Positions 1 through 64,000 of a stretch of 64,000 nt of DNA are shown one piece after another. The stretch is from the NCBI GenBank assembly GCA_965205605.1, contig CBDBHE010000007.1, forward strand, positions 96,001 to 160,000. Reading direction: 5' to 3'. A program made the translations under genes and the position numbers. Numbering within the stretch: position 1 is the stretch's first letter; every line of letters starts with the position of its first letter. The notes beneath the pieces are model-generated. The model was not told where the DNA came from. It did not search any database and worked only from the letters and a program-made list of their open reading frames with translations. This stretch comes from Spirochaetota bacterium. Lineage in GTDB: Bacteria; Spirochaetota; UBA12135; COTS27; CBDBHE01.

Positions 1-947
1 CTGTTTTCCGTGACAACACAAGCCAATCCCTCCCCCATCGCTTCATAAACAGATTTTGAAGACCCTTCTAAAAAAGAAGGAAACACATAAATATCACATT
101 TTTTAAAATATTCTTTAGTAGAAATAAACCCTGGTAAAAGAACATTTTTAAAATTTTTTCTTTGCAAAATTTTTTTAATATCTGGATAAAGTCTACCACA
201 TAAATGTAATTTATCGTGAAAAAAAATTGGGTCTTCCCAAGCTTTTAAGAGAAGATCAATTCCTTTTCGCTTATTAAGATTGCCTGCAAAACAGTAGTGC
301 AGAGTTTTCTTTTTTGATAAAACAAGTTTTTTATTATTAATTGTTGTGTCTGTACCAAAAGGAACCATTGTTATTTTATTGTTAGGAAGACCTATTTTTA
401 ACAATTCTTTTTTAACGAAATTGGAAGGCACGATAACATGACTGGCCATTTTAAAACTCTCAAGCTCCATTTTACAAATAGAATCAAAAAAACTAAGTTG
501 TCTATTTTTTCCATACTGTTTCAAGAGTCTTTTATTTGTTAGTGAAGGAGCAATAGGGAGGTCTAAAATAACTTTATATTTTTTTTTTTTCAAGGTAGCA
601 ATAATCTTTGGAGAAATCTCCCATAAGTGAAAAAGACAAGGCCCTTCTAAAGAAAAAGATTTTAAAGATTTAAGAAAAAAAAAATTAAAAAGCTTAATAT
701 CAAAAAATCGATGATTAAAGTTTGTCTGCCAATAAATCCGATAAGCATTTAGAATCCTTGGTACATGTCCAAAAATACCCATATGTAAGTGCTTTTTGCT
801 TAAAACGCTTACCGAAGGGGCCAACCCACGACTAAATGAATAGTGATTAATATTTTGTTGATTCAAAAAATCGAAAATTTTACTAGTCCTAAAGCCTATA
901 TTTCCTTTTCTACCAATAAATGAATTAACTACATTAAAAATATTCAC
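1..947 (-). CDS. Glycosyltransferase family 4 (partial, runs off window start)
   Basis: Not in the ORF track. GTG at 947; the same frame near base 1 reads YVFPSFLEGSSKSVYEAMGEGLACVVTEN, the GT-B E-x7-E motif. Confidence 0.85.
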   Translation of the reverse strand, partial: MNIFNVVNSFIGRKGNIGFRTSKIFDFLNQQNINHYSFSRGLAPSVSVLSKKHLHMGIFGHVPRILNAYRIYWQTNFNHRFFDIKLFNFFFLKSLKSFSLEGPCLFHLWEISPKIIATLKKKKYKVILDLPIAPSLTNKRLLKQYGKNRQLSFFDSICKMELESFKMASHVIVPSNFVKKELLKIGLPNNKITMVPFGTDTTINNKKLVLSKKKTLHYCFAGNLNKRKGIDLLLKAWEDPIFFHDKLHLCGRLYPDIKKILQRKNFKNVLLPGFISTKEYFKKCDIYVFPSFLEGSSKSVYEAMGEGLACVVTEN

Positions 948-956
948 ATTGAAACC

Positions 957-2021
957 TTAATGGTAAAAATTCAAATACCACTCAACAAATTTTCCAACTC
1001 CTTTTTCAATAGAAGTGTTAGGTCGATACCCTGTAAGTGAAATTAAATCATCTGCCTCTGCCCAAGTTTCTACAACATCTCCTGGTTCGATAGGCAAAAA
1101 GTTTTTAATTGCTTTTTTTCCAAGACATTTCTCCAAACATTCAATAAAATCAAGCAGTAAAATAGGAGCATTATTACCTATATTATAAATCACATAAGGC
1201 ACGTTATTTTCATTAGAATGACTATTTTTTAAATTTTTTTCACTTTTTTTAGTAAGTCGATCTTTTAGTAAAAAAAGATTTTCCGTAATATCATCAATAT
1301 AAGTAAAATCACGTTTCATTTTTCCATGATTAAAAACATTAATAGGCTTCCCTTCCAATATCGCTTTTGTAAACAAAAAAGAAGCCATATCAGGTCTACC
1401 CCACGGACCATAAACCGTAAAAAAACGAAGTCCTGTTGTCGGTAATCCATATAAATAACTATAGGTGTGTGCCATCAATTCATTTGCTTTCTTTGTAGCT
1501 GCATAAATACTAATAGGGTGATCAACTACATCTTTACACGAAAAAGGCATTTTTGTATTTAACCCATAAACAGAGCTAGAACTGGCGTAAATAAGATGTT
1601 TTATTTTCTGATGACGACAATTTTCTAAAATATTCATAAACCCTTCAACATTACTACTAATATAAGAATGAGGATTTTCAAGAGAATACCTCACCCCTGC
1701 TTGAGCGCCTAAATGGTAAACTGTATCAAATTGATACTCCAAAAAAATTGTTTTCATTCTCTCTTTATCTTCTAAATTTACCTTAATAAAAGTATAGTTT
1801 TCAAAAAGAGTACTTTTTACCCTGTCTCCTTTTTTGAGGCTCTTCTTCAAGTCAATACCCGTATCGCCAAGTCTAGCCTCTTTAAGAGACACGTCATAAT
1901 AATCATTAATAGAATCCATCCCAATAATATCATTTTCTTTGCCCGAAGATAAAAATCGACGTGTTAAATGATATCCAATAAAGCCAGCGACTCCTGTAAT
2001 TAAAATTTTTTTTCTAGACAT
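957..2021 (-). CDS. NAD-dependent epimerase, UDP-glucuronate 4-epimerase type
   Basis: GVAGFIG, HLGAQAGVRYS, YAATKKANE and RFFTVYGPWGRPDM motifs. Confidence 0.92.
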   Translation of the reverse strand: MSRKKILITGVAGFIGYHLTRRFLSSGKENDIIGMDSINDYYDVSLKEARLGDTGIDLKKSLKKGDRVKSTLFENYTFIKVNLEDKERMKTIFLEYQFDTVYHLGAQAGVRYSLENPHSYISSNVEGFMNILENCRHQKIKHLIYASSSSVYGLNTKMPFSCKDVVDHPISIYAATKKANELMAHTYSYLYGLPTTGLRFFTVYGPWGRPDMASFLFTKAILEGKPINVFNHGKMKRDFTYIDDITENLFLLKDRLTKKSEKNLKNSHSNENNVPYVIYNIGNNAPILLLDFIECLEKCLGKKAIKNFLPIEPGDVVETWAEADDLISLTGYRPNTSIEKGVGKFVEWYLNFYH

Positions 2022-2042
2022 AGAGTGAAAAAAAAATAAAGG

Positions 2043-3200
2043 TTAGACCAAATCTAATTGTGTCTTTGTAGAAGCCCATTTCAAAATATTACTGGCTCTT
2101 TTTTGATAAGTCCTATTTTCTCTGACTTCTTCAAGCGCTTTTTTTGCCAGTTTTTTGCCAAGCACTTTATTTGTAAGTGCCTTTTTAACGGCTTCAACAA
2201 AATTTTTCCCCTCTTCATCTTCTAAATATAAAAAAGCATTTTGATCATTTAAAATTTCTACAACCGATCCAATCTTAGCCCCTACTATCACATTGCCTGT
2301 GGCCATATATTCACCAAGCTTAATCGGTGATGTACACCAATAATAATCGGTTGTTTTTTTTGAAAGCAGAAAAAGCAAAACATCAGCAGCCATTTGATAA
2401 TTAATAACAGTTTCTCTTCCCTGATGGGACAAAAAAGAAATGCGTTTTTGATCTAAACCTTTTAAGGCATCTCTTTTGTAAACAGCAATTTCATCTTTTG
2501 TCCCCCCTAAATGCACAACCATGATGTTAGGAAAATTCTTTAAAAGCAAACCAAAATAATCCGATCCTTTCAATTTCGCTAAATTACCAGTATGAACCAT
2601 TAAAAAATACTTTTGAGGTATCTTTAATTTCTTCTTAAGCTCTTTTTTGGGAATATTTCTCTTTTTATCATAATTTTCTATAAAAACACCCGCATGACTA
2701 CAAAAAGAACGATCTGTAACCTCTTTATAAAAACCCACATAAAAATCTAATAAAGCTTGATTAGTAAAAACAAAAAAAAGTTTTTTATAAAAAAGAATTG
2801 TTTTAAATAAAAAAGAATTAATCCAATTTTTAGAATCATTGTGAATTTCACAAATACAGTAAATGTTAAAAAAAAAACAGACCCAAGTAATAACAATATT
2901 TCGAGTATAAATTAATTTTGGTAATTCTCGAATTTTAAATAAAAACAAAAAAAAAACTTGAATCACAAATAAAAATTGTCTTATTAAGTTGCTCTTAGTC
3001 CAAAGCTTAATTTGTATCCACTTAAAAAGTTTTTTTTTTTGCTTTCTATTTCTAAAACTAGGGGAAATAAGGGTAAAATCAAATAAACTTTCTTGCTTAA
3101 AACTAAGAACCATATCACAAACTTGGATCGACATCGCCTTAGTTGAAAAAAGAGAAACAGAAGTTACATACCAAAAAAAATTTTTTTGTTCATTAAGCAT
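2043..3200 (-). CDS. Glycosyltransferase family 4
   Basis: C-terminal TSPIKLGEYMATG motif; HTGNL...KG nucleotide-sugar binding region. Confidence 0.85.
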   Translation of the reverse strand: MLNEQKNFFWYVTSVSLFSTKAMSIQVCDMVLSFKQESLFDFTLISPSFRNRKQKKKLFKWIQIKLWTKSNLIRQFLFVIQVFFLFLFKIRELPKLIYTRNIVITWVCFFFNIYCICEIHNDSKNWINSFLFKTILFYKKLFFVFTNQALLDFYVGFYKEVTDRSFCSHAGVFIENYDKKRNIPKKELKKKLKIPQKYFLMVHTGNLAKLKGSDYFGLLLKNFPNIMVVHLGGTKDEIAVYKRDALKGLDQKRISFLSHQGRETVINYQMAADVLLFLLSKKTTDYYWCTSPIKLGEYMATGNVIVGAKIGSVVEILNDQNAFLYLEDEEGKNFVEAVKKALTNKVLGKKLAKKALEEVRENRTYQKRASNILKWASTKTQLDLV

Positions 3201-3294
3201 TTGTAAAAAAAATCTATATTTTTTTAAAAAAAATTAACTAATTCATTATATCATCAAGAAACTTTTATTTTTAAAGACTCTCTAAAAAAACACC

Positions 3295-4539
3295 ATGTCT
3301 TCTTTTAAAAAATTTTCTAAATTCTTGCTTTTATTGATTTATCTAGGGATGCTGATCCCTAGTATTTTTGATACTTACCTTACTTTTGAAATTAATTATT
3401 ACACTTTACGTCTAAGCTACCTTTTTTTAATTTTAGGGCTACTTTATCTCTTATCCTTTAAAACAAACAAACTAAACTTAATAAAAAAACCCCCTCTTTT
3501 TTATTTACTATTTTTGTTTTTTTGTCTTTTAGGGCTTTTAAACTTATTCAAGACCATCTCCTTAAAACATTCTTTTCTTTATTGGGCATGGATAAGTCAA
3601 ACAATTCTTTTACTGCCTTTAATCTTAAAAGAAATCATTTCTGCTCAACTCAAAAAAGTGATCCTCATTTTTTTAATTTACTATGGTCTTTGTTTAAGTT
3701 TTCTTTTATGGGATATCGTTCATTCTAATTTATCCACAGGACTTGAAATAGGGTTTATTAATCAAACTTTTTTTAAAAGACCTCATCTGTTTAAAGAAGA
3801 ACCTGGCTACCTTGCTATTTTTTGGTTACAAGCTTCGATTAGTGTCAAACTTGCAAGCTGTTTTTTTTTGGAAAATCCAAAAATTAGAAAAACACTTTTT
3901 GGGTTTTATTTAGTGGGAGTGATTGCTTTATTTTTCTCTTTTTCGAAAATGGGAATGGTAGCAAGTTTATTTTTAATAAGCTCAGAAGGGTTTCTTTTTT
4001 TTAAAAACAAACCTTATTTAAAAAAACCAATTTTTTTAATTTGTGCTTCTTTTGTTTTTTTAGCAAGCTTATTTGTAACCAAGCAAGCTTTTTTTTCAAA
4101 CAGACCAATCAATTCTAAAAATATCAAAGGTATTTTCGAGACAAGATTAAAACAGCTTAAAAGATCGATGCTTGTTTTTAAACAGTCACCTATTTTAGGA
4201 GTCGGCTCTGGTAACGCTAAAAGTGCTTATGAAAAAACATTATCTATTCCAAGCTTTTCTGCTTTAAATCAAAAAAACCTTCACAAACCACTAGCTCATA
4301 ACTTATACACCGAAATATTAAGCGAATGGGGTCTCATTGGGTTTTTTCTTTTTTTCTCTGCTTTAGCGGTAATGTTTCTTAAAATTCCTATACAAACCAC
4401 TAGTATCCAAATTTTAATTTGTCTTTTACTTGCCTACCTTTCCTCAGAAACCATTGCTCGCTTTGAAGTTTGGCTATTTTTATATCAAAATTATTTTTTT
4501 TTAAATTTGCTTAAACATAAAAAACATTTAAAAATTTAA
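3295..4539 (+). CDS. O-antigen ligase/Wzy_C family membrane protein
   Basis: Many TM segments; PILGVGSG and AHNLYTEILSEWGLIG motifs. Confidence 0.85.
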   Translation: MSSFKKFSKFLLLLIYLGMLIPSIFDTYLTFEINYYTLRLSYLFLILGLLYLLSFKTNKLNLIKKPPLFYLLFLFFCLLGLLNLFKTISLKHSFLYWAWISQTILLLPLILKEIISAQLKKVILIFLIYYGLCLSFLLWDIVHSNLSTGLEIGFINQTFFKRPHLFKEEPGYLAIFWLQASISVKLASCFFLENPKIRKTLFGFYLVGVIALFFSFSKMGMVASLFLISSEGFLFFKNKPYLKKPIFLICASFVFLASLFVTKQAFFSNRPINSKNIKGIFETRLKQLKRSMLVFKQSPILGVGSGNAKSAYEKTLSIPSFSALNQKNLHKPLAHNLYTEILSEWGLIGFFLFFSALAVMFLKIPIQTTSIQILICLLLAYLSSETIARFEVWLFLYQNYFFLNLLKHKKHLKI

Positions 4540-4540
4540 C

Positions 4541-5557
4541 TTGAATCCAAAAGAAATAAAAAAAATTCTCATCATCGGCAATCGCTTACTAGGTGATAGT
4601 CTGATCACTCTTCATACGCTTTCTTCTCTTAAACAATTTTTCTCGTCCTCTTCTTTTCATTTACTGACAAGCACTTACACAAAAAAAATTTATGAAAACA
4701 CTCAATTATTTAAAAAAACTTTCACTTTCAATGAAACAAAAAATTATCATCATAAGCAAAATATTTCTTTAAAACAAAAAATAAAACTGCTCTTTGCTTT
4801 AAAAAAAGAACAATACAAGATGGTGATGATTTTCCCAGGAGGATTTGGTTTTGCATTGCTATGCTTTGCTCTTAAAATCCCCATTCGTATCGGTCATCAA
4901 AGTGATGGACGTTCTTTTTTATTAACTCATAAAACCCCTTTAAATCAAAAAATCCCTAATTATGATAATTATAAAAATTTACTTAATACCCTTCCTTTTG
5001 AAATTCCTTATAAAAAATACAAACTTCCTATAAAAAATTCTTCTTCCTCTTCTTTAATATTAAAAAAAAATTATTTCGTCGTAGCTCCTTGTGCTTCTGA
5101 AAAAAACAGAGCCTGGAATCAAAAAGAAATGAAAACTCTATGCTTAAAAGTCTCTCAAAAAACAAAAAATGAAATTGTCTTCTTAGGGCTTAAAGAAGAA
5201 AAACAACAAATCGAAACAATCAGCAAAAAACTCAAAGGCATCAATCTCGCTGGAAAAACTAATTTTGAAGAACTTTGCTCTATTATTAACCAAAGTCGTT
5301 TTTTTCTAGGAATGGATACCGGGCTTGCCTATATCGCTGGCAACTTAAACAAAAAATCAATGATCCTTTACGGTCCTGCTAACCCAATTCTCTCTAGACC
5401 CAATGAAACCAATATTCTTGCTATTTACAAACAAGATCCTAAAATTCCGATTCATAAAAGAAAAAAATATCCTAAAAAATTTGACATCAATCAACTAACA
5501 GCAAACGATGTTTTTAGAATAATAGTTAAAAAAGAATTTTTGTCATTTCTAAAATGA
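4541..5557 (+). CDS. Glycosyltransferase family 9 (LPS heptosyltransferase-like)
   Basis: LGDSL, NLAGKT, DTGLAYIA and YGPANP motifs. Confidence 0.88.
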   Translation: MNPKEIKKILIIGNRLLGDSLITLHTLSSLKQFFSSSSFHLLTSTYTKKIYENTQLFKKTFTFNETKNYHHKQNISLKQKIKLLFALKKEQYKMVMIFPGGFGFALLCFALKIPIRIGHQSDGRSFLLTHKTPLNQKIPNYDNYKNLLNTLPFEIPYKKYKLPIKNSSSSSLILKKNYFVVAPCASEKNRAWNQKEMKTLCLKVSQKTKNEIVFLGLKEEKQQIETISKKLKGINLAGKTNFEELCSIINQSRFFLGMDTGLAYIAGNLNKKSMILYGPANPILSRPNETNILAIYKQDPKIPIHKRKKYPKKFDINQLTANDVFRIIVKKEFLSFLK

Positions 5558-5561
5558 AAAA

Positions 5562-6707
5562 TTAATGACCTGACTTAATGAAAAAATCTTTTTGATGATT
5601 AACATCGTCCTTAGATTCAGGAGTTTCAAACGATTCAATTTGCTCCATTGGTTTTTCAAGTTTTCTAATACGTGTTGATTCTAGTTCTCTAAAATCCTTA
5701 GAAGCACTTTCAAGACTTTTTCCAACATTATTCATTTTATCAACAAATTTCTGCCATTCTTTTTTGAAAGAAAACACCGCTTTTTGAATTTCAGCTGCTT
5801 TCTTTTCTACCTTAAAAGCCGAAACCGACTGACGAATTAACGACAAAACAGCATAAAGAGTCATCGGAGAACAAAGAATGATTTTCCTGTCCAGCGAATA
5901 ATCAATTAAACCTTTATCCTCCACATTAATAAACGCATACATACTTTCATGAGGGATAAAAATAAGCGCATAATTAATGGTTCCATTTTTAGGATCCACA
6001 TATTCTTTGTCCCCAATTTGTTTAATGTGATTTCTGATATCTTTAATAAATCCTTTCTTACTTTCTTCTTTTTCCAATTTACTTTTTGCTTCTAAAAATG
6101 AATTATAATTCTTAAGAGGAAACTTCACATCCATATAAACCTTTAATTTTCCCGGTAAAAAAAACGTATAATCAGGTCGAATTTTTTTCCCATCTTCTCC
6201 CTCCTGCTGCTTTTGTCTCTCATAACTCTTGCCCTCAACAAGGCCAATAATACTAATAATATCCTCCGCCGCTCTCTCGCCCCAAGCACCTCTCTCTTGT
6301 GAATTAGAAAGAATCCGATTGAGCTTTGTTGTTTCTTGCCCTAAAGAACTAATTTGTTTTTGAGAATTTTCCAATTGCCCTTTAAGAAAAATCGTATTGT
6401 CCCCTAAATATTTAAGCTGAATCCCCATCGTTTTAAAATGCGACCCTAAACTCTCTTCCGAACTTTTTAAACGTGACCCCAAACTCTCTTGCGAACTTTT
6501 TAAAAGAGCCTTAAACTTATCTTCAGCTAAATTAAAAAAAGAATTTTGATTTTTATCTAACGCCTCTTTAGAAAGACGCCCAAAAAGATTTTCAAACTCT
6601 TTTTCAATCGAATGATTCTTCTTATGAAAAAAAAGAGCTAAAAACCAACCTAACCCACTCCCTAAGAGAATCCCAAAAAAGAACACCTGTAAAGAAAGTA
6701 AAACCAT
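5562..6707 (-). CDS. rmuC: DNA recombination protein RmuC
   Basis: N-terminal TM and coiled coil; RGAWGE, RPD...DVKFPL, FIPHE and SPMTL motifs. Confidence 0.92.
   Translation of the reverse strand: MVLLSLQVFFFGILLGSGLGWFLALFFHKKNHSIEKEFENLFGRLSKEALDKNQNSFFNLAEDKFKALLKSSQESLGSRLKSSEESLGSHFKTMGIQLKYLGDNTIFLKGQLENSQKQISSLGQETTKLNRILSNSQERGAWGERAAEDIISIIGLVEGKSYERQKQQEGEDGKKIRPDYTFFLPGKLKVYMDVKFPLKNYNSFLEAKSKLEKEESKKGFIKDIRNHIKQIGDKEYVDPKNGTINYALIFIPHESMYAFINVEDKGLIDYSLDRKIILCSPMTLYAVLSLIRQSVSAFKVEKKAAEIQKAVFSFKKEWQKFVDKMNNVGKSLESASKDFRELESTRIRKLEKPMEQIESFETPESKDDVNHQKDFFIKSGH
6438..6503. repeat. 33-bp imperfect tandem duplication inside rmuC
   Basis: Units 6438-6470 and 6471-6503 encode LKSSQESLGSR and LKSSEESLGSH. 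Confidence 0.85.
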
Positions 6708-6872
6708 TAATCTACACTATACCTTTCAATTTAAAATTAAAAAAGTTTAATTTTAAGCTTTTCAAAAAAAAAAATCCTTAAAATTAAAACCCTCATCTAA
6801 AAATAATCGCTTTCTAAAAAACTTTTCAAATCAGCTCAAATCTTCTCTAATTATTTTAAAAAAGTATCGTTT

Positions 6873-6888
6873 TGACTCATTAGAGTCA
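6873..6888. promoter_or_regulatory. Palindrome TGACTC-N4-GAGTCA, candidate activator site
   Basis: Perfect 6-bp arms about 100 bp upstream of a sigma54 motif. Confidence 0.45.
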
Positions 6889-6988
6889 TTTTGATTCGAT
6901 TTTTTGGGAATTTTTTGATTTCATAAAGGAAAAAAAATTCTCTTTTTTTAAAAAAAAGGCTTTTTTTCCTTTTTATTTTTTTAAAAAT

Positions 6989-7004
6989 TGGCACAAACAT
7001 TGCT
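6989..7004 (+). promoter_or_regulatory. Sigma54 (-24/-12) promoter of hsp20
   Basis: TGGCAC-AAACA-TTGCT with canonical GG/GC spacing; AAGGAG SD downstream. Confidence 0.8.
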
Positions 7005-7040
7005 TATTATTTTATGAAAATCAATAAAAGGAGATAAACC

Positions 7041-7436
7041 ATGTACTTAACAACATATAAACCATTTGACAATTTAATCGACAATTTTTTTTCATTAGAA
7101 AAGACTAAAAATACCTTTGAGCCTAAAGCCAATATCTATGAAGATGACAAAAGCTACCATATCGATCTTGAGCTTGCTGGTGTCAACAAAAAAGATATTA
7201 AGATTGAAATTAAAGAAGGAGCCCTTTCGATCAAAGGAGAAAAAGAGAAGAAAATAAAAGAACCTAACCGTATCGAATCTTTCTACGGAAAGTTTGAAAG
7301 AAGCTTTAATTTAGGAGATGAAGTAGAAGAAGCATCTATTGAAGCCAATCATAAAGATGGCATTCTTTCAATTACTTTACCTAAAAGAGAAGAAGTAAAA
7401 GAAAAAAAATTGATCAAAAAAATAGAGATTAAGTAA
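7041..7436 (+). CDS. Small heat shock protein (Hsp20/alpha-crystallin)
   Basis: ELAGVNKKDI, YGKFERSF and A-x3-DGILSITLPK motifs. Confidence 0.95.
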   Translation: MYLTTYKPFDNLIDNFFSLEKTKNTFEPKANIYEDDKSYHIDLELAGVNKKDIKIEIKEGALSIKGEKEKKIKEPNRIESFYGKFERSFNLGDEVEEASIEANHKDGILSITLPKREEVKEKKLIKKIEIK

Positions 7437-7457
7437 ATCAAGTAAATCATTTTTTTT

Positions 7458-7492
7458 AAAGGGAGCTTTTCTTGAAAAGAGCTCCCTTTTTT
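7458..7492. terminator. Rho-independent terminator, probably bidirectional
   Basis: AAAGGGAGCT...AGCTCCCTTT hairpin followed by a T tract, between convergent hsp20 and queD. Confidence 0.85.
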
Positions 7493-7516
7493 AAAAGGAC
7501 TTACAATTTCTTTAAA

Positions 7517-8050
7517 TTAAAAATCATTAATAGAAAAGTCATTTCGAGTCCACCAAGCTGTTTTGTTACTACCAGTAGGTAAATAATGAAGATAAACTTT
7601 CTCCCCTTGTAAAGAAACCATATTTGTGGGAGTTTCTTCTATTTCTATTTTAGTACAGTTAACAAATAAACCTTCTCCATCAAGGAAAACTTGCAGCTTT
7701 GACATTAAACAGGCGCAAAGCATTTCTGTGGTAGGGTCTCCTGGAGTGATAACGATTCTTTTTAAAGTTTCTTTTTCTTTGTCTTTAAAAAAGTTTATCA
7801 AAGGATCTTTTTGAGATAACTGGAAAGCATGATCGATATGATTATCAATGAAATCATGCCATTTCTTTTTTAGGTTTTCAAAAATTTCCACCATATTTTG
7901 ATGACCATCAAGTGGCTTTGATTGCTTTGCTTGTAAAAAAACTCGGATCATTTCATTATGCCCATGAGGCACAGAACATTTTTTAGAGCTTCCAGAAATA
8001 AGGCGATGAGCCATACTAAAGCGACGTCTAAAAATAAGTTTAAATCCCAT
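7517..8050 (-). CDS. queD: 6-carboxytetrahydropterin synthase (QueD/PTPS family)
   Basis: AHRL, C-x3-HGH, DH, PTTE and EETPTN motifs. Confidence 0.85.
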   Translation of the reverse strand: MGFKLIFRRRFSMAHRLISGSSKKCSVPHGHNEMIRVFLQAKQSKPLDGHQNMVEIFENLKKKWHDFIDNHIDHAFQLSQKDPLINFFKDKEKETLKRIVITPGDPTTEMLCACLMSKLQVFLDGEGLFVNCTKIEIEETPTNMVSLQGEKVYLHYLPTGSNKTAWWTRNDFSINDF

Positions 8051-8059
8051 TTTAATGAC

Positions 8060-8755
8060 TTAAAAGAAATCCCCAAACCCGTGACTTTTAATCACTTGAA
8101 AAAAATCTTTTTTAAGACTTTCATTGCTTTTCATACAGCCTCTAAAAACAGAAGTACTCATATTAGTGGCAGGTTCTTTAACACCTCTCCAATGCATACA
8201 AAAATGCTTTGCTTGAACAAGGACACCAACTCCTTTAGGAGAAACTGTTTTTTCAATCAAATCAGCAATTTCTACCGTTGCTTCTTCTTGAATCTGTGGT
8301 CGACTCATAATCCAATTTAAAAGACGACTAAATTTTGAAATCCCCACAACCCGTTCACTAGGCACAACTCCCACCCAAGCTTTACCAATAACAGGTACAA
8401 AATGATGACTACAAGTACTCCGCACTGTAATTGGCCCTAAGACATACAGTTCATCAAGTTTTTTAAAATTAGGATAATCTTTCGTTTCAGGAATCGGATA
8501 ATATCGACCTCGAAAGACTTCATCAATATACATTTTAGCAATTCGTTTACTCGTCTCTTGTACATTATGATCATTTGCTGTGTCAATGATTAAAATTTCC
8601 AACAGCTCTTGTATTTTTGCTTCAATTTCTATTTTAAGAGCTTCTATTTCTTCCCCTCTGATAAAAGCTGAAATATTATCATTGGCAAAAAAAGAAGCTT
8701 TTTTATCTAATATTCGTTTTTTAATCGTTTTAGAAATAGGTGCTTCATCTGGCAT
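8060..8755 (-). CDS. folE: GTP cyclohydrolase I
   Basis: STCSHHFVP, GISKFSR, RPQIQE and HFCMHWRGV motifs. Confidence 0.95.
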   Translation of the reverse strand: MPDEAPISKTIKKRILDKKASFFANDNISAFIRGEEIEALKIEIEAKIQELLEILIIDTANDHNVQETSKRIAKMYIDEVFRGRYYPIPETKDYPNFKKLDELYVLGPITVRSTCSHHFVPVIGKAWVGVVPSERVVGISKFSRLLNWIMSRPQIQEEATVEIADLIEKTVSPKGVGVLVQAKHFCMHWRGVKEPATNMSTSVFRGCMKSNESLKKDFFQVIKSHGFGDFF

Positions 8756-8946
8756 GGAATAAGTTAAATTTAAAAAAAAACGTTTAAATTAATATTTATT
8801 AATTTATTTATTTTTCAAACGACTCCTTAATGTTAATATTTTAATTAAATATAACATCATTATTTATTAAGATAAAAAATTTAATCTTATTTTTAGTTTT
8901 TACCTTTTTAAATAGATTGATTCTCTTAAAATACAAATAACCTAAA

Positions 8947-9645
8947 ATGACTTCTTCTCTTTTACCATCCCTTGTTGTTGAAACAGGCAACCATCCAAGT
9001 CATGTTGTTATTTGGCTTCACGGATTGGGAGCAGATGGCGAAGATTTTAAAGATATTGTTCATGAGTTAAAACTTCCAAAAGATAAACCGGTTCGATTTA
9101 TTTTCCCTCATGCTCCTTATCGAAAAATAACTATCAATGGGGGGGTAGAAATGAGAGCTTGGTGCGATAGTGTCGGTTTTGAAATCACAAGTCGTATTGA
9201 CTTAGAAGGGGTAAAGCAATCTAAAAAAAAAATCGAAGCCCTCATCAAAGCTGAAAAAAATAAAGGGATTGCTTCTGAAAAAATGATTCTAGCTGGGTTT
9301 TCTCAAGGAGGTGCCATTGCTTTACAAACGGCTCTTTTAAGCCAAACAAAACTAGGGGGAGTGATGGCTTTATCGACTTATTTTCCAAGCCTTTTTGTGT
9401 TTGAAAAAATGAAAAAAAATGAAGTCGAAGAAAAATTAACGATTAACAAAAAAATCCCTATTTTTTTAGCTCACGGCAAAGAAGATCCTGTAGTCCCTTT
9501 AAAAGCAGCTTTACTTTCCAAAATTTTTTTTGAAAAACACCAACTAAATGTAACCTATAAAGAATACTCAATGCCTCATAGCCTCTGTGAACAAGAAATT
9601 GAAGATATTTCATCATGGCTTACAAAAAGACTAAACTCCAAATAA
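8947..9645 (+). CDS. Carboxylesterase/phospholipase (abhydrolase_2)
   Basis: WLHGLGADG, GFSQGG nucleophile elbow, HGKEDPVVP, MPHSLC. Confidence 0.93.
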   Translation: MTSSLLPSLVVETGNHPSHVVIWLHGLGADGEDFKDIVHELKLPKDKPVRFIFPHAPYRKITINGGVEMRAWCDSVGFEITSRIDLEGVKQSKKKIEALIKAEKNKGIASEKMILAGFSQGGAIALQTALLSQTKLGGVMALSTYFPSLFVFEKMKKNEVEEKLTINKKIPIFLAHGKEDPVVPLKAALLSKIFFEKHQLNVTYKEYSMPHSLCEQEIEDISSWLTKRLNSK

Positions 9646-9833
9646 AAGCATTGCTTGTTTATAGTTTTTTCAGATTTATCAAAGTGAAAAATAAAATAAA
9701 CAATCAAAAAAAAGTAATGGTTTAAAATATTAAATTAAATTAAATTAAAGTTACAATAGAGTGTAATAAATGATATTGTATAATTTACACACCTTAAATC
9801 AATATTAGAGCATTATAATAGGAGAAAAAAAAT

Positions 9834-12386
9834 ATGAATTTTAATCGTAGAAATTTTTTAAAAACAACTACTATCAGTAGTGGTCTTTTATTATTACCAT
9901 TTAGTTTAGAAAAAAAATTATGGGGACTGGAGTCTTCGGGGTCTTTACTTAAAGACAAACAAGCCTTTTTGGATAAGTTAAGACTTGGGTTTTCAAAAAC
10001 TGGCTATCGAAAAAATACTGATGAAGGATTGGAAGTGAAGGCTCTTGTAAAGGAAGGCCTTAAATCTCTTAATAAAAAAATCAGCGAACAGGGGACATTA
10101 ATAGAAAAACCAATCAATTTAAAAAACATCCCAACGTATTGTAGGTATGCTTGGGCCCTTGCTATATTATCAAAAGGAAAAAATGAGAGTGATGGAGAGA
10201 TTTATGGGGTAATAAAGAAAAAGATGTATCGTATGGCTATAATCATTCATAGGGTAGAAGTAACAAAGCCCAATAGTTATAAACGTTTTCATTTTTCGTG
10301 TTTTGCCATACCGAATACTTTTGTTAATGTGTATTTTTATAATTTTAAAGATATGGTTGGAGTAGAGAAAGGGACCATAAAAGACCCCTTAATCGTAAAA
10401 GGACACGACGTAATTGTCGAACTAGCAAAGCAGGCTTGGACACAACCGTATAGGAATGATGAAACTGATAAAAATCCATTCCAAATTGCTCGTTTTAAAG
10501 GGCATGTTTGGTGGGTAACGGCTAATGCTATCACTTATAGGCCTGTCTATCCAGTTGCAGTTGCTTTAAATTCTATTGTTGGTATTGATGTATTGGTGGA
10601 GGTCTGTAATAGAGCCATTGATTTTCTTTACCCAGGAAACAAAAAAGACCCATTTTGGGAGGAAGGGTTTACCTCTGATGGTCTTGGATGGGGACATGGC
10701 ACTCAAAATTATACATTTGGTTACCCTGCACAAGGGGTTCAGGCACTACTTGACATGAAAAAAAATTTCCTCAATTCACCTTGGGATAAAGGAAGTCGTG
10801 AACAAACTAGAACTAATGTGAAAATATTTTACGTACTCAAAGCTTTTGTACGTGGATCTCAGTGGATGAGGTACAAGGGTTTCATACACCCAGTAACAGG
10901 ACGTAATTGTAAACAATATGTTGAGCCAAAAGCTAGAGATGCTTCTAAAAGTAAATTTGTTGGTATACTTAAAAATATATTAAATCATTTTGTAGATTAT
11001 CTCCCTTCGGTTATTAAAGATAAACAAAAATTTGGAGTGTATGAAAAAGAAATATTAGATTTAAAAAAAGAAATGAAAAGTAAAACAGGTGTTTTTATGG
11101 ATGATTATAAAGGTGTTTATACAGGAACAAAATATTTTTGGTGCAATGACCTGATGATTCGTAAAAGTAGAAATTTTTACTGTACCATTAATATGGCTTC
11201 ATCAAGAGTGAGTGGTATTGAGTTTGGGTCTGATGATAAAAATCAAAATGATATGTATCATTATCATTCTGCAGCTGGTTCGACTTTTTTTTCTAAGGAA
11301 GGTTATGAAGCCTGCCATGCTCTTGGGGGCCATAATCTTACTGCTTTACCAGGGGTGACGGCTAAACGTGGGGAAAATAGTGACATTTTTAGTATCACTA
11401 CTTGGAAGGGTTTTAATAGTTTCCACAACTTTTGTGGTGGCACAGGGTTACGTGGGCGTAATGCATGTTGTGGTTTTATCCAAGAGTTTAATACAAGGAA
11501 TGAAAAAATTAAAAGCCTACCTAAGGTTGTAATGGGGGTGTATGTGAAGAAAGGTTATTTTATTTTTGATGACATGATGCTTGCTTTAGGGACTGGCATT
11601 AAATTAACCTCATCTGGATCTAACAAATTCCCGATATGCACAACGGTCGAAACTGCTTATTTTGAAAACCCAATAACCGTTACAGAAAATGGGAAATCAA
11701 AAACTTACGATACAACAAAAAAAAATAACGTTAATTTTGTTTTAAAGAAAAGTAAAACAGATGCCCTCAATTGGATCGAGCAAGAAAATAAATTTGCGTA
11801 TGCTCCCCTCAGTAAACATAACAAGAGTGCTGTAGAGGTGGAAATTGGTGATCGAAAAACGATTTGGAACAGACAAAGTTATCCAAATCAGAAGAAAAAA
11901 AACTTACCTAAAAATATGAACGTTCTTGATATTCGTATTAATCACGGCAAGAGCCCATTTAAGGGCGGATATGCGTATTTAGTCTATATGGGTGATAAAA
12001 AAGCTTCTCAGTCATTTAAAACATCCCCTATACAAGTCATTTCTAATAGCAGTAAAGTACAAGCGGCTTTGTATTCTAATGGAAAAAATAGTCAAGTGGT
12101 ACAGGCTGTTTTTTATAAAAGTTCTACTTTAGAAATCACAAAAGATTTTAAAATAAAAGCTACTATGCCATGTATTTTTACGTTTGAAGAGGAAAATGGT
12201 AGTGTGAAAGTGACTTTGTGTGATCCCCTATTCGATGTTTCTTTAAAGTCTATAAAAATTTCAATAACAAAGCCAATTGAAGGCAAAGCGGTTAAGAAGA
12301 AAAAAAAATGGTATGAAATCAACCTAAAGAGTGCTAGAAAGCCTTATGTAGGTCGACCAGTGAGTGCAAATTTCAAATTAGTTTAG
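9834..12386 (+). CDS. Tat-exported polysaccharide lyase family 8-like protein
   Basis: NRRNFLK twin-arginine signal; WGHGTQNYTFGY (His/Tyr spaced by 9), TGR, LPGVT, KKGYFIFDD, NHG and YAY PL8 motifs. Confidence 0.8.
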   Translation: MNFNRRNFLKTTTISSGLLLLPFSLEKKLWGLESSGSLLKDKQAFLDKLRLGFSKTGYRKNTDEGLEVKALVKEGLKSLNKKISEQGTLIEKPINLKNIPTYCRYAWALAILSKGKNESDGEIYGVIKKKMYRMAIIIHRVEVTKPNSYKRFHFSCFAIPNTFVNVYFYNFKDMVGVEKGTIKDPLIVKGHDVIVELAKQAWTQPYRNDETDKNPFQIARFKGHVWWVTANAITYRPVYPVAVALNSIVGIDVLVEVCNRAIDFLYPGNKKDPFWEEGFTSDGLGWGHGTQNYTFGYPAQGVQALLDMKKNFLNSPWDKGSREQTRTNVKIFYVLKAFVRGSQWMRYKGFIHPVTGRNCKQYVEPKARDASKSKFVGILKNILNHFVDYLPSVIKDKQKFGVYEKEILDLKKEMKSKTGVFMDDYKGVYTGTKYFWCNDLMIRKSRNFYCTINMASSRVSGIEFGSDDKNQNDMYHYHSAAGSTFFSKEGYEACHALGGHNLTALPGVTAKRGENSDIFSITTWKGFNSFHNFCGGTGLRGRNACCGFIQEFNTRNEKIKSLPKVVMGVYVKKGYFIFDDMMLALGTGIKLTSSGSNKFPICTTVETAYFENPITVTENGKSKTYDTTKKNNVNFVLKKSKTDALNWIEQENKFAYAPLSKHNKSAVEVEIGDRKTIWNRQSYPNQKKKNLPKNMNVLDIRINHGKSPFKGGYAYLVYMGDKKASQSFKTSPIQVISNSSKVQAALYSNGKNSQVVQAVFYKSSTLEITKDFKIKATMPCIFTFEEENGSVKVTLCDPLFDVSLKSIKISITKPIEGKAVKKKKKWYEINLKSARKPYVGRPVSANFKLV

Positions 12387-12820
12387 AAAAAGAAAAAGAA
12401 GAACGTTTCCTGGTGGTTTTTTTCTATTGTTGATGAAGGACTTGCTAAAAGTATAATTTAGAAAATCCTAACTAGACTATATAGACACTTATCATAGACA
12501 CTTAATTTGTCAGAGGAAACTTGTTTTTTTTTGACATCTACCAAATTATTTGGAGTTTCTAATGTTTAACAGAAACTTCCCGAGGAAATCATACGAAAAT
12601 AAATATATTAGTATCCAGAAGAGCTTGTAAAAAAAGGGAAGGTCGTTGTTTATGATGAGGATGATATTGTTTTTCTAAAAGATGGCAATCAGAAAATAAA
12701 AAATATTGTGATTTCACAAAAAGAAAATTTGAATATTTTATAGCAAGAACATTTTTATAAAATTAGATGGATTTGGTTTCAATTTATTTTTATTGGTGTA
12801 AATTTGTAGGTTGCTATACA

Positions 12821-14116
12821 TTAAGAACGAACATGCCCTTCTCCATACACTTTGTACTTAAATGTTGTTAAATCACGTACCCCCATGGGGCCTCTTGCAT
12901 GTAACTTTCCTGTTGAAATCCCTACCTCAGCTCCAAGACCAAAACAACCCCCATCTGAAAAACGAGTTGACGCATTCACTAAAACACAAGCCGAATCCAC
13001 TTCTTCTAAAAAACGTTTTTGATTTTCATAACTCTCAGTAACAATCCCATCGGTATGATGAGAAGAATAAGTATTAATCCACTTTATCGCTTCATCAGTG
13101 TCACTGATTATTTTAACAGAAAGCTTCATAGCTAAAAATTCTGTTTGAAAATCTTCTAACGTCGCTTTTTTAATCTCTTTAAAAAAAGAAGCACTTTCCT
13201 CGTCTCCTAAAATCTCAACCCCACTATCAAGCAAAGCTCGTAGTAAAGACTGTGTTGCTGGGTATTTTTTATGAATTAAAAGTGTTTCGACTGCATTACA
13301 CACTCCAGGTCGCTGAGTTTTAGCGTTGATCACAATTGATTTAGCCATGCTTTCTTTTGCATTTGCATCAATAAACAAATGACACAGTCCACTATCATGT
13401 TTAATAACCGGTATAGAGGTATGATCTAAAACATAATCAATCAACCCTTTACCACCTCTAGGAATGACCAAGTCAATCAAGTCTTTTTCCATAAGCAGTC
13501 CTCGCATCTTAGTCCTATCAATATCATCAATAAGCTGCATCCCATTTAAAGAAATGTTTGCTTTCTCAAAACTTTTCAAAATCAAATCTGAAAAAACTCT
13601 ATTGGTAAAAGAGGCTTCCCTCCCTCCCCTTAAAATACAAGCATTCCCACTCTTTAAACAAAGAGAAGCAATATCAATGACCACATTAGGTCTTGATTCA
13701 AAAATAACAAATAACACTCCAATTGATACCCTCTGTTGATAAACCGTCAGTCCATTGGGCAGTTTTTTAGAATACACAATTTCTCCTACTGGATCCTCAA
13801 GCTGTTCAATTGATTTAACCGCTTGGCTTAACAATTTAAGGCGATCTGAGTTTAACGTTAAGCGATCCACTAAAGACGCTTTTAAATTAGTTTCTTTTGC
13901 CTTCTCAAGATCTTTTTTGTTTTCATTTAAAATAAAAGTCTTCTCTTTAAGCAATAATTCACTCAAAAAAGATAAAGCAAGATTTTTAGTTTCTGTTTTA
14001 AGAAGACTTAAACTATAAGCTGCTCTCTTAGCCTTAAAAGCGATTTGCTTAAAATCTAAATTAGAATGATTTTCTTGCAAAAAAAAATCAACCCCACTTT
14101 TCAATATCTTGTTCAA
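12821..14116 (-). CDS. proA: Gamma-glutamyl phosphate reductase (true start may be TTG at 14080)
   Basis: FESRPNV, PRGGKGLI, CNAVETLL, NASTRF and KLHARGPMG motifs. Confidence 0.96.
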   Translation of the reverse strand: MNKILKSGVDFFLQENHSNLDFKQIAFKAKRAAYSLSLLKTETKNLALSFLSELLLKEKTFILNENKKDLEKAKETNLKASLVDRLTLNSDRLKLLSQAVKSIEQLEDPVGEIVYSKKLPNGLTVYQQRVSIGVLFVIFESRPNVVIDIASLCLKSGNACILRGGREASFTNRVFSDLILKSFEKANISLNGMQLIDDIDRTKMRGLLMEKDLIDLVIPRGGKGLIDYVLDHTSIPVIKHDSGLCHLFIDANAKESMAKSIVINAKTQRPGVCNAVETLLIHKKYPATQSLLRALLDSGVEILGDEESASFFKEIKKATLEDFQTEFLAMKLSVKIISDTDEAIKWINTYSSHHTDGIVTESYENQKRFLEEVDSACVLVNASTRFSDGGCFGLGAEVGISTGKLHARGPMGVRDLTTFKYKVYGEGHVRS

Positions 14117-15089
14117 TATGAGTTATGATTTTATGATCAATGGCTTTCATACAATTTTCCAAAGCACTAAAAACTGCCTTAGCTCCACTGCTACCATGTC
14201 CAATATAAATAGGTTTTTTAACCCCTATCAAATTAGCTCCTCCAAAAGATTCTGCATCAGTATTCTTTTTGATACTTTTAAAAACTTCTTTTAAAAGGTA
14301 CCCTCCTAATTTATACTTAAAACTCGTATAAACTTCCTTTCGGATTGTAGATGTTATCGCTTTAACACCGGTTTCTAAAGACTTAAGCAGTATATTACCA
14401 ACAAATCCATCCGCCACAATCACATCGACTTTATTAGTCAAACAATGAGCTGGTTCAATATTTCCTATAAAATCATAAGGAAGCTTTTCAAGCATTTTAT
14501 AAACTTTAAAAGTTAATTCATTACCTTTGGTGGATTCTTCTCCAACGCTTAAAAGACCTATTTTAGGAGAAACATTTCCCAAAATATACTTCACATAGTT
14601 ATAGCCCATCACCGCAAATTGTTTTAAATACCTAGGGTGACAATCCACATTAGCCCCCGCATCTAATAAGTAAGAAAATGACCCATCTTTTCTCGGTAAA
14701 GGAGACATGATAGCAGGTCGCTTGACTCCATCAATGCGACCCACAATCAAAAGAGCTGCTGCTAAAGTGGCTCCTGTATTTCCAGGAGAAAAAAAACTAT
14801 CATAAAGACCATTTTTAAGCCCACGACAACCAACCATAACAGAGGCATTTTTTTTAGCCCGACACGCTTTGGAAGGATGCTCATCCATTGAAATGACTTC
14901 TTCAGCATGAATTAAGGTAATACGATTTTTATCATAAGAAAATGTTTCTAAATTTTCTTTAATAACAAACCGATCTCCAACCAAAAAAGTATGAAGATTT
15001 TTATATTGTTTACAAGCACTCAAGCACCCTTTGATAAGCTCATAAGGGGGCATATCGCCACTCATGACATCCACACCAATTTTTAACAT
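14088..15089 (-). CDS. plsX: Phosphate acyltransferase PlsX
   Basis: VDVMSGD, GNTGA, RPAI, LDAGAN, DGFVGN and HGSS motifs. Confidence 0.95.
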   Translation of the reverse strand: MLKIGVDVMSGDMPPYELIKGCLSACKQYKNLHTFLVGDRFVIKENLETFSYDKNRITLIHAEEVISMDEHPSKACRAKKNASVMVGCRGLKNGLYDSFFSPGNTGATLAAALLIVGRIDGVKRPAIMSPLPRKDGSFSYLLDAGANVDCHPRYLKQFAVMGYNYVKYILGNVSPKIGLLSVGEESTKGNELTFKVYKMLEKLPYDFIGNIEPAHCLTNKVDVIVADGFVGNILLKSLETGVKAITSTIRKEVYTSFKYKLGGYLLKEVFKSIKKNTDAESFGGANLIGVKKPIYIGHGSSGAKAVFSALENCMKAIDHKIITHIEQDIEKWG

Positions 15090-15113
15090 TTTTAAAAAGT
15101 TAAAAAAAACAAT

Positions 15114-15293
15114 CTAATCTTTTTTAATGATTGTTTTGCCCTTATACATACCACAATGATGACAAACATGATGAGGCTTCCTTTTTTGACCACACTCAGA
15201 ACAAAGGGATAAGGTATCAAAGCTCCTCTTATCGTTAGCCCGTCTTCTCATCATTGTTTTTGATTTTGACTTTCGAAATTTTTGTACTGCCAT
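15114..15293 (-). CDS. rpmF: 50S ribosomal protein L32
   Basis: Hand-translated 59 aa: MAVQKFRKSKSKTMMRR...CSECG...PHHVCHHCGMYKG; directly upstream of plsX. Confidence 0.95.
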   Translation of the reverse strand: MAVQKFRKSKSKTMMRRRANDKRSFDTLSLCSECGQKRKPHHVCHHCGMYKGKTIIKKD

Positions 15294-15912
15294 TTTATTT
15301 TTATTTTAAAAAAACCTTTTTTGAATTCAAATCAAATAATTTGTTTATTTTAAAAAATTATTAAAAATCATAGCATTATTTTTTTAATACTTCAAATTAA
15401 AAAACAAGCAACCTATAGTTATCATTTTTAACTTTATTTTTATTCCCTTATTTAAAGGGACCCCTTCAAAAAATTTTATAGGAAAAGATCCCAATATAAG
15501 GTGTTTTTTAAAAGACAATATGATTTTTAGAAATGTCTCTTTTAAACCAAATACACAGATCACCTTGTTCTTTTAAAATGTAATTGAAAAAAAGGTATCA
15601 AAAATACCTTATGGGAAAGGGTAACAATCCAGTTTTAATTGATTCTCAAACAACTACCTTTGGTTTAATGATTTTTTTTTCCATTAAAAAAGGTGACCGG
15701 AAGCTCATTTTTTGCACTGATTTAGGGGCATGGGGTTTCAAAAAACTTGAAAACATAAAGACACAAAAAAAATATAAACTCATAAACAATTTCTCTCTTT
15801 TACAACTCTTTGGCTTGAAAGAAGATCTAGATTGAATAAAAATTCTAAAGAAACTATAAAAGCTCGTTGAGATTTTTAAAGAATAATGCTAAAATAGCCA
15901 AAGGAATTAAAA

Positions 15913-16233
15913 ATGATTGGTATTATTGAAATTAAAGGCAAGCAATATTTTTTTGATAAAGAAAAAGCAACTCTTAAAGTAGACCGTCTTGATTTAAAAG
16001 AAAAATCTATTTACAAAGACATCAAAGTACTTTATTTTAAAGATAAAAATGGTAATGTACATATCGGCCAACCTTATGTAAAAAATGCTTTTGTTAAAGC
16101 AACTATTGAAAAAGAAATTAAAGCTGAAAAAATCCTTGTGAGACGATACAAGCCTAAAAGTGGTTATCAAAAATCAAGAGGACATCGACAAAAATTAACT
16201 TCTCTTAAAATTGAAGAAATTTCTATTTCCTAA
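15913..16233 (+). CDS. rplU: 50S ribosomal protein L21
   Basis: IKGKQY, IGQPYV and GHRQ motifs. Confidence 0.95.
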   Translation: MIGIIEIKGKQYFFDKEKATLKVDRLDLKEKSIYKDIKVLYFKDKNGNVHIGQPYVKNAFVKATIEKEIKAEKILVRRYKPKSGYQKSRGHRQKLTSLKIEEISIS

Positions 16234-16280
16234 ATTTTTTTTTTACCATTTCAATTAAAAAATTTTCTTTTCTATTAGAA

Positions 16281-16646
16281 TTGAAAACGTTGATTAAAAC
16301 AAAAATTATTTTAAAAAAAGAAACCATCAAACAAATGACAACTACCGGTCACGCTTCTTATCCTTTAATTTTAAGAGGTTTGTTTCCAAAATTAAATTAT
16401 TATCACAACCTTTGTACTGCTTTATCTACTTTAGAATACCATTTTATTTATTCTTTAAAATTAATGACTCAAGTTGCTTTTGATACCAACATCAAAAAAG
16501 GCTTTTTTGATTGCCAAATCAATCAGACTCCTGAAAAAGATTTATCTACTTTAAAAGTGCTTTCTCAATCTTTTTTAATTGGAATTGAAATGGTAAAAAA
16601 AAAACATAAAACCATGTTAGATTATGAAATTAAAAAAGCATCGTAG
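16281..16646 (+). CDS. prp: Ribosomal-processing cysteine protease Prp-like
   Basis: Lies between rplU and rpmA; GHA and LCTALS motifs. Confidence 0.75.
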
Positions 16647-16657
16647 GAGAAAAAATC

Positions 16658-16903
16658 ATGGCAAGTAAAAAAGGAAAAGGATCAACTGCTAACGGTAGAG
16701 ATAGTCAGTCCAAACGTCTTGGAATCAAAAAATACGATGGAGAAGTTATTAAAGCCGGTAATATTATAGTACGCCAAAGAGGGACTCGTTTTTATCCTGG
16801 TGAAAATGTTTCTATAGGGAGAGATCATACTCTTTTTGCTCTTAAACAAGGTCAGGTAAAGTTTTTTTCTAGTAAAAATAAAAAACTCGTTAGTGTTATT
16901 TAA
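16658..16903 (+). CDS. rpmA: 50S ribosomal protein L27
   Basis: [22 protein letters not shown] and RQRGT. Confidence 0.98.
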
Positions 16904-16906
16904 CTA

Positions 16907-18742
16907 ATGTGTGGCATTTTTGCTTGTATTGGCATTAAAGAAATCCACAAGGTCCTTTTAAACGGATTAAAAAGACTGGAGTATCGAGGGTATGACTCAG
17001 CTGGGATTTCTTTTATTGATAACAATAAAAAACAACTTCGTGTTTATAAAGAGGCTGGGAAAGTCTCAAAACTAGGGGCTAGGATCTCTGAGCTTAATAA
17101 TAAAGAAACACAGGTAGGCATTAGCCATACTCGTTGGGCCACACATGGAAAACCTAATAAAAAAAATGCCCACCCCCATGTAAATAAAAAAAAAACAATT
17201 GCGATTGTTCATAATGGCATCATTGAAAACTACATTGAGCTCAAAGAAGAGCTTCTTAATTTTGGGTATAAAATTATTTCGGAAACTGATTCCGAGTTAC
17301 TCGTTCATTTAATTGACTATTTTTACAAAGGAGATTTAAAAAAAGCTCTTAAAAAAGCTCTTTCAAAAGTAGTCGGTACCTATGGAATCGCTGCTATTTC
17401 AAGAGAAGAACCCAATAAAATTTTTGGAGCCAGAAAAGGTTCTCCTTTAATTGTAGGGGTTAAAAATGGGTCTGCTTTTCTTTCTTCTGACACTGCTTCA
17501 ATTGCCCCTCACACTAAAGAAGTCATTTATTTAGACGACGGAGAAATTATTTCTTTGGAAAAAGAAAGTTATAATATTTCTTCGTTATCCAAAAAATCGA
17601 TCGAAAAGAAAACCACTTATATTGATTTTGATACCACTTCTATTCAAAAAAGAGGGTATGAACATTTTATGTTAAAAGAGATTTTTGAACAAGTAGAATC
17701 AGTTCGAAATACGTTTTTAGGAAGAATCTCTTTAGACAAAGGAACTGTCACTTTAGGGGGACTAAATATGAGTATCACAGAAATTAATAAAATCAAACGA
17801 GTGGTGATTCTTGCTTGTGGGACTTCTTGGCATGCCGCCATGTTAGGCGAATATTTTATTGAAAATTGGGCTAATATTCCTGTAGAAGTTGATTATGCTT
17901 CTGAGTTTACTCACCGAAACTGCATTCTTGAAAAAGACACGTTTGTGATTGTTATTAGTCAATCAGGAGAAACAGCCGACACATTAAGTGCTTTAAGAGA
18001 AGTCAAAAACAGAGGACTTAAAGTTTATGGAATGGTAAATACAGTTGGTTCAAGTATTGCAAGAGAAAGTGATGGAGGCATCTATATTCATGCTGGTCCT
18101 GAAATAGGAGTTGCTTCTACAAAAGCGTTTACATCTCAAGTGGTTGCCTTACTGCTTTTAAGTATTTATTTTGGAAGAGCACGCTTTTTATCCAAATCAA
18201 AGGGTATTGAAATATTAGAAGAAATCAACGACATTCCAAACAAAATAAAAGAAACTCTCCAATTAAAAGACGAAATCAAAAAAGTAAGTGAAAAATATCT
18301 CATCAAAAATCATGCCCTCTACCTTGGAAGAAGCTATAACTTCCCCATCGCTTTAGAAGGTGCTCTAAAATTAAAAGAAATTTCTTATATTCATGCAGAG
18401 GGATACCCTGCCGCTGAAATGAAACACGGTCCTATCGCCTTAATTGATAAAAATATGCCTGTAATTATCATTGCCACTCAAAGTCAACTCTATGACAAAA
18501 CCCTCTCTAACATCCAAGAAATCAAAGCACGGGAAGGTAAAATCATTGCAATTGCCTCTAAAGGGGACTTGAAAATTAAAAATTACTGTGACCACGTACT
18601 TTATGTGCCTCAAACTATGGAAACTCTTTCAACTCTGCTTAATATCATTCCCCTTCAGTTAATCGCTTATTATACCGCTCTTGAAAGAGGGTGCAATGTT
18701 GATCAACCAAGAAATCTTGCTAAATCCGTTACAGTAGAATAA
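16907..18742 (+). CDS. glmS: Glutamine--fructose-6-phosphate transaminase
   Basis: MCGI start, HTRWATHG, C-terminal PRNLAKSVTVE. Confidence 0.99.
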   Translation: MCGIFACIGIKEIHKVLLNGLKRLEYRGYDSAGISFIDNNKKQLRVYKEAGKVSKLGARISELNNKETQVGISHTRWATHGKPNKKNAHPHVNKKKTIAIVHNGIIENYIELKEELLNFGYKIISETDSELLVHLIDYFYKGDLKKALKKALSKVVGTYGIAAISREEPNKIFGARKGSPLIVGVKNGSAFLSSDTASIAPHTKEVIYLDDGEIISLEKESYNISSLSKKSIEKKTTYIDFDTTSIQKRGYEHFMLKEIFEQVESVRNTFLGRISLDKGTVTLGGLNMSITEINKIKRVVILACGTSWHAAMLGEYFIENWANIPVEVDYASEFTHRNCILEKDTFVIVISQSGETADTLSALREVKNRGLKVYGMVNTVGSSIARESDGGIYIHAGPEIGVASTKAFTSQVVALLLLSIYFGRARFLSKSKGIEILEEINDIPNKIKETLQLKDEIKKVSEKYLIKNHALYLGRSYNFPIALEGALKLKEISYIHAEGYPAAEMKHGPIALIDKNMPVIIIATQSQLYDKTLSNIQEIKAREGKIIAIASKGDLKIKNYCDHVLYVPQTMETLSTLLNIIPLQLIAYYTALERGCNVDQPRNLAKSVTVE

Positions 18743-18820
18743 TTTCAACTGTTGAAATAAAATAGCACCAAAGTACTCCCCCAACTACCTCTCTTTCACG
18801 GTTTCCAATACACACAAAAA

Positions 18821-19043
18821 CCATCTTAGGTGATTACGTTCTAACTTATGCTTGATCTCCGCCATAACCATATTTCATGATCATAACCCAAAATATATAT
18901 TTCATTTAGGCCAAGTCCTTACTTTACATTACCTCACAAATCCAAGTATAAACACCACTTAAGATCTTTATTGTCTCTCATAAGAAAGCCTCTTTCAGGC
19001 TTACTAAAATGAAACATTTTAAACTCTCAATCACCTAAGATGG
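18821..19043. mobile_element. MITE-like or internally deleted IS element (223 bp)
   Basis: Perfect 15-bp terminal inverted repeats CCATCTTAGGTGATT (18821-18835) and AATCACCTAAGATGG (19029-19043), flanked by direct repeat CAAAAA on both sides. Confidence 0.7.
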
Positions 19044-19096
19044 CAAAAAAATCTACTGAATGATACATTTTCTTTAAAATTATAGGGGCTTAAAAA

Positions 19097-19636
19097 ATAC
19101 CAGTACCTGATTATCAAACGTTAATGAAACCAATTTTAGAAATCTCTGTGTCAGAGCAGAAATTTTCAGAAGCAGTTGAGGTAATGGGAAACTAGTTTAA
19201 CCTCTCTGAAGATGACCAAAACGAAACAACAAAGCACGATAAAAACCTATGGAGTATTAGGGTTGGTTGGTCAATCACATATTTGCTAAAAGCGGGACTC
19301 GTTGAGCGATCTAGAAGAAATTATTTTAAAATTACAAAGATGGGAAAGGAGGTTTTGAAAAAGGCTCCCGATAAAATAAACTACCAATATTTATCTCAAT
19401 TATCTGAATCTTTTCGAAATTTTATTAAAGGCAAATCAACCAAAAATACTTACCAAGATGACACTACTAAACTTACTACAGTTTCAAACACAACCCCAGG
19501 AGAACACATTGACACTGCATTTATAGAGATTGAAGAGGTTCTCAAGGGTGATCTTTTAGATCGTATCCGTAAAAACTCTCCGAAGTTTTTTGAGGAATTG
19601 GTGGTGGCCTTATTGTCTGCGATGGGATATTTGTAA
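19097..19636 (+). pseudogene. mrr: Mrr type IV restriction endonuclease pseudogene
   Basis: Frame reads (ATA)PVPDYQTLMKPILE...in-frame TAG at 19193-19195...RVGWSITYLLKAGL...SPKFFEELVVALLSAMGY, then stops before the catalytic domain. Confidence 0.85.
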
Positions 19637-19972
19637 AAGTCAAACAACCCTACGAAGTCTGCTGGGGAGATGAAGACTTTTTTCTGGACTAAAGTTATGA
19701 TCTCTAGGATAAATCGTTTTTTGGTGCTTTCTGCTGATTTTAATAGGGATACTGACATCTAAAAGAAAACCAAAAAAAGCTAGCGAAATTTTTTTAATCG
19801 ATGAGAAGTCTATCAAAAACCTAGTAACAAAATTAATTTAATACCCTTAATCTCTAAAAGAGAAAATAAGTTTAAAAAAAAATCATTTGATCGTTAAAAT
19901 CTAACTAAATTTAATTAACAGATGATTCTAAAATTGCATAAAAATAAAAAGAATGTAAAAATTCTACTCTAC

Positions 19973-20045
19973 GCTGGCTTAGCTCAATTGGTAGAGCAGC
20001 TGATTTGTAATCAGCAGGTTGCGGGTTCAACTCCCGTGGCCAGCT
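19973..20045 (+). tRNA. tRNA-Thr (TGT)
   Basis: Cloverleaf; anticodon arm GCTGA-TTTGTAA-TCAGC; GGTTCAA T-loop; CCA not encoded. Confidence 0.96.
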
Positions 20046-20077
20046 AAGTGTTTTTTTTTAAAAAAAAAACACTAGTT

Positions 20078-20105
20078 TAAATTTTTAATAATAAAGTGTC
20101 GATAA
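20078..20105 (+). promoter_or_regulatory. Sigma28-like promoter
   Basis: TAAA-N16-GTCGATAA, 60 bp upstream of ORF 20166. Confidence 0.5.
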
Positions 20106-20165
20106 TTTTATATACTTTACTTTATAATAAAATTTTAAAAAAAAAAAAAATTAGAGACAAAAATA

Positions 20166-21233
20166 ATGGAAAATAGAACAAAAGAAGAAATCGCTTTAGA
20201 CCTCTCCCAAGGAGATGAAAATATTAAAGATAAACTATTAAATGGAGAAATAAAAAATATTTTCATTATCAAGGGTTATTTTGAAGACCAAAATAGAAAA
20301 AGAAAACATTATTTTTCTATGACAATGAAAAAAAACCCTGCAAGTATTCAAAACATAATCGCCACTTCCCCTTCTCTTTCTACAACAGGGCACATCAACA
20401 TAAAAGAAAAATGGGAAAATTTTTTTTCGTTTCAATACGCTCAGTATGCTAGTAAAAATACAAGTAATAAAGAATCAGCTACTGTTATCAAAATACTACA
20501 AAGCATCACAGCTAATAAATTAACTTCTTTATTACACTCTTCTAACTCAAATCGAGATTTGGATCAAATATTAAATTTGTTTTCAGATAATCTCTACAAT
20601 TACACCGGCCAAGATGTTAATTTAAAATGCCACATCGACAATATCAATGAGCTTGAATACATCTATGGGAATCAACAGATCCAGCTAGCAGAACAACAAC
20701 AAAGAGAAACGAAGGATAAAGACGCTAAAGATAATAAAGAACCTGAAGATATTAAGCCAACAGGCCCTAATTTAAGTAGTCTCAATTATTGGAAAGAACG
20801 CTACCCTAATATGGATTTTCTAAAAGCAACTAGCGTTATTAGTATCAAAGGTCAACCTCCAAACTATCATGAAAAAGGGGATAAGCTATATATTAAGCTT
20901 GACATTTCTTCTCCAAAGGAAAAAGAACTTGCAAAAAAACTAAATGTTTATAATGAAAAAACGGATCAAGCTTACAAAGTCGCCTCTACTATTTTAGAAA
21001 TCACTAAAGATAATGTTGAAACTTATCATGTTGTAGCTCAAGTTACAGAAAATAAAGTAGCAAAGATATTAATAGAAGACAAACATGCTTTATTAGCAGC
21101 TCCTACTCCTCCTAAAAAAAAAATGCTTGAAGACGAAATCAAAAGCAATAAAAAAAAATTGTTTAATTTTATTATGGTTGGATCTATCGTTTTGGCTTTT
21201 TTAATAGTCACTTTAATAGCTTTATTTCTCTAG
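20166..21233 (+). CDS. Hypothetical protein with C-terminal membrane anchor
   Basis: 355-aa ORF with charged linker and hydrophobic C-terminus; no motif recognised with confidence. Confidence 0.7.
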   Translation: MENRTKEEIALDLSQGDENIKDKLLNGEIKNIFIIKGYFEDQNRKRKHYFSMTMKKNPASIQNIIATSPSLSTTGHINIKEKWENFFSFQYAQYASKNTSNKESATVIKILQSITANKLTSLLHSSNSNRDLDQILNLFSDNLYNYTGQDVNLKCHIDNINELEYIYGNQQIQLAEQQQRETKDKDAKDNKEPEDIKPTGPNLSSLNYWKERYPNMDFLKATSVISIKGQPPNYHEKGDKLYIKLDISSPKEKELAKKLNVYNEKTDQAYKVASTILEITKDNVETYHVVAQVTENKVAKILIEDKHALLAAPTPPKKKMLEDEIKSNKKKLFNFIMVGSIVLAFLIVTLIALFL

Positions 21234-21908
21234 TTTATTTTTAAAAAAAGCAGCTTCTCTTTGAATAATTTTTAAAAGAGAAGGAATTTTATTTTTTTCA
21301 AAAGAAAAAATCCTTTTTGAAAATATTTTCAAATCTTCTTTGGTGTCAATGCTAATTCTCATTTTTGAATAATGGTATTCTTTAGGTGCTTTTTTAATAT
21401 TAATACAAAAAAGATGTTGGTTACGATAAAGAAACTGAGTTGGGTGTTCTCTCTCAAAAGAATCAACTGCTAAAGAAGCTGCTTTTTTTAAACTAGCTGT
21501 TTTCACGACTTCCACCCCAGCTCCATAAGGTAGCCCTTCAAAATAAGACACGTCATGCCTCACCTTATCATGTAGCCTCACAATTCCAAGCAAGCACTTC
21601 ACTGATGTCAATGGATTATCAGCGGTGACTCTTACAAAAGTGTTTGATGGCACTGCTTCACAAGCTTTTTCGTAACGCAAAAGCAAATCTTCTTCACTGC
21701 CCCCAACAATTAAAAGAGAATATTTTTTTTCTAAAAATGAAAAGGCTTCTTTTTCTTTTTCTGGCACTGCTAAAACAAGTGGCAACTTTGTTAAAAGCAA
21801 ACGATCTAAAAGGTATTCAATGAGAGTCTTATTTTTTACTTTTTTAAAAACTTTTCCATACAGTCTCGCTGAATTAATTCTTGCTTGAATAATAATAGGG
21901 ACTTTCAT
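21222..21908 (-). CDS. SpsF-like sugar cytidylyltransferase
   Basis: IIQARINSARLYGKV, GSEEDLLLR, RVTADNPL, REHPT and SIDTKED motifs. Confidence 0.88.
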   Translation of the reverse strand: MKVPIIIQARINSARLYGKVFKKVKNKTLIEYLLDRLLLTKLPLVLAVPEKEKEAFSFLEKKYSLLIVGGSEEDLLLRYEKACEAVPSNTFVRVTADNPLTSVKCLLGIVRLHDKVRHDVSYFEGLPYGAGVEVVKTASLKKAASLAVDSFEREHPTQFLYRNQHLFCINIKKAPKEYHYSKMRISIDTKEDLKIFSKRIFSFEKNKIPSLLKIIQREAAFFKNKLEK

Positions 21909-23347
21909 ACCTTAAGAGAGGGTGGTTTTAAAGGTTTGAAATTTTTAAGAAAAGGGTTTACCGATGTTTTAATAAAATCTACGGTTATCACATCACTAAG
22001 CCCAATATAATTTTTAGCATTTTTAAGTTTGTTTAATGCTTCTTCTGAAAGATTAAAAGCAGGCTCTGCTGCGATAAGTTGTAAAAGGTTATTATTTTTT
22101 CCTTCTTCTTTAATGCGTTTACCAGCCTCCATTGATAAGACTCGTATCACTTCATGAAGTTTTTGTCGATCTCCACCATTTTTAACACTTTCCATTAAGA
22201 TGTTTTCACTCATCATAAAAGGCAGCTCTTCTTGAAGATGCCTATCAATCATTTTTGGGTAAACAACAATTCCACTACTAATATTGCGATAAATATCTAA
22301 AATAGCATCTACTGCTAAAAAAGCTTGCGGGATCGAAAGTCGTTTATTAGCTGAATCATCGAGAGTCCTCTCAAACCACTGGGTAGATGCTGTGTAAGCT
22401 GTTGTGTGGTTTAAAGCCATCACAAAACGACTAAGAGATCCTATTCGTTCACTTTTCATCGGATTTCTTTTATATGGCATTGCCGAAGAACCTATTTGAT
22501 TTTCTTCAAAAGGTTCTTCTAATTCTTTTTTGTTTTGCAAAAGCCTCATGTCAAAAGCAAACTTCGAAGCACTTTGCCCAAGAGAAGATAAAATAGAAAG
22601 GGCCTTATCATCCAATTTTCTTGTGTAAGTTTGACCTGTAATGAGTAAATTTTTTTCAAAACCACATTTGTTTCGAATGGATTCATCAATTTTTTTAATT
22701 TTTTTTAAATCGCCATTAAAAAGTTTTGCAAAACTTGCTAAAGTGCCTGTGGTTCCTTTGATGCCTCGAAAAGGAAGATCCTCTATAAAATCAATGACTG
22801 CTTGCAAATCTAAAAGAAGCTCTTGAAGCCAAAGACAAGCTCGCTTACCAACAGTAGTCAATTGAGCTGCTTGAAAATGAGTGTACCCTAAAGTAGGTAA
22901 ATCTTTATATTTTAAAGCAAATTTTTTCAAATTAAAAATAATGTCTAAAATCTTACTTTTAAGAAGAAAAAAAGCTTTTTTAATCTGAATCAAATCCGTA
23001 TTATCAACGACATAAGCAGAAGTGGCCCCTAAATGAATGATCGGTGCTGACTTAGGACAAAGATCACAAAAAGCATGAATGTGAGCCATCACATCATGTT
23101 TAAAATTTTTTTCATATTGAGCAATCAATTCATAATCAAATTTTTCTAAGTTTTCTTTCATTTGATCAATTTGCTCTTTTGTAATAGAAAGCCCTTGTTC
23201 TTTTTGAGCTTCTGCTAAATAAACCCACAACTTTCTCCAAGTTGTAAATCTAAAATGAGAAGAAAAAATAAATAACATTTCTTTTGAAGCATATCTTTTT
23301 TCAAGAGGATTTTCATACACATCATTAATTTGATTGTTTTGTTTCAT
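21905..23347 (-). CDS. purB: Adenylosuccinate lyase
   Basis: HDVMAH, HLGATS and GSSAMPYKRNP motifs. Confidence 0.97.
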   Translation of the reverse strand: MKQNNQINDVYENPLEKRYASKEMLFIFSSHFRFTTWRKLWVYLAEAQKEQGLSITKEQIDQMKENLEKFDYELIAQYEKNFKHDVMAHIHAFCDLCPKSAPIIHLGATSAYVVDNTDLIQIKKAFFLLKSKILDIIFNLKKFALKYKDLPTLGYTHFQAAQLTTVGKRACLWLQELLLDLQAVIDFIEDLPFRGIKGTTGTLASFAKLFNGDLKKIKKIDESIRNKCGFEKNLLITGQTYTRKLDDKALSILSSLGQSASKFAFDMRLLQNKKELEEPFEENQIGSSAMPYKRNPMKSERIGSLSRFVMALNHTTAYTASTQWFERTLDDSANKRLSIPQAFLAVDAILDIYRNISSGIVVYPKMIDRHLQEELPFMMSENILMESVKNGGDRQKLHEVIRVLSMEAGKRIKEEGKNNNLLQLIAAEPAFNLSEEALNKLKNAKNYIGLSDVITVDFIKTSVNPFLKNFKPLKPPSLKV

Positions 23348-23383
23348 CGAATTCCCTTTTTTATGATCCCTTAATAAATAAAA

Positions 23384-24310
23384 TCAACGTTTTTTTCGCT
23401 TTTTTCTCTTTAAAGCAAGTTTTTCTTTAAACCTAAAAAACACTTCAACTGAAAAAGAATTCTTATTCCCAGCCCAATCTTCACATTCTCCCTCAAAAAC
23501 ATGCCTTTTTTTACGAGGCGTAAAAGCTCCTAAACGATAATTATGCTTAACACCATAAGTTTCTTTAAAAGAGTATTTAGAGGAAACAAGCAGATTTTTA
23601 TTTTCTTTAGTCAAATAAGAAAAATCATAACTCCTTAAGGTTTTTCCATCGACTTTCAAAGTAATTTTTTTTATCCCACACCCTGTATACGAATTAATGG
23701 GTGTTTTTGGAGAATAAAAAGGTTTTAAATCCCAAGCAACTATAAAAAGCTTCATAGTCCCCCCATAATTAAAAAAAGAACGATTCTTAATTTTATAAAT
23801 CTTATTAGCAATAACAGCTAAAATAGCAGGCACACGTGGTTTCACAACATCTTCTATTTTGGGAAGGTATTTTAAAGGATTGACAATACGTCCTTTTTTA
23901 AACTCTTCTAAAAGAAAATGAAGATGCGCTCCAAGTGATCTTCCTGAATTACCAGAAACCGCAAGAAATGTCTCAGGGTAAACTTTTACAAGATCTCTTT
24001 CAACGCTCCCTTTTTTTAAATGATAATAATAACTTCTTACTTCTTCATGTTCGATCACCATTAAATTGCCACAACCTAAAATAAGTTGTAAAGGATTTTT
24101 AGCACGATCTTTGGTAAAAATCACTTCCCCTTCTTTAATAGGGTACACTCTTTGGGTACCGGAAAAATCAATCCCATTATGAAAATGATCCCCTCGAAAC
24201 TCTCCAAAAAGAGACGTGATGCGGTTTCTCCTTACAGGAAACGAAGTCGCCTTCCAATTAGCTTCTAAAAATAAAGGCACTAATAATAAAACAAAAAAAA
24301 TAAGTCTCAT
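23384..24310 (-). CDS. M23 family metallopeptidase
   Basis: Signal peptide; FGEFRGDHFHNGIDF, YYHL and GRSLGAHLHF motifs. Confidence 0.9.
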   Translation of the reverse strand: MRLIFFVLLLVPLFLEANWKATSFPVRRNRITSLFGEFRGDHFHNGIDFSGTQRVYPIKEGEVIFTKDRAKNPLQLILGCGNLMVIEHEEVRSYYYHLKKGSVERDLVKVYPETFLAVSGNSGRSLGAHLHFLLEEFKKGRIVNPLKYLPKIEDVVKPRVPAILAVIANKIYKIKNRSFFNYGGTMKLFIVAWDLKPFYSPKTPINSYTGCGIKKITLKVDGKTLRSYDFSYLTKENKNLLVSSKYSFKETYGVKHNYRLGAFTPRKKRHVFEGECEDWAGNKNSFSVEVFFRFKEKLALKRKKRKKR

Positions 24311-24453
24311 AATTACTAAATTAAATCAATACAAAACGATAGTATTTAGTTTTCATTGTATCAAAATTCCCTTAAAAACACAATTTTTTTAAACAAAACA
24401 GCCAATGGTATAATTAATCTTTAAACAAAACAAATTAAGTTTTAGATTCAAAA

Positions 24454-25332
24454 ATGGCTTTAGAAATTAATGGAGAAATCTTAGATGACGATTTAATCAA
24501 TGAAGAATTAGATCATTTTAAAAAAAAACATGCTCCAGATCTAACTGAAAAAACACTCACTCAAAAAGAACTTTTAAAAAAAGTTAAAAATCATCTCATT
24601 AAAAAAACACTTTTATTTCAAGAAGCTAAAAAAAGTCATACTCATTTCTCTAAGCAAGAAATTGAAAACTTTTACAAAAAAAAAATGCAGTCTTATCAAA
24701 ATGAAAATGATTTCTATACCCTCTACGGTCTATCTTTTTATCAAAAACAAAAAGTAAAACAACATCTTGAGCTTAATATGAAAGTAGAATCTTTATTAGA
24801 AAATTACTGTAAAGACATTCAACCCATCACAAAAGAACATCTAAAAATGTTTTATGAAGATAATTTGTCCTCATACCTTAGTCCAGAAAGTTTTACCTTG
24901 GCTATTTTAGCAACACAAGACAGTCCTAAATTGAAAAAAAAAATCGACTTTATTCAAAAAGAAACAAATCTTATCAAAAAAAAATCAGCTTTTATTAATC
25001 TAATAAAAACCACACCCCCCTTAACAGAAGACTATTTATTAAAAGAAATTCCTAAAAAAGAGATGCTTAAAAACAATCAATTTCAATTAATTCATTTTGA
25101 AGAGGGAGAGATTGCTACAAAAGAAACCACCTATCAAAAAAAAACTTTTGCCATGATCATTAAAAAACATGCGAGGATACTACTTTCTTTTGAAAAAACC
25201 AAGCAAAAAGTTTATCAAGACTTAATCGAAGAGCTAAGAATCCTTAAAGTACAAGCTTACTTAAATCAATTGGAAAAAAATGCTACTATCATCGATGATG
25301 GTACCAATACTAATCTATTTTCTTTTTCTTAG
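24454..25332 (+). CDS. SurA/PrsA-like chaperone, PPIase core degenerate
   Basis: EINGE start, LIKKTLLFQEAK, FYEDN, C-terminal YLNQLEKNATI pattern. Confidence 0.6.
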   Translation: MALEINGEILDDDLINEELDHFKKKHAPDLTEKTLTQKELLKKVKNHLIKKTLLFQEAKKSHTHFSKQEIENFYKKKMQSYQNENDFYTLYGLSFYQKQKVKQHLELNMKVESLLENYCKDIQPITKEHLKMFYEDNLSSYLSPESFTLAILATQDSPKLKKKIDFIQKETNLIKKKSAFINLIKTTPPLTEDYLLKEIPKKEMLKNNQFQLIHFEEGEIATKETTYQKKTFAMIIKKHARILLSFEKTKQKVYQDLIEELRILKVQAYLNQLEKNATIIDDGTNTNLFSFS

Positions 25333-25534
25333 TTGAAAACAAAGGGTTAATTGGAGACAAGAAAATAAGTCCTAAAAAAAAAGAAACCATTAATAGAAGA
25401 CTCACTTGTACTTCTTTAAAAGTCCAACCTAAAAAATTAATTTGCACACGTCTAGAAATATTTTGAACCACAAAAAAAACAATAGCAATAATGAAAACCC
25501 ATCTTAAAATAAGTCGAAATTGATTTTTCCCCAT
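25310..25534 (-). CDS. LapA (DUF1049) family membrane protein
   Basis: Two TM helices with VQN...VQINFLGW...SFFLG. Confidence 0.75.
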   Translation of the reverse strand: MGKNQFRLILRWVFIIAIVFFVVQNISRRVQINFLGWTFKEVQVSLLLMVSFFLGLIFLSPINPLFSTKKKKID

Positions 25535-25579
25535 CTTTAATTTAAGTATATAATGTTTACAAATTGACTTTAATAGACG

Positions 25580-26023
25580 ATGTATCTTTTACTTAAAAAA
25601 AAATCTTCTTCAGAAAAAAGCTCAAAAAAAATCGCCAAACTTATTTGGAATACACTAAACTTCAATGACAACATTATTGTTACAGGAGCTCTTGGAGCTG
25701 GAAAATCATTTTTTATTAGAGAAATCCTAAGGCTTTCAAAGGTAAAACCCCCTATCCCTTCTCCTAGCTTTTCTTTAATATTGTCTTATGAAATCTATCT
25801 AAAAAAAAAATGGATTTCCTGTCATCATTTAGACTTATATCGCATTGCAAAAGAAAGCGAATTGTTTGATCTTGGCATCAATGACTATTTAAATCAAAAT
25901 TGTCTTATTTTTATTGAATGGGCCAATCGATTTCCTAATTATTTTAACAAAAAAATAACCAAAGAAATCACCATCAATTTAAAAGAAAATAAACGTGTTA
26001 TTTCCCTTTGGGAATATAATTAA
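25580..26023 (+). CDS. tsaE: tRNA t6A biosynthesis ATPase TsaE
   Basis: GALGAGKS, SPSF, HLDLYR and IEWA motifs. Confidence 0.95.
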   Translation: MYLLLKKKSSSEKSSKKIAKLIWNTLNFNDNIIVTGALGAGKSFFIREILRLSKVKPPIPSPSFSLILSYEIYLKKKWISCHHLDLYRIAKESELFDLGINDYLNQNCLIFIEWANRFPNYFNKKITKEITINLKENKRVISLWEYN

Positions 26024-26744
26024 CATTTTCCCCAAATCCTATTTCTGTTACGTATTCATTATTAGGATCAAGCATTAACTTTCCATCAACTCTATATTTA
26101 TAAAAAGTGCGATTAGAATCAATGTGTTTCTCAATCACCCAATACACCCCTTCTAAACGCATATAATCCACATACGGATCCCAGAGGTTGTCATTCCCTA
26201 TCCAACTGACTTTTTGATAACGCTGATCTTTTAAAAAAAACTTATACACCCTACCTTTAATTCTCTTAGGGCTTTTTTTAATAAAAACCATATCCTTTTC
26301 TAAGTAAAAAGCCGACATCAAAGTCCCATAACGATCATTAACTTGGTGTGATTGACTAGGGTCATTAATCCAAACTTTATTAACAAAAAAACGATAGGTA
26401 TATTCTCCTGCTTTGAGTTCTAAAGGAATAAAAACTTCATAAATACCATAATCTTTTTTTTTCATTTTAAATTTCCTCGTCCAATTTAAAAAGCTACCTG
26501 AAAGAGAAACTGTATCATTCTCTTTACCCCCATAGGTAAATAAAATCCCATCTTGGTATAAAATAGGGACTCCTATCCCCATTTGTTTCTTTTTTAAAAT
26601 AGACTCTCGATACAAAAGATCAACTTTTTGAATGGACTCTATAACAACTCCATCATCTTTTTTAATGAAGGCTTGTTCGAAAGCCATTGAATAATTAACA
26701 AACAAAGCCGTAAGCAAGATGAAATTAAAACTAATTTTAAGCAT
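25998..26744 (-). CDS. Exported protein with two glycogen-binding (CBM48/AMPK1_CBM-like) domains
   Basis: Signal peptide; LSGSFLNW...YRFFVNKVWINDP and IGNDNLWDP...YKYRVDGKLMLDPNN. Confidence 0.75.
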   Translation of the reverse strand: MLKISFNFILLTALFVNYSMAFEQAFIKKDDGVVIESIQKVDLLYRESILKKKQMGIGVPILYQDGILFTYGGKENDTVSLSGSFLNWTRKFKMKKKDYGIYEVFIPLELKAGEYTYRFFVNKVWINDPSQSHQVNDRYGTLMSAFYLEKDMVFIKKSPKRIKGRVYKFFLKDQRYQKVSWIGNDNLWDPYVDYMRLEGVYWVIEKHIDSNRTFYKYRVDGKLMLDPNNEYVTEIGFGENVNYIPKGK

Positions 26745-27582
26745 TTTTTTTCCGAAAATAAATATATTTTTTCAGATCTTTTTTTGAATAAAAAGGCTTA
26801 AGGGGTACCCCATGTCCGCCTATATTTCTTTTTCTTCTTCCTTCAATTAAAAAAGAAATGGTGTCAAAAGATTTTTTTGAAGAAGGAATGGTTAACAACG
26901 TCCATAAGAGTTGTTGAATCTGAAGATGCAGTCCTTTATCTCCATAACGATTGATTTCAAAAGCTTTATTAAAATCTAAAATCAAAACCCTGTTTTCAAT
27001 CCATGCTTTTCTTAAAATAATTTTTTTATTAAAAGAATCAAGCAGGCCTTCTTTAATTGACCGATAAGTGATAAGGTTTTTAATAATTTTAAAATAAGCA
27101 CTCTCTTGTTTAAAATTAATTTTAGCTTTATCTTTAACCGCTATAAATTGAATGCGATTTTTGCGATCATCCATCTTTGGAAAATAATAAAGGATTAATT
27201 GATTTTCTCTCTTGTTAGTTAAAAGAGGCTTTTCTTTAATGATTTTTTTTTCAATAGGTGTTTTTTTAGACTGCGTTTTTTTTTGAGAATAAGGGGTGAC
27301 TTGCTTAGACTTAGAAAAATGATTTGTTATGATTTCATAAAGATCAGAAAAAACAGAATTTTTTTGATAAAGCACCTGATAACGAACATAAAGAAAAGAA
27401 CTGGCTAAAATAAAAAAAATAATTAAATAAAATCTAAATCGGTAATTAGGCTTAAGCATTTTAGAAGGTGGTTTTTTTGCAAAAAAAGCAGATTGATCAA
27501 CTCGAAGAAAATTTGAATAAGCCGGTTTTGAATCAAGTTTTGAATTTTCTTGATGACTTTTGTTAAAATCAAAATACTTCAT
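26737..27582 (-). CDS. GerMN-domain membrane-anchored protein
   Basis: Single TM; LILDFNKAF...QLLWTL...SFLIEG pattern. Confidence 0.7.
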   Translation of the reverse strand: MKYFDFNKSHQENSKLDSKPAYSNFLRVDQSAFFAKKPPSKMLKPNYRFRFYLIIFFILASSFLYVRYQVLYQKNSVFSDLYEIITNHFSKSKQVTPYSQKKTQSKKTPIEKKIIKEKPLLTNKRENQLILYYFPKMDDRKNRIQFIAVKDKAKINFKQESAYFKIIKNLITYRSIKEGLLDSFNKKIILRKAWIENRVLILDFNKAFEINRYGDKGLHLQIQQLLWTLLTIPSSKKSFDTISFLIEGRRKRNIGGHGVPLKPFYSKKDLKKYIYFRKKNA

Positions 27583-27603
27583 TTTGTAATATTCTTAAGA
27601 AGA

Positions 27604-27630
27604 TTATCGATATTTTTTTCAGTCGCATTA
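27604..27630 (-). promoter_or_regulatory. Sigma28-like promoter
   Basis: Minus strand TAAT-N15-ATCGATAA just upstream of the GerMN gene. Confidence 0.45.
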
Positions 27631-27786
27631 TTTCTTTTTTAAGTTTTGAAAATTTTTAAAAAATATTCTTTAAAAAAAAAGCAGAAAAATCATAATATAA
27701 TCAAATCTTACTTGATAATTGACAAAAATAAAATTTCATATTTATTTTAAATACAACCTCTTGAAAATAGCAACATTAATCAAAAA

Positions 27787-28746
27787 ATGAAAAGCAATAC
27801 TATTAATTTAAAAAAAATCATTGATTATTCACAAAACACCAATGACAACCTTAAGATCAATTTAATTTCTAAAAATCACACATTAAATCGCCCTATTTCT
27901 CCAATTGAAATTAATCGACCAGGTTTAAGCTTAGTAGGATTCTATGATTATTTTGCTTATCACCGTATCCAAGTCATTGGTCAAGGAGAATATGCTTATC
28001 TTAAAAAGATAAAAACAGATTCTCAAAAAAAAGAACTCAAAAAAATGTTTTCTTATGAGATTCCTTGTTTTATTTTTTCTCATAAAAACATACCCCCTAA
28101 TTTTTTTATCGAAATGGCAAAAGAAAAAAAAATCCCTGTTGCTGTTTCAGAATTAGAAACAGGCCATTTGATTAAATTGATTAAAAATTCATTTAGAAAA
28201 ATTTTAGCTCCCAAAATTATTTATCATGGAGTCATGATGGAGCTTTATGGAATGGGTGTCCTTGTTACTGGAGAACACGGCATCGGTAAAAGTGAATGTT
28301 GTTTAGAAATTATTGAAAAAGGGCATCTTTTTATCGCTGATGATGTCATTGATATTAGACTGCTTGAAAACAATGCTTTAATGGCTTCTGGGTCTAAAGT
28401 GATCGCTCATCATATGGAGATACAAGGGATTGGGATTATTAATATTGCCCATCTTTTTGGCGTAGGTTCTATTAGAAATGAAAAAGAAATTGACTTAATC
28501 ATTCATTTAGAAACCTATGAAGCTAAAAAACATTATGAAAGAATTGGTCTTAAAACTAATAAAAAAGAAATCTTAGGAGTTAAAATCCCCATTGTAACCA
28601 TTCCGATACAGCCGGGTACCAACTTACCTGTCTTAATAGAAACTGCCACTATGAATCAAAGGCTTAAAACAAATGGATACAATACAGCTAAAGAATTTAG
28701 TAAAAAATTAATAGACTATCTTGAAGAAGGAAAAAATATCTTTTAA
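27787..28746 (+). CDS. hprK: HPr kinase/phosphorylase
   Basis: NRPGL, GEHGIGKSE, IADD and HHMEIQGIGII motifs. Confidence 0.95.
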   Translation: MKSNTINLKKIIDYSQNTNDNLKINLISKNHTLNRPISPIEINRPGLSLVGFYDYFAYHRIQVIGQGEYAYLKKIKTDSQKKELKKMFSYEIPCFIFSHKNIPPNFFIEMAKEKKIPVAVSELETGHLIKLIKNSFRKILAPKIIYHGVMMELYGMGVLVTGEHGIGKSECCLEIIEKGHLFIADDVIDIRLLENNALMASGSKVIAHHMEIQGIGIINIAHLFGVGSIRNEKEIDLIIHLETYEAKKHYERIGLKTNKKEILGVKIPIVTIPIQPGTNLPVLIETATMNQRLKTNGYNTAKEFSKKLIDYLEEGKNIF

Positions 28747-28752
28747 TACAAA

Positions 28753-29010
28753 GTGCAGCACTTCACAATAACCATTAAACATCTCCAAGGGATTCATTTA
28801 AAACCCGCCACTAAAATAATTAATATCCTAAAAAAATACCCTAACACAAAAATAGAAATCAAAAAAGAAACCGAAAAAATTGAAGCAACTTCTATTATCA
28901 ATATCTTAAGCCTCAATCTATCCTATCAAAAAGAAGTCACTCTTTATATCGAAGGGGAAGAAGAAGAAAAATGCTCCCAAGAATTAAAAAAAATTTTTCA
29001 AGACACTTAA
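28753..29010 (+). CDS. ptsH: Phosphocarrier protein HPr
   Basis: GIHLKPA (His15 region), ATSIINILSL (Ser46 region); adjacent to hprK. Confidence 0.85.
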   Translation: MQHFTITIKHLQGIHLKPATKIINILKKYPNTKIEIKKETEKIEATSIINILSLNLSYQKEVTLYIEGEEEEKCSQELKKIFQDT

Positions 29011-29292
29011 ATTAAAAAAAAACAATTCAGTTTTATTTATATTATTTTCAAAAAACAAACTTTAAACTTTTTTACTTAAAAAGAAATTTTCATCGATTCT
29101 AAAAAATAGCTCATTAACTTTTTCTTTTTCTCGATACTCTTTTTAAAAAGCGATGATTTTCTTCCCTCAAAAAAAAACCATAACAAAAGTCAAAACCCAT
29201 TTTCATTTAATTTATAAAATGATCCCCGGAGAACTCAAAATAACGACTTCTTATGAATTTAATTTTCAAGGTAATTTTTTTCAGTCTTTTGT

Positions 29293-30000
29293 TTAAGGTA
29301 ATTTTTTTTTTAATTCATTTAAATAATCTTGAGTCTGCTTAACTAATGTTGATTTTAATTGATTGATTGATGCTGGCTTATTTAACACTTCTTCTAAAAA
29401 TAAATAACTTGTCTTTTTGCCTTGAACAAAAGATTCTTTTAAATAATCTTCTAGCCTACGGTCCCTTTTATAAACAGGAATAGATCCATGTTGCAAAAAT
29501 CCATTTTGACCTCTTTTTTGAGCAGAGCCAATTAATTTTTTTCCTTTGACGGTAATCTCAAACACTCCATGATATTGATAACAAATAGCCGAACGTTTTT
29601 CTCTAGGCAATTTTTTTCTAACAAGATCCGCCTTAATTCCTAAAGAATTTAGAAATTTCAAAAGTAAATCAGCTATTTTTTCATAACTTTCAAACAGCCC
29701 CCCCCCTAAATACACACTGTCATTAGACGCTGCAATTGAATAAGTAATCTCTCTATAATGATAAACAGCCAACCCTCCTGTAATACGCTTAACAATTTCT
29801 ACCTCTTCTTCTTGACAGACTTCCTCTTTTAAAATCGATGAATCTTGGGAAAACCCTAAAGAAATACAAGGGCTTTTCCATTCATAAAAACGAATAAAAT
29901 AATCTTCTTTTGACATTTCTTGAGATTTTTTAAAATTTTCTCCATCCAACTTCATGTTTTCCATCCCACTTAAAGGAGCATTTACTTCGATACGTTGCAT
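29293..30000 (-). CDS. Lipoate-protein ligase/octanoyltransferase (LipM-like)
   Basis: NMKLD, RFYEW, RITGGLAVYH, KKLIGSAQ and LQHGSI motifs. Confidence 0.88.
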   Translation of the reverse strand: MQRIEVNAPLSGMENMKLDGENFKKSQEMSKEDYFIRFYEWKSPCISLGFSQDSSILKEEVCQEEEVEIVKRITGGLAVYHYREITYSIAASNDSVYLGGGLFESYEKIADLLLKFLNSLGIKADLVRKKLPREKRSAICYQYHGVFEITVKGKKLIGSAQKRGQNGFLQHGSIPVYKRDRRLEDYLKESFVQGKKTSYLFLEEVLNKPASINQLKSTLVKQTQDYLNELKKKLP

Positions 30001-30233
30001 TTTTTTAAAAAGAGATAAAATTTGTCTCTTCTTTACATTAACTCTAATCTATAAATTTTGTAACCTACTTTTTTGGAGAAATTACTATGAAACAAACCAG
30101 CAATGAAAAAAACTTGATTGCGACAAATAAAAAAAAAAATAAACAATCTAATGAAATGATGTATTCTAATGCTTATGATGCTTATGATGCTTTACTAACT
30201 CATCATATTTTAAAAAAAACTCATTTCTAAAAT

Positions 30234-31946
30234 TTAATAACTGACTTGCTTATCGGTTGCTTCATGATGTTCTTGGATAGGCGCTACGTTAATCCCATCG
30301 ATACTAGGATCATAAATATAGCAAGTAGGTGTATTGATGTTTTTTGATAACGTCTTTGTAGCATTTCTAATATTAATAACGACCCCTTCAAAAGCTTGCT
30401 GGAAAACTGCAATTCTTGCTTGATGGCTACCTTTTTCTATAGTGTGACGAAGATATCGAATTTCACTTTCAATTTCTTTTCTTTGCTGTAAGTATTCTTT
30501 CAGTTTGATTAGGTTTTCTTTAATCGCTTGAATTTTTTGAGGATTAGAAGCCACTTTTAAAAGGAAAGCTTTAGGATTTTTAAAATAACCTTCCCCAATA
30601 TTACTTTTATATTTAAAAATATGATTATTATTTTCTTTAAGAGAGGCTTCATACCCAATTATTTTAGCAACCACTCTAGGGTTATATCCTACAGAAAGGA
30701 CTGTTTTAATTGCATTAACATTACCTACAATAGCAGACTGTATTCCTTTATACGCTTCTAGTACCCCCCCAATAATTTTTCCTTTTTGAAGATTTTCAAC
30801 AATAATCATTCCACTAACAGAAGCATGACAATTCATTAAATACGTTTTAATAATCAAATCTCCCTCACATTGTATTTTAAAATTATTAGCATAACCAATA
30901 TGAACGCTTCCTTCGGCTTTAATGAAAGAATTGTCTCCTCCCATGACTCCCCCTCTAATAAAAATATCACGTTGGCTTTCAATATTAGCTTCTTCAACAT
31001 TCCCATTAATTTTAATCGTTCCTTTTGATTTAACCGAAAATCCTTTTGTCACATTTCCTTTAATCCAAACATTACTTTCTGAATCAATATTCCCTGTTGA
31101 AATATTGACATCACTACTAATCGTTTGTTCAGAAAGGACACTGAGTTTTTGCAACCGATTAATATCCAAAATTCCTTGGATTTCTGCATAAACCTTTTTT
31201 TCTTCTTCATCAATCTCAAGGCCTTTTCCTAAAGTATAAGTATTTATTTTTTCTGATTTTGGTTTAATTATCTCTCCAAAAATTGTTCTTCCATTTATTC
31301 CTTTTTGAGGGAGTTCATAGGTGGCAATTAATTCCCCTTTTTTTACATTACGAACGTAGTTTTTTTCTTTATAATTCATCTTCCCTGTTTTTTTTTCTAA
31401 TATCCCTAATTTGTTTTTATTGAGATCATAAACCATCTTAACAACCATCGGTCTTTGATGAACAACACCAAGCCCCTCGACAATGAGATGTCTTCCACCT
31501 ACATTAGAATTATAAGAACTCATGGCTTTATTAAAAGCTTGTGTATTATAAAGAATTTTAATTCCAAAAAGTTTCATTTCTTTTTCTAAGATTTCACTAT
31601 CTAAAACACTGTTTTGCGTGTCACTTGAAATAGGAATAATCACATAACCCTTCGTTCTATCTTTTGAATTAAAAAGAAATGAATAAACATTTACTCCTAA
31701 TTTTGTATAGTGAACAAAACCAGCCGCTAAAGAATATAAGGTTTTTTCATCTTTTTCATACCTAACTAAACCATTATAACGGATTTGAATGTCTCTTTTT
31801 TGTTTTAAAAGAGGCTGATCAGCAAGAACAAAATTTGTCGAAATTTCCTTTAACTGATCTAGATTGACTTCATCAGCTTCTTTAATAGCATTATATAAAT
31901 AAAGCGTGTCAACACCTTTATTGTAAAAATATTCTCCATCATACAT
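30234..31946 (-). CDS. FapA (DUF342) flagellar assembly-associated protein
   Basis: NVKKGELIA...GRTIFGE, DVNISTGNI, repeated IxGxV beta-solenoid, IIGG. Confidence 0.85.
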   Translation of the reverse strand: MYDGEYFYNKGVDTLYLYNAIKEADEVNLDQLKEISTNFVLADQPLLKQKRDIQIRYNGLVRYEKDEKTLYSLAAGFVHYTKLGVNVYSFLFNSKDRTKGYVIIPISSDTQNSVLDSEILEKEMKLFGIKILYNTQAFNKAMSSYNSNVGGRHLIVEGLGVVHQRPMVVKMVYDLNKNKLGILEKKTGKMNYKEKNYVRNVKKGELIATYELPQKGINGRTIFGEIIKPKSEKINTYTLGKGLEIDEEEKKVYAEIQGILDINRLQKLSVLSEQTISSDVNISTGNIDSESNVWIKGNVTKGFSVKSKGTIKINGNVEEANIESQRDIFIRGGVMGGDNSFIKAEGSVHIGYANNFKIQCEGDLIIKTYLMNCHASVSGMIIVENLQKGKIIGGVLEAYKGIQSAIVGNVNAIKTVLSVGYNPRVVAKIIGYEASLKENNNHIFKYKSNIGEGYFKNPKAFLLKVASNPQKIQAIKENLIKLKEYLQQRKEIESEIRYLRHTIEKGSHQARIAVFQQAFEGVVINIRNATKTLSKNINTPTCYIYDPSIDGINVAPIQEHHEATDKQVSY

Positions 31947-32011
31947 ATTAAAACCTAAATCAAAATCAATTTTTTATTCTCACACTAATTAAGTAAATAA
32001 TACAATTACTA

Positions 32012-32038
32012 TTATCGGTCTTTTTTTAATTAAATTCA
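32012..32038 (-). promoter_or_regulatory. Sigma28-like promoter of the FapA gene
   Basis: Minus strand TGAA-N15-ACCGATAA. Confidence 0.55.
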
Positions 32039-32069
32039 ACTTTCCAAATCAATGTTAAAATGAACCAAA

Positions 32070-34025
32070 ATGAAAGCCATATTATACCCTATCTTAGAAA
32101 AACTCAAAAATCCTAAAGATATTAAAAAAATGAGCACCCCTCAATTAAAAGCACTTGCCGAAGAAGTGCGATTATTTATCAATGAAACCGTTGTAGAAAC
32201 AGGCGGGCATTTGGGGCCTAACTTAGGTTGTGTAGAAATCATTATTGCTTGTCATTTTGTCTTTGATTTAATTAAGGATAGATTTATTTTTGATGTCGGG
32301 CATCAATGCTACCCTCACAAAATTATAACCGGTCGCTTCGCTTATTTCAAGACTCTTCGTCAAAAGGGAGGGATTAGTGGTTATCCTCACCAAAAAGAAA
32401 GTCCTTATGATGTTTTTAGAAGTGGTCACGCTTCAACAGCAATTTCAACTGCTTTAGGAATGCAAAAAGGATATATTTTAAATAATGAAAAAGACAGAAA
32501 AGCAATTGCTTTAGTTGGAGATGGCTCCTTAACAGGAGGAATGGCGTTTGAAGGACTAAATAATACGGGAATTTTAAAAGATAATTTAATGGTTATTTTA
32601 AACGATAATACAATGTCTATTTCCCCAACAGTAGGTGCTCTTTCTAATGCACTTAATAAAATTCGTCATCAAAAAATTTATTCTAATATTAGAGAAGAAT
32701 TCATTAAAATCATTAAAAAAATTCCTAAGTTTGGCTCTAGAATAGAAGGAACAATGAAACTTTTTTTAGAAGAAGCCAAAACACTCATTAATCCAAATCA
32801 AATTTTCACCACCCTTGGATTTGACTATATAGGGCCTATTAAAGGACATAATATCTCAGAAATTATTAGTTCTTTAAAAAAAGCGAAAGAAATCAAAGGG
32901 CCTGTTTTACTACATATCCTAACAGAAAAAGGCAAAGGGTATAGGCCCGATGGCCCTTATGGAAAAACGATCCAAGGACCACACGCACTTAGCCCAAAAA
33001 AAAAGAACTTCATTCAAAACCATCAACAAGAAAATCCTCCTGATTTAATTGTTAAAAAAAGAAAGAATTATTCTGCTTGTTTTGTTAATAAATTAATAGA
33101 GATCGCTAAAGAAAATGAAGACATTGTTGCCATTACAGCGGCCATGGCAGAAGGAACCGGTCTTGAACGTTTTGGAAAAATTTTTCCAAAAAGATATTTT
33201 GACGTAGGTATTTGTGAAGCACACGCTACTGGGTTTGCGGCTGGATTAGCTAGTACAGGGAAAAAACCTGTCTTTGCTGTTTATTCAACTTTTCTTCAAA
33301 GAGCTTTTGACCAAATTTTTCATGAAATTGTGCTTCAAAAAGATATTTCTGTTTTATTTTGTATTGATCGAGCAGGACTTGTTGGGGATGATGGACCCAG
33401 CCATCACGGAATGTATGATATTGCTTATTTAAGATTATACCCATCTTTTGTCCTTATGGCTCCAAAAAATGGAGAAGAACTTGGAAAAATGATACAATTT
33501 GGATTAAAGCTAAAACAACCTGTAGCAATTCGATATCCAAAAAATTCTATTCCTGATAAAAAAATTTTTAACACCAATGAAGAAATTCAATTAGGTAAAG
33601 CAGAAATCATTGCTAAAGGGGAAAAAATTTGTCTTTTTGCTTATGGAAGCATGGTTGAAATCGCCTTGGAAGCAGCCAATCAATTAGAAGATATTGGCAT
33701 CTTTACGACAGTTGTCAATGCTCGTTTTGCTAAACCAATTGATCACCTGATGATAGAATACCTTTTAAAAACTCACGAATCTCTAATCACTTTAGAAGAA
33801 GGGACCCTTAAAGGAGGATTTGGAAGTGGGGTTTTAGAATGCGCTAATGAAAAAAATCTTGATACTCGAAAAATAAAAATCTTAGGCTGTGCTGATAAAT
33901 TAATCGAACACGCCTCAAGAAAAGAACAATTATCTGAATGTTCTTTAGATACAAAAGGCATCGTTTTAGAAGTGAAAAAAAAAATGATTCACTTAAAAAA
34001 AAAACTAAACAATTTTAAAAAATAA
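32070..34025 (+). CDS. dxs: 1-deoxy-D-xylulose-5-phosphate synthase
   Basis: GGHLGPNLG, DVGHQCYPHK, GDGSLTGG, YSTFLQRAFDQ and DRAGLVG motifs. Confidence 0.98.
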   Translation: MKAILYPILEKLKNPKDIKKMSTPQLKALAEEVRLFINETVVETGGHLGPNLGCVEIIIACHFVFDLIKDRFIFDVGHQCYPHKIITGRFAYFKTLRQKGGISGYPHQKESPYDVFRSGHASTAISTALGMQKGYILNNEKDRKAIALVGDGSLTGGMAFEGLNNTGILKDNLMVILNDNTMSISPTVGALSNALNKIRHQKIYSNIREEFIKIIKKIPKFGSRIEGTMKLFLEEAKTLINPNQIFTTLGFDYIGPIKGHNISEIISSLKKAKEIKGPVLLHILTEKGKGYRPDGPYGKTIQGPHALSPKKKNFIQNHQQENPPDLIVKKRKNYSACFVNKLIEIAKENEDIVAITAAMAEGTGLERFGKIFPKRYFDVGICEAHATGFAAGLASTGKKPVFAVYSTFLQRAFDQIFHEIVLQKDISVLFCIDRAGLVGDDGPSHHGMYDIAYLRLYPSFVLMAPKNGEELGKMIQFGLKLKQPVAIRYPKNSIPDKKIFNTNEEIQLGKAEIIAKGEKICLFAYGSMVEIALEAANQLEDIGIFTTVVNARFAKPIDHLMIEYLLKTHESLITLEEGTLKGGFGSGVLECANEKNLDTRKIKILGCADKLIEHASRKEQLSECSLDTKGIVLEVKKKMIHLKKKLNNFKK

Positions 34026-34049
34026 CAAAAAAAGGAATAAAAAAGTAAA

Positions 34050-34679
34050 TTGAATATTATTCTTTTAGGGTCCCCGGGAGCTGGAAAAGGGACTTTAGCG
34101 TCTTTTTTAAGTAAAAAATTTAATTATTCTCATTTTTCTACAGGTGACATCTTAAGAGAAGAGATCAAAAGTAAAACAACTATTGGGAAAAAAATTACCA
34201 ATATTCTAAATAAAGGAGAGCTGGTAAAAGACGACTTGATGATTAAAATTATTAAATCCAAAACTAAAAAAGCCACCCAAGGGACAATTTTAGATGGTTT
34301 TCCTAGGACTTATAATCAAATATTAGCATTAGAAAAAATTATTAAAATTGACTTAGTCATTTATCTTTATGTTTCAAAAACAGTTGCTTTTAAAAGAGTT
34401 TTTGGTAGACTTAAATGTAAAAAGTGCACTTCTATCTTTAATATTTATTACAAGCCTCACCAAAAAAAAGGCGTTTGTGATGATTGCGGAGGGACTACTT
34501 TTGAAAAAAGAAGTGATGATAACAAAGAAATCTTTGATAATCGAATTGCTATTTTTGAGAAAACAATAAACGATTTAATTTTTTTTTATGATCAAAAAAA
34601 TGTTTTAGTAAAACTTAATGGAGAAGAAAAAATGGAAATAATTCAAAAAAAAGTGTTTGAAAAAATTACTGCTAAATAG
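34050..34679 (+). CDS. adk: Adenylate kinase with zinc lid
   Basis: GSPGAGKGT, STGDILR, LDGFPR, CKKC...CDDC and RSDD. Confidence 0.96.
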   Translation: MNIILLGSPGAGKGTLASFLSKKFNYSHFSTGDILREEIKSKTTIGKKITNILNKGELVKDDLMIKIIKSKTKKATQGTILDGFPRTYNQILALEKIIKIDLVIYLYVSKTVAFKRVFGRLKCKKCTSIFNIYYKPHQKKGVCDDCGGTTFEKRSDDNKEIFDNRIAIFEKTINDLIFFYDQKNVLVKLNGEEKMEIIQKKVFEKITAK

Positions 34680-34702
34680 TAAAACCTAAATCACTTTAAA
34701 AA

Positions 34703-35725
34703 ATGAATCAATTTTTATTATTAAAAATTTTTATCTTCTGCTTTTTTTTAGAATCTGCTTTCCCCATTCCAAAAATCTTAAAAGAAGTTTTAAATAAAAG
34801 TTACGACTACCAATCTGCTCTTAATAAAAAAGAATACTATACTGGTGAAAAAGCCTTCTTTTCAAATCAAGTTAAAAAAGGAGATTATAATATTTCAGGC
34901 AAACCTATTCTTCTTCATTTACAGCAAGGTCATTTCTTAAAAAATCAAGAAAAAAAAATCCAAGAAATTACAGATGCTTTTGGTTCGCTGACATTTGCAT
35001 TTAATGTTGGAAAAAAAGAAGGAACCTATATGGCTTCTGCTTATTTTCTCAATTCAAAACACGGTTATACCGAACACGCCAACTTTACCCCTTACATGGT
35101 CATCTCAAAATGGAAACTATGGATTCAGGTGCTTATTTTAATGAGTATGATGATCTTTTTTTATTTTAAAGAAATTAAAAACCATTCGATTGAAAAGTCA
35201 GTTCATTTTTTTTTTTTAAGCCCTTTTCTTGTAAAAGTAAAAGGAAAGAAAAAAAAATATAAATTAAATGCCTTATTTTGGATTCAAATTTCTTATGGGA
35301 TTGTTTTTTTAACTTTTTTAGCTTTTTATTTAGCTTTTTATTCTAATCTTTATTTAGTGCTTTCTTTATTTTTTATCTACACATTTTTTTTTAAAAATAG
35401 TAAAGTAGATACTTCTTTTTTTATTTATAGTTTTTTTATAACTTTTAGCTGGTTTATTTTAAAAAATTATGGACAGACATTTCTTTTTTCTAGTTTTTTT
35501 TCCCACCCTATTTTTATTGTTCTTTTATCATTTTTGATAATGTGTTTTCCTAGTCCTTTATTTTTTATTCCTTTAAGTGTTCTTCTAATTTTTTTAACTT
35601 CTTTTACACCTATTAACATTTTATACATCGTTTTATTTTCTGTTTTTACTTTTATCATCCACTGCTTTTTGACCTCTAATACTTTTAAACAAATAAACAA
35701 CCTACTCCCAAAGAAAAAAAAGTGA
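34703..35725 (+). CDS. Hypothetical membrane protein
   Basis: Signal peptide, soluble N-domain, multi-TM C-terminal half. Confidence 0.6.
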   Translation: MNQFLLLKIFIFCFFLESAFPIPKILKEVLNKSYDYQSALNKKEYYTGEKAFFSNQVKKGDYNISGKPILLHLQQGHFLKNQEKKIQEITDAFGSLTFAFNVGKKEGTYMASAYFLNSKHGYTEHANFTPYMVISKWKLWIQVLILMSMMIFFYFKEIKNHSIEKSVHFFFLSPFLVKVKGKKKKYKLNALFWIQISYGIVFLTFLAFYLAFYSNLYLVLSLFFIYTFFFKNSKVDTSFFIYSFFITFSWFILKNYGQTFLFSSFFSHPIFIVLLSFLIMCFPSPLFFIPLSVLLIFLTSFTPINILYIVLFSVFTFIIHCFLTSNTFKQINNLLPKKKK

Positions 35726-36678
35726 AGAAGATAAAAACAAAAAAAAAAAAAACCAATTTTGCAAGCACTACTTCAGCTTACATAAAAGAAATACCTGGTT
35801 ATTTTCTAAGTAAAAACGAACAGCTCCATTATGGAAAGCTTTTTCAAAAAGGCACCCTAAAAGAGCAAGATAAGGCGATGAATAAACTCGTTAACTCATC
35901 GCTTTATCTTGTTATTAAATTAGCAAAAACGGTGGGGCATTCAGGATTAGAGCTAGATGACTTAATCCAAGAAGGCAATATCGGCCTTATAGAAGCTGTT
36001 AAACGTTATGATTATACAAAAGGATTTGCTTTTACTACTTATGCAACCTGGTGGATACGACAATCTATTTTGAAATCAATTAAAGAAAAAGCCACCAACG
36101 TAAGATTACCTAATCATATCTATGACCTTCAAAGAAAAATTGATGAAGAAGAAAAAAAGTTTTTAAAGAAAGGTGAGAAAATTGACTCAACAACCATCGC
36201 CCATAATTTAGGAAAAAAAGTAGAACAAATTAAAAAGCATAAAGTTCATATTAAGATGAGATATACTAAAAACCTAGATGATTTTTTTAATGGGAACCAA
36301 AATACAGATAATTTAAAAATTAAGGTTTCAAATGAAACAGTCTTTGATGAAATTGCAAAGGGAGAAATTCAAAACTTTATTAAAAAGCTTTTGAAAAAAA
36401 ATATTTTAAACGAACGTGAAGTAGAAATTGTTTGCTTAAGATTTGGACTTATTAACCTCATTAACCCAAGTCACTATAAAGCGTACCAAAAAATCTTGTC
36501 TAAAACCAAAAAAAATCGTCAAAAAAATCGAAAAATAAAATTAAACCTTACTTTACAAGAAGTCAGCTTTTGTATTGGTATTAGCAAAGAACGCATTCGT
36601 CAAATCGAAGGAATCGCTATTAAAAAATTAAAAAGCTACCGAAAATTTAATGAAAAAGTTTTTTCTAACCTTCTTTAA
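35722..36678 (+). CDS. Alternative sigma-70 family factor (RpoD/RpoS-like, no region 1.1)
   Basis: DLIQEGNIGL, FTTYATWWIRQ, VRLPNH and TLQEV...SKERIRQIE motifs. Confidence 0.92.
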   Translation: MKKIKTKKKKTNFASTTSAYIKEIPGYFLSKNEQLHYGKLFQKGTLKEQDKAMNKLVNSSLYLVIKLAKTVGHSGLELDDLIQEGNIGLIEAVKRYDYTKGFAFTTYATWWIRQSILKSIKEKATNVRLPNHIYDLQRKIDEEEKKFLKKGEKIDSTTIAHNLGKKVEQIKKHKVHIKMRYTKNLDDFFNGNQNTDNLKIKVSNETVFDEIAKGEIQNFIKKLLKKNILNEREVEIVCLRFGLINLINPSHYKAYQKILSKTKKNRQKNRKIKLNLTLQEVSFCIGISKERIRQIEGIAIKKLKSYRKFNEKVFSNLL

Positions 36679-36808
36679 AATTTTTTAAAAAAATTTAATA
36701 ACCCATCAATAACTCCTTAATGACTATTTTAGGGCAACTTGGATTTTAACTATTTACTTTAAGCTTGTTGTTTATTTATAATGGGGTATAATTATAATAT
36801 TACGTTAA

Positions 36809-36974
36809 AGATTTATGATTTAATACTTTATATTTTCTAAAATTAAAGCAGAATCTATTGTTAGGTATAAATATTTATTTTATTAGATCAAATAACCCTA
36901 AAGGAAATCCATATGATATTTAAATGTTTATTAGTCTTAATAGCGATGCAGTTAAATGACTTGTTTTCTTATGA
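36809..36974 (+). repeat. Copy 1 of duplicated upstream plus signal-peptide cassette
   Basis: AGATTTATGATTTAATA...CTATTGTTAGGTATAAAT (36809-36872) and the first 62 coding nt are similar to 38934-39057. Confidence 0.9.
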
Positions 36975-38886
36975 AGCTGATACTAAATCCAACACCTCTC
37001 AAACAAAAAAACTATACAAAAAATCCTTACCCATTAAAACTAAAATCCTATCCATTAACAAACCTATCTCTTTTACTGAAGAAGTAACAGATAATTTCCA
37101 TATTGTCTATAATAAAAATAAAAAACACGCACTCTATGATCACAATATAAAAATAGAAGAGGAGGCTCTTTTAACACCATTTACAAAAAAAAAAAAAATG
37201 AAACCCTTATTTTTGTATTATAAAAAAGGATATCTAGCTAATAATGCGATTGTCTCTATCTATATTCATAAAATTAAAACTAAATCAACTCTAGGAGGCA
37301 AAAATGGATTAATATTAGGGGACGCTTCTATCAGTGTGAAAACAAGCGAGACTCTATCTTCAGTAAGCATAAGACATATTAAAAATAAAAAGGAAAATTA
37401 CATTTTTTATTTTCCTGGGATACCTAAAGATACTAAAGATGGATTAGCACTCTCAGCCAAAATGTCCTCAAACGATACACTACAATGGTTCTTAACTTAT
37501 AATTCATTTTCTTATAGAGGAGAATGTTTATTAAAGCAAACTTCTAAATACTACCCCATTGGTCTCTATCTAACACCCTCTAAACATCCACAGGAGATAA
37601 GTTCTTTTACTATTCGAAAGCTACTACAATCAAAGGAATTAAAAGCTAAATATGCCTTTAAAGAATTAACACATAAATATAACCCAAAATTCCATCCCCA
37701 GTATCAAAGCAGTCAATTAAAGTACGATCGTAACCACCCTGCTACAAAATACCTCGTGCTTAAATCCATACAAGGGCCTTTACACAAAGAAGAGATCGCA
37801 GGTTTAGAGAATTATTTATTAAACTATGGCAAACCCACTATTAACTGGCTAAATTATTATTTTAGAAGGACTTATATGCCCTATATGTTGGAATGGGTAT
37901 GGGAAAAAAAGAATAACCAAAAATTAATCAACCAATCTATCCAAATGGCACAAAGTGTCATTGCCCATAGAAGTGATAAACTTGGGGACGAAGGTATTTA
38001 TACTATAGGTCAGGTCCCTGTATGGCCCCATTACAGGGGTGTACAATTCTTAAAAGGAAAGATGACCTTGAGTTCTGGTTTCGCATCATTTGGTTCTGCT
38101 CTTTCATGGATAACTGTCCCTTCTAAACTAATTGCAAATAATAAAAACCTATGGGATCAAACAACAAGTATAAATAACAAAAACTATAAACAAATAGCCT
38201 ATGAGTTAATTGATGAAGCAATGGTGACTATTGATTTTACTTTAAAACACTATCTCGAAAAGAAAACAAAACTCTTAAAATCCCCTGCATGGGGAGCAGA
38301 ACCTGAAGGTTGGGTTCCTCAGTGGAATCGTTCACTTCCTTTTATAACGGCCTTAATACCTCTCATTGATGCGATGAAAGCTTTTAAAATCCACCCTAAA
38401 AAAATAGTATTATTAGAAGAAATTGTAAAAAGATACATTTCGTATTTTTTATCCTATGTCAAGTACTACGATCACAATGGAAAAACCGTACTCAACTATC
38501 CATATGGAGACTACCGTACTGTGAATAATCCAGAACAATCTGAAGACATCGGTCATGCCGGTTTTGATGGGCGTCAGCTTCAGATGATCTACAAAGCGAA
38601 AAGATATAGCTTAAAGGAAAAATTTCCAAAAGCCTATGCTAACACACTGGCAGATATCGTGTGTAAAGGAAATGGTGTCTTTAAAAAACGTTTAAAAGGA
38701 GACAGAACCTTTGCTTTTACCTATTTTGCAGGATTAGAAGGGCTTATCTGGCTTGCTCACTGGCGTCCTGAGCTCTACGAGCACGTCATTGAATACACCT
38801 ATAACAAAGTTCTCAAAAAGAGGCTCGATTCCAGGTTTGTCTGGGAAGTCCTTAAATTAAAAGAACAAAAACAGCAAAAAAAATAA
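36913..38886 (+). CDS. Secreted hypothetical protein, possibly carbohydrate-active (helical C-terminal domain)
   Basis: Signal peptide; beta-rich N-part; Trp/Tyr-rich helical C-part with NYPYG...SEDIGH; next to lyase genes. Confidence 0.6.
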   Translation: MIFKCLLVLIAMQLNDLFSYEADTKSNTSQTKKLYKKSLPIKTKILSINKPISFTEEVTDNFHIVYNKNKKHALYDHNIKIEEEALLTPFTKKKKMKPLFLYYKKGYLANNAIVSIYIHKIKTKSTLGGKNGLILGDASISVKTSETLSSVSIRHIKNKKENYIFYFPGIPKDTKDGLALSAKMSSNDTLQWFLTYNSFSYRGECLLKQTSKYYPIGLYLTPSKHPQEISSFTIRKLLQSKELKAKYAFKELTHKYNPKFHPQYQSSQLKYDRNHPATKYLVLKSIQGPLHKEEIAGLENYLLNYGKPTINWLNYYFRRTYMPYMLEWVWEKKNNQKLINQSIQMAQSVIAHRSDKLGDEGIYTIGQVPVWPHYRGVQFLKGKMTLSSGFASFGSALSWITVPSKLIANNKNLWDQTTSINNKNYKQIAYELIDEAMVTIDFTLKHYLEKKTKLLKSPAWGAEPEGWVPQWNRSLPFITALIPLIDAMKAFKIHPKKIVLLEEIVKRYISYFLSYVKYYDHNGKTVLNYPYGDYRTVNNPEQSEDIGHAGFDGRQLQMIYKAKRYSLKEKFPKAYANTLADIVCKGNGVFKKRLKGDRTFAFTYFAGLEGLIWLAHWRPELYEHVIEYTYNKVLKKRLDSRFVWEVLKLKEQKQQKK

Positions 38887-38933
38887 GACCCATTCAATCC
38901 TAAAAATTGGGATTCAGAAAGAATTAGTTTCGT

Positions 38934-39057
38934 AGATTTATGATTTAATATTTTATATTTTCTAAAATTAGAGTAACATCTATTGTTAGATATAAATGAT
39001 GTTTAAATACTTATTAGTCATATTAGTCATGCAGTTAACTGTCTTGTTTTCTTATGA
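38934..39057 (+). repeat. Copy 2 of duplicated upstream plus signal-peptide cassette
   Basis: Similar to 36809-36974 but lacks the ~40-bp SD-containing spacer. Confidence 0.9.
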
Positions 39058-41449
39058 TAAATTTCAACTTTTATTAGACACTCCAGTTGATGCTGCAGTT
39101 TTTGATTTAGACAGAGCTGGTAGTCGGGATCTAATCAAAGAAAAACAAAAGAATCCAAATTATAAGGCCGTTTTTGATAAAAAATCTCTACCTGATATGA
39201 AATGGGTTAAAAAAATGATGATTAAGTTGGATAAAGTTAAATCATTAAGACAAAGTCTACCCAAAGTTAAAGTTGATTTAAAAACAATAAAACATAGAAA
39301 ATTACCTTATCCTGATAAAGCAGAAGCAGAAAAATATTTAGTTCATTGTAGTTTTCTTAATGATTTAATCTCTCTTTGTAGGGTAGTACGGTTAAAAGAA
39401 GAACTAAAAAATGATAAAGCCTTATCTAAAAAAGTGATTGATTTGATTTTTAAAAATTTGAATTTCTATATGGTAGAATTTGCACCAGATAGGCCTTATT
39501 GGAGAGTGACGATGCGTTTTAGCAATTATAAAGCTACACGTTTAGCATCCCCCGTTCTTGCTCTTTTAGACAGGATAGTGCTTCTGCTCCATCCTTATAC
39601 CACTAAAAAGACGTTAGAGGCTAATCAACGTAAATTTGTTTGTTTAAATGTATTGAATTACACAGACCACCTTATAAATAATTCAGTTGGTGCTCAAAAT
39701 AGAGGTGTGAACTGGATGGCAAGATTAAACCATATAAATACCCATTTTTTTACTAAACATCTCTATGGCTTTACTGGGGCATTAAAAGAGTTAAAGGAGC
39801 ATTTAGCTGATGGATATGAATATGCTCCTTTTCAAAGAAGAATGGGGACTTTACCAGATGGTGGATTTTGGCATCATGGATCTCAAGCGTATTGTGTTCC
39901 CTATGGAACTGGAGACTTCAATCATGCTGTTTATTATCTTAAAAATTTTGAAAAGACACCGCTTGAACTAGATCGTATTCATTATGCAGTCTATGAAACT
40001 CAATTGTTAGATAAATGGCAATATATTATTTACAATAAAGAATGGCTAGATCTATCAATAACAGGTGGAAAAAACGTAGCTCAAATTAAACGTTACAAAG
40101 CGAAAGTCTACCCTCGGACACTAAGTAAGATGGTCTCTAATATTATGAAACTTGATAAAAGCAAACTAACACGTTTAAAGGAATTGAAAGAGCTAAGTAA
40201 GAAAATAAAAAATAAAGAGTTTGAAAGTAAGCTTATAATTAATAAAAATTTTTGGCATTGGGAATATATGGTACATCGTCGACCTGGTTGGTATATTGGT
40301 TTCAAAGGGATGTCGTCAAGGACAATCACTGCTGAATGGGATCAAAACGCCCATCTTACTAGTGGTCATACTGCGATAATGAGAAAAGGAGATGAATATT
40401 GGAGAATTCGACCGGCTCTTAATTGGACTGCGTTACCAGGTATAACTACAGAACAACTTCCTTCTAAATATTTACTAAATCGCTTCGTAGCGACAACGGG
40501 TCAATCAGATTTTGCTAATGGAGTTAGTGATGGGAAGTATGGTTTATTTGCATTTGAGCACAAACCAAAAGATAAGGTTATAGGAACCGTTCATGCTAAT
40601 AAAGCAGGCTTCTTCTTTGAAAAGGGGATGGTTGCATTGACTTCAGGCATAAACCGACATAATCGTGGGTGGGGAAATGATGTTTGGACTACACTTGACC
40701 AACGTATACGTCGAGGGGTAGTTACAGCTTTTATCAATGGTAATATAATTGTTTTTGAAGATCAGGAGTTTAATAAATCATTTGATGTACGTGGATTTGC
40801 ATGGGTACACCATGATGGCATTACTTATTTTTTGCCTGAAAATCAAAATCGAAAGATCATAATAAAAAGTGATAGAAAGCAAGGGGAAGTCAAAGACGTA
40901 TTACCTCATAACAAAAAAGGTCTTACTTATGACCAAACTGTTTTTTTGGTAACCGTTAATCATGAAAAGCAGGTAATAAATGATAAATGTTCATATATGG
41001 TCATTCCAAATATGAGCTTAGATGAAGTTAAAAAAATTACTAGTTTTCCATTTTATAAAATTATTAAAAATGATATAAAGCAACAAGCTGTTATTGATGA
41101 AAATCAAGGTATTTCACAGTTGGTTTTTTATAGTTGGGGAGAGATTAAAATCCCAAATGGTTTAATAGTATCCTCTGAACATCCATTAATCTTAATGTTA
41201 CGGAAGGACTTAAAAAAGATTTCTGCAGTGGTAGCGAATCCTTTACAGCTTAAGAAACATATGGATTTTTCTCTACATAAAAACAAATCTGCAATTAGCT
41301 TTTTTATAAGTGGTAAATTATTATCAAAAAATAAGAAGGCTATTTGTACTTATGATAAAAAATTAAATAAAACAAAAGTGTCCGTTTTATTTAATAAAGC
41401 TGCTGGATATGAGGGGGATTCTGTCACGGCAGAGCTTTTAGTTAAATGA
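38996..41449 (+). CDS. Secreted polysaccharide lyase family 8-like protein
   Basis: GVNW, DGGFWHHGSQAYCVPYG, YMVHRRPGW, NWTALPGIT, FANGVSDG, TTLDQ and WVHHDGITY resemble chondroitinase AC/hyaluronate lyase. Confidence 0.88.
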   Translation: MMFKYLLVILVMQLTVLFSYDKFQLLLDTPVDAAVFDLDRAGSRDLIKEKQKNPNYKAVFDKKSLPDMKWVKKMMIKLDKVKSLRQSLPKVKVDLKTIKHRKLPYPDKAEAEKYLVHCSFLNDLISLCRVVRLKEELKNDKALSKKVIDLIFKNLNFYMVEFAPDRPYWRVTMRFSNYKATRLASPVLALLDRIVLLLHPYTTKKTLEANQRKFVCLNVLNYTDHLINNSVGAQNRGVNWMARLNHINTHFFTKHLYGFTGALKELKEHLADGYEYAPFQRRMGTLPDGGFWHHGSQAYCVPYGTGDFNHAVYYLKNFEKTPLELDRIHYAVYETQLLDKWQYIIYNKEWLDLSITGGKNVAQIKRYKAKVYPRTLSKMVSNIMKLDKSKLTRLKELKELSKKIKNKEFESKLIINKNFWHWEYMVHRRPGWYIGFKGMSSRTITAEWDQNAHLTSGHTAIMRKGDEYWRIRPALNWTALPGITTEQLPSKYLLNRFVATTGQSDFANGVSDGKYGLFAFEHKPKDKVIGTVHANKAGFFFEKGMVALTSGINRHNRGWGNDVWTTLDQRIRRGVVTAFINGNIIVFEDQEFNKSFDVRGFAWVHHDGITYFLPENQNRKIIIKSDRKQGEVKDVLPHNKKGLTYDQTVFLVTVNHEKQVINDKCSYMVIPNMSLDEVKKITSFPFYKIIKNDIKQQAVIDENQGISQLVFYSWGEIKIPNGLIVSSEHPLILMLRKDLKKISAVVANPLQLKKHMDFSLHKNKSAISFFISGKLLSKNKKAICTYDKKLNKTKVSVLFNKAAGYEGDSVTAELLVK

Positions 41450-41680
41450 AAAAACTAAAAAATGGTGCAGGCCTGTGGGATACGGGTAATTATTATTATT
41501 ATTTATTGTAAAGGAAGGATAAAAAAAAAGTCTTCTTTTGAGGGCGTGCTGGAGATAAATTAGATTTTGATAAAAATCGATTCATCGTTCTTTAAAAATA
41601 AAAAAATTAGTTGTATAATTAACCCTATTAATAATGATATAAAGAATTATTTAAAAGAAAAGAAACAAGGAGATGAAATT

Positions 41681-42859
41681 ATGAAAAACAAACAATTAAT
41701 TTGTTGCACTTTGTTGAGTATTTTGATGTTTGGTAATCTGCTCGCAAAGAAGGCATTTTCAGACCAGAAACCAGAATATTTTGGTGACCCCAATTTTATT
41801 TTTGACGAATCCAAGTATGATGAAAATTATCCTGACATGAAAGAGTGGGCGAAAGCAGGTGTTAAGGGAGGGATCCCTTACAGGGGGACGCTTCCGATTA
41901 TTGCACGCATTACTACAAAAGATAATATTCAAAAAGCTATTGATCAAGCCAATCCTACTAAACCGTCAGTAATTCTACTCGCAAATGGGATCTACACAAT
42001 CACTAATTCTGTGAAAATGAAGTCTAAGATCATCTTACAGGGCACAGATAAAAACAAAACAATCATCAATGTGAACATGCGCCAAAAGTGGAAAGGATGG
42101 GGCAGAAAAAAAATCGGTATTTACTTTCGTAAGGTCAATTATGCTGGATTGGAAAACCTGACTGTACGTTTTGACTCCGGTGGAATTGAACCTGTAGATA
42201 ACAAAAATTATTCAGACAAATGGCGCAAGGGTATGATGAATAATGATGTAAAAAGAGATGACTTTTATGTGGCGCTTGTAAAATTCAGGGAAGCTACAAA
42301 CTGTTGGGTGGATGATTGTATGTTGCTTAATTCTGGTACCGACCCAGTAATTACTTCAGGTAACGACATGCACCTTACTTTCCGAAATAACTTTGTGGAT
42401 CGTGCACACAATAAAGGCGCAGGAGGTAATGGCTATTTTACCATGCGTGGACAGTATACATTAATATGTGGCAATACTATCAAGCGTCTACGTCATTTTG
42501 CTATTGAAGTAGGTGCTAAATATTGCGTGGTAGTAAACAATAAATTTGAAGTGGATGTAAACTTTCACCAAAGAGACAAGGGTCACAATTTGGTGGAAGG
42601 CAATAGTATACGCATCCCTGAATGGCACCGACACGCTGCCACCCATAGCGGCTGGGCGGTATTTGCAGCAGGTGGTTCTATTCACGGTGCTACAGGTCCA
42701 GGTAACCGTATGTTTAACAATACCAGCGATCTACGTAATTCTGGCCCTAGATTTGCAAATCCGGACACAGTCTATAAAACCCAAGGAAAATCAATCAGAG
42801 TCCACAGCACTACACCACCAAAACATGGCACTCTTTATGCTGTAAAGCTTGACTTTTAA
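41681..42859 (+). CDS. Secreted right-handed beta-helix protein (pectate lyase-like fold)
   Basis: Start moved from 41567 to the ATG after AAGGAG; signal peptide; WAKAGVKGGIP, IQKAID, LLANGIY, NCWVDD, GGNGY and NFHQRD. Confidence 0.75.
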   Translation: MKNKQLICCTLLSILMFGNLLAKKAFSDQKPEYFGDPNFIFDESKYDENYPDMKEWAKAGVKGGIPYRGTLPIIARITTKDNIQKAIDQANPTKPSVILLANGIYTITNSVKMKSKIILQGTDKNKTIINVNMRQKWKGWGRKKIGIYFRKVNYAGLENLTVRFDSGGIEPVDNKNYSDKWRKGMMNNDVKRDDFYVALVKFREATNCWVDDCMLLNSGTDPVITSGNDMHLTFRNNFVDRAHNKGAGGNGYFTMRGQYTLICGNTIKRLRHFAIEVGAKYCVVVNNKFEVDVNFHQRDKGHNLVEGNSIRIPEWHRHAATHSGWAVFAAGGSIHGATGPGNRMFNNTSDLRNSGPRFANPDTVYKTQGKSIRVHSTTPPKHGTLYAVKLDF

Positions 42860-43230
42860 CTAATTAGCACGAAAAATCGTTTCCTAAATTAGTATGTAGA
42901 ACTTAGGTACTAGATTTTCTTTTAGGATTTCAATAAGTAGTGTAAATGAATAGAAGATTTTTTACAAAATCGACCAAGATAAAATTGTACTAAATACTGA
43001 TTAATGTGTATACTTGCTAAAAAAGCACCCCATTTTCAATATTTATGATTTTTAAGAGAACAACTTTAGTTAAATTGATAGAAGTAATTCGAAATTACCC
43101 AATTTTAATTTTATCTTTTTATCATTCAGCTCAAATTACAATCATATCGCTCTGGGGACTGCGATACCACTGGCACATACATTGAGAATGTTTAATTTTA
43201 AAGGTTTTATTTCATTTAAAAAGATGATGA

Positions 43231-43506
43231 ATCAAAAATTATAAATGGCTCTTCTTTGCTATACTGATTGCGTTTATTTTTGCAACACCAAATGCTGTTT
43301 TGGAGTATAAGAAATTTTGGTCTGGTTTCTACTGGAACTACACAATAGCTCCAATCTGGGGTGGACAATTAGGTGATATAACTTAATTACAAAAACTACC
43401 TATTACTTTAAACAGCAAGATGATTTTTCAAAAATGGGCTAAACTTAATCTTAAGCCTAGCACATTGATCTATAAGAGTCCTTTAATATACTTTGCCAAT
43501 AAGTAA
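43231..43506 (+). pseudogene. Degraded membrane-protein gene fragment
   Basis: Reads IKNYKWLFFAILIAFIFATPNAVLEYKKFWSGFYWNYTIAPIWGGQLG with an internal TAA and no start. Confidence 0.35.
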
Positions 43507-43839
43507 TGTCACTAAAAGATTAACCATATAAATTAAATATGCCGTACTTTGGTGGAAGAGCAAGAAATCAGTTAAAATAGGCTAAAGAAAATAATAATAA
43601 ATACAGAGATGGAAAGAAAAAAGATACTAATTAATGGGAGTTATACTACTAAAGCTCTTTCAAGGAGTAAACCCTGACATCATTTCTTCAGCTCATTATA
43701 ATCGTTTTTTAGGTGTTAAAAGAGGGTATCTTAAAGTAAAAGACAATTCAAAAATTGAAGCATCATATTAATATTGTGCATTTTCACATAGAGTTTAGGC
43801 CGTGTAAAGAAAGCGAATTGGAAAAGGAAAAAACATGGT

Positions 43840-43912
43840 TGGGTGAGGACAGAATCGAACTGCCGACATCTACCTTGTAAGGGTAGCGCTCTACCAATTG
43901 AGCTACTCACCC
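43840..43912 (-). tRNA. tRNA-Val (TAC)
   Basis: Reverse complement GGGTGAGTAGCTCAATTGG...CTACC-CTTACAA-GGTAG...GTTCGATT...CTCACCCA. Confidence 0.96.
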
Positions 43913-44148
43913 AAGATTTTGTTAAATAGTGCTATCATATAATGAAAAGACTCAATGAGTCAAACTTTTTTCAAAAAATAATTTCTTATCATTTTTTTAT
44001 CTTTTAAAACAAAAAACATACTTCAATTTTTAAAAAAATCTTATAAGATAAGAAAAGCAAAGCAAAATGTTCCAAATAAAAAAAAATTCTTTAAAACCAA
44101 AGTTGTATCAAATAACAAAAAAAAGTTATAATTTTTTTTAAAAATTCA

Positions 44149-47100
44149 ATGACTGATTTTGTTCACTTACACACTTATTCTGACTACTCTCTTTTAAAAG
44201 GAATGTCTCCCATCTCTCAGCTGACTCAAAAAGTAGCTGAAGAAACAATGCCTGCTTTGGCTTTAACTGATTTTGGAAATCTCTATGGAGCGATGGAATT
44301 TTATACTTCCGTTGAAAAAATCAATCAATCAATCAAAACGCCAATTAAACCTATTTTAGGATGTGAAATCTTAATTAATACCAATCATGCTTTTTTTCCT
44401 CTACTTCTTTTGGTGAAAAATTTAAAAGGATATAAAAACTTAATTAAATTAATTTCAACGGCTTGTCTTAAAAAAAAATCAACCGACCCTTTCCCTTCTA
44501 TTAAAAAAAAAGTACTTGAAAATTATAAAGAAGGACTCATCGCTCTTTCTGCTGGTCTTGAAGGTGAAATTGCTTGTTTAATCCTTCAAAACAAATCTCC
44601 TGAAAAAGTAATCGATTTTTATGCTTCTTTATTTGGAAAAGATCACTTTTTTTTAGAAATACAAAACCATCAGAATAAAGATGAACTTCGTATTCGTGAA
44701 AAATTAAGCCAGCTTTCTAAAACAATGAAGCTTCCTTTAGTTGCCACTAATGAAGTGCGCTACCTCAATAAAGAAGATGCCTCAGCTCATGAAATTTTAC
44801 TACGTATTCAATCAAAAGAGACGATTTTTGAAACAGAAAAAAATGGAAAAATCACTCAATTTTCTACTCCTGGTACAGGGTATCACTTTAAAACTTATGA
44901 AGAAATGTTAGTTAATTTTCCAGATCAAAAAGAAGCTTTAAAAAACACTGTCAAAATTGCAGAAATGTGTCATTTAACTTTTCCAAAAACAAAAATTCAC
45001 TACCCTCTTTTTACAGTCCCCAAAAAAAAAAGCGAGTTTGAATTTTTAAAAGAAGAGTGCTTAAAAAGATTAAAAGAAAAAAAGCAAACTCTTAGTGAAA
45101 CTTATTTAAACAGACTTGAATACGAACTTGATATTATCAAACGAATGGGCTTCTCTTCTTACTTTCTTATTACAGCTGATTTTATTAATTTTGCTAAAAA
45201 AAAAGGAATCCTCGTAGGGCCAGGTAGAGGTTCAGCAGCAGGATCTTTGGTGGTGTATGCCATGGGGATCACTTCTATTGATCCAATTGAAAATGGACTC
45301 CTTTTCGAACGTTTTTTAAATCCTGAAAGAATCACCCTTCCTGATATTGATATTGATTTTCAAGATAATCGAAGAGAAGAAATTATTGAATATTGTAAAA
45401 AAAAATATGGCACCAATCGAATCGCTCAAATTATTACTTACGGAAAATTAAAAGCAAGAGCTGTTTTTAAAGATATCTCAAGAGTTTTTAAAATTGACTT
45501 TAACAAAGCCAATCAAATTTCATCTCTCATTACTCAAGGAAAAACTCTAAAAACAACTTATGAAGAAAATGATGCTTTCAAAGACACCATTATAGGTAAT
45601 ATCTTACTACAAAATGTTTATCGGTATGCTTTAAAATTAGAAGGCCTTACGCGACACACCGGGGTTCATGCTGCTGGAGTGATTATTTCCGATCGGAGTA
45701 TTGATTCTTACGTTCCTCTGACAAAAGACGAAGAAGGCAATATTTTGACTCAATATGAAGGGGGTCTTCTTGAAGAAAAATGTGGTTTAATAAAAATGGA
45801 TTTTTTAGGCCTCAAAACACTTTCTATTTTACAAGAATGCATCACTCTTATTAAACAAACTAAAAAAGAAACCATTGATTTAGAATCAATTTCCTTAAAA
45901 GATCTCAAAACCTATTCCTTGCTTTCAAAAGGAAACTCTTTAGGTGTTTTTCAGTTTGAATCTTCAGGGATGAGGCAATGTCTAAAAGAATTAAAACCCA
46001 ATTGTCTTGAAGACTTAACAACGATGAACGCCATGTATCGTCCAGGTCCAATGAGTTGGATTTCTATTTATATCGCTAAAAAACATCATAAAAAACCACG
46101 TTTTGAAGACCCAAAGCTTAAATCAGATTTTGAAAAACATGAAAAACTTTTAAAAAAATATCCCGTATTAGAAGAAATCTTAAAAACAACCAATGGAATC
46201 CCTATTTACCAAGAACAAATTATGGAAATAGGTAAAAACTACGCTGGGCTTTCTTTTGGAAAAGCAGATTTGATGAGACGAGCTATGGGGAAAAAAAAAA
46301 TTAAAGAACTCGCTAAAATCGAAAAGGAATTTATCAAAGGAGCTGAAAATAAAGGTTATCAAGGCAAAGATTCAAAGTTTTTATTTGAAAAAATTATTAT
46401 GCCTTTCGCCGGCTATGGTTTTAATAAGTCTCATGCTGTTTGTTATGCCTATATCGCTTATCAAACCGCTTATTTAAAAGCTAATTATACGGCTGAGTTT
46501 ATGACTTCTTTACTTAATTCAGAATGTGATAATACTGACAAAATTAAATTTTATCTCGATGAAGCCACTCTTTTAAAAATTAAAGTCCTTCCCCCAGATA
46601 TTAATAATTCTAGCATTAACTTTAAAGTCATTCCCCCCCACATCACCTATGCTTTAAGGGCCATTAAAGGTGTGGGAAAAAATGTTAGCTTACAAATCAT
46701 TGAAAACAGAAAAACAAAAGGAACCTATACTTCCTTTGAAGATTTCCTTAGAAAAAATAACAATAATCTTAACAAGCAAGTCGTAGAAAACTTAATCAAA
46801 GTAGGTTCTTTTCTTTCTTTAGGCGTTAAAATACAAACACTCCTAGAGGCATACCCTTTAATCACCGAAAAACTAAATGAAGAAGAAACAATGAAACGAG
46901 GTGGACAAGTAACCCTTTTTGATAACAAAAAACTTTTAGATCAAACAGCTCACGAAGACCAATTTAAAAAATTACTAATCCCTAAAGCAGACTTCATTGA
47001 TAATTTAAAAGAATATGAAAAACAAGCTTTAGGGTTTAATTTACGCCATAATGAAGTCATCCAACATTCCAAAGAAATGGTAACAAAAACCAATATTGAT

Positions 47101-47694
47101 TTTTCTAATAAAACCATTTGGATCGATAGAAAAATTGTAAAAGCACTAGTCTTTATTGAAAATATTAGAGCCATTAAAACAAAAAAAAACTCTGATATGG
47201 CTTTTGTAACCATCAAACACCCAACTGGTGTCTCAGATGCTATTATTTTTCCAACTCAATACAAAAAAATTAAAGATCAAAAAACTAAAACAAAAAACTT
47301 GGTTTTACAAAAAGGAATCCTCGTCTATATCATTGGAATAATACAAAATAATACAAAAGGACAAAGTATTATTATCGAAAAAATTAAAGAATTTATCCCT
47401 GAAAAAAAAAACCATCATCTTAACTCTGAGCCTAAACAACCAAAAATAATGCCTTCTATTTTAAACACCTTATCTATTAAATTTTCAAACAATCAAGCCA
47501 CTAAAGAAGAGCTTTTAGATTTAAAAAGTACTCTTAAAAAACAAGCTGGAAAAAAATGTAAAATTGTATTGCTTTTTAACAATGGCCAAAAAGATATCAA
47601 AGTAGAAACAAATGATGTTTTAGTTGATTATTCAGAAAAATTAATTGAAAATCTTTATAAAAAAAATTTTGTTCAAAAAGCTTGGTTTCATTAA
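44149..47694 (+). CDS. dnaE: DNA polymerase III alpha subunit
   Basis: GPGRGSAAGS, FERFLNPER, PDIDIDF, HAAGV, KMDFLGL and YGFNKSHA motifs. Confidence 0.98.
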   Translation: MTDFVHLHTYSDYSLLKGMSPISQLTQKVAEETMPALALTDFGNLYGAMEFYTSVEKINQSIKTPIKPILGCEILINTNHAFFPLLLLVKNLKGYKNLIKLISTACLKKKSTDPFPSIKKKVLENYKEGLIALSAGLEGEIACLILQNKSPEKVIDFYASLFGKDHFFLEIQNHQNKDELRIREKLSQLSKTMKLPLVATNEVRYLNKEDASAHEILLRIQSKETIFETEKNGKITQFSTPGTGYHFKTYEEMLVNFPDQKEALKNTVKIAEMCHLTFPKTKIHYPLFTVPKKKSEFEFLKEECLKRLKEKKQTLSETYLNRLEYELDIIKRMGFSSYFLITADFINFAKKKGILVGPGRGSAAGSLVVYAMGITSIDPIENGLLFERFLNPERITLPDIDIDFQDNRREEIIEYCKKKYGTNRIAQIITYGKLKARAVFKDISRVFKIDFNKANQISSLITQGKTLKTTYEENDAFKDTIIGNILLQNVYRYALKLEGLTRHTGVHAAGVIISDRSIDSYVPLTKDEEGNILTQYEGGLLEEKCGLIKMDFLGLKTLSILQECITLIKQTKKETIDLESISLKDLKTYSLLSKGNSLGVFQFESSGMRQCLKELKPNCLEDLTTMNAMYRPGPMSWISIYIAKKHHKKPRFEDPKLKSDFEKHEKLLKKYPVLEEILKTTNGIPIYQEQIMEIGKNYAGLSFGKADLMRRAMGKKKIKELAKIEKEFIKGAENKGYQGKDSKFLFEKIIMPFAGYGFNKSHAVCYAYIAYQTAYLKANYTAEFMTSLLNSECDNTDKIKFYLDEATLLKIKVLPPDINNSSINFKVIPPHITYALRAIKGVGKNVSLQIIENRKTKGTYTSFEDFLRKNNNNLNKQVVENLIKVGSFLSLGVKIQTLLEAYPLITEKLNEEETMKRGGQVTLFDNKKLLDQTAHEDQFKKLLIPKADFIDNLKEYEKQALGFNLRHNEVIQHSKEMVTKTNIDFSNKTIWIDRKIVKALVFIENIRAIKTKKNSDMAFVTIKHPTGVSDAIIFPTQYKKIKDQKTKTKNLVLQKGILVYIIGIIQNNTKGQSIIIEKIKEFIPEKKNHHLNSEPKQPKIMPSILNTLSIKFSNNQATKEELLDLKSTLKKQAGKKCKIVLLFNNGQKDIKVETNDVLVDYSEKLIENLYKKNFVQKAWFH

Positions 47695-47716
47695 ATAAAT
47701 AAGCTAGAAATTTTAT

Positions 47717-50137
47717 TTAGAGGGTATATATCTTCATATTAACTTCAAGCTCTTTTGGATAAGAACCATCTTCATTTTGAAATTTCCTGTATTTTGCTTC
47801 TAAAGAAGATAAACTTCTTGATGCTTGATGATGATGTCGACTAACCAGCCTTTCAAAAGCAGGTAAATTAGCAAGCTTTTTTCTAATAGATTTGCTAAAA
47901 GGTAAGTGTCTAAAAAAGAGATCTCTTACAACAGTATCTAATTTCATCACCCCTTGACTTTCGTACTTAATCCATAAAGAATAATAAAATCCAAAAATTC
48001 GCTTATTATCTTTACGATTAGAGGTAATGATTTTTTTAATTTTTTCTTTTGCTCCTGTCGATAATTTAGAGTTTTTCTTATAAGTAGTAATATAATTATA
48101 AAAAGCACCCGTAATGCCTCCATCAATAGGATCCGACCAAGAAAGACCTTTGACTGTACAACAAATCTCCCACCGATATTCTCCCAAAGCTTTAATAAAC
48201 GCTTTTTCTAAATCCCCTGTAAAAAACAAAGGAATCAAAAAACGTGCTCTAGTTTGTTTATTAGTCCCACTAATGTCTTGCCAAAAAAAGACTTTATCTC
48301 CTATTACTGGTAAAATAACTACATAAGGGAAGACCTCCATTTGAATAATGGTATTGGCTTTTTTTGAAAGCCGGTAAAGAGTTTCCCTATAAAAAAGGCT
48401 ATAATCTCTTTCAATAATGGATTGAAAGATTTTATCAATTTTTTGTTTTTGAATCATAATTTCTTTAAAATCATGTGGCTTGTTAAGCTCTGTCATAAAA
48501 AAAAGTGCTCTAGGAGGAGATTCATTAACAATTTTAAGAGCAACTGAAATCATATTATCCATTTCATATTTAACAATGGCTTTTTTTATATCTTCCTCGC
48601 TTAAACCTTCTTCTATTTTTCTTTGTTTAGAAGACTTTCGCTTTTCTTTTTCTAAAAGAAATTTTTGATAAGTCACTCCAAGCTCTGTATTAGAAGGGAT
48701 TTCCTCTCCATTATAAATATTTTTAAGCCAATCAAATAAAGAAATAAAAATCAATTGACTCTCCACTTCTTCAGAATAACTTTCTAAAAAATTTTTTGCT
48801 TCTGCATCCACTAGATCTTTACTGATAAAACTAAAATTCAAAAACAACAAAAAATCTTTATTTTTTTTTATTGGTAATTCTTTTTGAAAAAGATGGGTGC
48901 TTACCTTAATATAAAGATTGACATAATTTTCATTTATTTTCTTAATCACAATACGTTCTTTATCATTGGCATCTTGAAGATTTTTTATCTGTCCCAAAGC
49001 TTTATAGCTAGTGCTTAATTCTTTTAGGAATTCTGGTTCTAAAAAATCAGCCTCTTTAATAGAAGGCAGCATTGCCGCACTTAATTGCACTTCTTTTTTT
49101 CTTTTTAATGGCCTGCCTATTTCTTCACTGTCTTCTGCCCCTTCTCCTTTATAGATTTTTTCTAAGGAAGAAGTAAGTAGAAAACTAATTTTTTTAAAAT
49201 CAAATAATTTTTCAATCGAATCTTTTATTTCTGAAAAAGCCATCAAAAAATCCTCTTTAAGCATATTTAAACTTTCTGATATTTCTTGATTCCAATTAAT
49301 TTTTTTGTTAATACTTAAAGAAACTGTTTTAGCCAAAATGGATTCTTCTCCTTCAACAAGAGCTAAGATTTCTGTATAAATTCTCTTTACTTTCTTTTCT
49401 ATATTAAGAAAATAATAATGAATCTCACTACCGAGTACTTCATAAATTTTACTCAAAATATGTAAATGTTGTTTGGAAAGTTGCTTTAAAAACCGATCTT
49501 CTTTTTCAAAAAAATCATTAATAAAAATCGTTTCTTTTTTAGAAAAATCTTCTTTTTCAAAAAAAGGAGTAAAGTTCATTGTAAAAGCTTTTCCTTCAGT
49601 AAAGCTAATATTTTCATCTGCAACTTTTTCAATGAATTGCTCCATGATTTTTTGATAACCGACATTCTTTTCAAAGCTTATACCACAAATAGAAATATGA
49701 AGAAGAAATTTTCTATTAAGTTCAAAAATATTGTCATAAAAAGTCTTTAATTTTTGATACAGATCTTTATATTCTTTTAAAGATTGCTCCATTTGCCTTA
49801 AGACTTTAATTCCTAAGTCAATATTATGATAAAAAAAAGTTTGACTATTTTTAATCGGATAAATAGAAATCGACCCTTTTCTCTCTGAAAAAATATTTGG
49901 AAAAACAAGGCTTTTGGTGCAAAGAGAAAGTCCGCCTAAAAAATCATTGGTACTTAAAGTTTTAATTTTAAAAAAAACACGACCTCCTTCAAGTTTTTTA
50001 TCCGGATAAGAAATAACGCTAACAACACCACTATTAAGTCTAATAAAATAAGAACCTCGACTATTTTCATCTAAAAGAAGCTCCCCTTCTTTAAAAACAA
50101 CTTGTTCTTGAAAAACATTTAATTTTTTTAAAGACAC
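47717..50137 (-). CDS. Large hypothetical protein with degenerate N-terminal cyclic-nucleotide-binding-like domain
   Basis: N-terminal FKEGELLLDE...LNSGVVSV...DFLGG resembles the cNMP beta-roll; helical remainder. Confidence 0.55.
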   Translation of the reverse strand: MSLKKLNVFQEQVVFKEGELLLDENSRGSYFIRLNSGVVSVISYPDKKLEGGRVFFKIKTLSTNDFLGGLSLCTKSLVFPNIFSERKGSISIYPIKNSQTFFYHNIDLGIKVLRQMEQSLKEYKDLYQKLKTFYDNIFELNRKFLLHISICGISFEKNVGYQKIMEQFIEKVADENISFTEGKAFTMNFTPFFEKEDFSKKETIFINDFFEKEDRFLKQLSKQHLHILSKIYEVLGSEIHYYFLNIEKKVKRIYTEILALVEGEESILAKTVSLSINKKINWNQEISESLNMLKEDFLMAFSEIKDSIEKLFDFKKISFLLTSSLEKIYKGEGAEDSEEIGRPLKRKKEVQLSAAMLPSIKEADFLEPEFLKELSTSYKALGQIKNLQDANDKERIVIKKINENYVNLYIKVSTHLFQKELPIKKNKDFLLFLNFSFISKDLVDAEAKNFLESYSEEVESQLIFISLFDWLKNIYNGEEIPSNTELGVTYQKFLLEKEKRKSSKQRKIEEGLSEEDIKKAIVKYEMDNMISVALKIVNESPPRALFFMTELNKPHDFKEIMIQKQKIDKIFQSIIERDYSLFYRETLYRLSKKANTIIQMEVFPYVVILPVIGDKVFFWQDISGTNKQTRARFLIPLFFTGDLEKAFIKALGEYRWEICCTVKGLSWSDPIDGGITGAFYNYITTYKKNSKLSTGAKEKIKKIITSNRKDNKRIFGFYYSLWIKYESQGVMKLDTVVRDLFFRHLPFSKSIRKKLANLPAFERLVSRHHHQASRSLSSLEAKYRKFQNEDGSYPKELEVNMKIYTL

Positions 50138-50257
50138 GTTTTACTCATCATTTTTTTTATAACAAAATTTTTTAATAAAAAACAAGAAAGGATCAATTTT
50201 TTCAAAATGATTGACAACGAAATCATACTAATATTTTTCGGAAAGAATCTAAAAATC

Positions 50258-51028
50258 TTAAAACAAAACTCCATCTTCAAAAACAACTTTCCAATCTTTT
50301 TTCTCAAGTAATTGCTCAACAAATAAAGGAATCACTTTAGTGGCTTTTCCATAAATACTTTTTTGAAAAAACTTTTGATTAACAGAAGGTTGTAAATTGA
50401 TTTCAATGGTTTGTGCCCCTGCTAAAAAAGCTTGCTCTACAAAACCAGCAGCCGGAGACACATTTCCCGAAGTTCCTATAGAAATAAACAAGCCGGCTTG
50501 GGCTAATTTTTCATCAATTAGCTCCATCTCAAAAGGCATTTCTTCAAACCACACAATGCGAGGTCTTAAGCTTTTAGTTTTTAAGCATTTGGGACAAGGT
50601 AAAGCCGTACTTGTGTGTTTTTTCCACTCAAAGATATTTTCACAATAAATACAAAAAACTTTTAAAAGTTCTCCATGCATATGGATGACTTCTGTTTGCT
50701 TTGCTCTTTCATGCATGTTGTCTACATTCTGAGTAATCACACACACTTCTTCTTTCCATTCTTTTTGTAATTTGGATAAAGCAAAATGAGCTTTATTAGG
50801 CTTGATAGATGGATGCTTAAGCGCTTTTCGTCTTTCATTATAAAAGTGATGCACTAAATCTGGATTTCTTATAAATCCTCCAGGCGTTGCAATATCTTCA
50901 ATCACATGACCTTCCCAAAGCCCTTCTTGCTCTCTAAAAGTTTTAATTCCTGATTCTGCAGAAATACCTGCACCCGTTAAAATAACAATTTTTTTTTTAG
51001 AATTCAATGATAAAAAAAAATCTTTCAA
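50258..51028 (-). CDS. cobB: NAD-dependent protein deacylase (sirtuin)
   Basis: TGAGISAESGIKTFR, FYNERR, TQNVD, HMHG, CxxC...CxxC and IGTSG motifs. Confidence 0.95.
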   Translation of the reverse strand: MKDFFLSLNSKKKIVILTGAGISAESGIKTFREQEGLWEGHVIEDIATPGGFIRNPDLVHHFYNERRKALKHPSIKPNKAHFALSKLQKEWKEEVCVITQNVDNMHERAKQTEVIHMHGELLKVFCIYCENIFEWKKHTSTALPCPKCLKTKSLRPRIVWFEEMPFEMELIDEKLAQAGLFISIGTSGNVSPAAGFVEQAFLAGAQTIEINLQPSVNQKFFQKSIYGKATKVIPLFVEQLLEKKDWKVVFEDGVLF

Positions 51029-51076
51029 TTAATAATAAAAGTTCCAATGTAAAATAGTTAGTTAGTTAATTAAACA

Positions 51077-52202
51077 ATGAAAACGATATTTTTTTTCCTA
51101 GTTTTTTTTCTATTTTCTTGCTCTAACTCAAAAGAAAACGTAAAAAAAAAACCAAAGCAAAGCAAAAAAAATATCGTAAGAACGATTAAAGTCTTTCGTA
51201 CTAACATTACCCAAATTTTAAAAGAAAGCGGCAGTATCGAACCCGAAAAAGAACCCGAAGTTAAATCTAGAATCAGTGGGCGTGTGACGTCTATTTTAGT
51301 GAACGAAGGGGATAAAGTAAAAAAAGGACAAGTGATTGCAAAAATAGAACCTAATTTAGAACAAATAAAAACCATTAGTTCGATCACAAAACGAAATCAA
51401 CAGTTTCAAATTAACCTTGAAAATAAACAAAGGAATTTTGATCGTAATAAAGATTTGTTTAACAAGGGATTTATTTCTGAAGACACTTATAAAGACTCAA
51501 AAGATGATTATGAAATCGCTTTGATAGAATACAATTCTTTAAAAAGAGAAATTGAAATCTTTAAAGAAGAAATTGGTTCTAAAAAAGGATTAAAAATCAA
51601 AAAACTCTCTGTTGTTTCTCCTATTACAGGAGTGATTATTTCAAAACAAGTAGAAGAAGGAGAAATCATTAGTGGTGATAGTAGTACTCGTAGTGGTAGC
51701 ACTCTTTTCAAAATAGCAAATATTTCAAAACTCGTTGCTAAAATTACTTTAAGTGAAATTGACATTTACAAAGTTTACCTCAATCAAAAGGCAACCTTAC
51801 GCATCACTGCCAACCCCAATAAAATCTATGATGGATTTATTTCTAAAATTGCCCCTAGAGCCTCTAGTAAAAGAGGGGTAAAAGTATTTCCCATTGAAAT
51901 CAAAATTAACCAACAAGACCATCGTCTTAGACCAGGAATGAGTGCTAGTGTCGATCTTATCGTTGATACACGTAAAAATATTATTGCCATCCCCCTTACA
52001 TGTCTTTATGCAAACAATAATCTTTTCTATGTTTTTAAAGAAATAAAAAAAAAAAACAGAAAAACAACAAGTATTTATTGGTTCTTATGATTATGCTAAT
52101 GTAGAAATCACAAAAGGACTGACAGAAGGAGACATTATTCATAAAAAAATTAGTCGAGAAAAACTAGAAAAATTTTCCAATTTAGATTTAAAAACCTTAT
52201 AA
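51077..52202 (+). CDS. Efflux periplasmic adaptor (MacA-like lipoprotein), frameshifted at an A12 run
   Basis: FSC lipobox-like, VKSRISG, VNEGDKVKKGQ and LRPGMS; ORF stops at 52090 but the typical C-terminus VEITKGLTEGD continues in another frame to TAA at 52200-52202. Confidence 0.85.
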
Positions 52203-52216
52203 AAAAATCTAACTTA

Positions 52217-52891
52217 ATGAATGTCATTGAATGCAAAAATATCTCAAAAAATTATTATTTAGGCAAAAATAAAATCCAAATTCTTAAAGAAGTTAATCTT
52301 AAAATAAAAAAATCAGAATATATTTCTATTTTAGGGACTTCTGGGAGCGGAAAAACAACTCTTCTAAATATTTTAGGCTGTTTAGATCGAGCTTCTTCAG
52401 GGACGTATTTAATTAATCAAACAAATATTAGCCTTTATTCTAAAAAAAAATTAAACATAATTAGAAATAAAGAAATTGGTTTTATTTTTCAAAGCTTTAA
52501 TTTACTAAGTCGTTATAATGTGTATTCAAATGTAGAGCTCCCTTTGCTTTATACCAAAATGAGTGCCTCTAGAAGAAAAGACAAAGTCCAAAAAGCCATC
52601 AAGCAAGTCGGCCTTTTAGATAGAATCAAACACAAACCTAGCGAACTTTCTGGTGGGCAAAAACAACGTGTTGCCATTGCAAGATCTCTTGTTAATGATC
52701 CAAGTATTGTTATTGCTGATGAACCAACAGGAAACTTGGATAGTAAAACAAGTGATGAAATTTTAAATCTTTTTGAAGCCTTAGTCCATCAAGGTAATAC
52801 TATCATTATGGTTACTCACGACTTAAAAGTAGCAAAACGCACCCAAAGAACTATCCAACTTGTTGACGGAAAAATTATCAAAAAAAACTAA
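52217..52891 (+). CDS. ABC transporter ATP-binding protein (MacB/LolD type)
   Basis: GTSGSGKTT, LSGGQKQRVAIAR and ADEPTGNLD motifs. Confidence 0.96.
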   Translation: MNVIECKNISKNYYLGKNKIQILKEVNLKIKKSEYISILGTSGSGKTTLLNILGCLDRASSGTYLINQTNISLYSKKKLNIIRNKEIGFIFQSFNLLSRYNVYSNVELPLLYTKMSASRRKDKVQKAIKQVGLLDRIKHKPSELSGGQKQRVAIARSLVNDPSIVIADEPTGNLDSKTSDEILNLFEALVHQGNTIIMVTHDLKVAKRTQRTIQLVDGKIIKKN

Positions 52892-52899
52892 ATAAAATC

Positions 52900-54300
52900 A
52901 TGAAATCTATATTTTTTTCTTCTATTTATTTTTATTTCATTAATAGTTTAAAAGAAATTTATCATAATAAAGTTCGTTCGTTTCTTACGATACTAGGGAT
53001 TCTTTTAGGGGTATTTTCTTTAACGGCCATGTCAGGGATTATTGAAGGAGCTAGAAAAAAAGCCATTAAAATTTTTAAAGAAAAAGGGGGAGCGAGTCTC
53101 ATTACAATCAAAAAAACGCCAAGTGAAAATACCGAAGAAAGCTCTTTTCTGCAAACAAAAGAACTTTGGTGGGAAGATGTCAATATCATTCAAAAAGAAA
53201 ATAATAATATTATTTTAGGAGTTAGTCCTATAAATACCATGAGAACCTATGTAACTGCAGATGGAATTCAATCTTTTGAACTAATAATAAAAGGCATTGG
53301 AGAAGATTTTAATGCTATTAAACTCTATGATATCGCTCAAGGTCGAAAAATTTTGAATATCGATAGTCATTTTTATTCTCGGGTGTGTGTTCTTGGGAGT
53401 ATTCCGATTAAGGAACTTTTTTTAGGTTCAAGCCCTATTAAACAAAATGTTCTCATTAACGAGATTCCTTTTAGAGTCATTGGGACCTACAAACATTATT
53501 TTGAGCAACAAAGTACTTTATTAAAAAAAAACAAAAGAAGAAGAAGAAGAAGAACAACAACGACAACAAGAATAAGAATAAAAAACTTCCCTAAAGTAGC
53601 CAAACTTAATAAACCCAAAATAAGACTAAAAAGACAAAATCGATGGGAAATTATCAGACGATATTTTAGAAGCAACTTACTTTGGAAGAAAAACTTTATT
53701 ATAACAATCCCTATTGGGACATTCCTTTCTATTTATGAAAGCAAAGAAAAAAAAGGGTTTGATGAAATCCAAGTACTATTCAAAAATGAAGTTAACGTTC
53801 AAAAGGGAGTAGAAGCCATTAAAGAATCTCTTATGAAACTAAGGGGTGGTAATGAAGATTTTGAAGTAGAACTTAATACCGCTTCTTTAGATAATATTGA
53901 ATCTCAATTAAAAATTTTCAAAATTATTTTAGGCAGTATTTCAGTCATTTCTTTAATTGTAGGAGGACTTGGAATTATGAATATTGTTTTAGCTTCTCTT
54001 TCAGAAAGAATCCGTGAAATTGGGATTCGAAAAAGTATTGGAGCGAGCAATATTGATATTTTCATGCAATTTTTAACTGAAACGATTGTTCTTTCTTTAC
54101 TAGGGGGGGTGTTAGGGATTGGCATTACCTTTTTATTAAGTGATTTTATAGGGAATATCACACAAACTCCTATTTATATATCGCTTAATTCGATCATTTA
54201 TTCTTTCACTGTTTGCTTTTGTTTAGGCATCTTTTTTGGTCTTTATCCAGCGACAAAAGCTTCTAAACTCAATCCGGTAGAAGCTTTAAGATATGATTAA
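52900..54300 (+). CDS. ABC transporter permease (MacB/FtsX type)
   Basis: RSFLTILGI, VGGLGIMNI, ERIREIGIRKSIGA and PVEALR motifs. Confidence 0.93.
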   Translation: MKSIFFSSIYFYFINSLKEIYHNKVRSFLTILGILLGVFSLTAMSGIIEGARKKAIKIFKEKGGASLITIKKTPSENTEESSFLQTKELWWEDVNIIQKENNNIILGVSPINTMRTYVTADGIQSFELIIKGIGEDFNAIKLYDIAQGRKILNIDSHFYSRVCVLGSIPIKELFLGSSPIKQNVLINEIPFRVIGTYKHYFEQQSTLLKKNKRRRRRRTTTTTRIRIKNFPKVAKLNKPKIRLKRQNRWEIIRRYFRSNLLWKKNFIITIPIGTFLSIYESKEKKGFDEIQVLFKNEVNVQKGVEAIKESLMKLRGGNEDFEVELNTASLDNIESQLKIFKIILGSISVISLIVGGLGIMNIVLASLSERIREIGIRKSIGASNIDIFMQFLTETIVLSLLGGVLGIGITFLLSDFIGNITQTPIYISLNSIIYSFTVCFCLGIFFGLYPATKASKLNPVEALRYD

Positions 54301-55648
54301 ACAATTTTTTTACTTTTTGCTACTCAAAGGATTTTTTTTCATCATCATTAATATTTTTTTTATTAGTGCAAAAACGATTTCTCTTTTAGATCTCCCAAAA
54401 ATCATCTCTAACAATTCTACTTTAGTTAAGAAAAAAAAAATTGATTTACAAATAAGAAAAATCAATAGTAAAAAAATTTTTTTAGATTATTTTCCTAATT
54501 GGATATTAAATTATGGTTATGATTTCACCCATAATTTAATAGAAAAAAATGCTCAATTAAGACCTAAACAAGAATATACTCTAATTTCTAGGCTCCCTCT
54601 CCTTAAAGGTGGCAAACGATTTTTTGAGCTTGGCTATAACAACTTACATTACCAAAACGAAAAAAAAAACCTAAAACAATCTTATGAAACAGACTTAAAA
54701 AAAAGTATCGAAGCTTATCTTAAAACAGTTGAAAATTATTTTTCTCTTCAAATAGCAAAATCTAATGAAGCCAGCTCAAAACTACAATACCAGTTTACCT
54801 TAAATAAAAAAAGAGGAGGCCAAAGCTCTGAGATTGATCTTTTGCAAGCGAAAGCTCGTTATGATAACGATATTTATTTATTAGAAACAGAAAAAATTAA
54901 TTATGAAAATTCTATTTATAGTTTAAAAAAAAAACTCAATTTAAATCCTTTAGAAATCAACCCTAATCTTAATTTTTATTTAACCCTCAAGCTTAGTAAA
55001 ATCATAGAAGAAGATAGTATCAAAAAAAAGTATCAAATTTTCTCAGCCATAAAACTTGAAAATGAAAATAAAATTTTAAACTTAATGAATCGACAAAATT
55101 ATTTTGAACGCTTTTTTCCTGAAATTTCACTTGACCTTGCTCTTACGACTTTCCAAGTAAGAGAACAAACAATTAATACCCCAACAAATCAAATCAAAAT
55201 AACCAACAAGTCTGAGTATAATTTCTATTTTGGAGCTAGTTTTACCTTTCCTTTTTTTGAACGCTTTAATCATTTTCTAGAAATCAAAAAAAATAAATTG
55301 ATGATTAAAAAAAATAAATTTAGTTTAGAAGAAATCTATCGTAATTTTTTGATTTCTTTTAGACAAACCACCAAACTTCATAATAATAAAATTGACTTAA
55401 TACAAGTTGCTTCTTATCGATTAGAAAGTGCTTTAGCCAATAGAAATAAGACCTTAAACAGTCACCAATCTGGTATCTCCTCCTTATTACAAGTTCAAGA
55501 AGCTGAAAATCTTTTTAGAGAAGCCCAATTAGACTTTATTAATCTTAAATTAGAAATTCTTTCTTTAAAAGCAGAAGTCGGTCACCTCATTGGTAATACA
55601 ATGGCGTACCTTTCTTTAGAAAAAAGCTTACAACAAATAGAAGAATAA
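54293..55648 (+). CDS. TolC-family outer membrane efflux protein
   Basis: Two repeats with GQSSEIDLLQA and GISSLLQVQEA; operon context. Confidence 0.8.
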   Translation: MIKQFFYFLLLKGFFFIIINIFFISAKTISLLDLPKIISNNSTLVKKKKIDLQIRKINSKKIFLDYFPNWILNYGYDFTHNLIEKNAQLRPKQEYTLISRLPLLKGGKRFFELGYNNLHYQNEKKNLKQSYETDLKKSIEAYLKTVENYFSLQIAKSNEASSKLQYQFTLNKKRGGQSSEIDLLQAKARYDNDIYLLETEKINYENSIYSLKKKLNLNPLEINPNLNFYLTLKLSKIIEEDSIKKKYQIFSAIKLENENKILNLMNRQNYFERFFPEISLDLALTTFQVREQTINTPTNQIKITNKSEYNFYFGASFTFPFFERFNHFLEIKKNKLMIKKNKFSLEEIYRNFLISFRQTTKLHNNKIDLIQVASYRLESALANRNKTLNSHQSGISSLLQVQEAENLFREAQLDFINLKLEILSLKAEVGHLIGNTMAYLSLEKSLQQIEE

Positions 55649-55698
55649 AATAATTAAAAAAAAAAATTTCTAACTTAAAAAAATATTTTGTAATATTA

Positions 55699-56781
55699 TT
55701 GATAAAAACTCAAATGCTTTCTTCTCCAAAAAAATCTAAAAATACTTTGTGTTGTGATACTTCACATCAAAAAAGAAAAGATTATTTTTTTATCTCTTTA
55801 ATTTTTTTAACCATTATTTTATATGGAGGGCATTTGTTTAACATTTATTTGGAGATGCTTGAGGGTCCATTTTCTGAGCTTTTTGATGCTTTTTATCAAT
55901 TATTAAATCGGATCTCTTGGGGAATAGGGATTGGAATTTTATCTGTTGGCATTCTTACAAAAATGCCTCGTGAATATATTCTTTCTCTTTTAGGCAAACC
56001 AAGCTCAAAAAAAAGTATTTTCAAAGCTACTCTAGCGGGTATTTTTTTAGACTTATGCAGTCATGGGATCTTAATGATAGGAATGAATTTATATAAAAAA
56101 GGAGCGAGCCTTGGACAAGTGATGGCATTTCTTATTGCAAGTCCTTGGAATTCACTTTCACTTACTTTTATTTTGTTTACCTTAATAGGCTTTAAATGGA
56201 CATTGCTTTTTATTTTACTTTCTGCTATTATTGGCATTTTTTCTGGTTTTGTTTTTCAAATACTTGAAAAGAAAAATATTTTACCTAAAAATCCCAATGA
56301 GATTTCACTTCCAAAGGGCTTTAACTTTTGGAAACAAGTTAAAAAAGATTTTAAAAAAAACCCATGGGTACTAATAAATTTTAAATCTGTTTTAAAAAAT
56401 GGATTTAGAGAATCAAAAATAATCATTAAATGGGTTTTATTTGGAGCTTTATTATCAAGTTTAGTGAAAGTATTTATTGATGAAAGTTTTTTTCACCATT
56501 ATTTTGGTCCTACTTTATTGGGTTTGGGGATTACTTTAGGGTTAACAACGATCATTGAAATCTGTTCCGAAGGAGCAGCTCCTCTTGGGGCAGACTTATT
56601 TCAAAAAGGCCAAGCTCCAGGAAATGGTTTTGTTTTTCTTATGGGAGGAGTTTCAACAGATTACACAGAAATCATTGTTTTAAAAGAAACAACAAAGTCA
56701 TGGAAAATTGCTTTATTTTTACCATTAATCACGATCCCTCAGATTTTAGTCATCGGCTTTATATTAAATCAATTGAGTTAG
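55699..56781 (+). CDS. Permease (DUF318/ArsP-like)
   Basis: Two halves with LCSHG and ICSEG; MAFLIASP and FLMGGVSTD. Confidence 0.8.
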   Translation: MIKTQMLSSPKKSKNTLCCDTSHQKRKDYFFISLIFLTIILYGGHLFNIYLEMLEGPFSELFDAFYQLLNRISWGIGIGILSVGILTKMPREYILSLLGKPSSKKSIFKATLAGIFLDLCSHGILMIGMNLYKKGASLGQVMAFLIASPWNSLSLTFILFTLIGFKWTLLFILLSAIIGIFSGFVFQILEKKNILPKNPNEISLPKGFNFWKQVKKDFKKNPWVLINFKSVLKNGFRESKIIIKWVLFGALLSSLVKVFIDESFFHHYFGPTLLGLGITLGLTTIIEICSEGAAPLGADLFQKGQAPGNGFVFLMGGVSTDYTEIIVLKETTKSWKIALFLPLITIPQILVIGFILNQLS

Positions 56782-56801
56782 AAACAAGATAAAAAAAACA
56801 C

Positions 56802-57410
56802 TCAAAGTAGCAAGATTAAACGATCAACGACCATCAAATGATCTTTAGGTCGTCCTTTTTTACTTCTAAGCTTTAGGTTCATGACCACCTGATGCAAAGG
56901 GCCAAAATCACCTTTTTTAGAATATTCTATAGCAGCTTCAATGAAATAGTGAAATACCGCATATTCTGCTTTATACCTTCTTTCCTCTCTAGTTGCATAT
57001 TTTCTATTCTCCGCTCTAACGATTGTGGTGTGAAGTAGATGACCCTATTCGTGGAAAAGGATCATTATCATCCTATCCTCTGGATATTTTAGATTCTTAT
57101 TTAAAATAAATTTTTGATTTATGGTAATTTTATTTGTTCCTTGTGCCTTTCCAGGCCCTCTTATGCTGGATGAATAATACATACCAACACCATCGTCTTT
57201 TAATTTTTTAATTTCCTTCCATAGTTTTGGAAGGTTGTTTTTACAATGCTCTTCTACTTCTCTTCTATTTTTATCAGATGCTATATAATTTGAATTAAAC
57301 TCTTGTGAAGCTACACTAAATACTGATTTCTCCTTATTAGAAGCGGTGATCTCTTTTTCTTCAAACCCCAGTATTAGACCAATTAGTATAAATATTAAAT
57401 ATTTTCTCAT
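56802..57410 (-). pseudogene. Exported HExxH metallopeptidase-like gene interrupted by TAG
   Basis: ORF 57045-57410 ends ILFHE*; the frame continues GHLLH... for 80 more codons to TGA at 56802-56804. Confidence 0.7.
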
Positions 57411-57843
57411 TTCTATACCCTTTATTTAATATATATGTAAAATCATTACACAAGATTAAAATTGTATCACATAAAACTTATTTACCAAAGGAGATGAAGA
57501 GGTAGGGAGAATAGTAACATAGATTTAGTTTATCACTCGAGTTTTTCAGAGACTAAATTTTTAATATTACAATTATTAGTATAAAAGACTACTTTAGATT
57601 TATTATTTTGACTCTCAACTATAATCTTTTTCTGCAAAGCCACTTTTACTAGGTCGGTATTTTCAAAAACAATATAATCAAAGTCTGAAAATAGTGTTTT
57701 TAAAAAAATAGACAGACTAGATGATGCTTTTCACTCTTTAAGATTTAGATACTACAGAATATACCTAGAAAAAAATGAAAAGGTGTACTCTAGTTACAAT
57801 AACAAAATTAAGTGATGTAATGAGCTTAAAACGAGCACGAAAG

Positions 57844-57917
57844 TCGGAGTAGCAGGACTTGAACCTGCGACCTCTTGGTCCCAAACCAAGCGCGCTAGCC
57901 AACTGCGCCATACTCCG
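57844..57917 (-). tRNA. tRNA-Pro (TGG)
   Basis: Reverse complement CGGAGTATGGCGCAG...CTTGG-TTTGGGA-CCAAG...GGTTCAAGTCC...ACTCCGA. Confidence 0.96.
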
Positions 57918-58098
57918 TTTTCACTTGAAAATGAATTAATAAGCCTAACTTTTTAAAACAGTTTTGTCAAATCTAAAATAAATTTTATTTTTTTCTTTAT
58001 TTTTTCATCAAAAGAAAATGAATTTACTTATAAAAAACTATGTTTTTTTTATCACATTTTTATCACATTAATGCTCTTTTTTAGTTTCAAGCGTGATG

Positions 58099-59508
58099 CT
58101 AAAAAAGCATCAATTTTATGACAAAAAGATAAATTGAAATTCCTAAAAGGTCATTTGAAATCATAATAAAAGGACCCATTGCAACTGTAGGATCAATTTT
58201 CATCTTATTTAAAAGAAAAGGAATGCTCACTCCAAAAATAGATGAAGACAAAAAAACTAAAAATAAAGCAATACTAATACTAAAAGAAATTTGCCACAGA
58301 CTTTTTTCTAAATTTAAAGGGAACGTAGAAAAAACTAAAATAAGAAAAAAGAATAAAAGTAAACTCAAAAAAAACCCATTTAAACAAGCGACTCTAATTT
58401 CTTTATAAAAGATAGTCCAAAAATTAAGATATTTGAGATGATCTAAAGTCAGTCGTTTAACAATAATTGAAGATGCCTGTAGACTAATATTGCCTCCCAT
58501 AGAAGTCAGCAGTGGTATGAAAAAAAAAACCACGATTACATCTGAAACTATTTTTTCAAAAACACTAATCAACCCCGCTGCTAAAGCTCCTCCAAAAAGT
58601 CCAATGATTAACCAAGACACTCGTTCCGCAGAAGCTTTTAAAATAGTTTCTTCTTTCCCATCTTCTTTAATCCCCGCAATCACATTCATATCTTTAGAAG
58701 CTTCTTTTTCAAAAACATCCACCACATCATCGACTGTAATTCTTCCAAGCAATCTATTCTGCTCATCGACTACCGCAATAGAAGAAATGTTATAATCCTT
58801 AACTCGATTAGCCACTTCTTCTTGAGGTAAGGACGTCTCAACTCTTTCAGCTTCTTCAATCAGTACTTGTAGTTTAGTTGCCTTTGAAGCAATAATTAAT
58901 TTATTAAGAGGAACCTTCCCTTCTAATTGTTTTTTTTTATTAACAATAAAAACATTATAAACATCTAAAATCTTCTTTTTTCCCATTTCTTTAAGTTTTA
59001 CTAAAGCCTTACCTACATTTTCATGACCTTTTAAAGAAACATAATTCATTGTCATTAAACTACCAGCTGTATTTTTTTCATAAGATAAAATCTGAAAAAA
59101 TTTTCTTTTTTCAGATTTTGGAAAAGTTTTAACAAAATCGATTTGTTTACCTATTTCTAAAAAACGCACCATTCTGACTAAATCATTTGTTTCCATAGAT
59201 TCAATAATTTTTTTAAATCTTGAAAAAGACAAACCTCTAATAAGTTTTTGTTTAGTAGTATCTTCTAATTCAAAAAGCACCTCTCCCATAAAATTCAAAG
59301 AAACTCTATTAAAAAACCATTTTTGCATCTCTTCTGGTAAATACATCAAACCATAAGCAATGTCAGAAGGATGTAGTAAATGGAAAAGACGAATCCCTTC
59401 TTCTTTTTCTCCTTCAAGATACATTTCAGTTGCAATAATAAACTTAGAAATATGTGATTGTTGAATTTCTTTTAATTTTTCTAAGCTTTCTTTAAAATTT
59501 TTCTTCAT
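58099..59508 (-). CDS. mgtE: Magnesium transporter MgtE
   Basis: LHPSDIA, TAGSLMT, CBS pair, GRITVDD, GGN and DPTVAMGP...ND. Confidence 0.95.
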   Translation of the reverse strand: MKKNFKESLEKLKEIQQSHISKFIIATEMYLEGEKEEGIRLFHLLHPSDIAYGLMYLPEEMQKWFFNRVSLNFMGEVLFELEDTTKQKLIRGLSFSRFKKIIESMETNDLVRMVRFLEIGKQIDFVKTFPKSEKRKFFQILSYEKNTAGSLMTMNYVSLKGHENVGKALVKLKEMGKKKILDVYNVFIVNKKKQLEGKVPLNKLIIASKATKLQVLIEEAERVETSLPQEEVANRVKDYNISSIAVVDEQNRLLGRITVDDVVDVFEKEASKDMNVIAGIKEDGKEETILKASAERVSWLIIGLFGGALAAGLISVFEKIVSDVIVVFFFIPLLTSMGGNISLQASSIIVKRLTLDHLKYLNFWTIFYKEIRVACLNGFFLSLLLFFFLILVFSTFPLNLEKSLWQISFSISIALFLVFLSSSIFGVSIPFLLNKMKIDPTVAMGPFIMISNDLLGISIYLFVIKLMLF

Positions 59509-60425
59509 TTTTTTTTTGAGTCATATTCCTTCTTATGATAAAAAAAGAAAAAAAAGAAAAACAACACCCCTCCTAAAAGAGAAGCTTTAATTTTAAAATA
59601 ATAATCATGTTTGTGAATCATATGAGCAAAGATTTCTCCTTGTCGGTATATTCCTCTAATCGAAACCCAGTCGCCTTCTTTCAAATTTTGATTCTGATCA
59701 CTTGTTAATAAAAAGATTCGACTCCCTTCTTTGATGTAAAACTGTTGTTGTTGCTTAACAATTTTACTAACCGACAAAGAAATTTCTTTGCCTTCAAATG
59801 CTTGGGGATTTTTAATAAAAGAAGTACTAAAAATATTTTTCTCTAAACCTTTCTTAACAAACAAGAAAGGAAAAAAAATAAAAAAAAGCAAAACCGTTAA
59901 AAACAAACCTAATTTTTTAAAAGAAAAATTTCCTAAAGCAACGGTTTTAAATTTTCTTCTTTCTTTAAAAAACATTAATATAAGCATCAAAAGTGTTATA
60001 AAAAAAATAAATTTAATCCAAGGGTTATCATACCAAAAAAGTTGAAAACTAAAATGGCTTAACTTAAAAGGGAAAAAAATAGGACTCCCTCCTCCCACAT
60101 TTTTTTGAAAAAGATCTAAAAAAATATGTAATAAAGAAGAAAGATAAATCAAGCAAAATACTTGATAAGGCTTTTTTGTTAAAAGTGCAATGATAATCGA
60201 TGCAAATAAAACCATAAAAGGGGTATGATAAAAATTAAGGTAAAGATGAAAAAATTGATGGTTCAATTTAAAAGGAAGCAAATCAAACAAAACATACGCC
60301 ACTCTTGAAATGATGTCTGGTAAAAGAGACCCCAGTAAAATCCAGCGAACATCTTTTACTTTAAAAAATTTTGAACCCACATACGCAGATCCCAAATGCA
60401 AACCCCAATCAGGCATTGTTTTCAA
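59505..60425 (-). CDS. Membrane-bound metal-dependent hydrolase (YdjM-like)
   Basis: N-terminal His, GSLLPD, HT, LHIFLD and FFPF motifs with TM helices. Confidence 0.7.
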   Translation of the reverse strand: MKTMPDWGLHLGSAYVGSKFFKVKDVRWILLGSLLPDIISRVAYVLFDLLPFKLNHQFFHLYLNFYHTPFMVLFASIIIALLTKKPYQVFCLIYLSSLLHIFLDLFQKNVGGGSPIFFPFKLSHFSFQLFWYDNPWIKFIFFITLLMLILMFFKERRKFKTVALGNFSFKKLGLFLTVLLFFIFFPFLFVKKGLEKNIFSTSFIKNPQAFEGKEISLSVSKIVKQQQQFYIKEGSRIFLLTSDQNQNLKEGDWVSIRGIYRQGEIFAHMIHKHDYYFKIKASLLGGVLFFFFFFFYHKKEYDSKKK

Positions 60426-60512
60426 TCACTTTTTTTTTACATTGGACATAAAGAATACCTAATTTTAAAATAAAACAAACTTTATAGGAAATTACTAACC
60501 ATAAAACTACCC

Positions 60513-61562
60513 ATGAATCTATCAAAAATTACTTCAAGACAAATTCTTAAAAAAGAATGTCAAAAATGGCGACAAGAAAAAAAAATAATTGGGTTTACTT
60601 CCGGCAGCTTTGATCTTCTCCATCAAGGTCACACAACCTATTTACAAAAAGCAAAAAAGCATTGTGATATTCTTATCGTCGGTCTTAATTCAGATACTTC
60701 CATTCAAAATTATAAAGAAACCAAAAGACCTATTATTACAGAAAATCAAAGAATCATCGTTTTATCTGCCCTTTCTAGTGTCGACAAAGTATTCTTATTT
60801 CATGAAACCAATAACAAAGACAATCTTCTCTCTTTAAAACCAAACTTGTATATTAAAGCAGGTGATTATTCTTTAAACTCAATGACTTCTGCTAAATATC
60901 TAAAAGATTGGGGAGGAAAAGCCATTACGGTGCCTTTTGAAAAAGGGATTTCAACAACAAATATCATTGAAACCATTTTAAAAAAATATGCCAAAGAATT
61001 CCCTATTTGTGAAAATCTTAAAGACAAAAAAGTGAAGCCTGCTATTTTTTTAGATAGGGATGGCGTCATCAATAAAGAAATCGAATACCTGCATCTAAAA
61101 GAAGAATTTCAACTTTTACCCGGTGTTACTGAAGGGCTTTTTTCATTAATGAAAATGGGGTTTAAATTAATCATTATTACCAATCAAGCCGGCATAGGGA
61201 TGGGATATTTTACCAAAGAAGATTTTTATAAAGTCAATAAAGAAATGCTAAAGCAACTATCAAAAAAAGAAATCTTAATTGACCGTATTTATTATTGTCC
61301 GCATTCAAAAGCAGAAGGATGTGATTGCCGAAAACCTAAAATTGGACTCATTAAAAGAGCTGAGAAAGAAGCTTTAATCAATCTTGAAAAAAGTTTTTTT
61401 ATTGGAGATCAGCAAACAGACCTTTTAGCTGGAAAAAAAGCAAGCCTAAAAACAATTTTAATTGAAGGAAACCCATCTTCAAAAAATTTAAAAACAAAAC
61501 CAAATTATACAGCAAAAAATCTTATTCAAGCTGCCAATTGGATTCAAAAAGAACCATTTTAA
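60513..61562 (+). CDS. Fusion of heptose-1-phosphate adenylyltransferase (RfaE2/HldC-like) and heptose-1,7-bisphosphate phosphatase (GmhB-like)
   Basis: N-part: GSFDLLHQGH, GLNSD, KAGDY, STT; C-part: FLDRDGVIN, TNQAG, CPH...CDCRKP, IGD. Confidence 0.88.
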   Translation: MNLSKITSRQILKKECQKWRQEKKIIGFTSGSFDLLHQGHTTYLQKAKKHCDILIVGLNSDTSIQNYKETKRPIITENQRIIVLSALSSVDKVFLFHETNNKDNLLSLKPNLYIKAGDYSLNSMTSAKYLKDWGGKAITVPFEKGISTTNIIETILKKYAKEFPICENLKDKKVKPAIFLDRDGVINKEIEYLHLKEEFQLLPGVTEGLFSLMKMGFKLIIITNQAGIGMGYFTKEDFYKVNKEMLKQLSKKEILIDRIYYCPHSKAEGCDCRKPKIGLIKRAEKEALINLEKSFFIGDQQTDLLAGKKASLKTILIEGNPSSKNLKTKPNYTAKNLIQAANWIQKEPF

Positions 61563-62354
61563 TTGATGACAAATAAAAAAAAAAAATTTAAAGCTAAATT
61601 TACATTAACAGAAAAATTAACCAAAGGAGGTAGAAAAAAAGATTCTAATTATTATAAAAATTTAATTGCTAAAAAAAAAATTGCTTATATTACTCATCTG
61701 GCGACTAATCTCGACCAACTCATCATCACCAATTCTCTAACTCTTCCTAAGTTTACTCCTGGTTTAATTGATCGCTTTCTTATTTTTTCTCAAATGGAAA
61801 AAATTAAACCCATCATTATGATGACAAAAATTGATTTAGTAAGTCAAGAAGAAGCTTTAAATAAAAAAAAAATCTATGAAACCATTGGCTATCAAGTCTT
61901 TCTTATTTCTAATAAAACTTTAGAAGGACTAGAGCTAATAAAAGAAATATTAAAAGATAAACGCTCTGCAATTGTAGGCCATAGTGGTGTTGGCAAAACG
62001 TCTATGTTAAACCATGTAGATTCTGCTTTTTGTGAAAAGATCCAAGAAATTTCAGACTACACTAAAAAAGGACGACACACCACTTCTACCATTCGACTTT
62101 ACGAGCTTTCTTTTGGTGGCATTATTTACGATATGCCAGGTCTTAAAGAAATGGACTTTACGACCCTTTCCAAAAGAGAACTTTCAAATTATTATAAAGA
62201 GTTTAAGCGATACGATTTAAATTGTCATTTTTCAAATTGTCTTCATCTTCATGAAAAAAGATGTGGTGTTAAAGAAGCCGTTTTAAAAAAAGAGATTCAC
62301 CCTATTCGTTATAAAAATTACTTAACCATACTAAAAAGTTTAAACGAAAAATAA
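61563..62354 (+). CDS. rsgA: Ribosome small subunit-dependent GTPase A
   Basis: TKID, GHSGVGKTS, GRHTT, DMPG and CHFSNCLH...C. Confidence 0.92.
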   Translation: MMTNKKKKFKAKFTLTEKLTKGGRKKDSNYYKNLIAKKKIAYITHLATNLDQLIITNSLTLPKFTPGLIDRFLIFSQMEKIKPIIMMTKIDLVSQEEALNKKKIYETIGYQVFLISNKTLEGLELIKEILKDKRSAIVGHSGVGKTSMLNHVDSAFCEKIQEISDYTKKGRHTTSTIRLYELSFGGIIYDMPGLKEMDFTTLSKRELSNYYKEFKRYDLNCHFSNCLHLHEKRCGVKEAVLKKEIHPIRYKNYLTILKSLNEK

Positions 62355-62372
62355 AAGGAGCCATTTGAACCT

Positions 62373-63644
62373 ATGAACGTATTAATTATTGGGAGAGGAG
62401 GAAGAGAACACGCCATTAGTTTTTTTATTGCAAAAAGTCCTCTTTTAAAAAAACTCTATATCACTCCAGGAAATGCAGGCACCCTTTCTTTAGGAGACAA
62501 TATTTCCCTTCCTTTACATCCTCCTTGGAAAGAACTAATAGATTTTATCAAAAAAAATAAGATTAATTTTGTTGTTATTGGTCCAGAAAATTATTTATTG
62601 GAAGGACTAGCTGATTTTTTAAAAGAACAAAACATTCATGTTTTTGGGGTTTGTAAAAAAGCAACTCTTTTAGAAGGGTCAAAAAGCTATGCAAAAAAAC
62701 TCATGCAAGCTTATGACATTCCAACAGCTGATTACCAAGTCTTTGAAGAAATAAAATCTGCCAGGCAATATCTCGATGCTCAGCAAGCTCCTTTTGTCCT
62801 TAAAGCAGATGGGCTTTGTGCCGGAAAAGGAGTGATGATTTTAGAAACAAGAAAAGAAGCCAAAGAAGCTTTGAAACTTTATTTTGAAGAAAATAAATTT
62901 GGAGAAGCTGGAAAAAAAATTGTCATCGAATCTTTCTTATCAGGAAAAGAAGCTTCTATTTTAGCTTTTTGTGATGGTGAAAAATTCCGTTTCTTGCCCC
63001 CTTCTCAAGACCATAAACGAATCTTTGACCAAGACAAAGGGCCTAACACAGGTGGCATGGGGGTGTATTCGCCGCTTCCTTTTTTAAATCAAAATCATAT
63101 GTCTTTTATTAAAGAAAAAATCTTTAACCCTATTTTAAAAGCATTTAAAGAAAATCACATCGATTATAAAGGAATCCTTTATGCAGGTTTAATGATAAAA
63201 GAAAAAACGGTGAACGTTGTTGAGTTTAACGTTCGTTTTGGAGACCCAGAATGCCAATGCGTCTTGCCTCTTTTAGAAACCGATTTATTAGAATTAATGA
63301 CTCAATGTTGCTTAAATGAAATAGAAAAAAGCTCTTTTATATTAAAAGAGCAAGCCGCTTTAAATGTCGTTATGGCTTCAGGTGGCTATCCGGAAAAGTA
63401 TCAAACAGGACACTTGATTACAGGCCTAGAAAACATTAATCAAAAAGAAACTTTTGTGTTTCATGCCGGCACAAAACAAACCTCTGAAGGCACCTTCACA
63501 GCAGGAGGCAGAGTGCTTTCCATCACTGCATTAGGACACGATATAAAACAAGCTTCTAAAAAAGCTTATGAAACTATCAAAATGCTTTCTTTTAAAAATG
63601 CTCATTATCGTAACGATATCGGTTTTAAACAACCTTTAAAATGA
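62373..63644 (+). CDS. purD: Phosphoribosylamine--glycine ligase
   Basis: GGREHA, KADGLCAGKGV, QDHKR, GPNTGGMG and EFNVRFGDPE motifs. Confidence 0.98.
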   Translation: MNVLIIGRGGREHAISFFIAKSPLLKKLYITPGNAGTLSLGDNISLPLHPPWKELIDFIKKNKINFVVIGPENYLLEGLADFLKEQNIHVFGVCKKATLLEGSKSYAKKLMQAYDIPTADYQVFEEIKSARQYLDAQQAPFVLKADGLCAGKGVMILETRKEAKEALKLYFEENKFGEAGKKIVIESFLSGKEASILAFCDGEKFRFLPPSQDHKRIFDQDKGPNTGGMGVYSPLPFLNQNHMSFIKEKIFNPILKAFKENHIDYKGILYAGLMIKEKTVNVVEFNVRFGDPECQCVLPLLETDLLELMTQCCLNEIEKSSFILKEQAALNVVMASGGYPEKYQTGHLITGLENINQKETFVFHAGTKQTSEGTFTAGGRVLSITALGHDIKQASKKAYETIKMLSFKNAHYRNDIGFKQPLK

Positions 63645-64000
63645 AACAACCTATTGTTGGTATTTTAGGTGGGGGACAACTTGGAAAAATGTTGGCAATG
63701 AATCTTCACCGTTTAAACATTAAAACATTTATTTTAGACCCTACTGAAAACCCACCTTGTGCTTCGATGGGGGTTTACTTGATTAAAGGTGATTTTCTTG
63801 ATTATGAAGCAGTGCTTTCTTTCGGGAGAACCGTCGACATCCTAACCATCGAAATCGAACACGTCAATACTCAAGCTCTCAAACAACTTGAAAAAGAAGG
63901 AAAGAAAATTTATCCTGCTTCAAACATCATTGCCCTTATTCAAGATAAAGGAAAACAAAAAATATTTTATCAAAAAAATAAAATCCCTTCAGCAGATTTT
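63641..64000 (+). CDS. purK: N5-carboxyaminoimidazole ribonucleotide synthase (partial)
   Basis: Hand-translated MKQPIVGILGGGQLGKM...TIEIEHVN...QDK; runs off the window end. Confidence 0.93.
   Translation, partial: MKQPIVGILGGGQLGKMLAMNLHRLNIKTFILDPTENPPCASMGVYLIKGDFLDYEAVLSFGRTVDILTIEIEHVNTQALKQLEKEGKKIYPASNIIALIQDKGKQKIFYQKNKIPSADF

Follow-up and report, generated by a model that had tools for sequence, protein, structure and literature searches.

Two adjacent genes of a spirochete genome, referred to here as ORF1 and ORF2, begin with the same 5′ segment, consisting of a 64-nt upstream block and the first 21 codons, and continue into mature proteins that look unrelated. This module is present in two copies only, in adjacent genes, in the assembled genome, and we consider it likely that a single local recombination copied the 5′ module of one gene onto the neighboring gene; any direction given to that copying is inferred. 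It represents an isolated local duplication, has precedents in the spirochetes of Lyme disease and reveals neither a new mechanism nor a genome-wide system. Its value is that of a clean, datable case, in which about 125 copied bases give two unrelated, probably acquired genes one export signal. Positions are those of the window, i.e., the whole stretch of 64,000 nt that was analyzed.

Extent and age of the duplicated 5′ segment

36809–36872, + strand: upstream block, copy 1 (64 nt; direct repeat D2, 91%)
36873–36912, + strand: spacer in copy 1 only (alignment; with two overlapping bases it makes up the 42-column gap)
36913–36975, + strand: ORF1 codons 1–21, MIFKCLLVLIAMQLNDLFSYE, signal-peptide-like, copy 1 (repeat D3, 85%)
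37185–37198, + strand: A14 homopolymer in ORF1 (codons 91–95, TKKKKM)
38934–38997, + strand: upstream block, copy 2 (64 nt; repeat and alignment), running straight into the ORF2 ATG
38996–39058, + strand: ORF2 codons 1–21, MMFKYLLVILVMQLTVLFSYD, signal-peptide-like, copy 2 (repeat D3, BLASTP, codon table)

A first-pass annotation of this DNA had described near-duplicate upstream DNA followed by about 21 near-duplicate codons, and direct repeats were found at exactly the coordinates that it gave. The upstream blocks are 91% identical over 64 nt (36809–36872 versus 38934–38997), and the leader-coding repeat, which corresponds to the first 21 codons, is 85% identical over 62 nt (36913–36974 versus 38996–39057). 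In the MAFFT alignment, the two blocks are contiguous in copy 2, but 42 additional bases lie between them in copy 1 (about 36873–36912), and AAAGGAAA occurs within this spacer, 6 nt 5′ of the ORF1 ATG. The DNA similarity ends inside codon 21 (after ..TCT TAT GA), two codons past an LFS motif, so that the abrupt stop at the likely cleavage site, also part of the earlier description, is borne out by a breakpoint at the predicted site. When copy 2 was compared with the whole genome of 1,686,894 bases by BLAST, the parts of copy 1 were returned at E = 2.3e-19 (upstream block) and 3.4e-14, while the runner-up, AT-rich and 20 nt long, had E = 0.03, which places the duplication well above chance. The copies diverge at about 13% of positions in addition to the 42-nt indel, and the duplication event is therefore not recent.

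The arrangement is not an assembly chimera, a concern that had been raised beforehand, because an independent 5281-base contig of run X1 spans 36500–39400 without mismatch and joins both copies. The contigs of runs X1 and X2 come from the same sample, which may itself have yielded this DNA, and have low depth (5.5x and 2–3.6x). At the A14 run, the X1 contig has one A fewer and the X2 contigs break; homologs of ORF1 align to both sides of the run in the A14 frame.

The shared N-terminal peptide

The leaders of ORF1 and ORF2 are identical at 13 of 21 residues, and since each of the eight codons (of 21) that differ between them alters the residue, purifying selection on the exact peptide is not evident. 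Sec-type signal peptides have a positively charged start, a hydrophobic core of at least seven residues and a small residue at position −1. Both leaders conform to this signal peptidase I pattern in charge, core and −1 residue, with K4, the cores CLLVLIAM and YLLVILVMQLTVLF, Kyte-Doolittle means over nine residues of up to 2.9, and S at −1; unusual features are the Leu at −3 and, in copy 1, an N-D pair inside the hydrophobic stretch. The ORF1 leader is modeled as a helix over residues 2–23 (AF2 model). A lipoprotein leader ends with the lipobox cysteine; the present leaders end in ..LFSYE and ..LFSYD, and their sole Cys occurs at position 5 in ORF1. LFS, with 21 occurrences, ranks third among the tripeptides at positions 14–30 of the 268 signal-peptide-like N-termini in this genome, and the residues that follow LFS in its leader-like N-termini are typically polar or charged; the shared leader thus ends like other leaders of its genome. 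From these features, the peptide is predicted to be cleaved after S19 and would direct export.

Two unrelated mature proteins

36913–38886, + strand: ORF1, 657 aa (AF2 model, Foldseek lectin matches, VIA-align barrel superpositions)
38996–41449, + strand: ORF2, 817 aa, predicted polysaccharide lyase family 8 protein (PF02278, 8.9e-48; PF02884, 2.1e-09)

By its sequence, ORF2 is a polysaccharide lyase of family 8 (PL8). Both of its Lyase_8 domains score above the Pfam cut-offs (super-sandwich 163.4 bits, cut-off 27; C-terminal 38.1 bits, cut-off 22), and its PDB match is chondroitinase AC 1cb8 (3.7e-35), aligned over residues 283–762. H294 and Y303, both invariant in 11 sequences, fall on H203 and Y212 of chain 1cb8_A, which we take to be the catalytic His and Tyr of PL8. 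ORF2 thereby resembles the PL8 chondroitin AC, hyaluronate and xanthan lyases in its super-sandwich and C-terminal domains and in the aligned His and Tyr, but it is only a distant relative (NCBIfam chondroitinase-AC, 151.7 bits versus a cut-off of 1000). About 390 residues lie N-terminal to the super-sandwich; the alpha-helical toroid domain Lyase_8_N was not reported there by Pfam at E ≤ 0.1, and residues 283–415 can be aligned to the equivalent stretch of 1cb8. The database protein P0098 is ORF2 counted from its second ATG (816 aa).

The modeled layout of ORF1 (pLDDT 82.6, pTM 0.82) comprises the leader, a low-confidence linker (23–93), a lectin/ConA-like beta-sandwich (99–220) with lectin matches by Foldseek, and an (alpha/alpha)6 barrel (about 276–657). 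VIA-align superposed the barrel best on GH105 4xuv_B (Z 19.1, rmsd 4.0, 291 residues aligned), followed by YteR 1nc5_A (Z 18.6), 8h1k_A (18.3) and the heparin-specific unsaturated glucuronyl hydrolase 3wiw_A (16.2), with numerous unrelated barrels scoring within 3 Z units. On the strength of the model, the C-terminal domain is predicted to have a GH105/GH88-like (alpha/alpha)6-barrel fold, which it would have in common with carbohydrate enzymes such as the GH105/GH88 unsaturated uronyl hydrolases and the AGE-type epimerases/isomerases. ORF1 differs from all of these in that it gave zero matches at the sequence level to Pfam, NCBIfam and PDB entries, and neither GH105/GH88 sequence membership nor their catalytic residues were found in it. 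Pfam likewise returned nothing for the domain common to ORF1 and 40 relatives, the family profile reached just E = 0.38 (to YihS) against the PDB, and a protein atlas offered leads only, with GH88 and alginate-lyase clusters scoring 0.82 or less.

In a BLASTP comparison of ORF1 with ORF2, residues 1–21 match and nothing else does at E below 4; hhalign of the two families gave a probability of 0.15% (E = 0.39), and the domain order differs, with a beta-sandwich followed by a barrel in ORF1 versus PL8 in ORF2. The view that the mature proteins are unrelated, rather than ordinary paralogs, therefore withstood comparison, as did the expectation that homologs of each mature part would carry other N-termini: own, differing leaders occur in all ten ORF1 relatives and all ten ORF2 relatives that were fetched, the alignment of ORF2 with its relatives starts at about residue 22, and two other PL8 paralogs in the same genome also have leaders unlike that of ORF2. 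Chance AT-rich similarity, an assembly chimera or paralogs diverged beyond recognition can practically be dismissed as explanations of the common 5′ ends. The genome has a low G+C content, and short AT-rich matches are common, but such matches do not reach the E-values of copy 1; an independent contig spans both copies, whose sequences diverge at about 13% of positions, and the two proteins fall into separate families of dissimilar domain order, with 5′ ends that are 85–91% identical.

Copy number in the genome and its relatives

No further copies were found by blastn in the genome itself (1.69 Mb, 91% completeness, about 30% G+C), and tblastn of the 22-residue ORF1 peptide gave chance-level matches only. 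A full copy is likewise absent from 40 relatives, 16 of which gave short AT-rich BLAST matches (19–56 nt), and an exact 29-nt pattern had 0 matches in a species-representative genome collection. When the 5′ regions of 1263 ORFs were compared all against all, 38 pairs matched, and among the 13 pairs examined only ORF1/ORF2 have upstream DNA and the N-terminus in common and nothing beyond; a second adjacent gene pair has a 92-nt upstream stretch in common, but not the N-termini. We also noted ATTTATGATTT at 43042–43052, which resembles the start of the block; it is 11 bases long, was not reported by BLAST and was treated as chance.

The first-pass annotation had gone further and proposed a portable expression-and-export module recombined onto foreign enzyme domains, of which more copies elsewhere would point to a system for domesticating acquired secreted enzymes. 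For this genome, the reading of a cassette that the lineage joins to such enzymes again and again is close to refuted. Two foreign-looking enzymes do carry the module, and the pair with the 92-nt stretch offers another example of adjacent genes with common upstream DNA; against this stand the restriction to two neighboring copies in a genome of this size and completeness, the other leaders of the third secreted enzyme of the block and of the two PL8 paralogs, the lack of a full copy in the 40 relatives and of the 29-nt pattern in the genome collection, and the unshared N-terminus of the 92-nt pair.

It is also highly improbable that the block is what remains of a small mobile repeat, MITE- or IS-end-like and with a promoter pointing outward, that landed twice. 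This idea draws on G040, another genome of this phylum, in which the cassette query has 22 matches; the majority cover query bases 22–45 (23 of 24 positions) and are part of a repeat about 160 bases long, which is often at contig ends. The likeness ends, however, at these 24 AT-rich bases. Inverted repeats within the block are weak and AT-rich in copy 1 and absent from copy 2, the block has no inverted partner in either copy and no further copies in its own genome, and a mobile end would leave the in-register continuation into the coding region unexplained.

The upstream block and expression

36753–36782, + strand: promoter-like site TTTACT-18-TATAAT (10/12 matches), 5′ of the copy 1 block only
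41471–41487, + strand: terminator-like hairpin directly after ORF2, the sole one in 36400–43200

The conserved upstream block may act in expression, as a promoter/operator or as a 5′ leader. A consensus scan found no sigma-70-like promoter within the shared block. The promoter-like site 5′ of copy 1 is a lead only because such sites do not exceed shuffles in number (28 in the region versus 29.4 expected). The hairpin after ORF2 is a weak call (1 terminator-like site versus 3.8 expected in shuffles), and since none lies between ORF1 and ORF2, their co-transcription is possible. Neither the spacer nor a Shine-Dalgarno-like site precedes the ORF2 ATG in copy 2; genome-wide, just 213 of 1104 long ORFs have a Shine-Dalgarno-like site, and the control position gave 58 of 1104. 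No stable or common RNA fold of the block was detected relative to shuffles (z-scores +1.25, −0.20, +0.51 and −0.63), and Rfam gave no match in the region except a tRNA.

Possibly, though this seems to us doubtful, the role of the 64-nt block is that of a transcribed 5′ leader or an intercistronic element rather than of a promoter, with transcription running from upstream of copy 1 through both genes; the block before ORF2 would then help to initiate translation or have no role, and the signal peptide alone would be selected. The promoter-like site before copy 1, with no counterpart before copy 2, and the placement of the only terminator-like site of the region after ORF2 speak for such an arrangement. 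It is weakened by the site counts, neither of which rises above shuffles, by the lack of a stable or shared fold and of an Rfam match, and by the block itself, which at 91% is conserved at least as well as the coding part.

Genomic setting and probable foreign origin of the genes

35722–36678, + strand: sigma-70-family factor gene (RpoS/RpoD-like, 318 aa), directly 5′ of the module
41681–42859, + strand: ORF3, right-handed beta-helix protein (PF12708, 1.2e-4; PF13229, 0.026; both weak and under curated cut-offs)
43836–43913, − strand: tRNA-Val (TAC) (ARAGORN; Rfam RF00005, 73.3 bits)

ORF1, ORF2 and ORF3 form a three-gene block on a contig of 742,916 bases, bounded at one end by the sigma factor gene, dxs and adk and at the other by dnaE; the tRNA-Val flanks the block past a roughly 970-nt ORF-poor spacer. 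The NCBIfam matches of the sigma gene (rpoS_proteo 5.2e-45, RpoD_Cterm 3.8e-44) are all under curated cut-offs. ORF3 starts with a leader of another kind, MKNKQLICCTLLSILMFGNLLAKKAFS; an AAGGAG site precedes its ATG at 41681, and genome BLAST gave no DNA match between it and the cassette.

That the module is joined to foreign enzyme domains, as had been suggested, agrees with their distribution, and ORF1 and ORF2 were probably acquired horizontally. Searches of 400 other genomes of the phylum and of 40 relatives did not find the ORF1 domain in any of them, and ORF2 has matches in 3 of the 400 (29–32% identity), while its nearest relatives, 40–46% identical over the full length, lie outside the phylum, where the three with names are Bacteroidota. 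GC3 values of the three genes of the block are 0.30, 0.23 and 0.35, and those of the neighbors 0.20–0.24. The site as it was before the event is not visible in the eight other genomes of the order because these are too distant: their DnaE sequences are 42–47% identical, and the sigma gene matches RpoD-type genes only. Looking for P0005 in genome contigs and for P0008 and A3 in metagenome contigs located no relative. Among the homologs of ORF1 and ORF2, P0005 and P0100 have the same longest-contig value, 524,880 bases, and may therefore lie on a single contig.

Origin of the duplication

Under the local recombination that we favor, either a segmental duplication or an ectopic conversion, acting across about 2.1 kb, would have copied the 64-nt upstream block together with 21 codons of a Sec-type signal peptide, up to two codons past LFS, and as an outcome two unrelated polysaccharide-acting enzymes would begin with the same host-style export signal. 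More tentatively, the event may be seen as leader capture serving domestication, in which local recombination swapped a foreign 5′ end for a resident upstream region and the host-style LFS signal peptide. Enzymes from other phyla would in this way have been made exportable, and perhaps expressible, in a small-genome spirochete, and the second copy would be the visible record of that step.

A tandem duplication of a whole ancestral gene, followed by in-frame replacement of one mature part by an incoming foreign gene, appears unlikely; the 125 bases at the 5′ end would then be the sole witness left. Such a history fits the arrangement of the copies as in-register direct repeats at a spacing of 2.1 kb, i.e., one gene length, and mature parts that both look foreign, and PMC10016077 has Borrelia erp genes arising by the joining of one promoter/leader to many unrelated bodies. 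It requires, however, two events whose breakpoints fall in the same codon, where local recombination requires one, and BLASTP and hhalign detected no remnant of a common mature part.

Comparison with the erp genes of Borrelia

The closest precedent for the module is the promoter/leader cassette of the erp genes of Borrelia burgdorferi, in which, according to PMC10016077, a conserved promoter/operator and leader peptide are joined to mature parts of independent origin. The likeness to these genes (ospE/ospF/elp, with their “upstream homology box”) consists in a conserved upstream region and leader on unrelated mature parts, in a spirochete. The differences are that erp is a multi-copy family of lipoproteins located on cp32 prophage plasmids, for which co-expression has been shown, whereas the ORF1/ORF2 module exists in two copies only, precedes predicted enzymes with leaders that do not end in a lipobox cysteine, and lies near housekeeping genes on a 743-kb chromosomal contig. 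With its breakpoint exactly at the junction between leader and mature part, the module illustrates modular gene assembly beyond the lipoprotein families of Borrelia. As a by-product, the locus brings to light a putative two-domain carbohydrate-enzyme family without a Pfam model, represented by ORF1 and adjoining a PL8 lyase, which numbers 97 members at E ≤ 1e-3 in an exhaustive search, ORF1 itself included.

A duplicated leader module at two adjacent genes

The first-pass annotation reported near-identical upstream DNA and about 21 initial codons at two neighbouring genes; a repeat search and whole-genome BLAST agree on this, and the duplicated 5' feature is real and was correctly observed.

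Features of the region (window positions, strand)
35722-36678, +, sigma-70-family factor, RpoS/RpoD-like, 318 aa, under all NCBIfam cut-offs, directly upstream of ORF1
36809-36872 (copy 1) and 38934-38997 (copy 2), +, upstream block, 64 nt, 91% in the repeat search
36913-36974 (copy 1) and 38996-39057 (copy 2), +, leader-coding block, 62 nt, 85% in the repeat search
36913-38886, +, ORF1, 657 aa, without a family by direct sequence search
38996-41449, +, ORF2, 817 aa, polysaccharide lyase family 8 (PL8; PF02278 8.9e-48, PF02884 2.1e-09)
41567-42859, +, ORF3, right-handed beta-helix protein (weak matches under the cut-offs: PF12708 1.2e-4, PF13229 0.026)
43836-43913, -, tRNA-Val (TAC), downstream edge of the three-gene block

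A search of the whole genome (8 contigs totalling 1,686,894 bases, completeness 91%) paired both parts of copy 1 with copy 2, at E = 2.3e-19 and 3.4e-14, and the best match beyond the two copies was a 20-nt AT-rich stretch (E = 0.03). In the alignment the blocks of copy 2 abut, the upstream block directly reaching the ATG of ORF2; copy 1 has 42 additional bases between them, which contain AAAGGAAA 6 nt 5' of the ATG. Similarity ends inside codon 21, and 8 of the 21 shared codons differ, all eight altering the residue, mainly from one hydrophobic residue to another.

An assembly chimera was rejected, as a 5281-base contig assembled independently from sequencing run X1 bridges both copies, spanning 36500-39400 with zero mismatches. 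Two contigs from run X2 cover 36688-39400, and no joint skipping ORF1 was seen in the contigs of either run; both runs are of low depth and represent one sample, possibly the source of this DNA. The contigs depart from the assembly at one point: X1 lacks one A of an A14 run within ORF1 (37185-37198, codons 91-95). The resulting A13 would break the frame, and X2 contigs start or end at the run; homologues can be aligned to either flank of the run in the frame that A14 gives. The discrepancy comes either from slippage or from a length error at low coverage.

By composition, both 21-residue peptides resemble export signals, with K4, a hydrophobic core and S at -1. Among 268 leader-like N-termini from the genome's own ORFs of at least 150 aa, LFS is the third commonest tripeptide at positions 14-30 (21 occurrences), and the residues after it tend to be polar or charged, as they are in a FlaA homologue. 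Given this recurrence, the common leader looks like one in the organism's own style. Judged by composition and context, the common region ends two residues past the likely cleavage site.

Unrelated cargo proteins

That the mature proteins look unrelated was borne out. BLASTP aligned ORF1 and ORF2 only over residues 1-21 (13/21 identical, E = 3e-4), with E > 4 for all alignments beyond; hhalign comparison of the family alignments gave a probability of 0.15% (E = 0.39), and the domain order differs, from sandwich to barrel in ORF1 and from helical domain to super-sandwich in ORF2. The mature parts are thus not detectably related as compared here, and ordinary paralogy, under which homology would continue past the leader, is therefore rejected. 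Homologues of both proteins do carry different N-termini: all ten retrieved ORF1 relatives have leaders of their own, unlike that of ORF1, as have the ten closest ORF2 relatives, which are 40-46% identical over the full length and alignable from residue ~22 on. Two PL8 paralogues in the same genome (contig C7, 86879-89572; contig C4, 21284-23854) are 25-30% identical to ORF2 and start differently.

Residues 283-762 of ORF2 match chondroitinase AC 1cb8 (3.7e-35), and in that alignment the catalytic pair of the 1cb8 chain, H203 and Y212, falls on H294 and Y303 of ORF2. With 151.7 bits against the NCBIfam chondroitinase-AC model (cut-off 1000), ORF2 is a distant PL8 member.

ORF1 matched nothing in Pfam, NCBIfam or PDB sequences, and a word-based protein search returned only itself. 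By exhaustive HMMER search, 97 proteins, ORF1 itself included, reached E<=1e-3 (24 of them E<=1e-30), with conservation over residues ~265-655. In the 40 of these 97 taken into alignment A2, no Pfam model fell on the common domain; accessory modules were F5/8 type C (n=2), Por_Secre_tail (n=2), DUF1961 (n=1) and fn3 (n=1), all typical of carbohydrate enzymes. In an AlphaFold2 model from A2 (pLDDT 82.6, pTM 0.82), residues 2-23 form a helix and 23-93 are of low confidence; a beta-sandwich (99-220) and then a helical barrel (~276-657) follow. Foldseek matched the sandwich to legume lectins and galectins, and VIA-align matched the barrel to (alpha/alpha)6 enzymes, namely GH105 4xuv_B (Z 19.1), YteR 1nc5_A (18.6), 8h1k_A (18.3) and the heparin-specific unsaturated glucuronyl hydrolase 3wiw_A (16.2), with numerous other barrels within a few Z units. 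By its modelled domains and the empty sequence searches, ORF1 is a carbohydrate-active protein with two domains, from a family not yet described; our guess would be that it acts downstream of the ORF2 lyase. This by-product, a predicted carbohydrate-enzyme family beside a PL8 lyase, is maybe worth more than the repeat itself.

For both the ORF1 relative P0005 and the ORF2 relative P0100, which come from the same sources, the longest contig has 524,880 bases, and another organism may therefore carry the two families on a single contig. Two further ORF1 relatives, P0010 and P0017, each have a longest contig of 14,384 bases.

A probable single local event

The duplication had been read as a portable cassette that might belong to a system for domesticating secreted enzymes. 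A common 5' module on unrelated cargo stood up; the system did not, with only two, adjacent, copies in the genome and none spanning both blocks in 40 relatives, 16 of which had only short AT-rich matches (19-56 nt). The exact 29-nt core pattern had no match in a species-representative genome collection. A repeat of ~160 bases in G040, a genome of the same phylum (loci L019-L026; inverted ends, many copies, often at contig ends), agrees with 38946-38969 of the upstream block at 23/24 bases and nothing further, probably by chance in AT-rich DNA.

All-versus-all comparison of the -120 to +90 regions of 1263 ORFs of at least 150 aa gave 38 matching pairs, of which 13 were inspected; the remaining 25 score weaker. 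Besides ORF1/ORF2, these included eight pairs of ordinary paralogues alike along the protein, one of physically overlapping neighbouring windows, and two low-complexity or out-of-register matches. Another pair, adjacent minus-strand genes outside the window (C7, 41313-43750), has 92 nt of upstream DNA in common (82% identical), containing a TATAAT-like site and the palindrome AAGTTAACTT; the genes encode a lipoprotein-like protein (399 aa) and a membrane protein (320 aa) with differing N-termini, and this makes two control regions that have been duplicated locally in this genome. Window 9834-12386 and C6:17506-20043 encode proteins of 845/850 aa that are 96% identical and share a twin-arginine-like start (MNFNRRNFLK...); over 210 nt their 5' regions agree at 99.5%, which marks a large duplication of recent date.

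The simplest history would be one local recombination that copied ~125 bases of 5' end onto the neighbouring gene, its downstream breakpoint landing where leader and mature part meet. Between the copies ~13% of positions differ, in addition to the 42-nt indel, so the event would be old or the region fast-evolving. The 64-nt block is a candidate either for a promoter/operator or for a transcribed leader. It contains no consensus promoter, its RNA fold is insignificant and it has no Rfam match. One promoter-like site (10/12) lies just upstream of copy 1 only, and no terminator-like site lies between ORF1 and ORF2, the region's only one being 3' of ORF2; counts of both site types are within shuffle expectation. 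ORF2 lacks a Shine-Dalgarno-like site, which is not unusual for this genome: out of 1104 long ORFs, such a site precedes only 213 (58/1104 at a control position).

The closest precedent (PMC10016077) is the erp family of Borrelia burgdorferi, in which a conserved promoter/operator and leader precede mature parts of independent origin and co-expression is a feature. As described there, the two cases have principle and phylum in common; erp genes are many and carry a lipobox, whereas the ORF1/ORF2 pair has two copies, lacks a lipobox in its leader and, unlike the erp family, is chromosomal. By this analogy, the pair would be an erp-type cassette in miniature rather than an erp family member: a fresh instance of an already known kind of event, of modest interest, and no system.

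Origin and genomic context

The genome is that of a spirochaete, with three FlaA genes (PF04620) above the cut-off and none in 14 control genomes. It is the sole member of its family among those compared; the other 8 genomes of the order are distant (DnaE 42-47% identical). Among 400 other sampled genomes of the phylum, the ORF1 domain occurs in none and PL8 matches at E<=1e-20 in three (29-32% identity). The best ORF2 relatives elsewhere reach 40-46%; three of them are named, Tamlana, Puteibacter and a Flavobacteriaceae MAG, and all three belong to Bacteroidota. The ORF1 relatives with names are one MAG each of Rikenellaceae and Endozoicomonadaceae. G+C is slightly higher in ORF1-ORF3 than in the neighbours (0.33-0.38 vs 0.25-0.33), and GC3 is 0.30, 0.23 and 0.35, respectively, vs 0.20-0.24. 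The block is flanked by the sigma-factor gene, whose product has a lysine-rich start and an insertion before region 4, and by tRNA-Val. Phylum rarity, Bacteroidota relatives, G+C and flanks therefore make horizontal acquisition likely, though not proven.

ORF3 probably starts at ATG 41681, behind AAGGAG, with its own leader ending in KAFS, which differs from that of ORF1/ORF2; it is the block's third predicted secreted polysaccharide-type enzyme. Past ORF3, region 42860-43913 holds ~970 bases without a convincing ORF and then tRNA-Val, and this stretch with the tRNA edge may be what the insertion of an island left behind.
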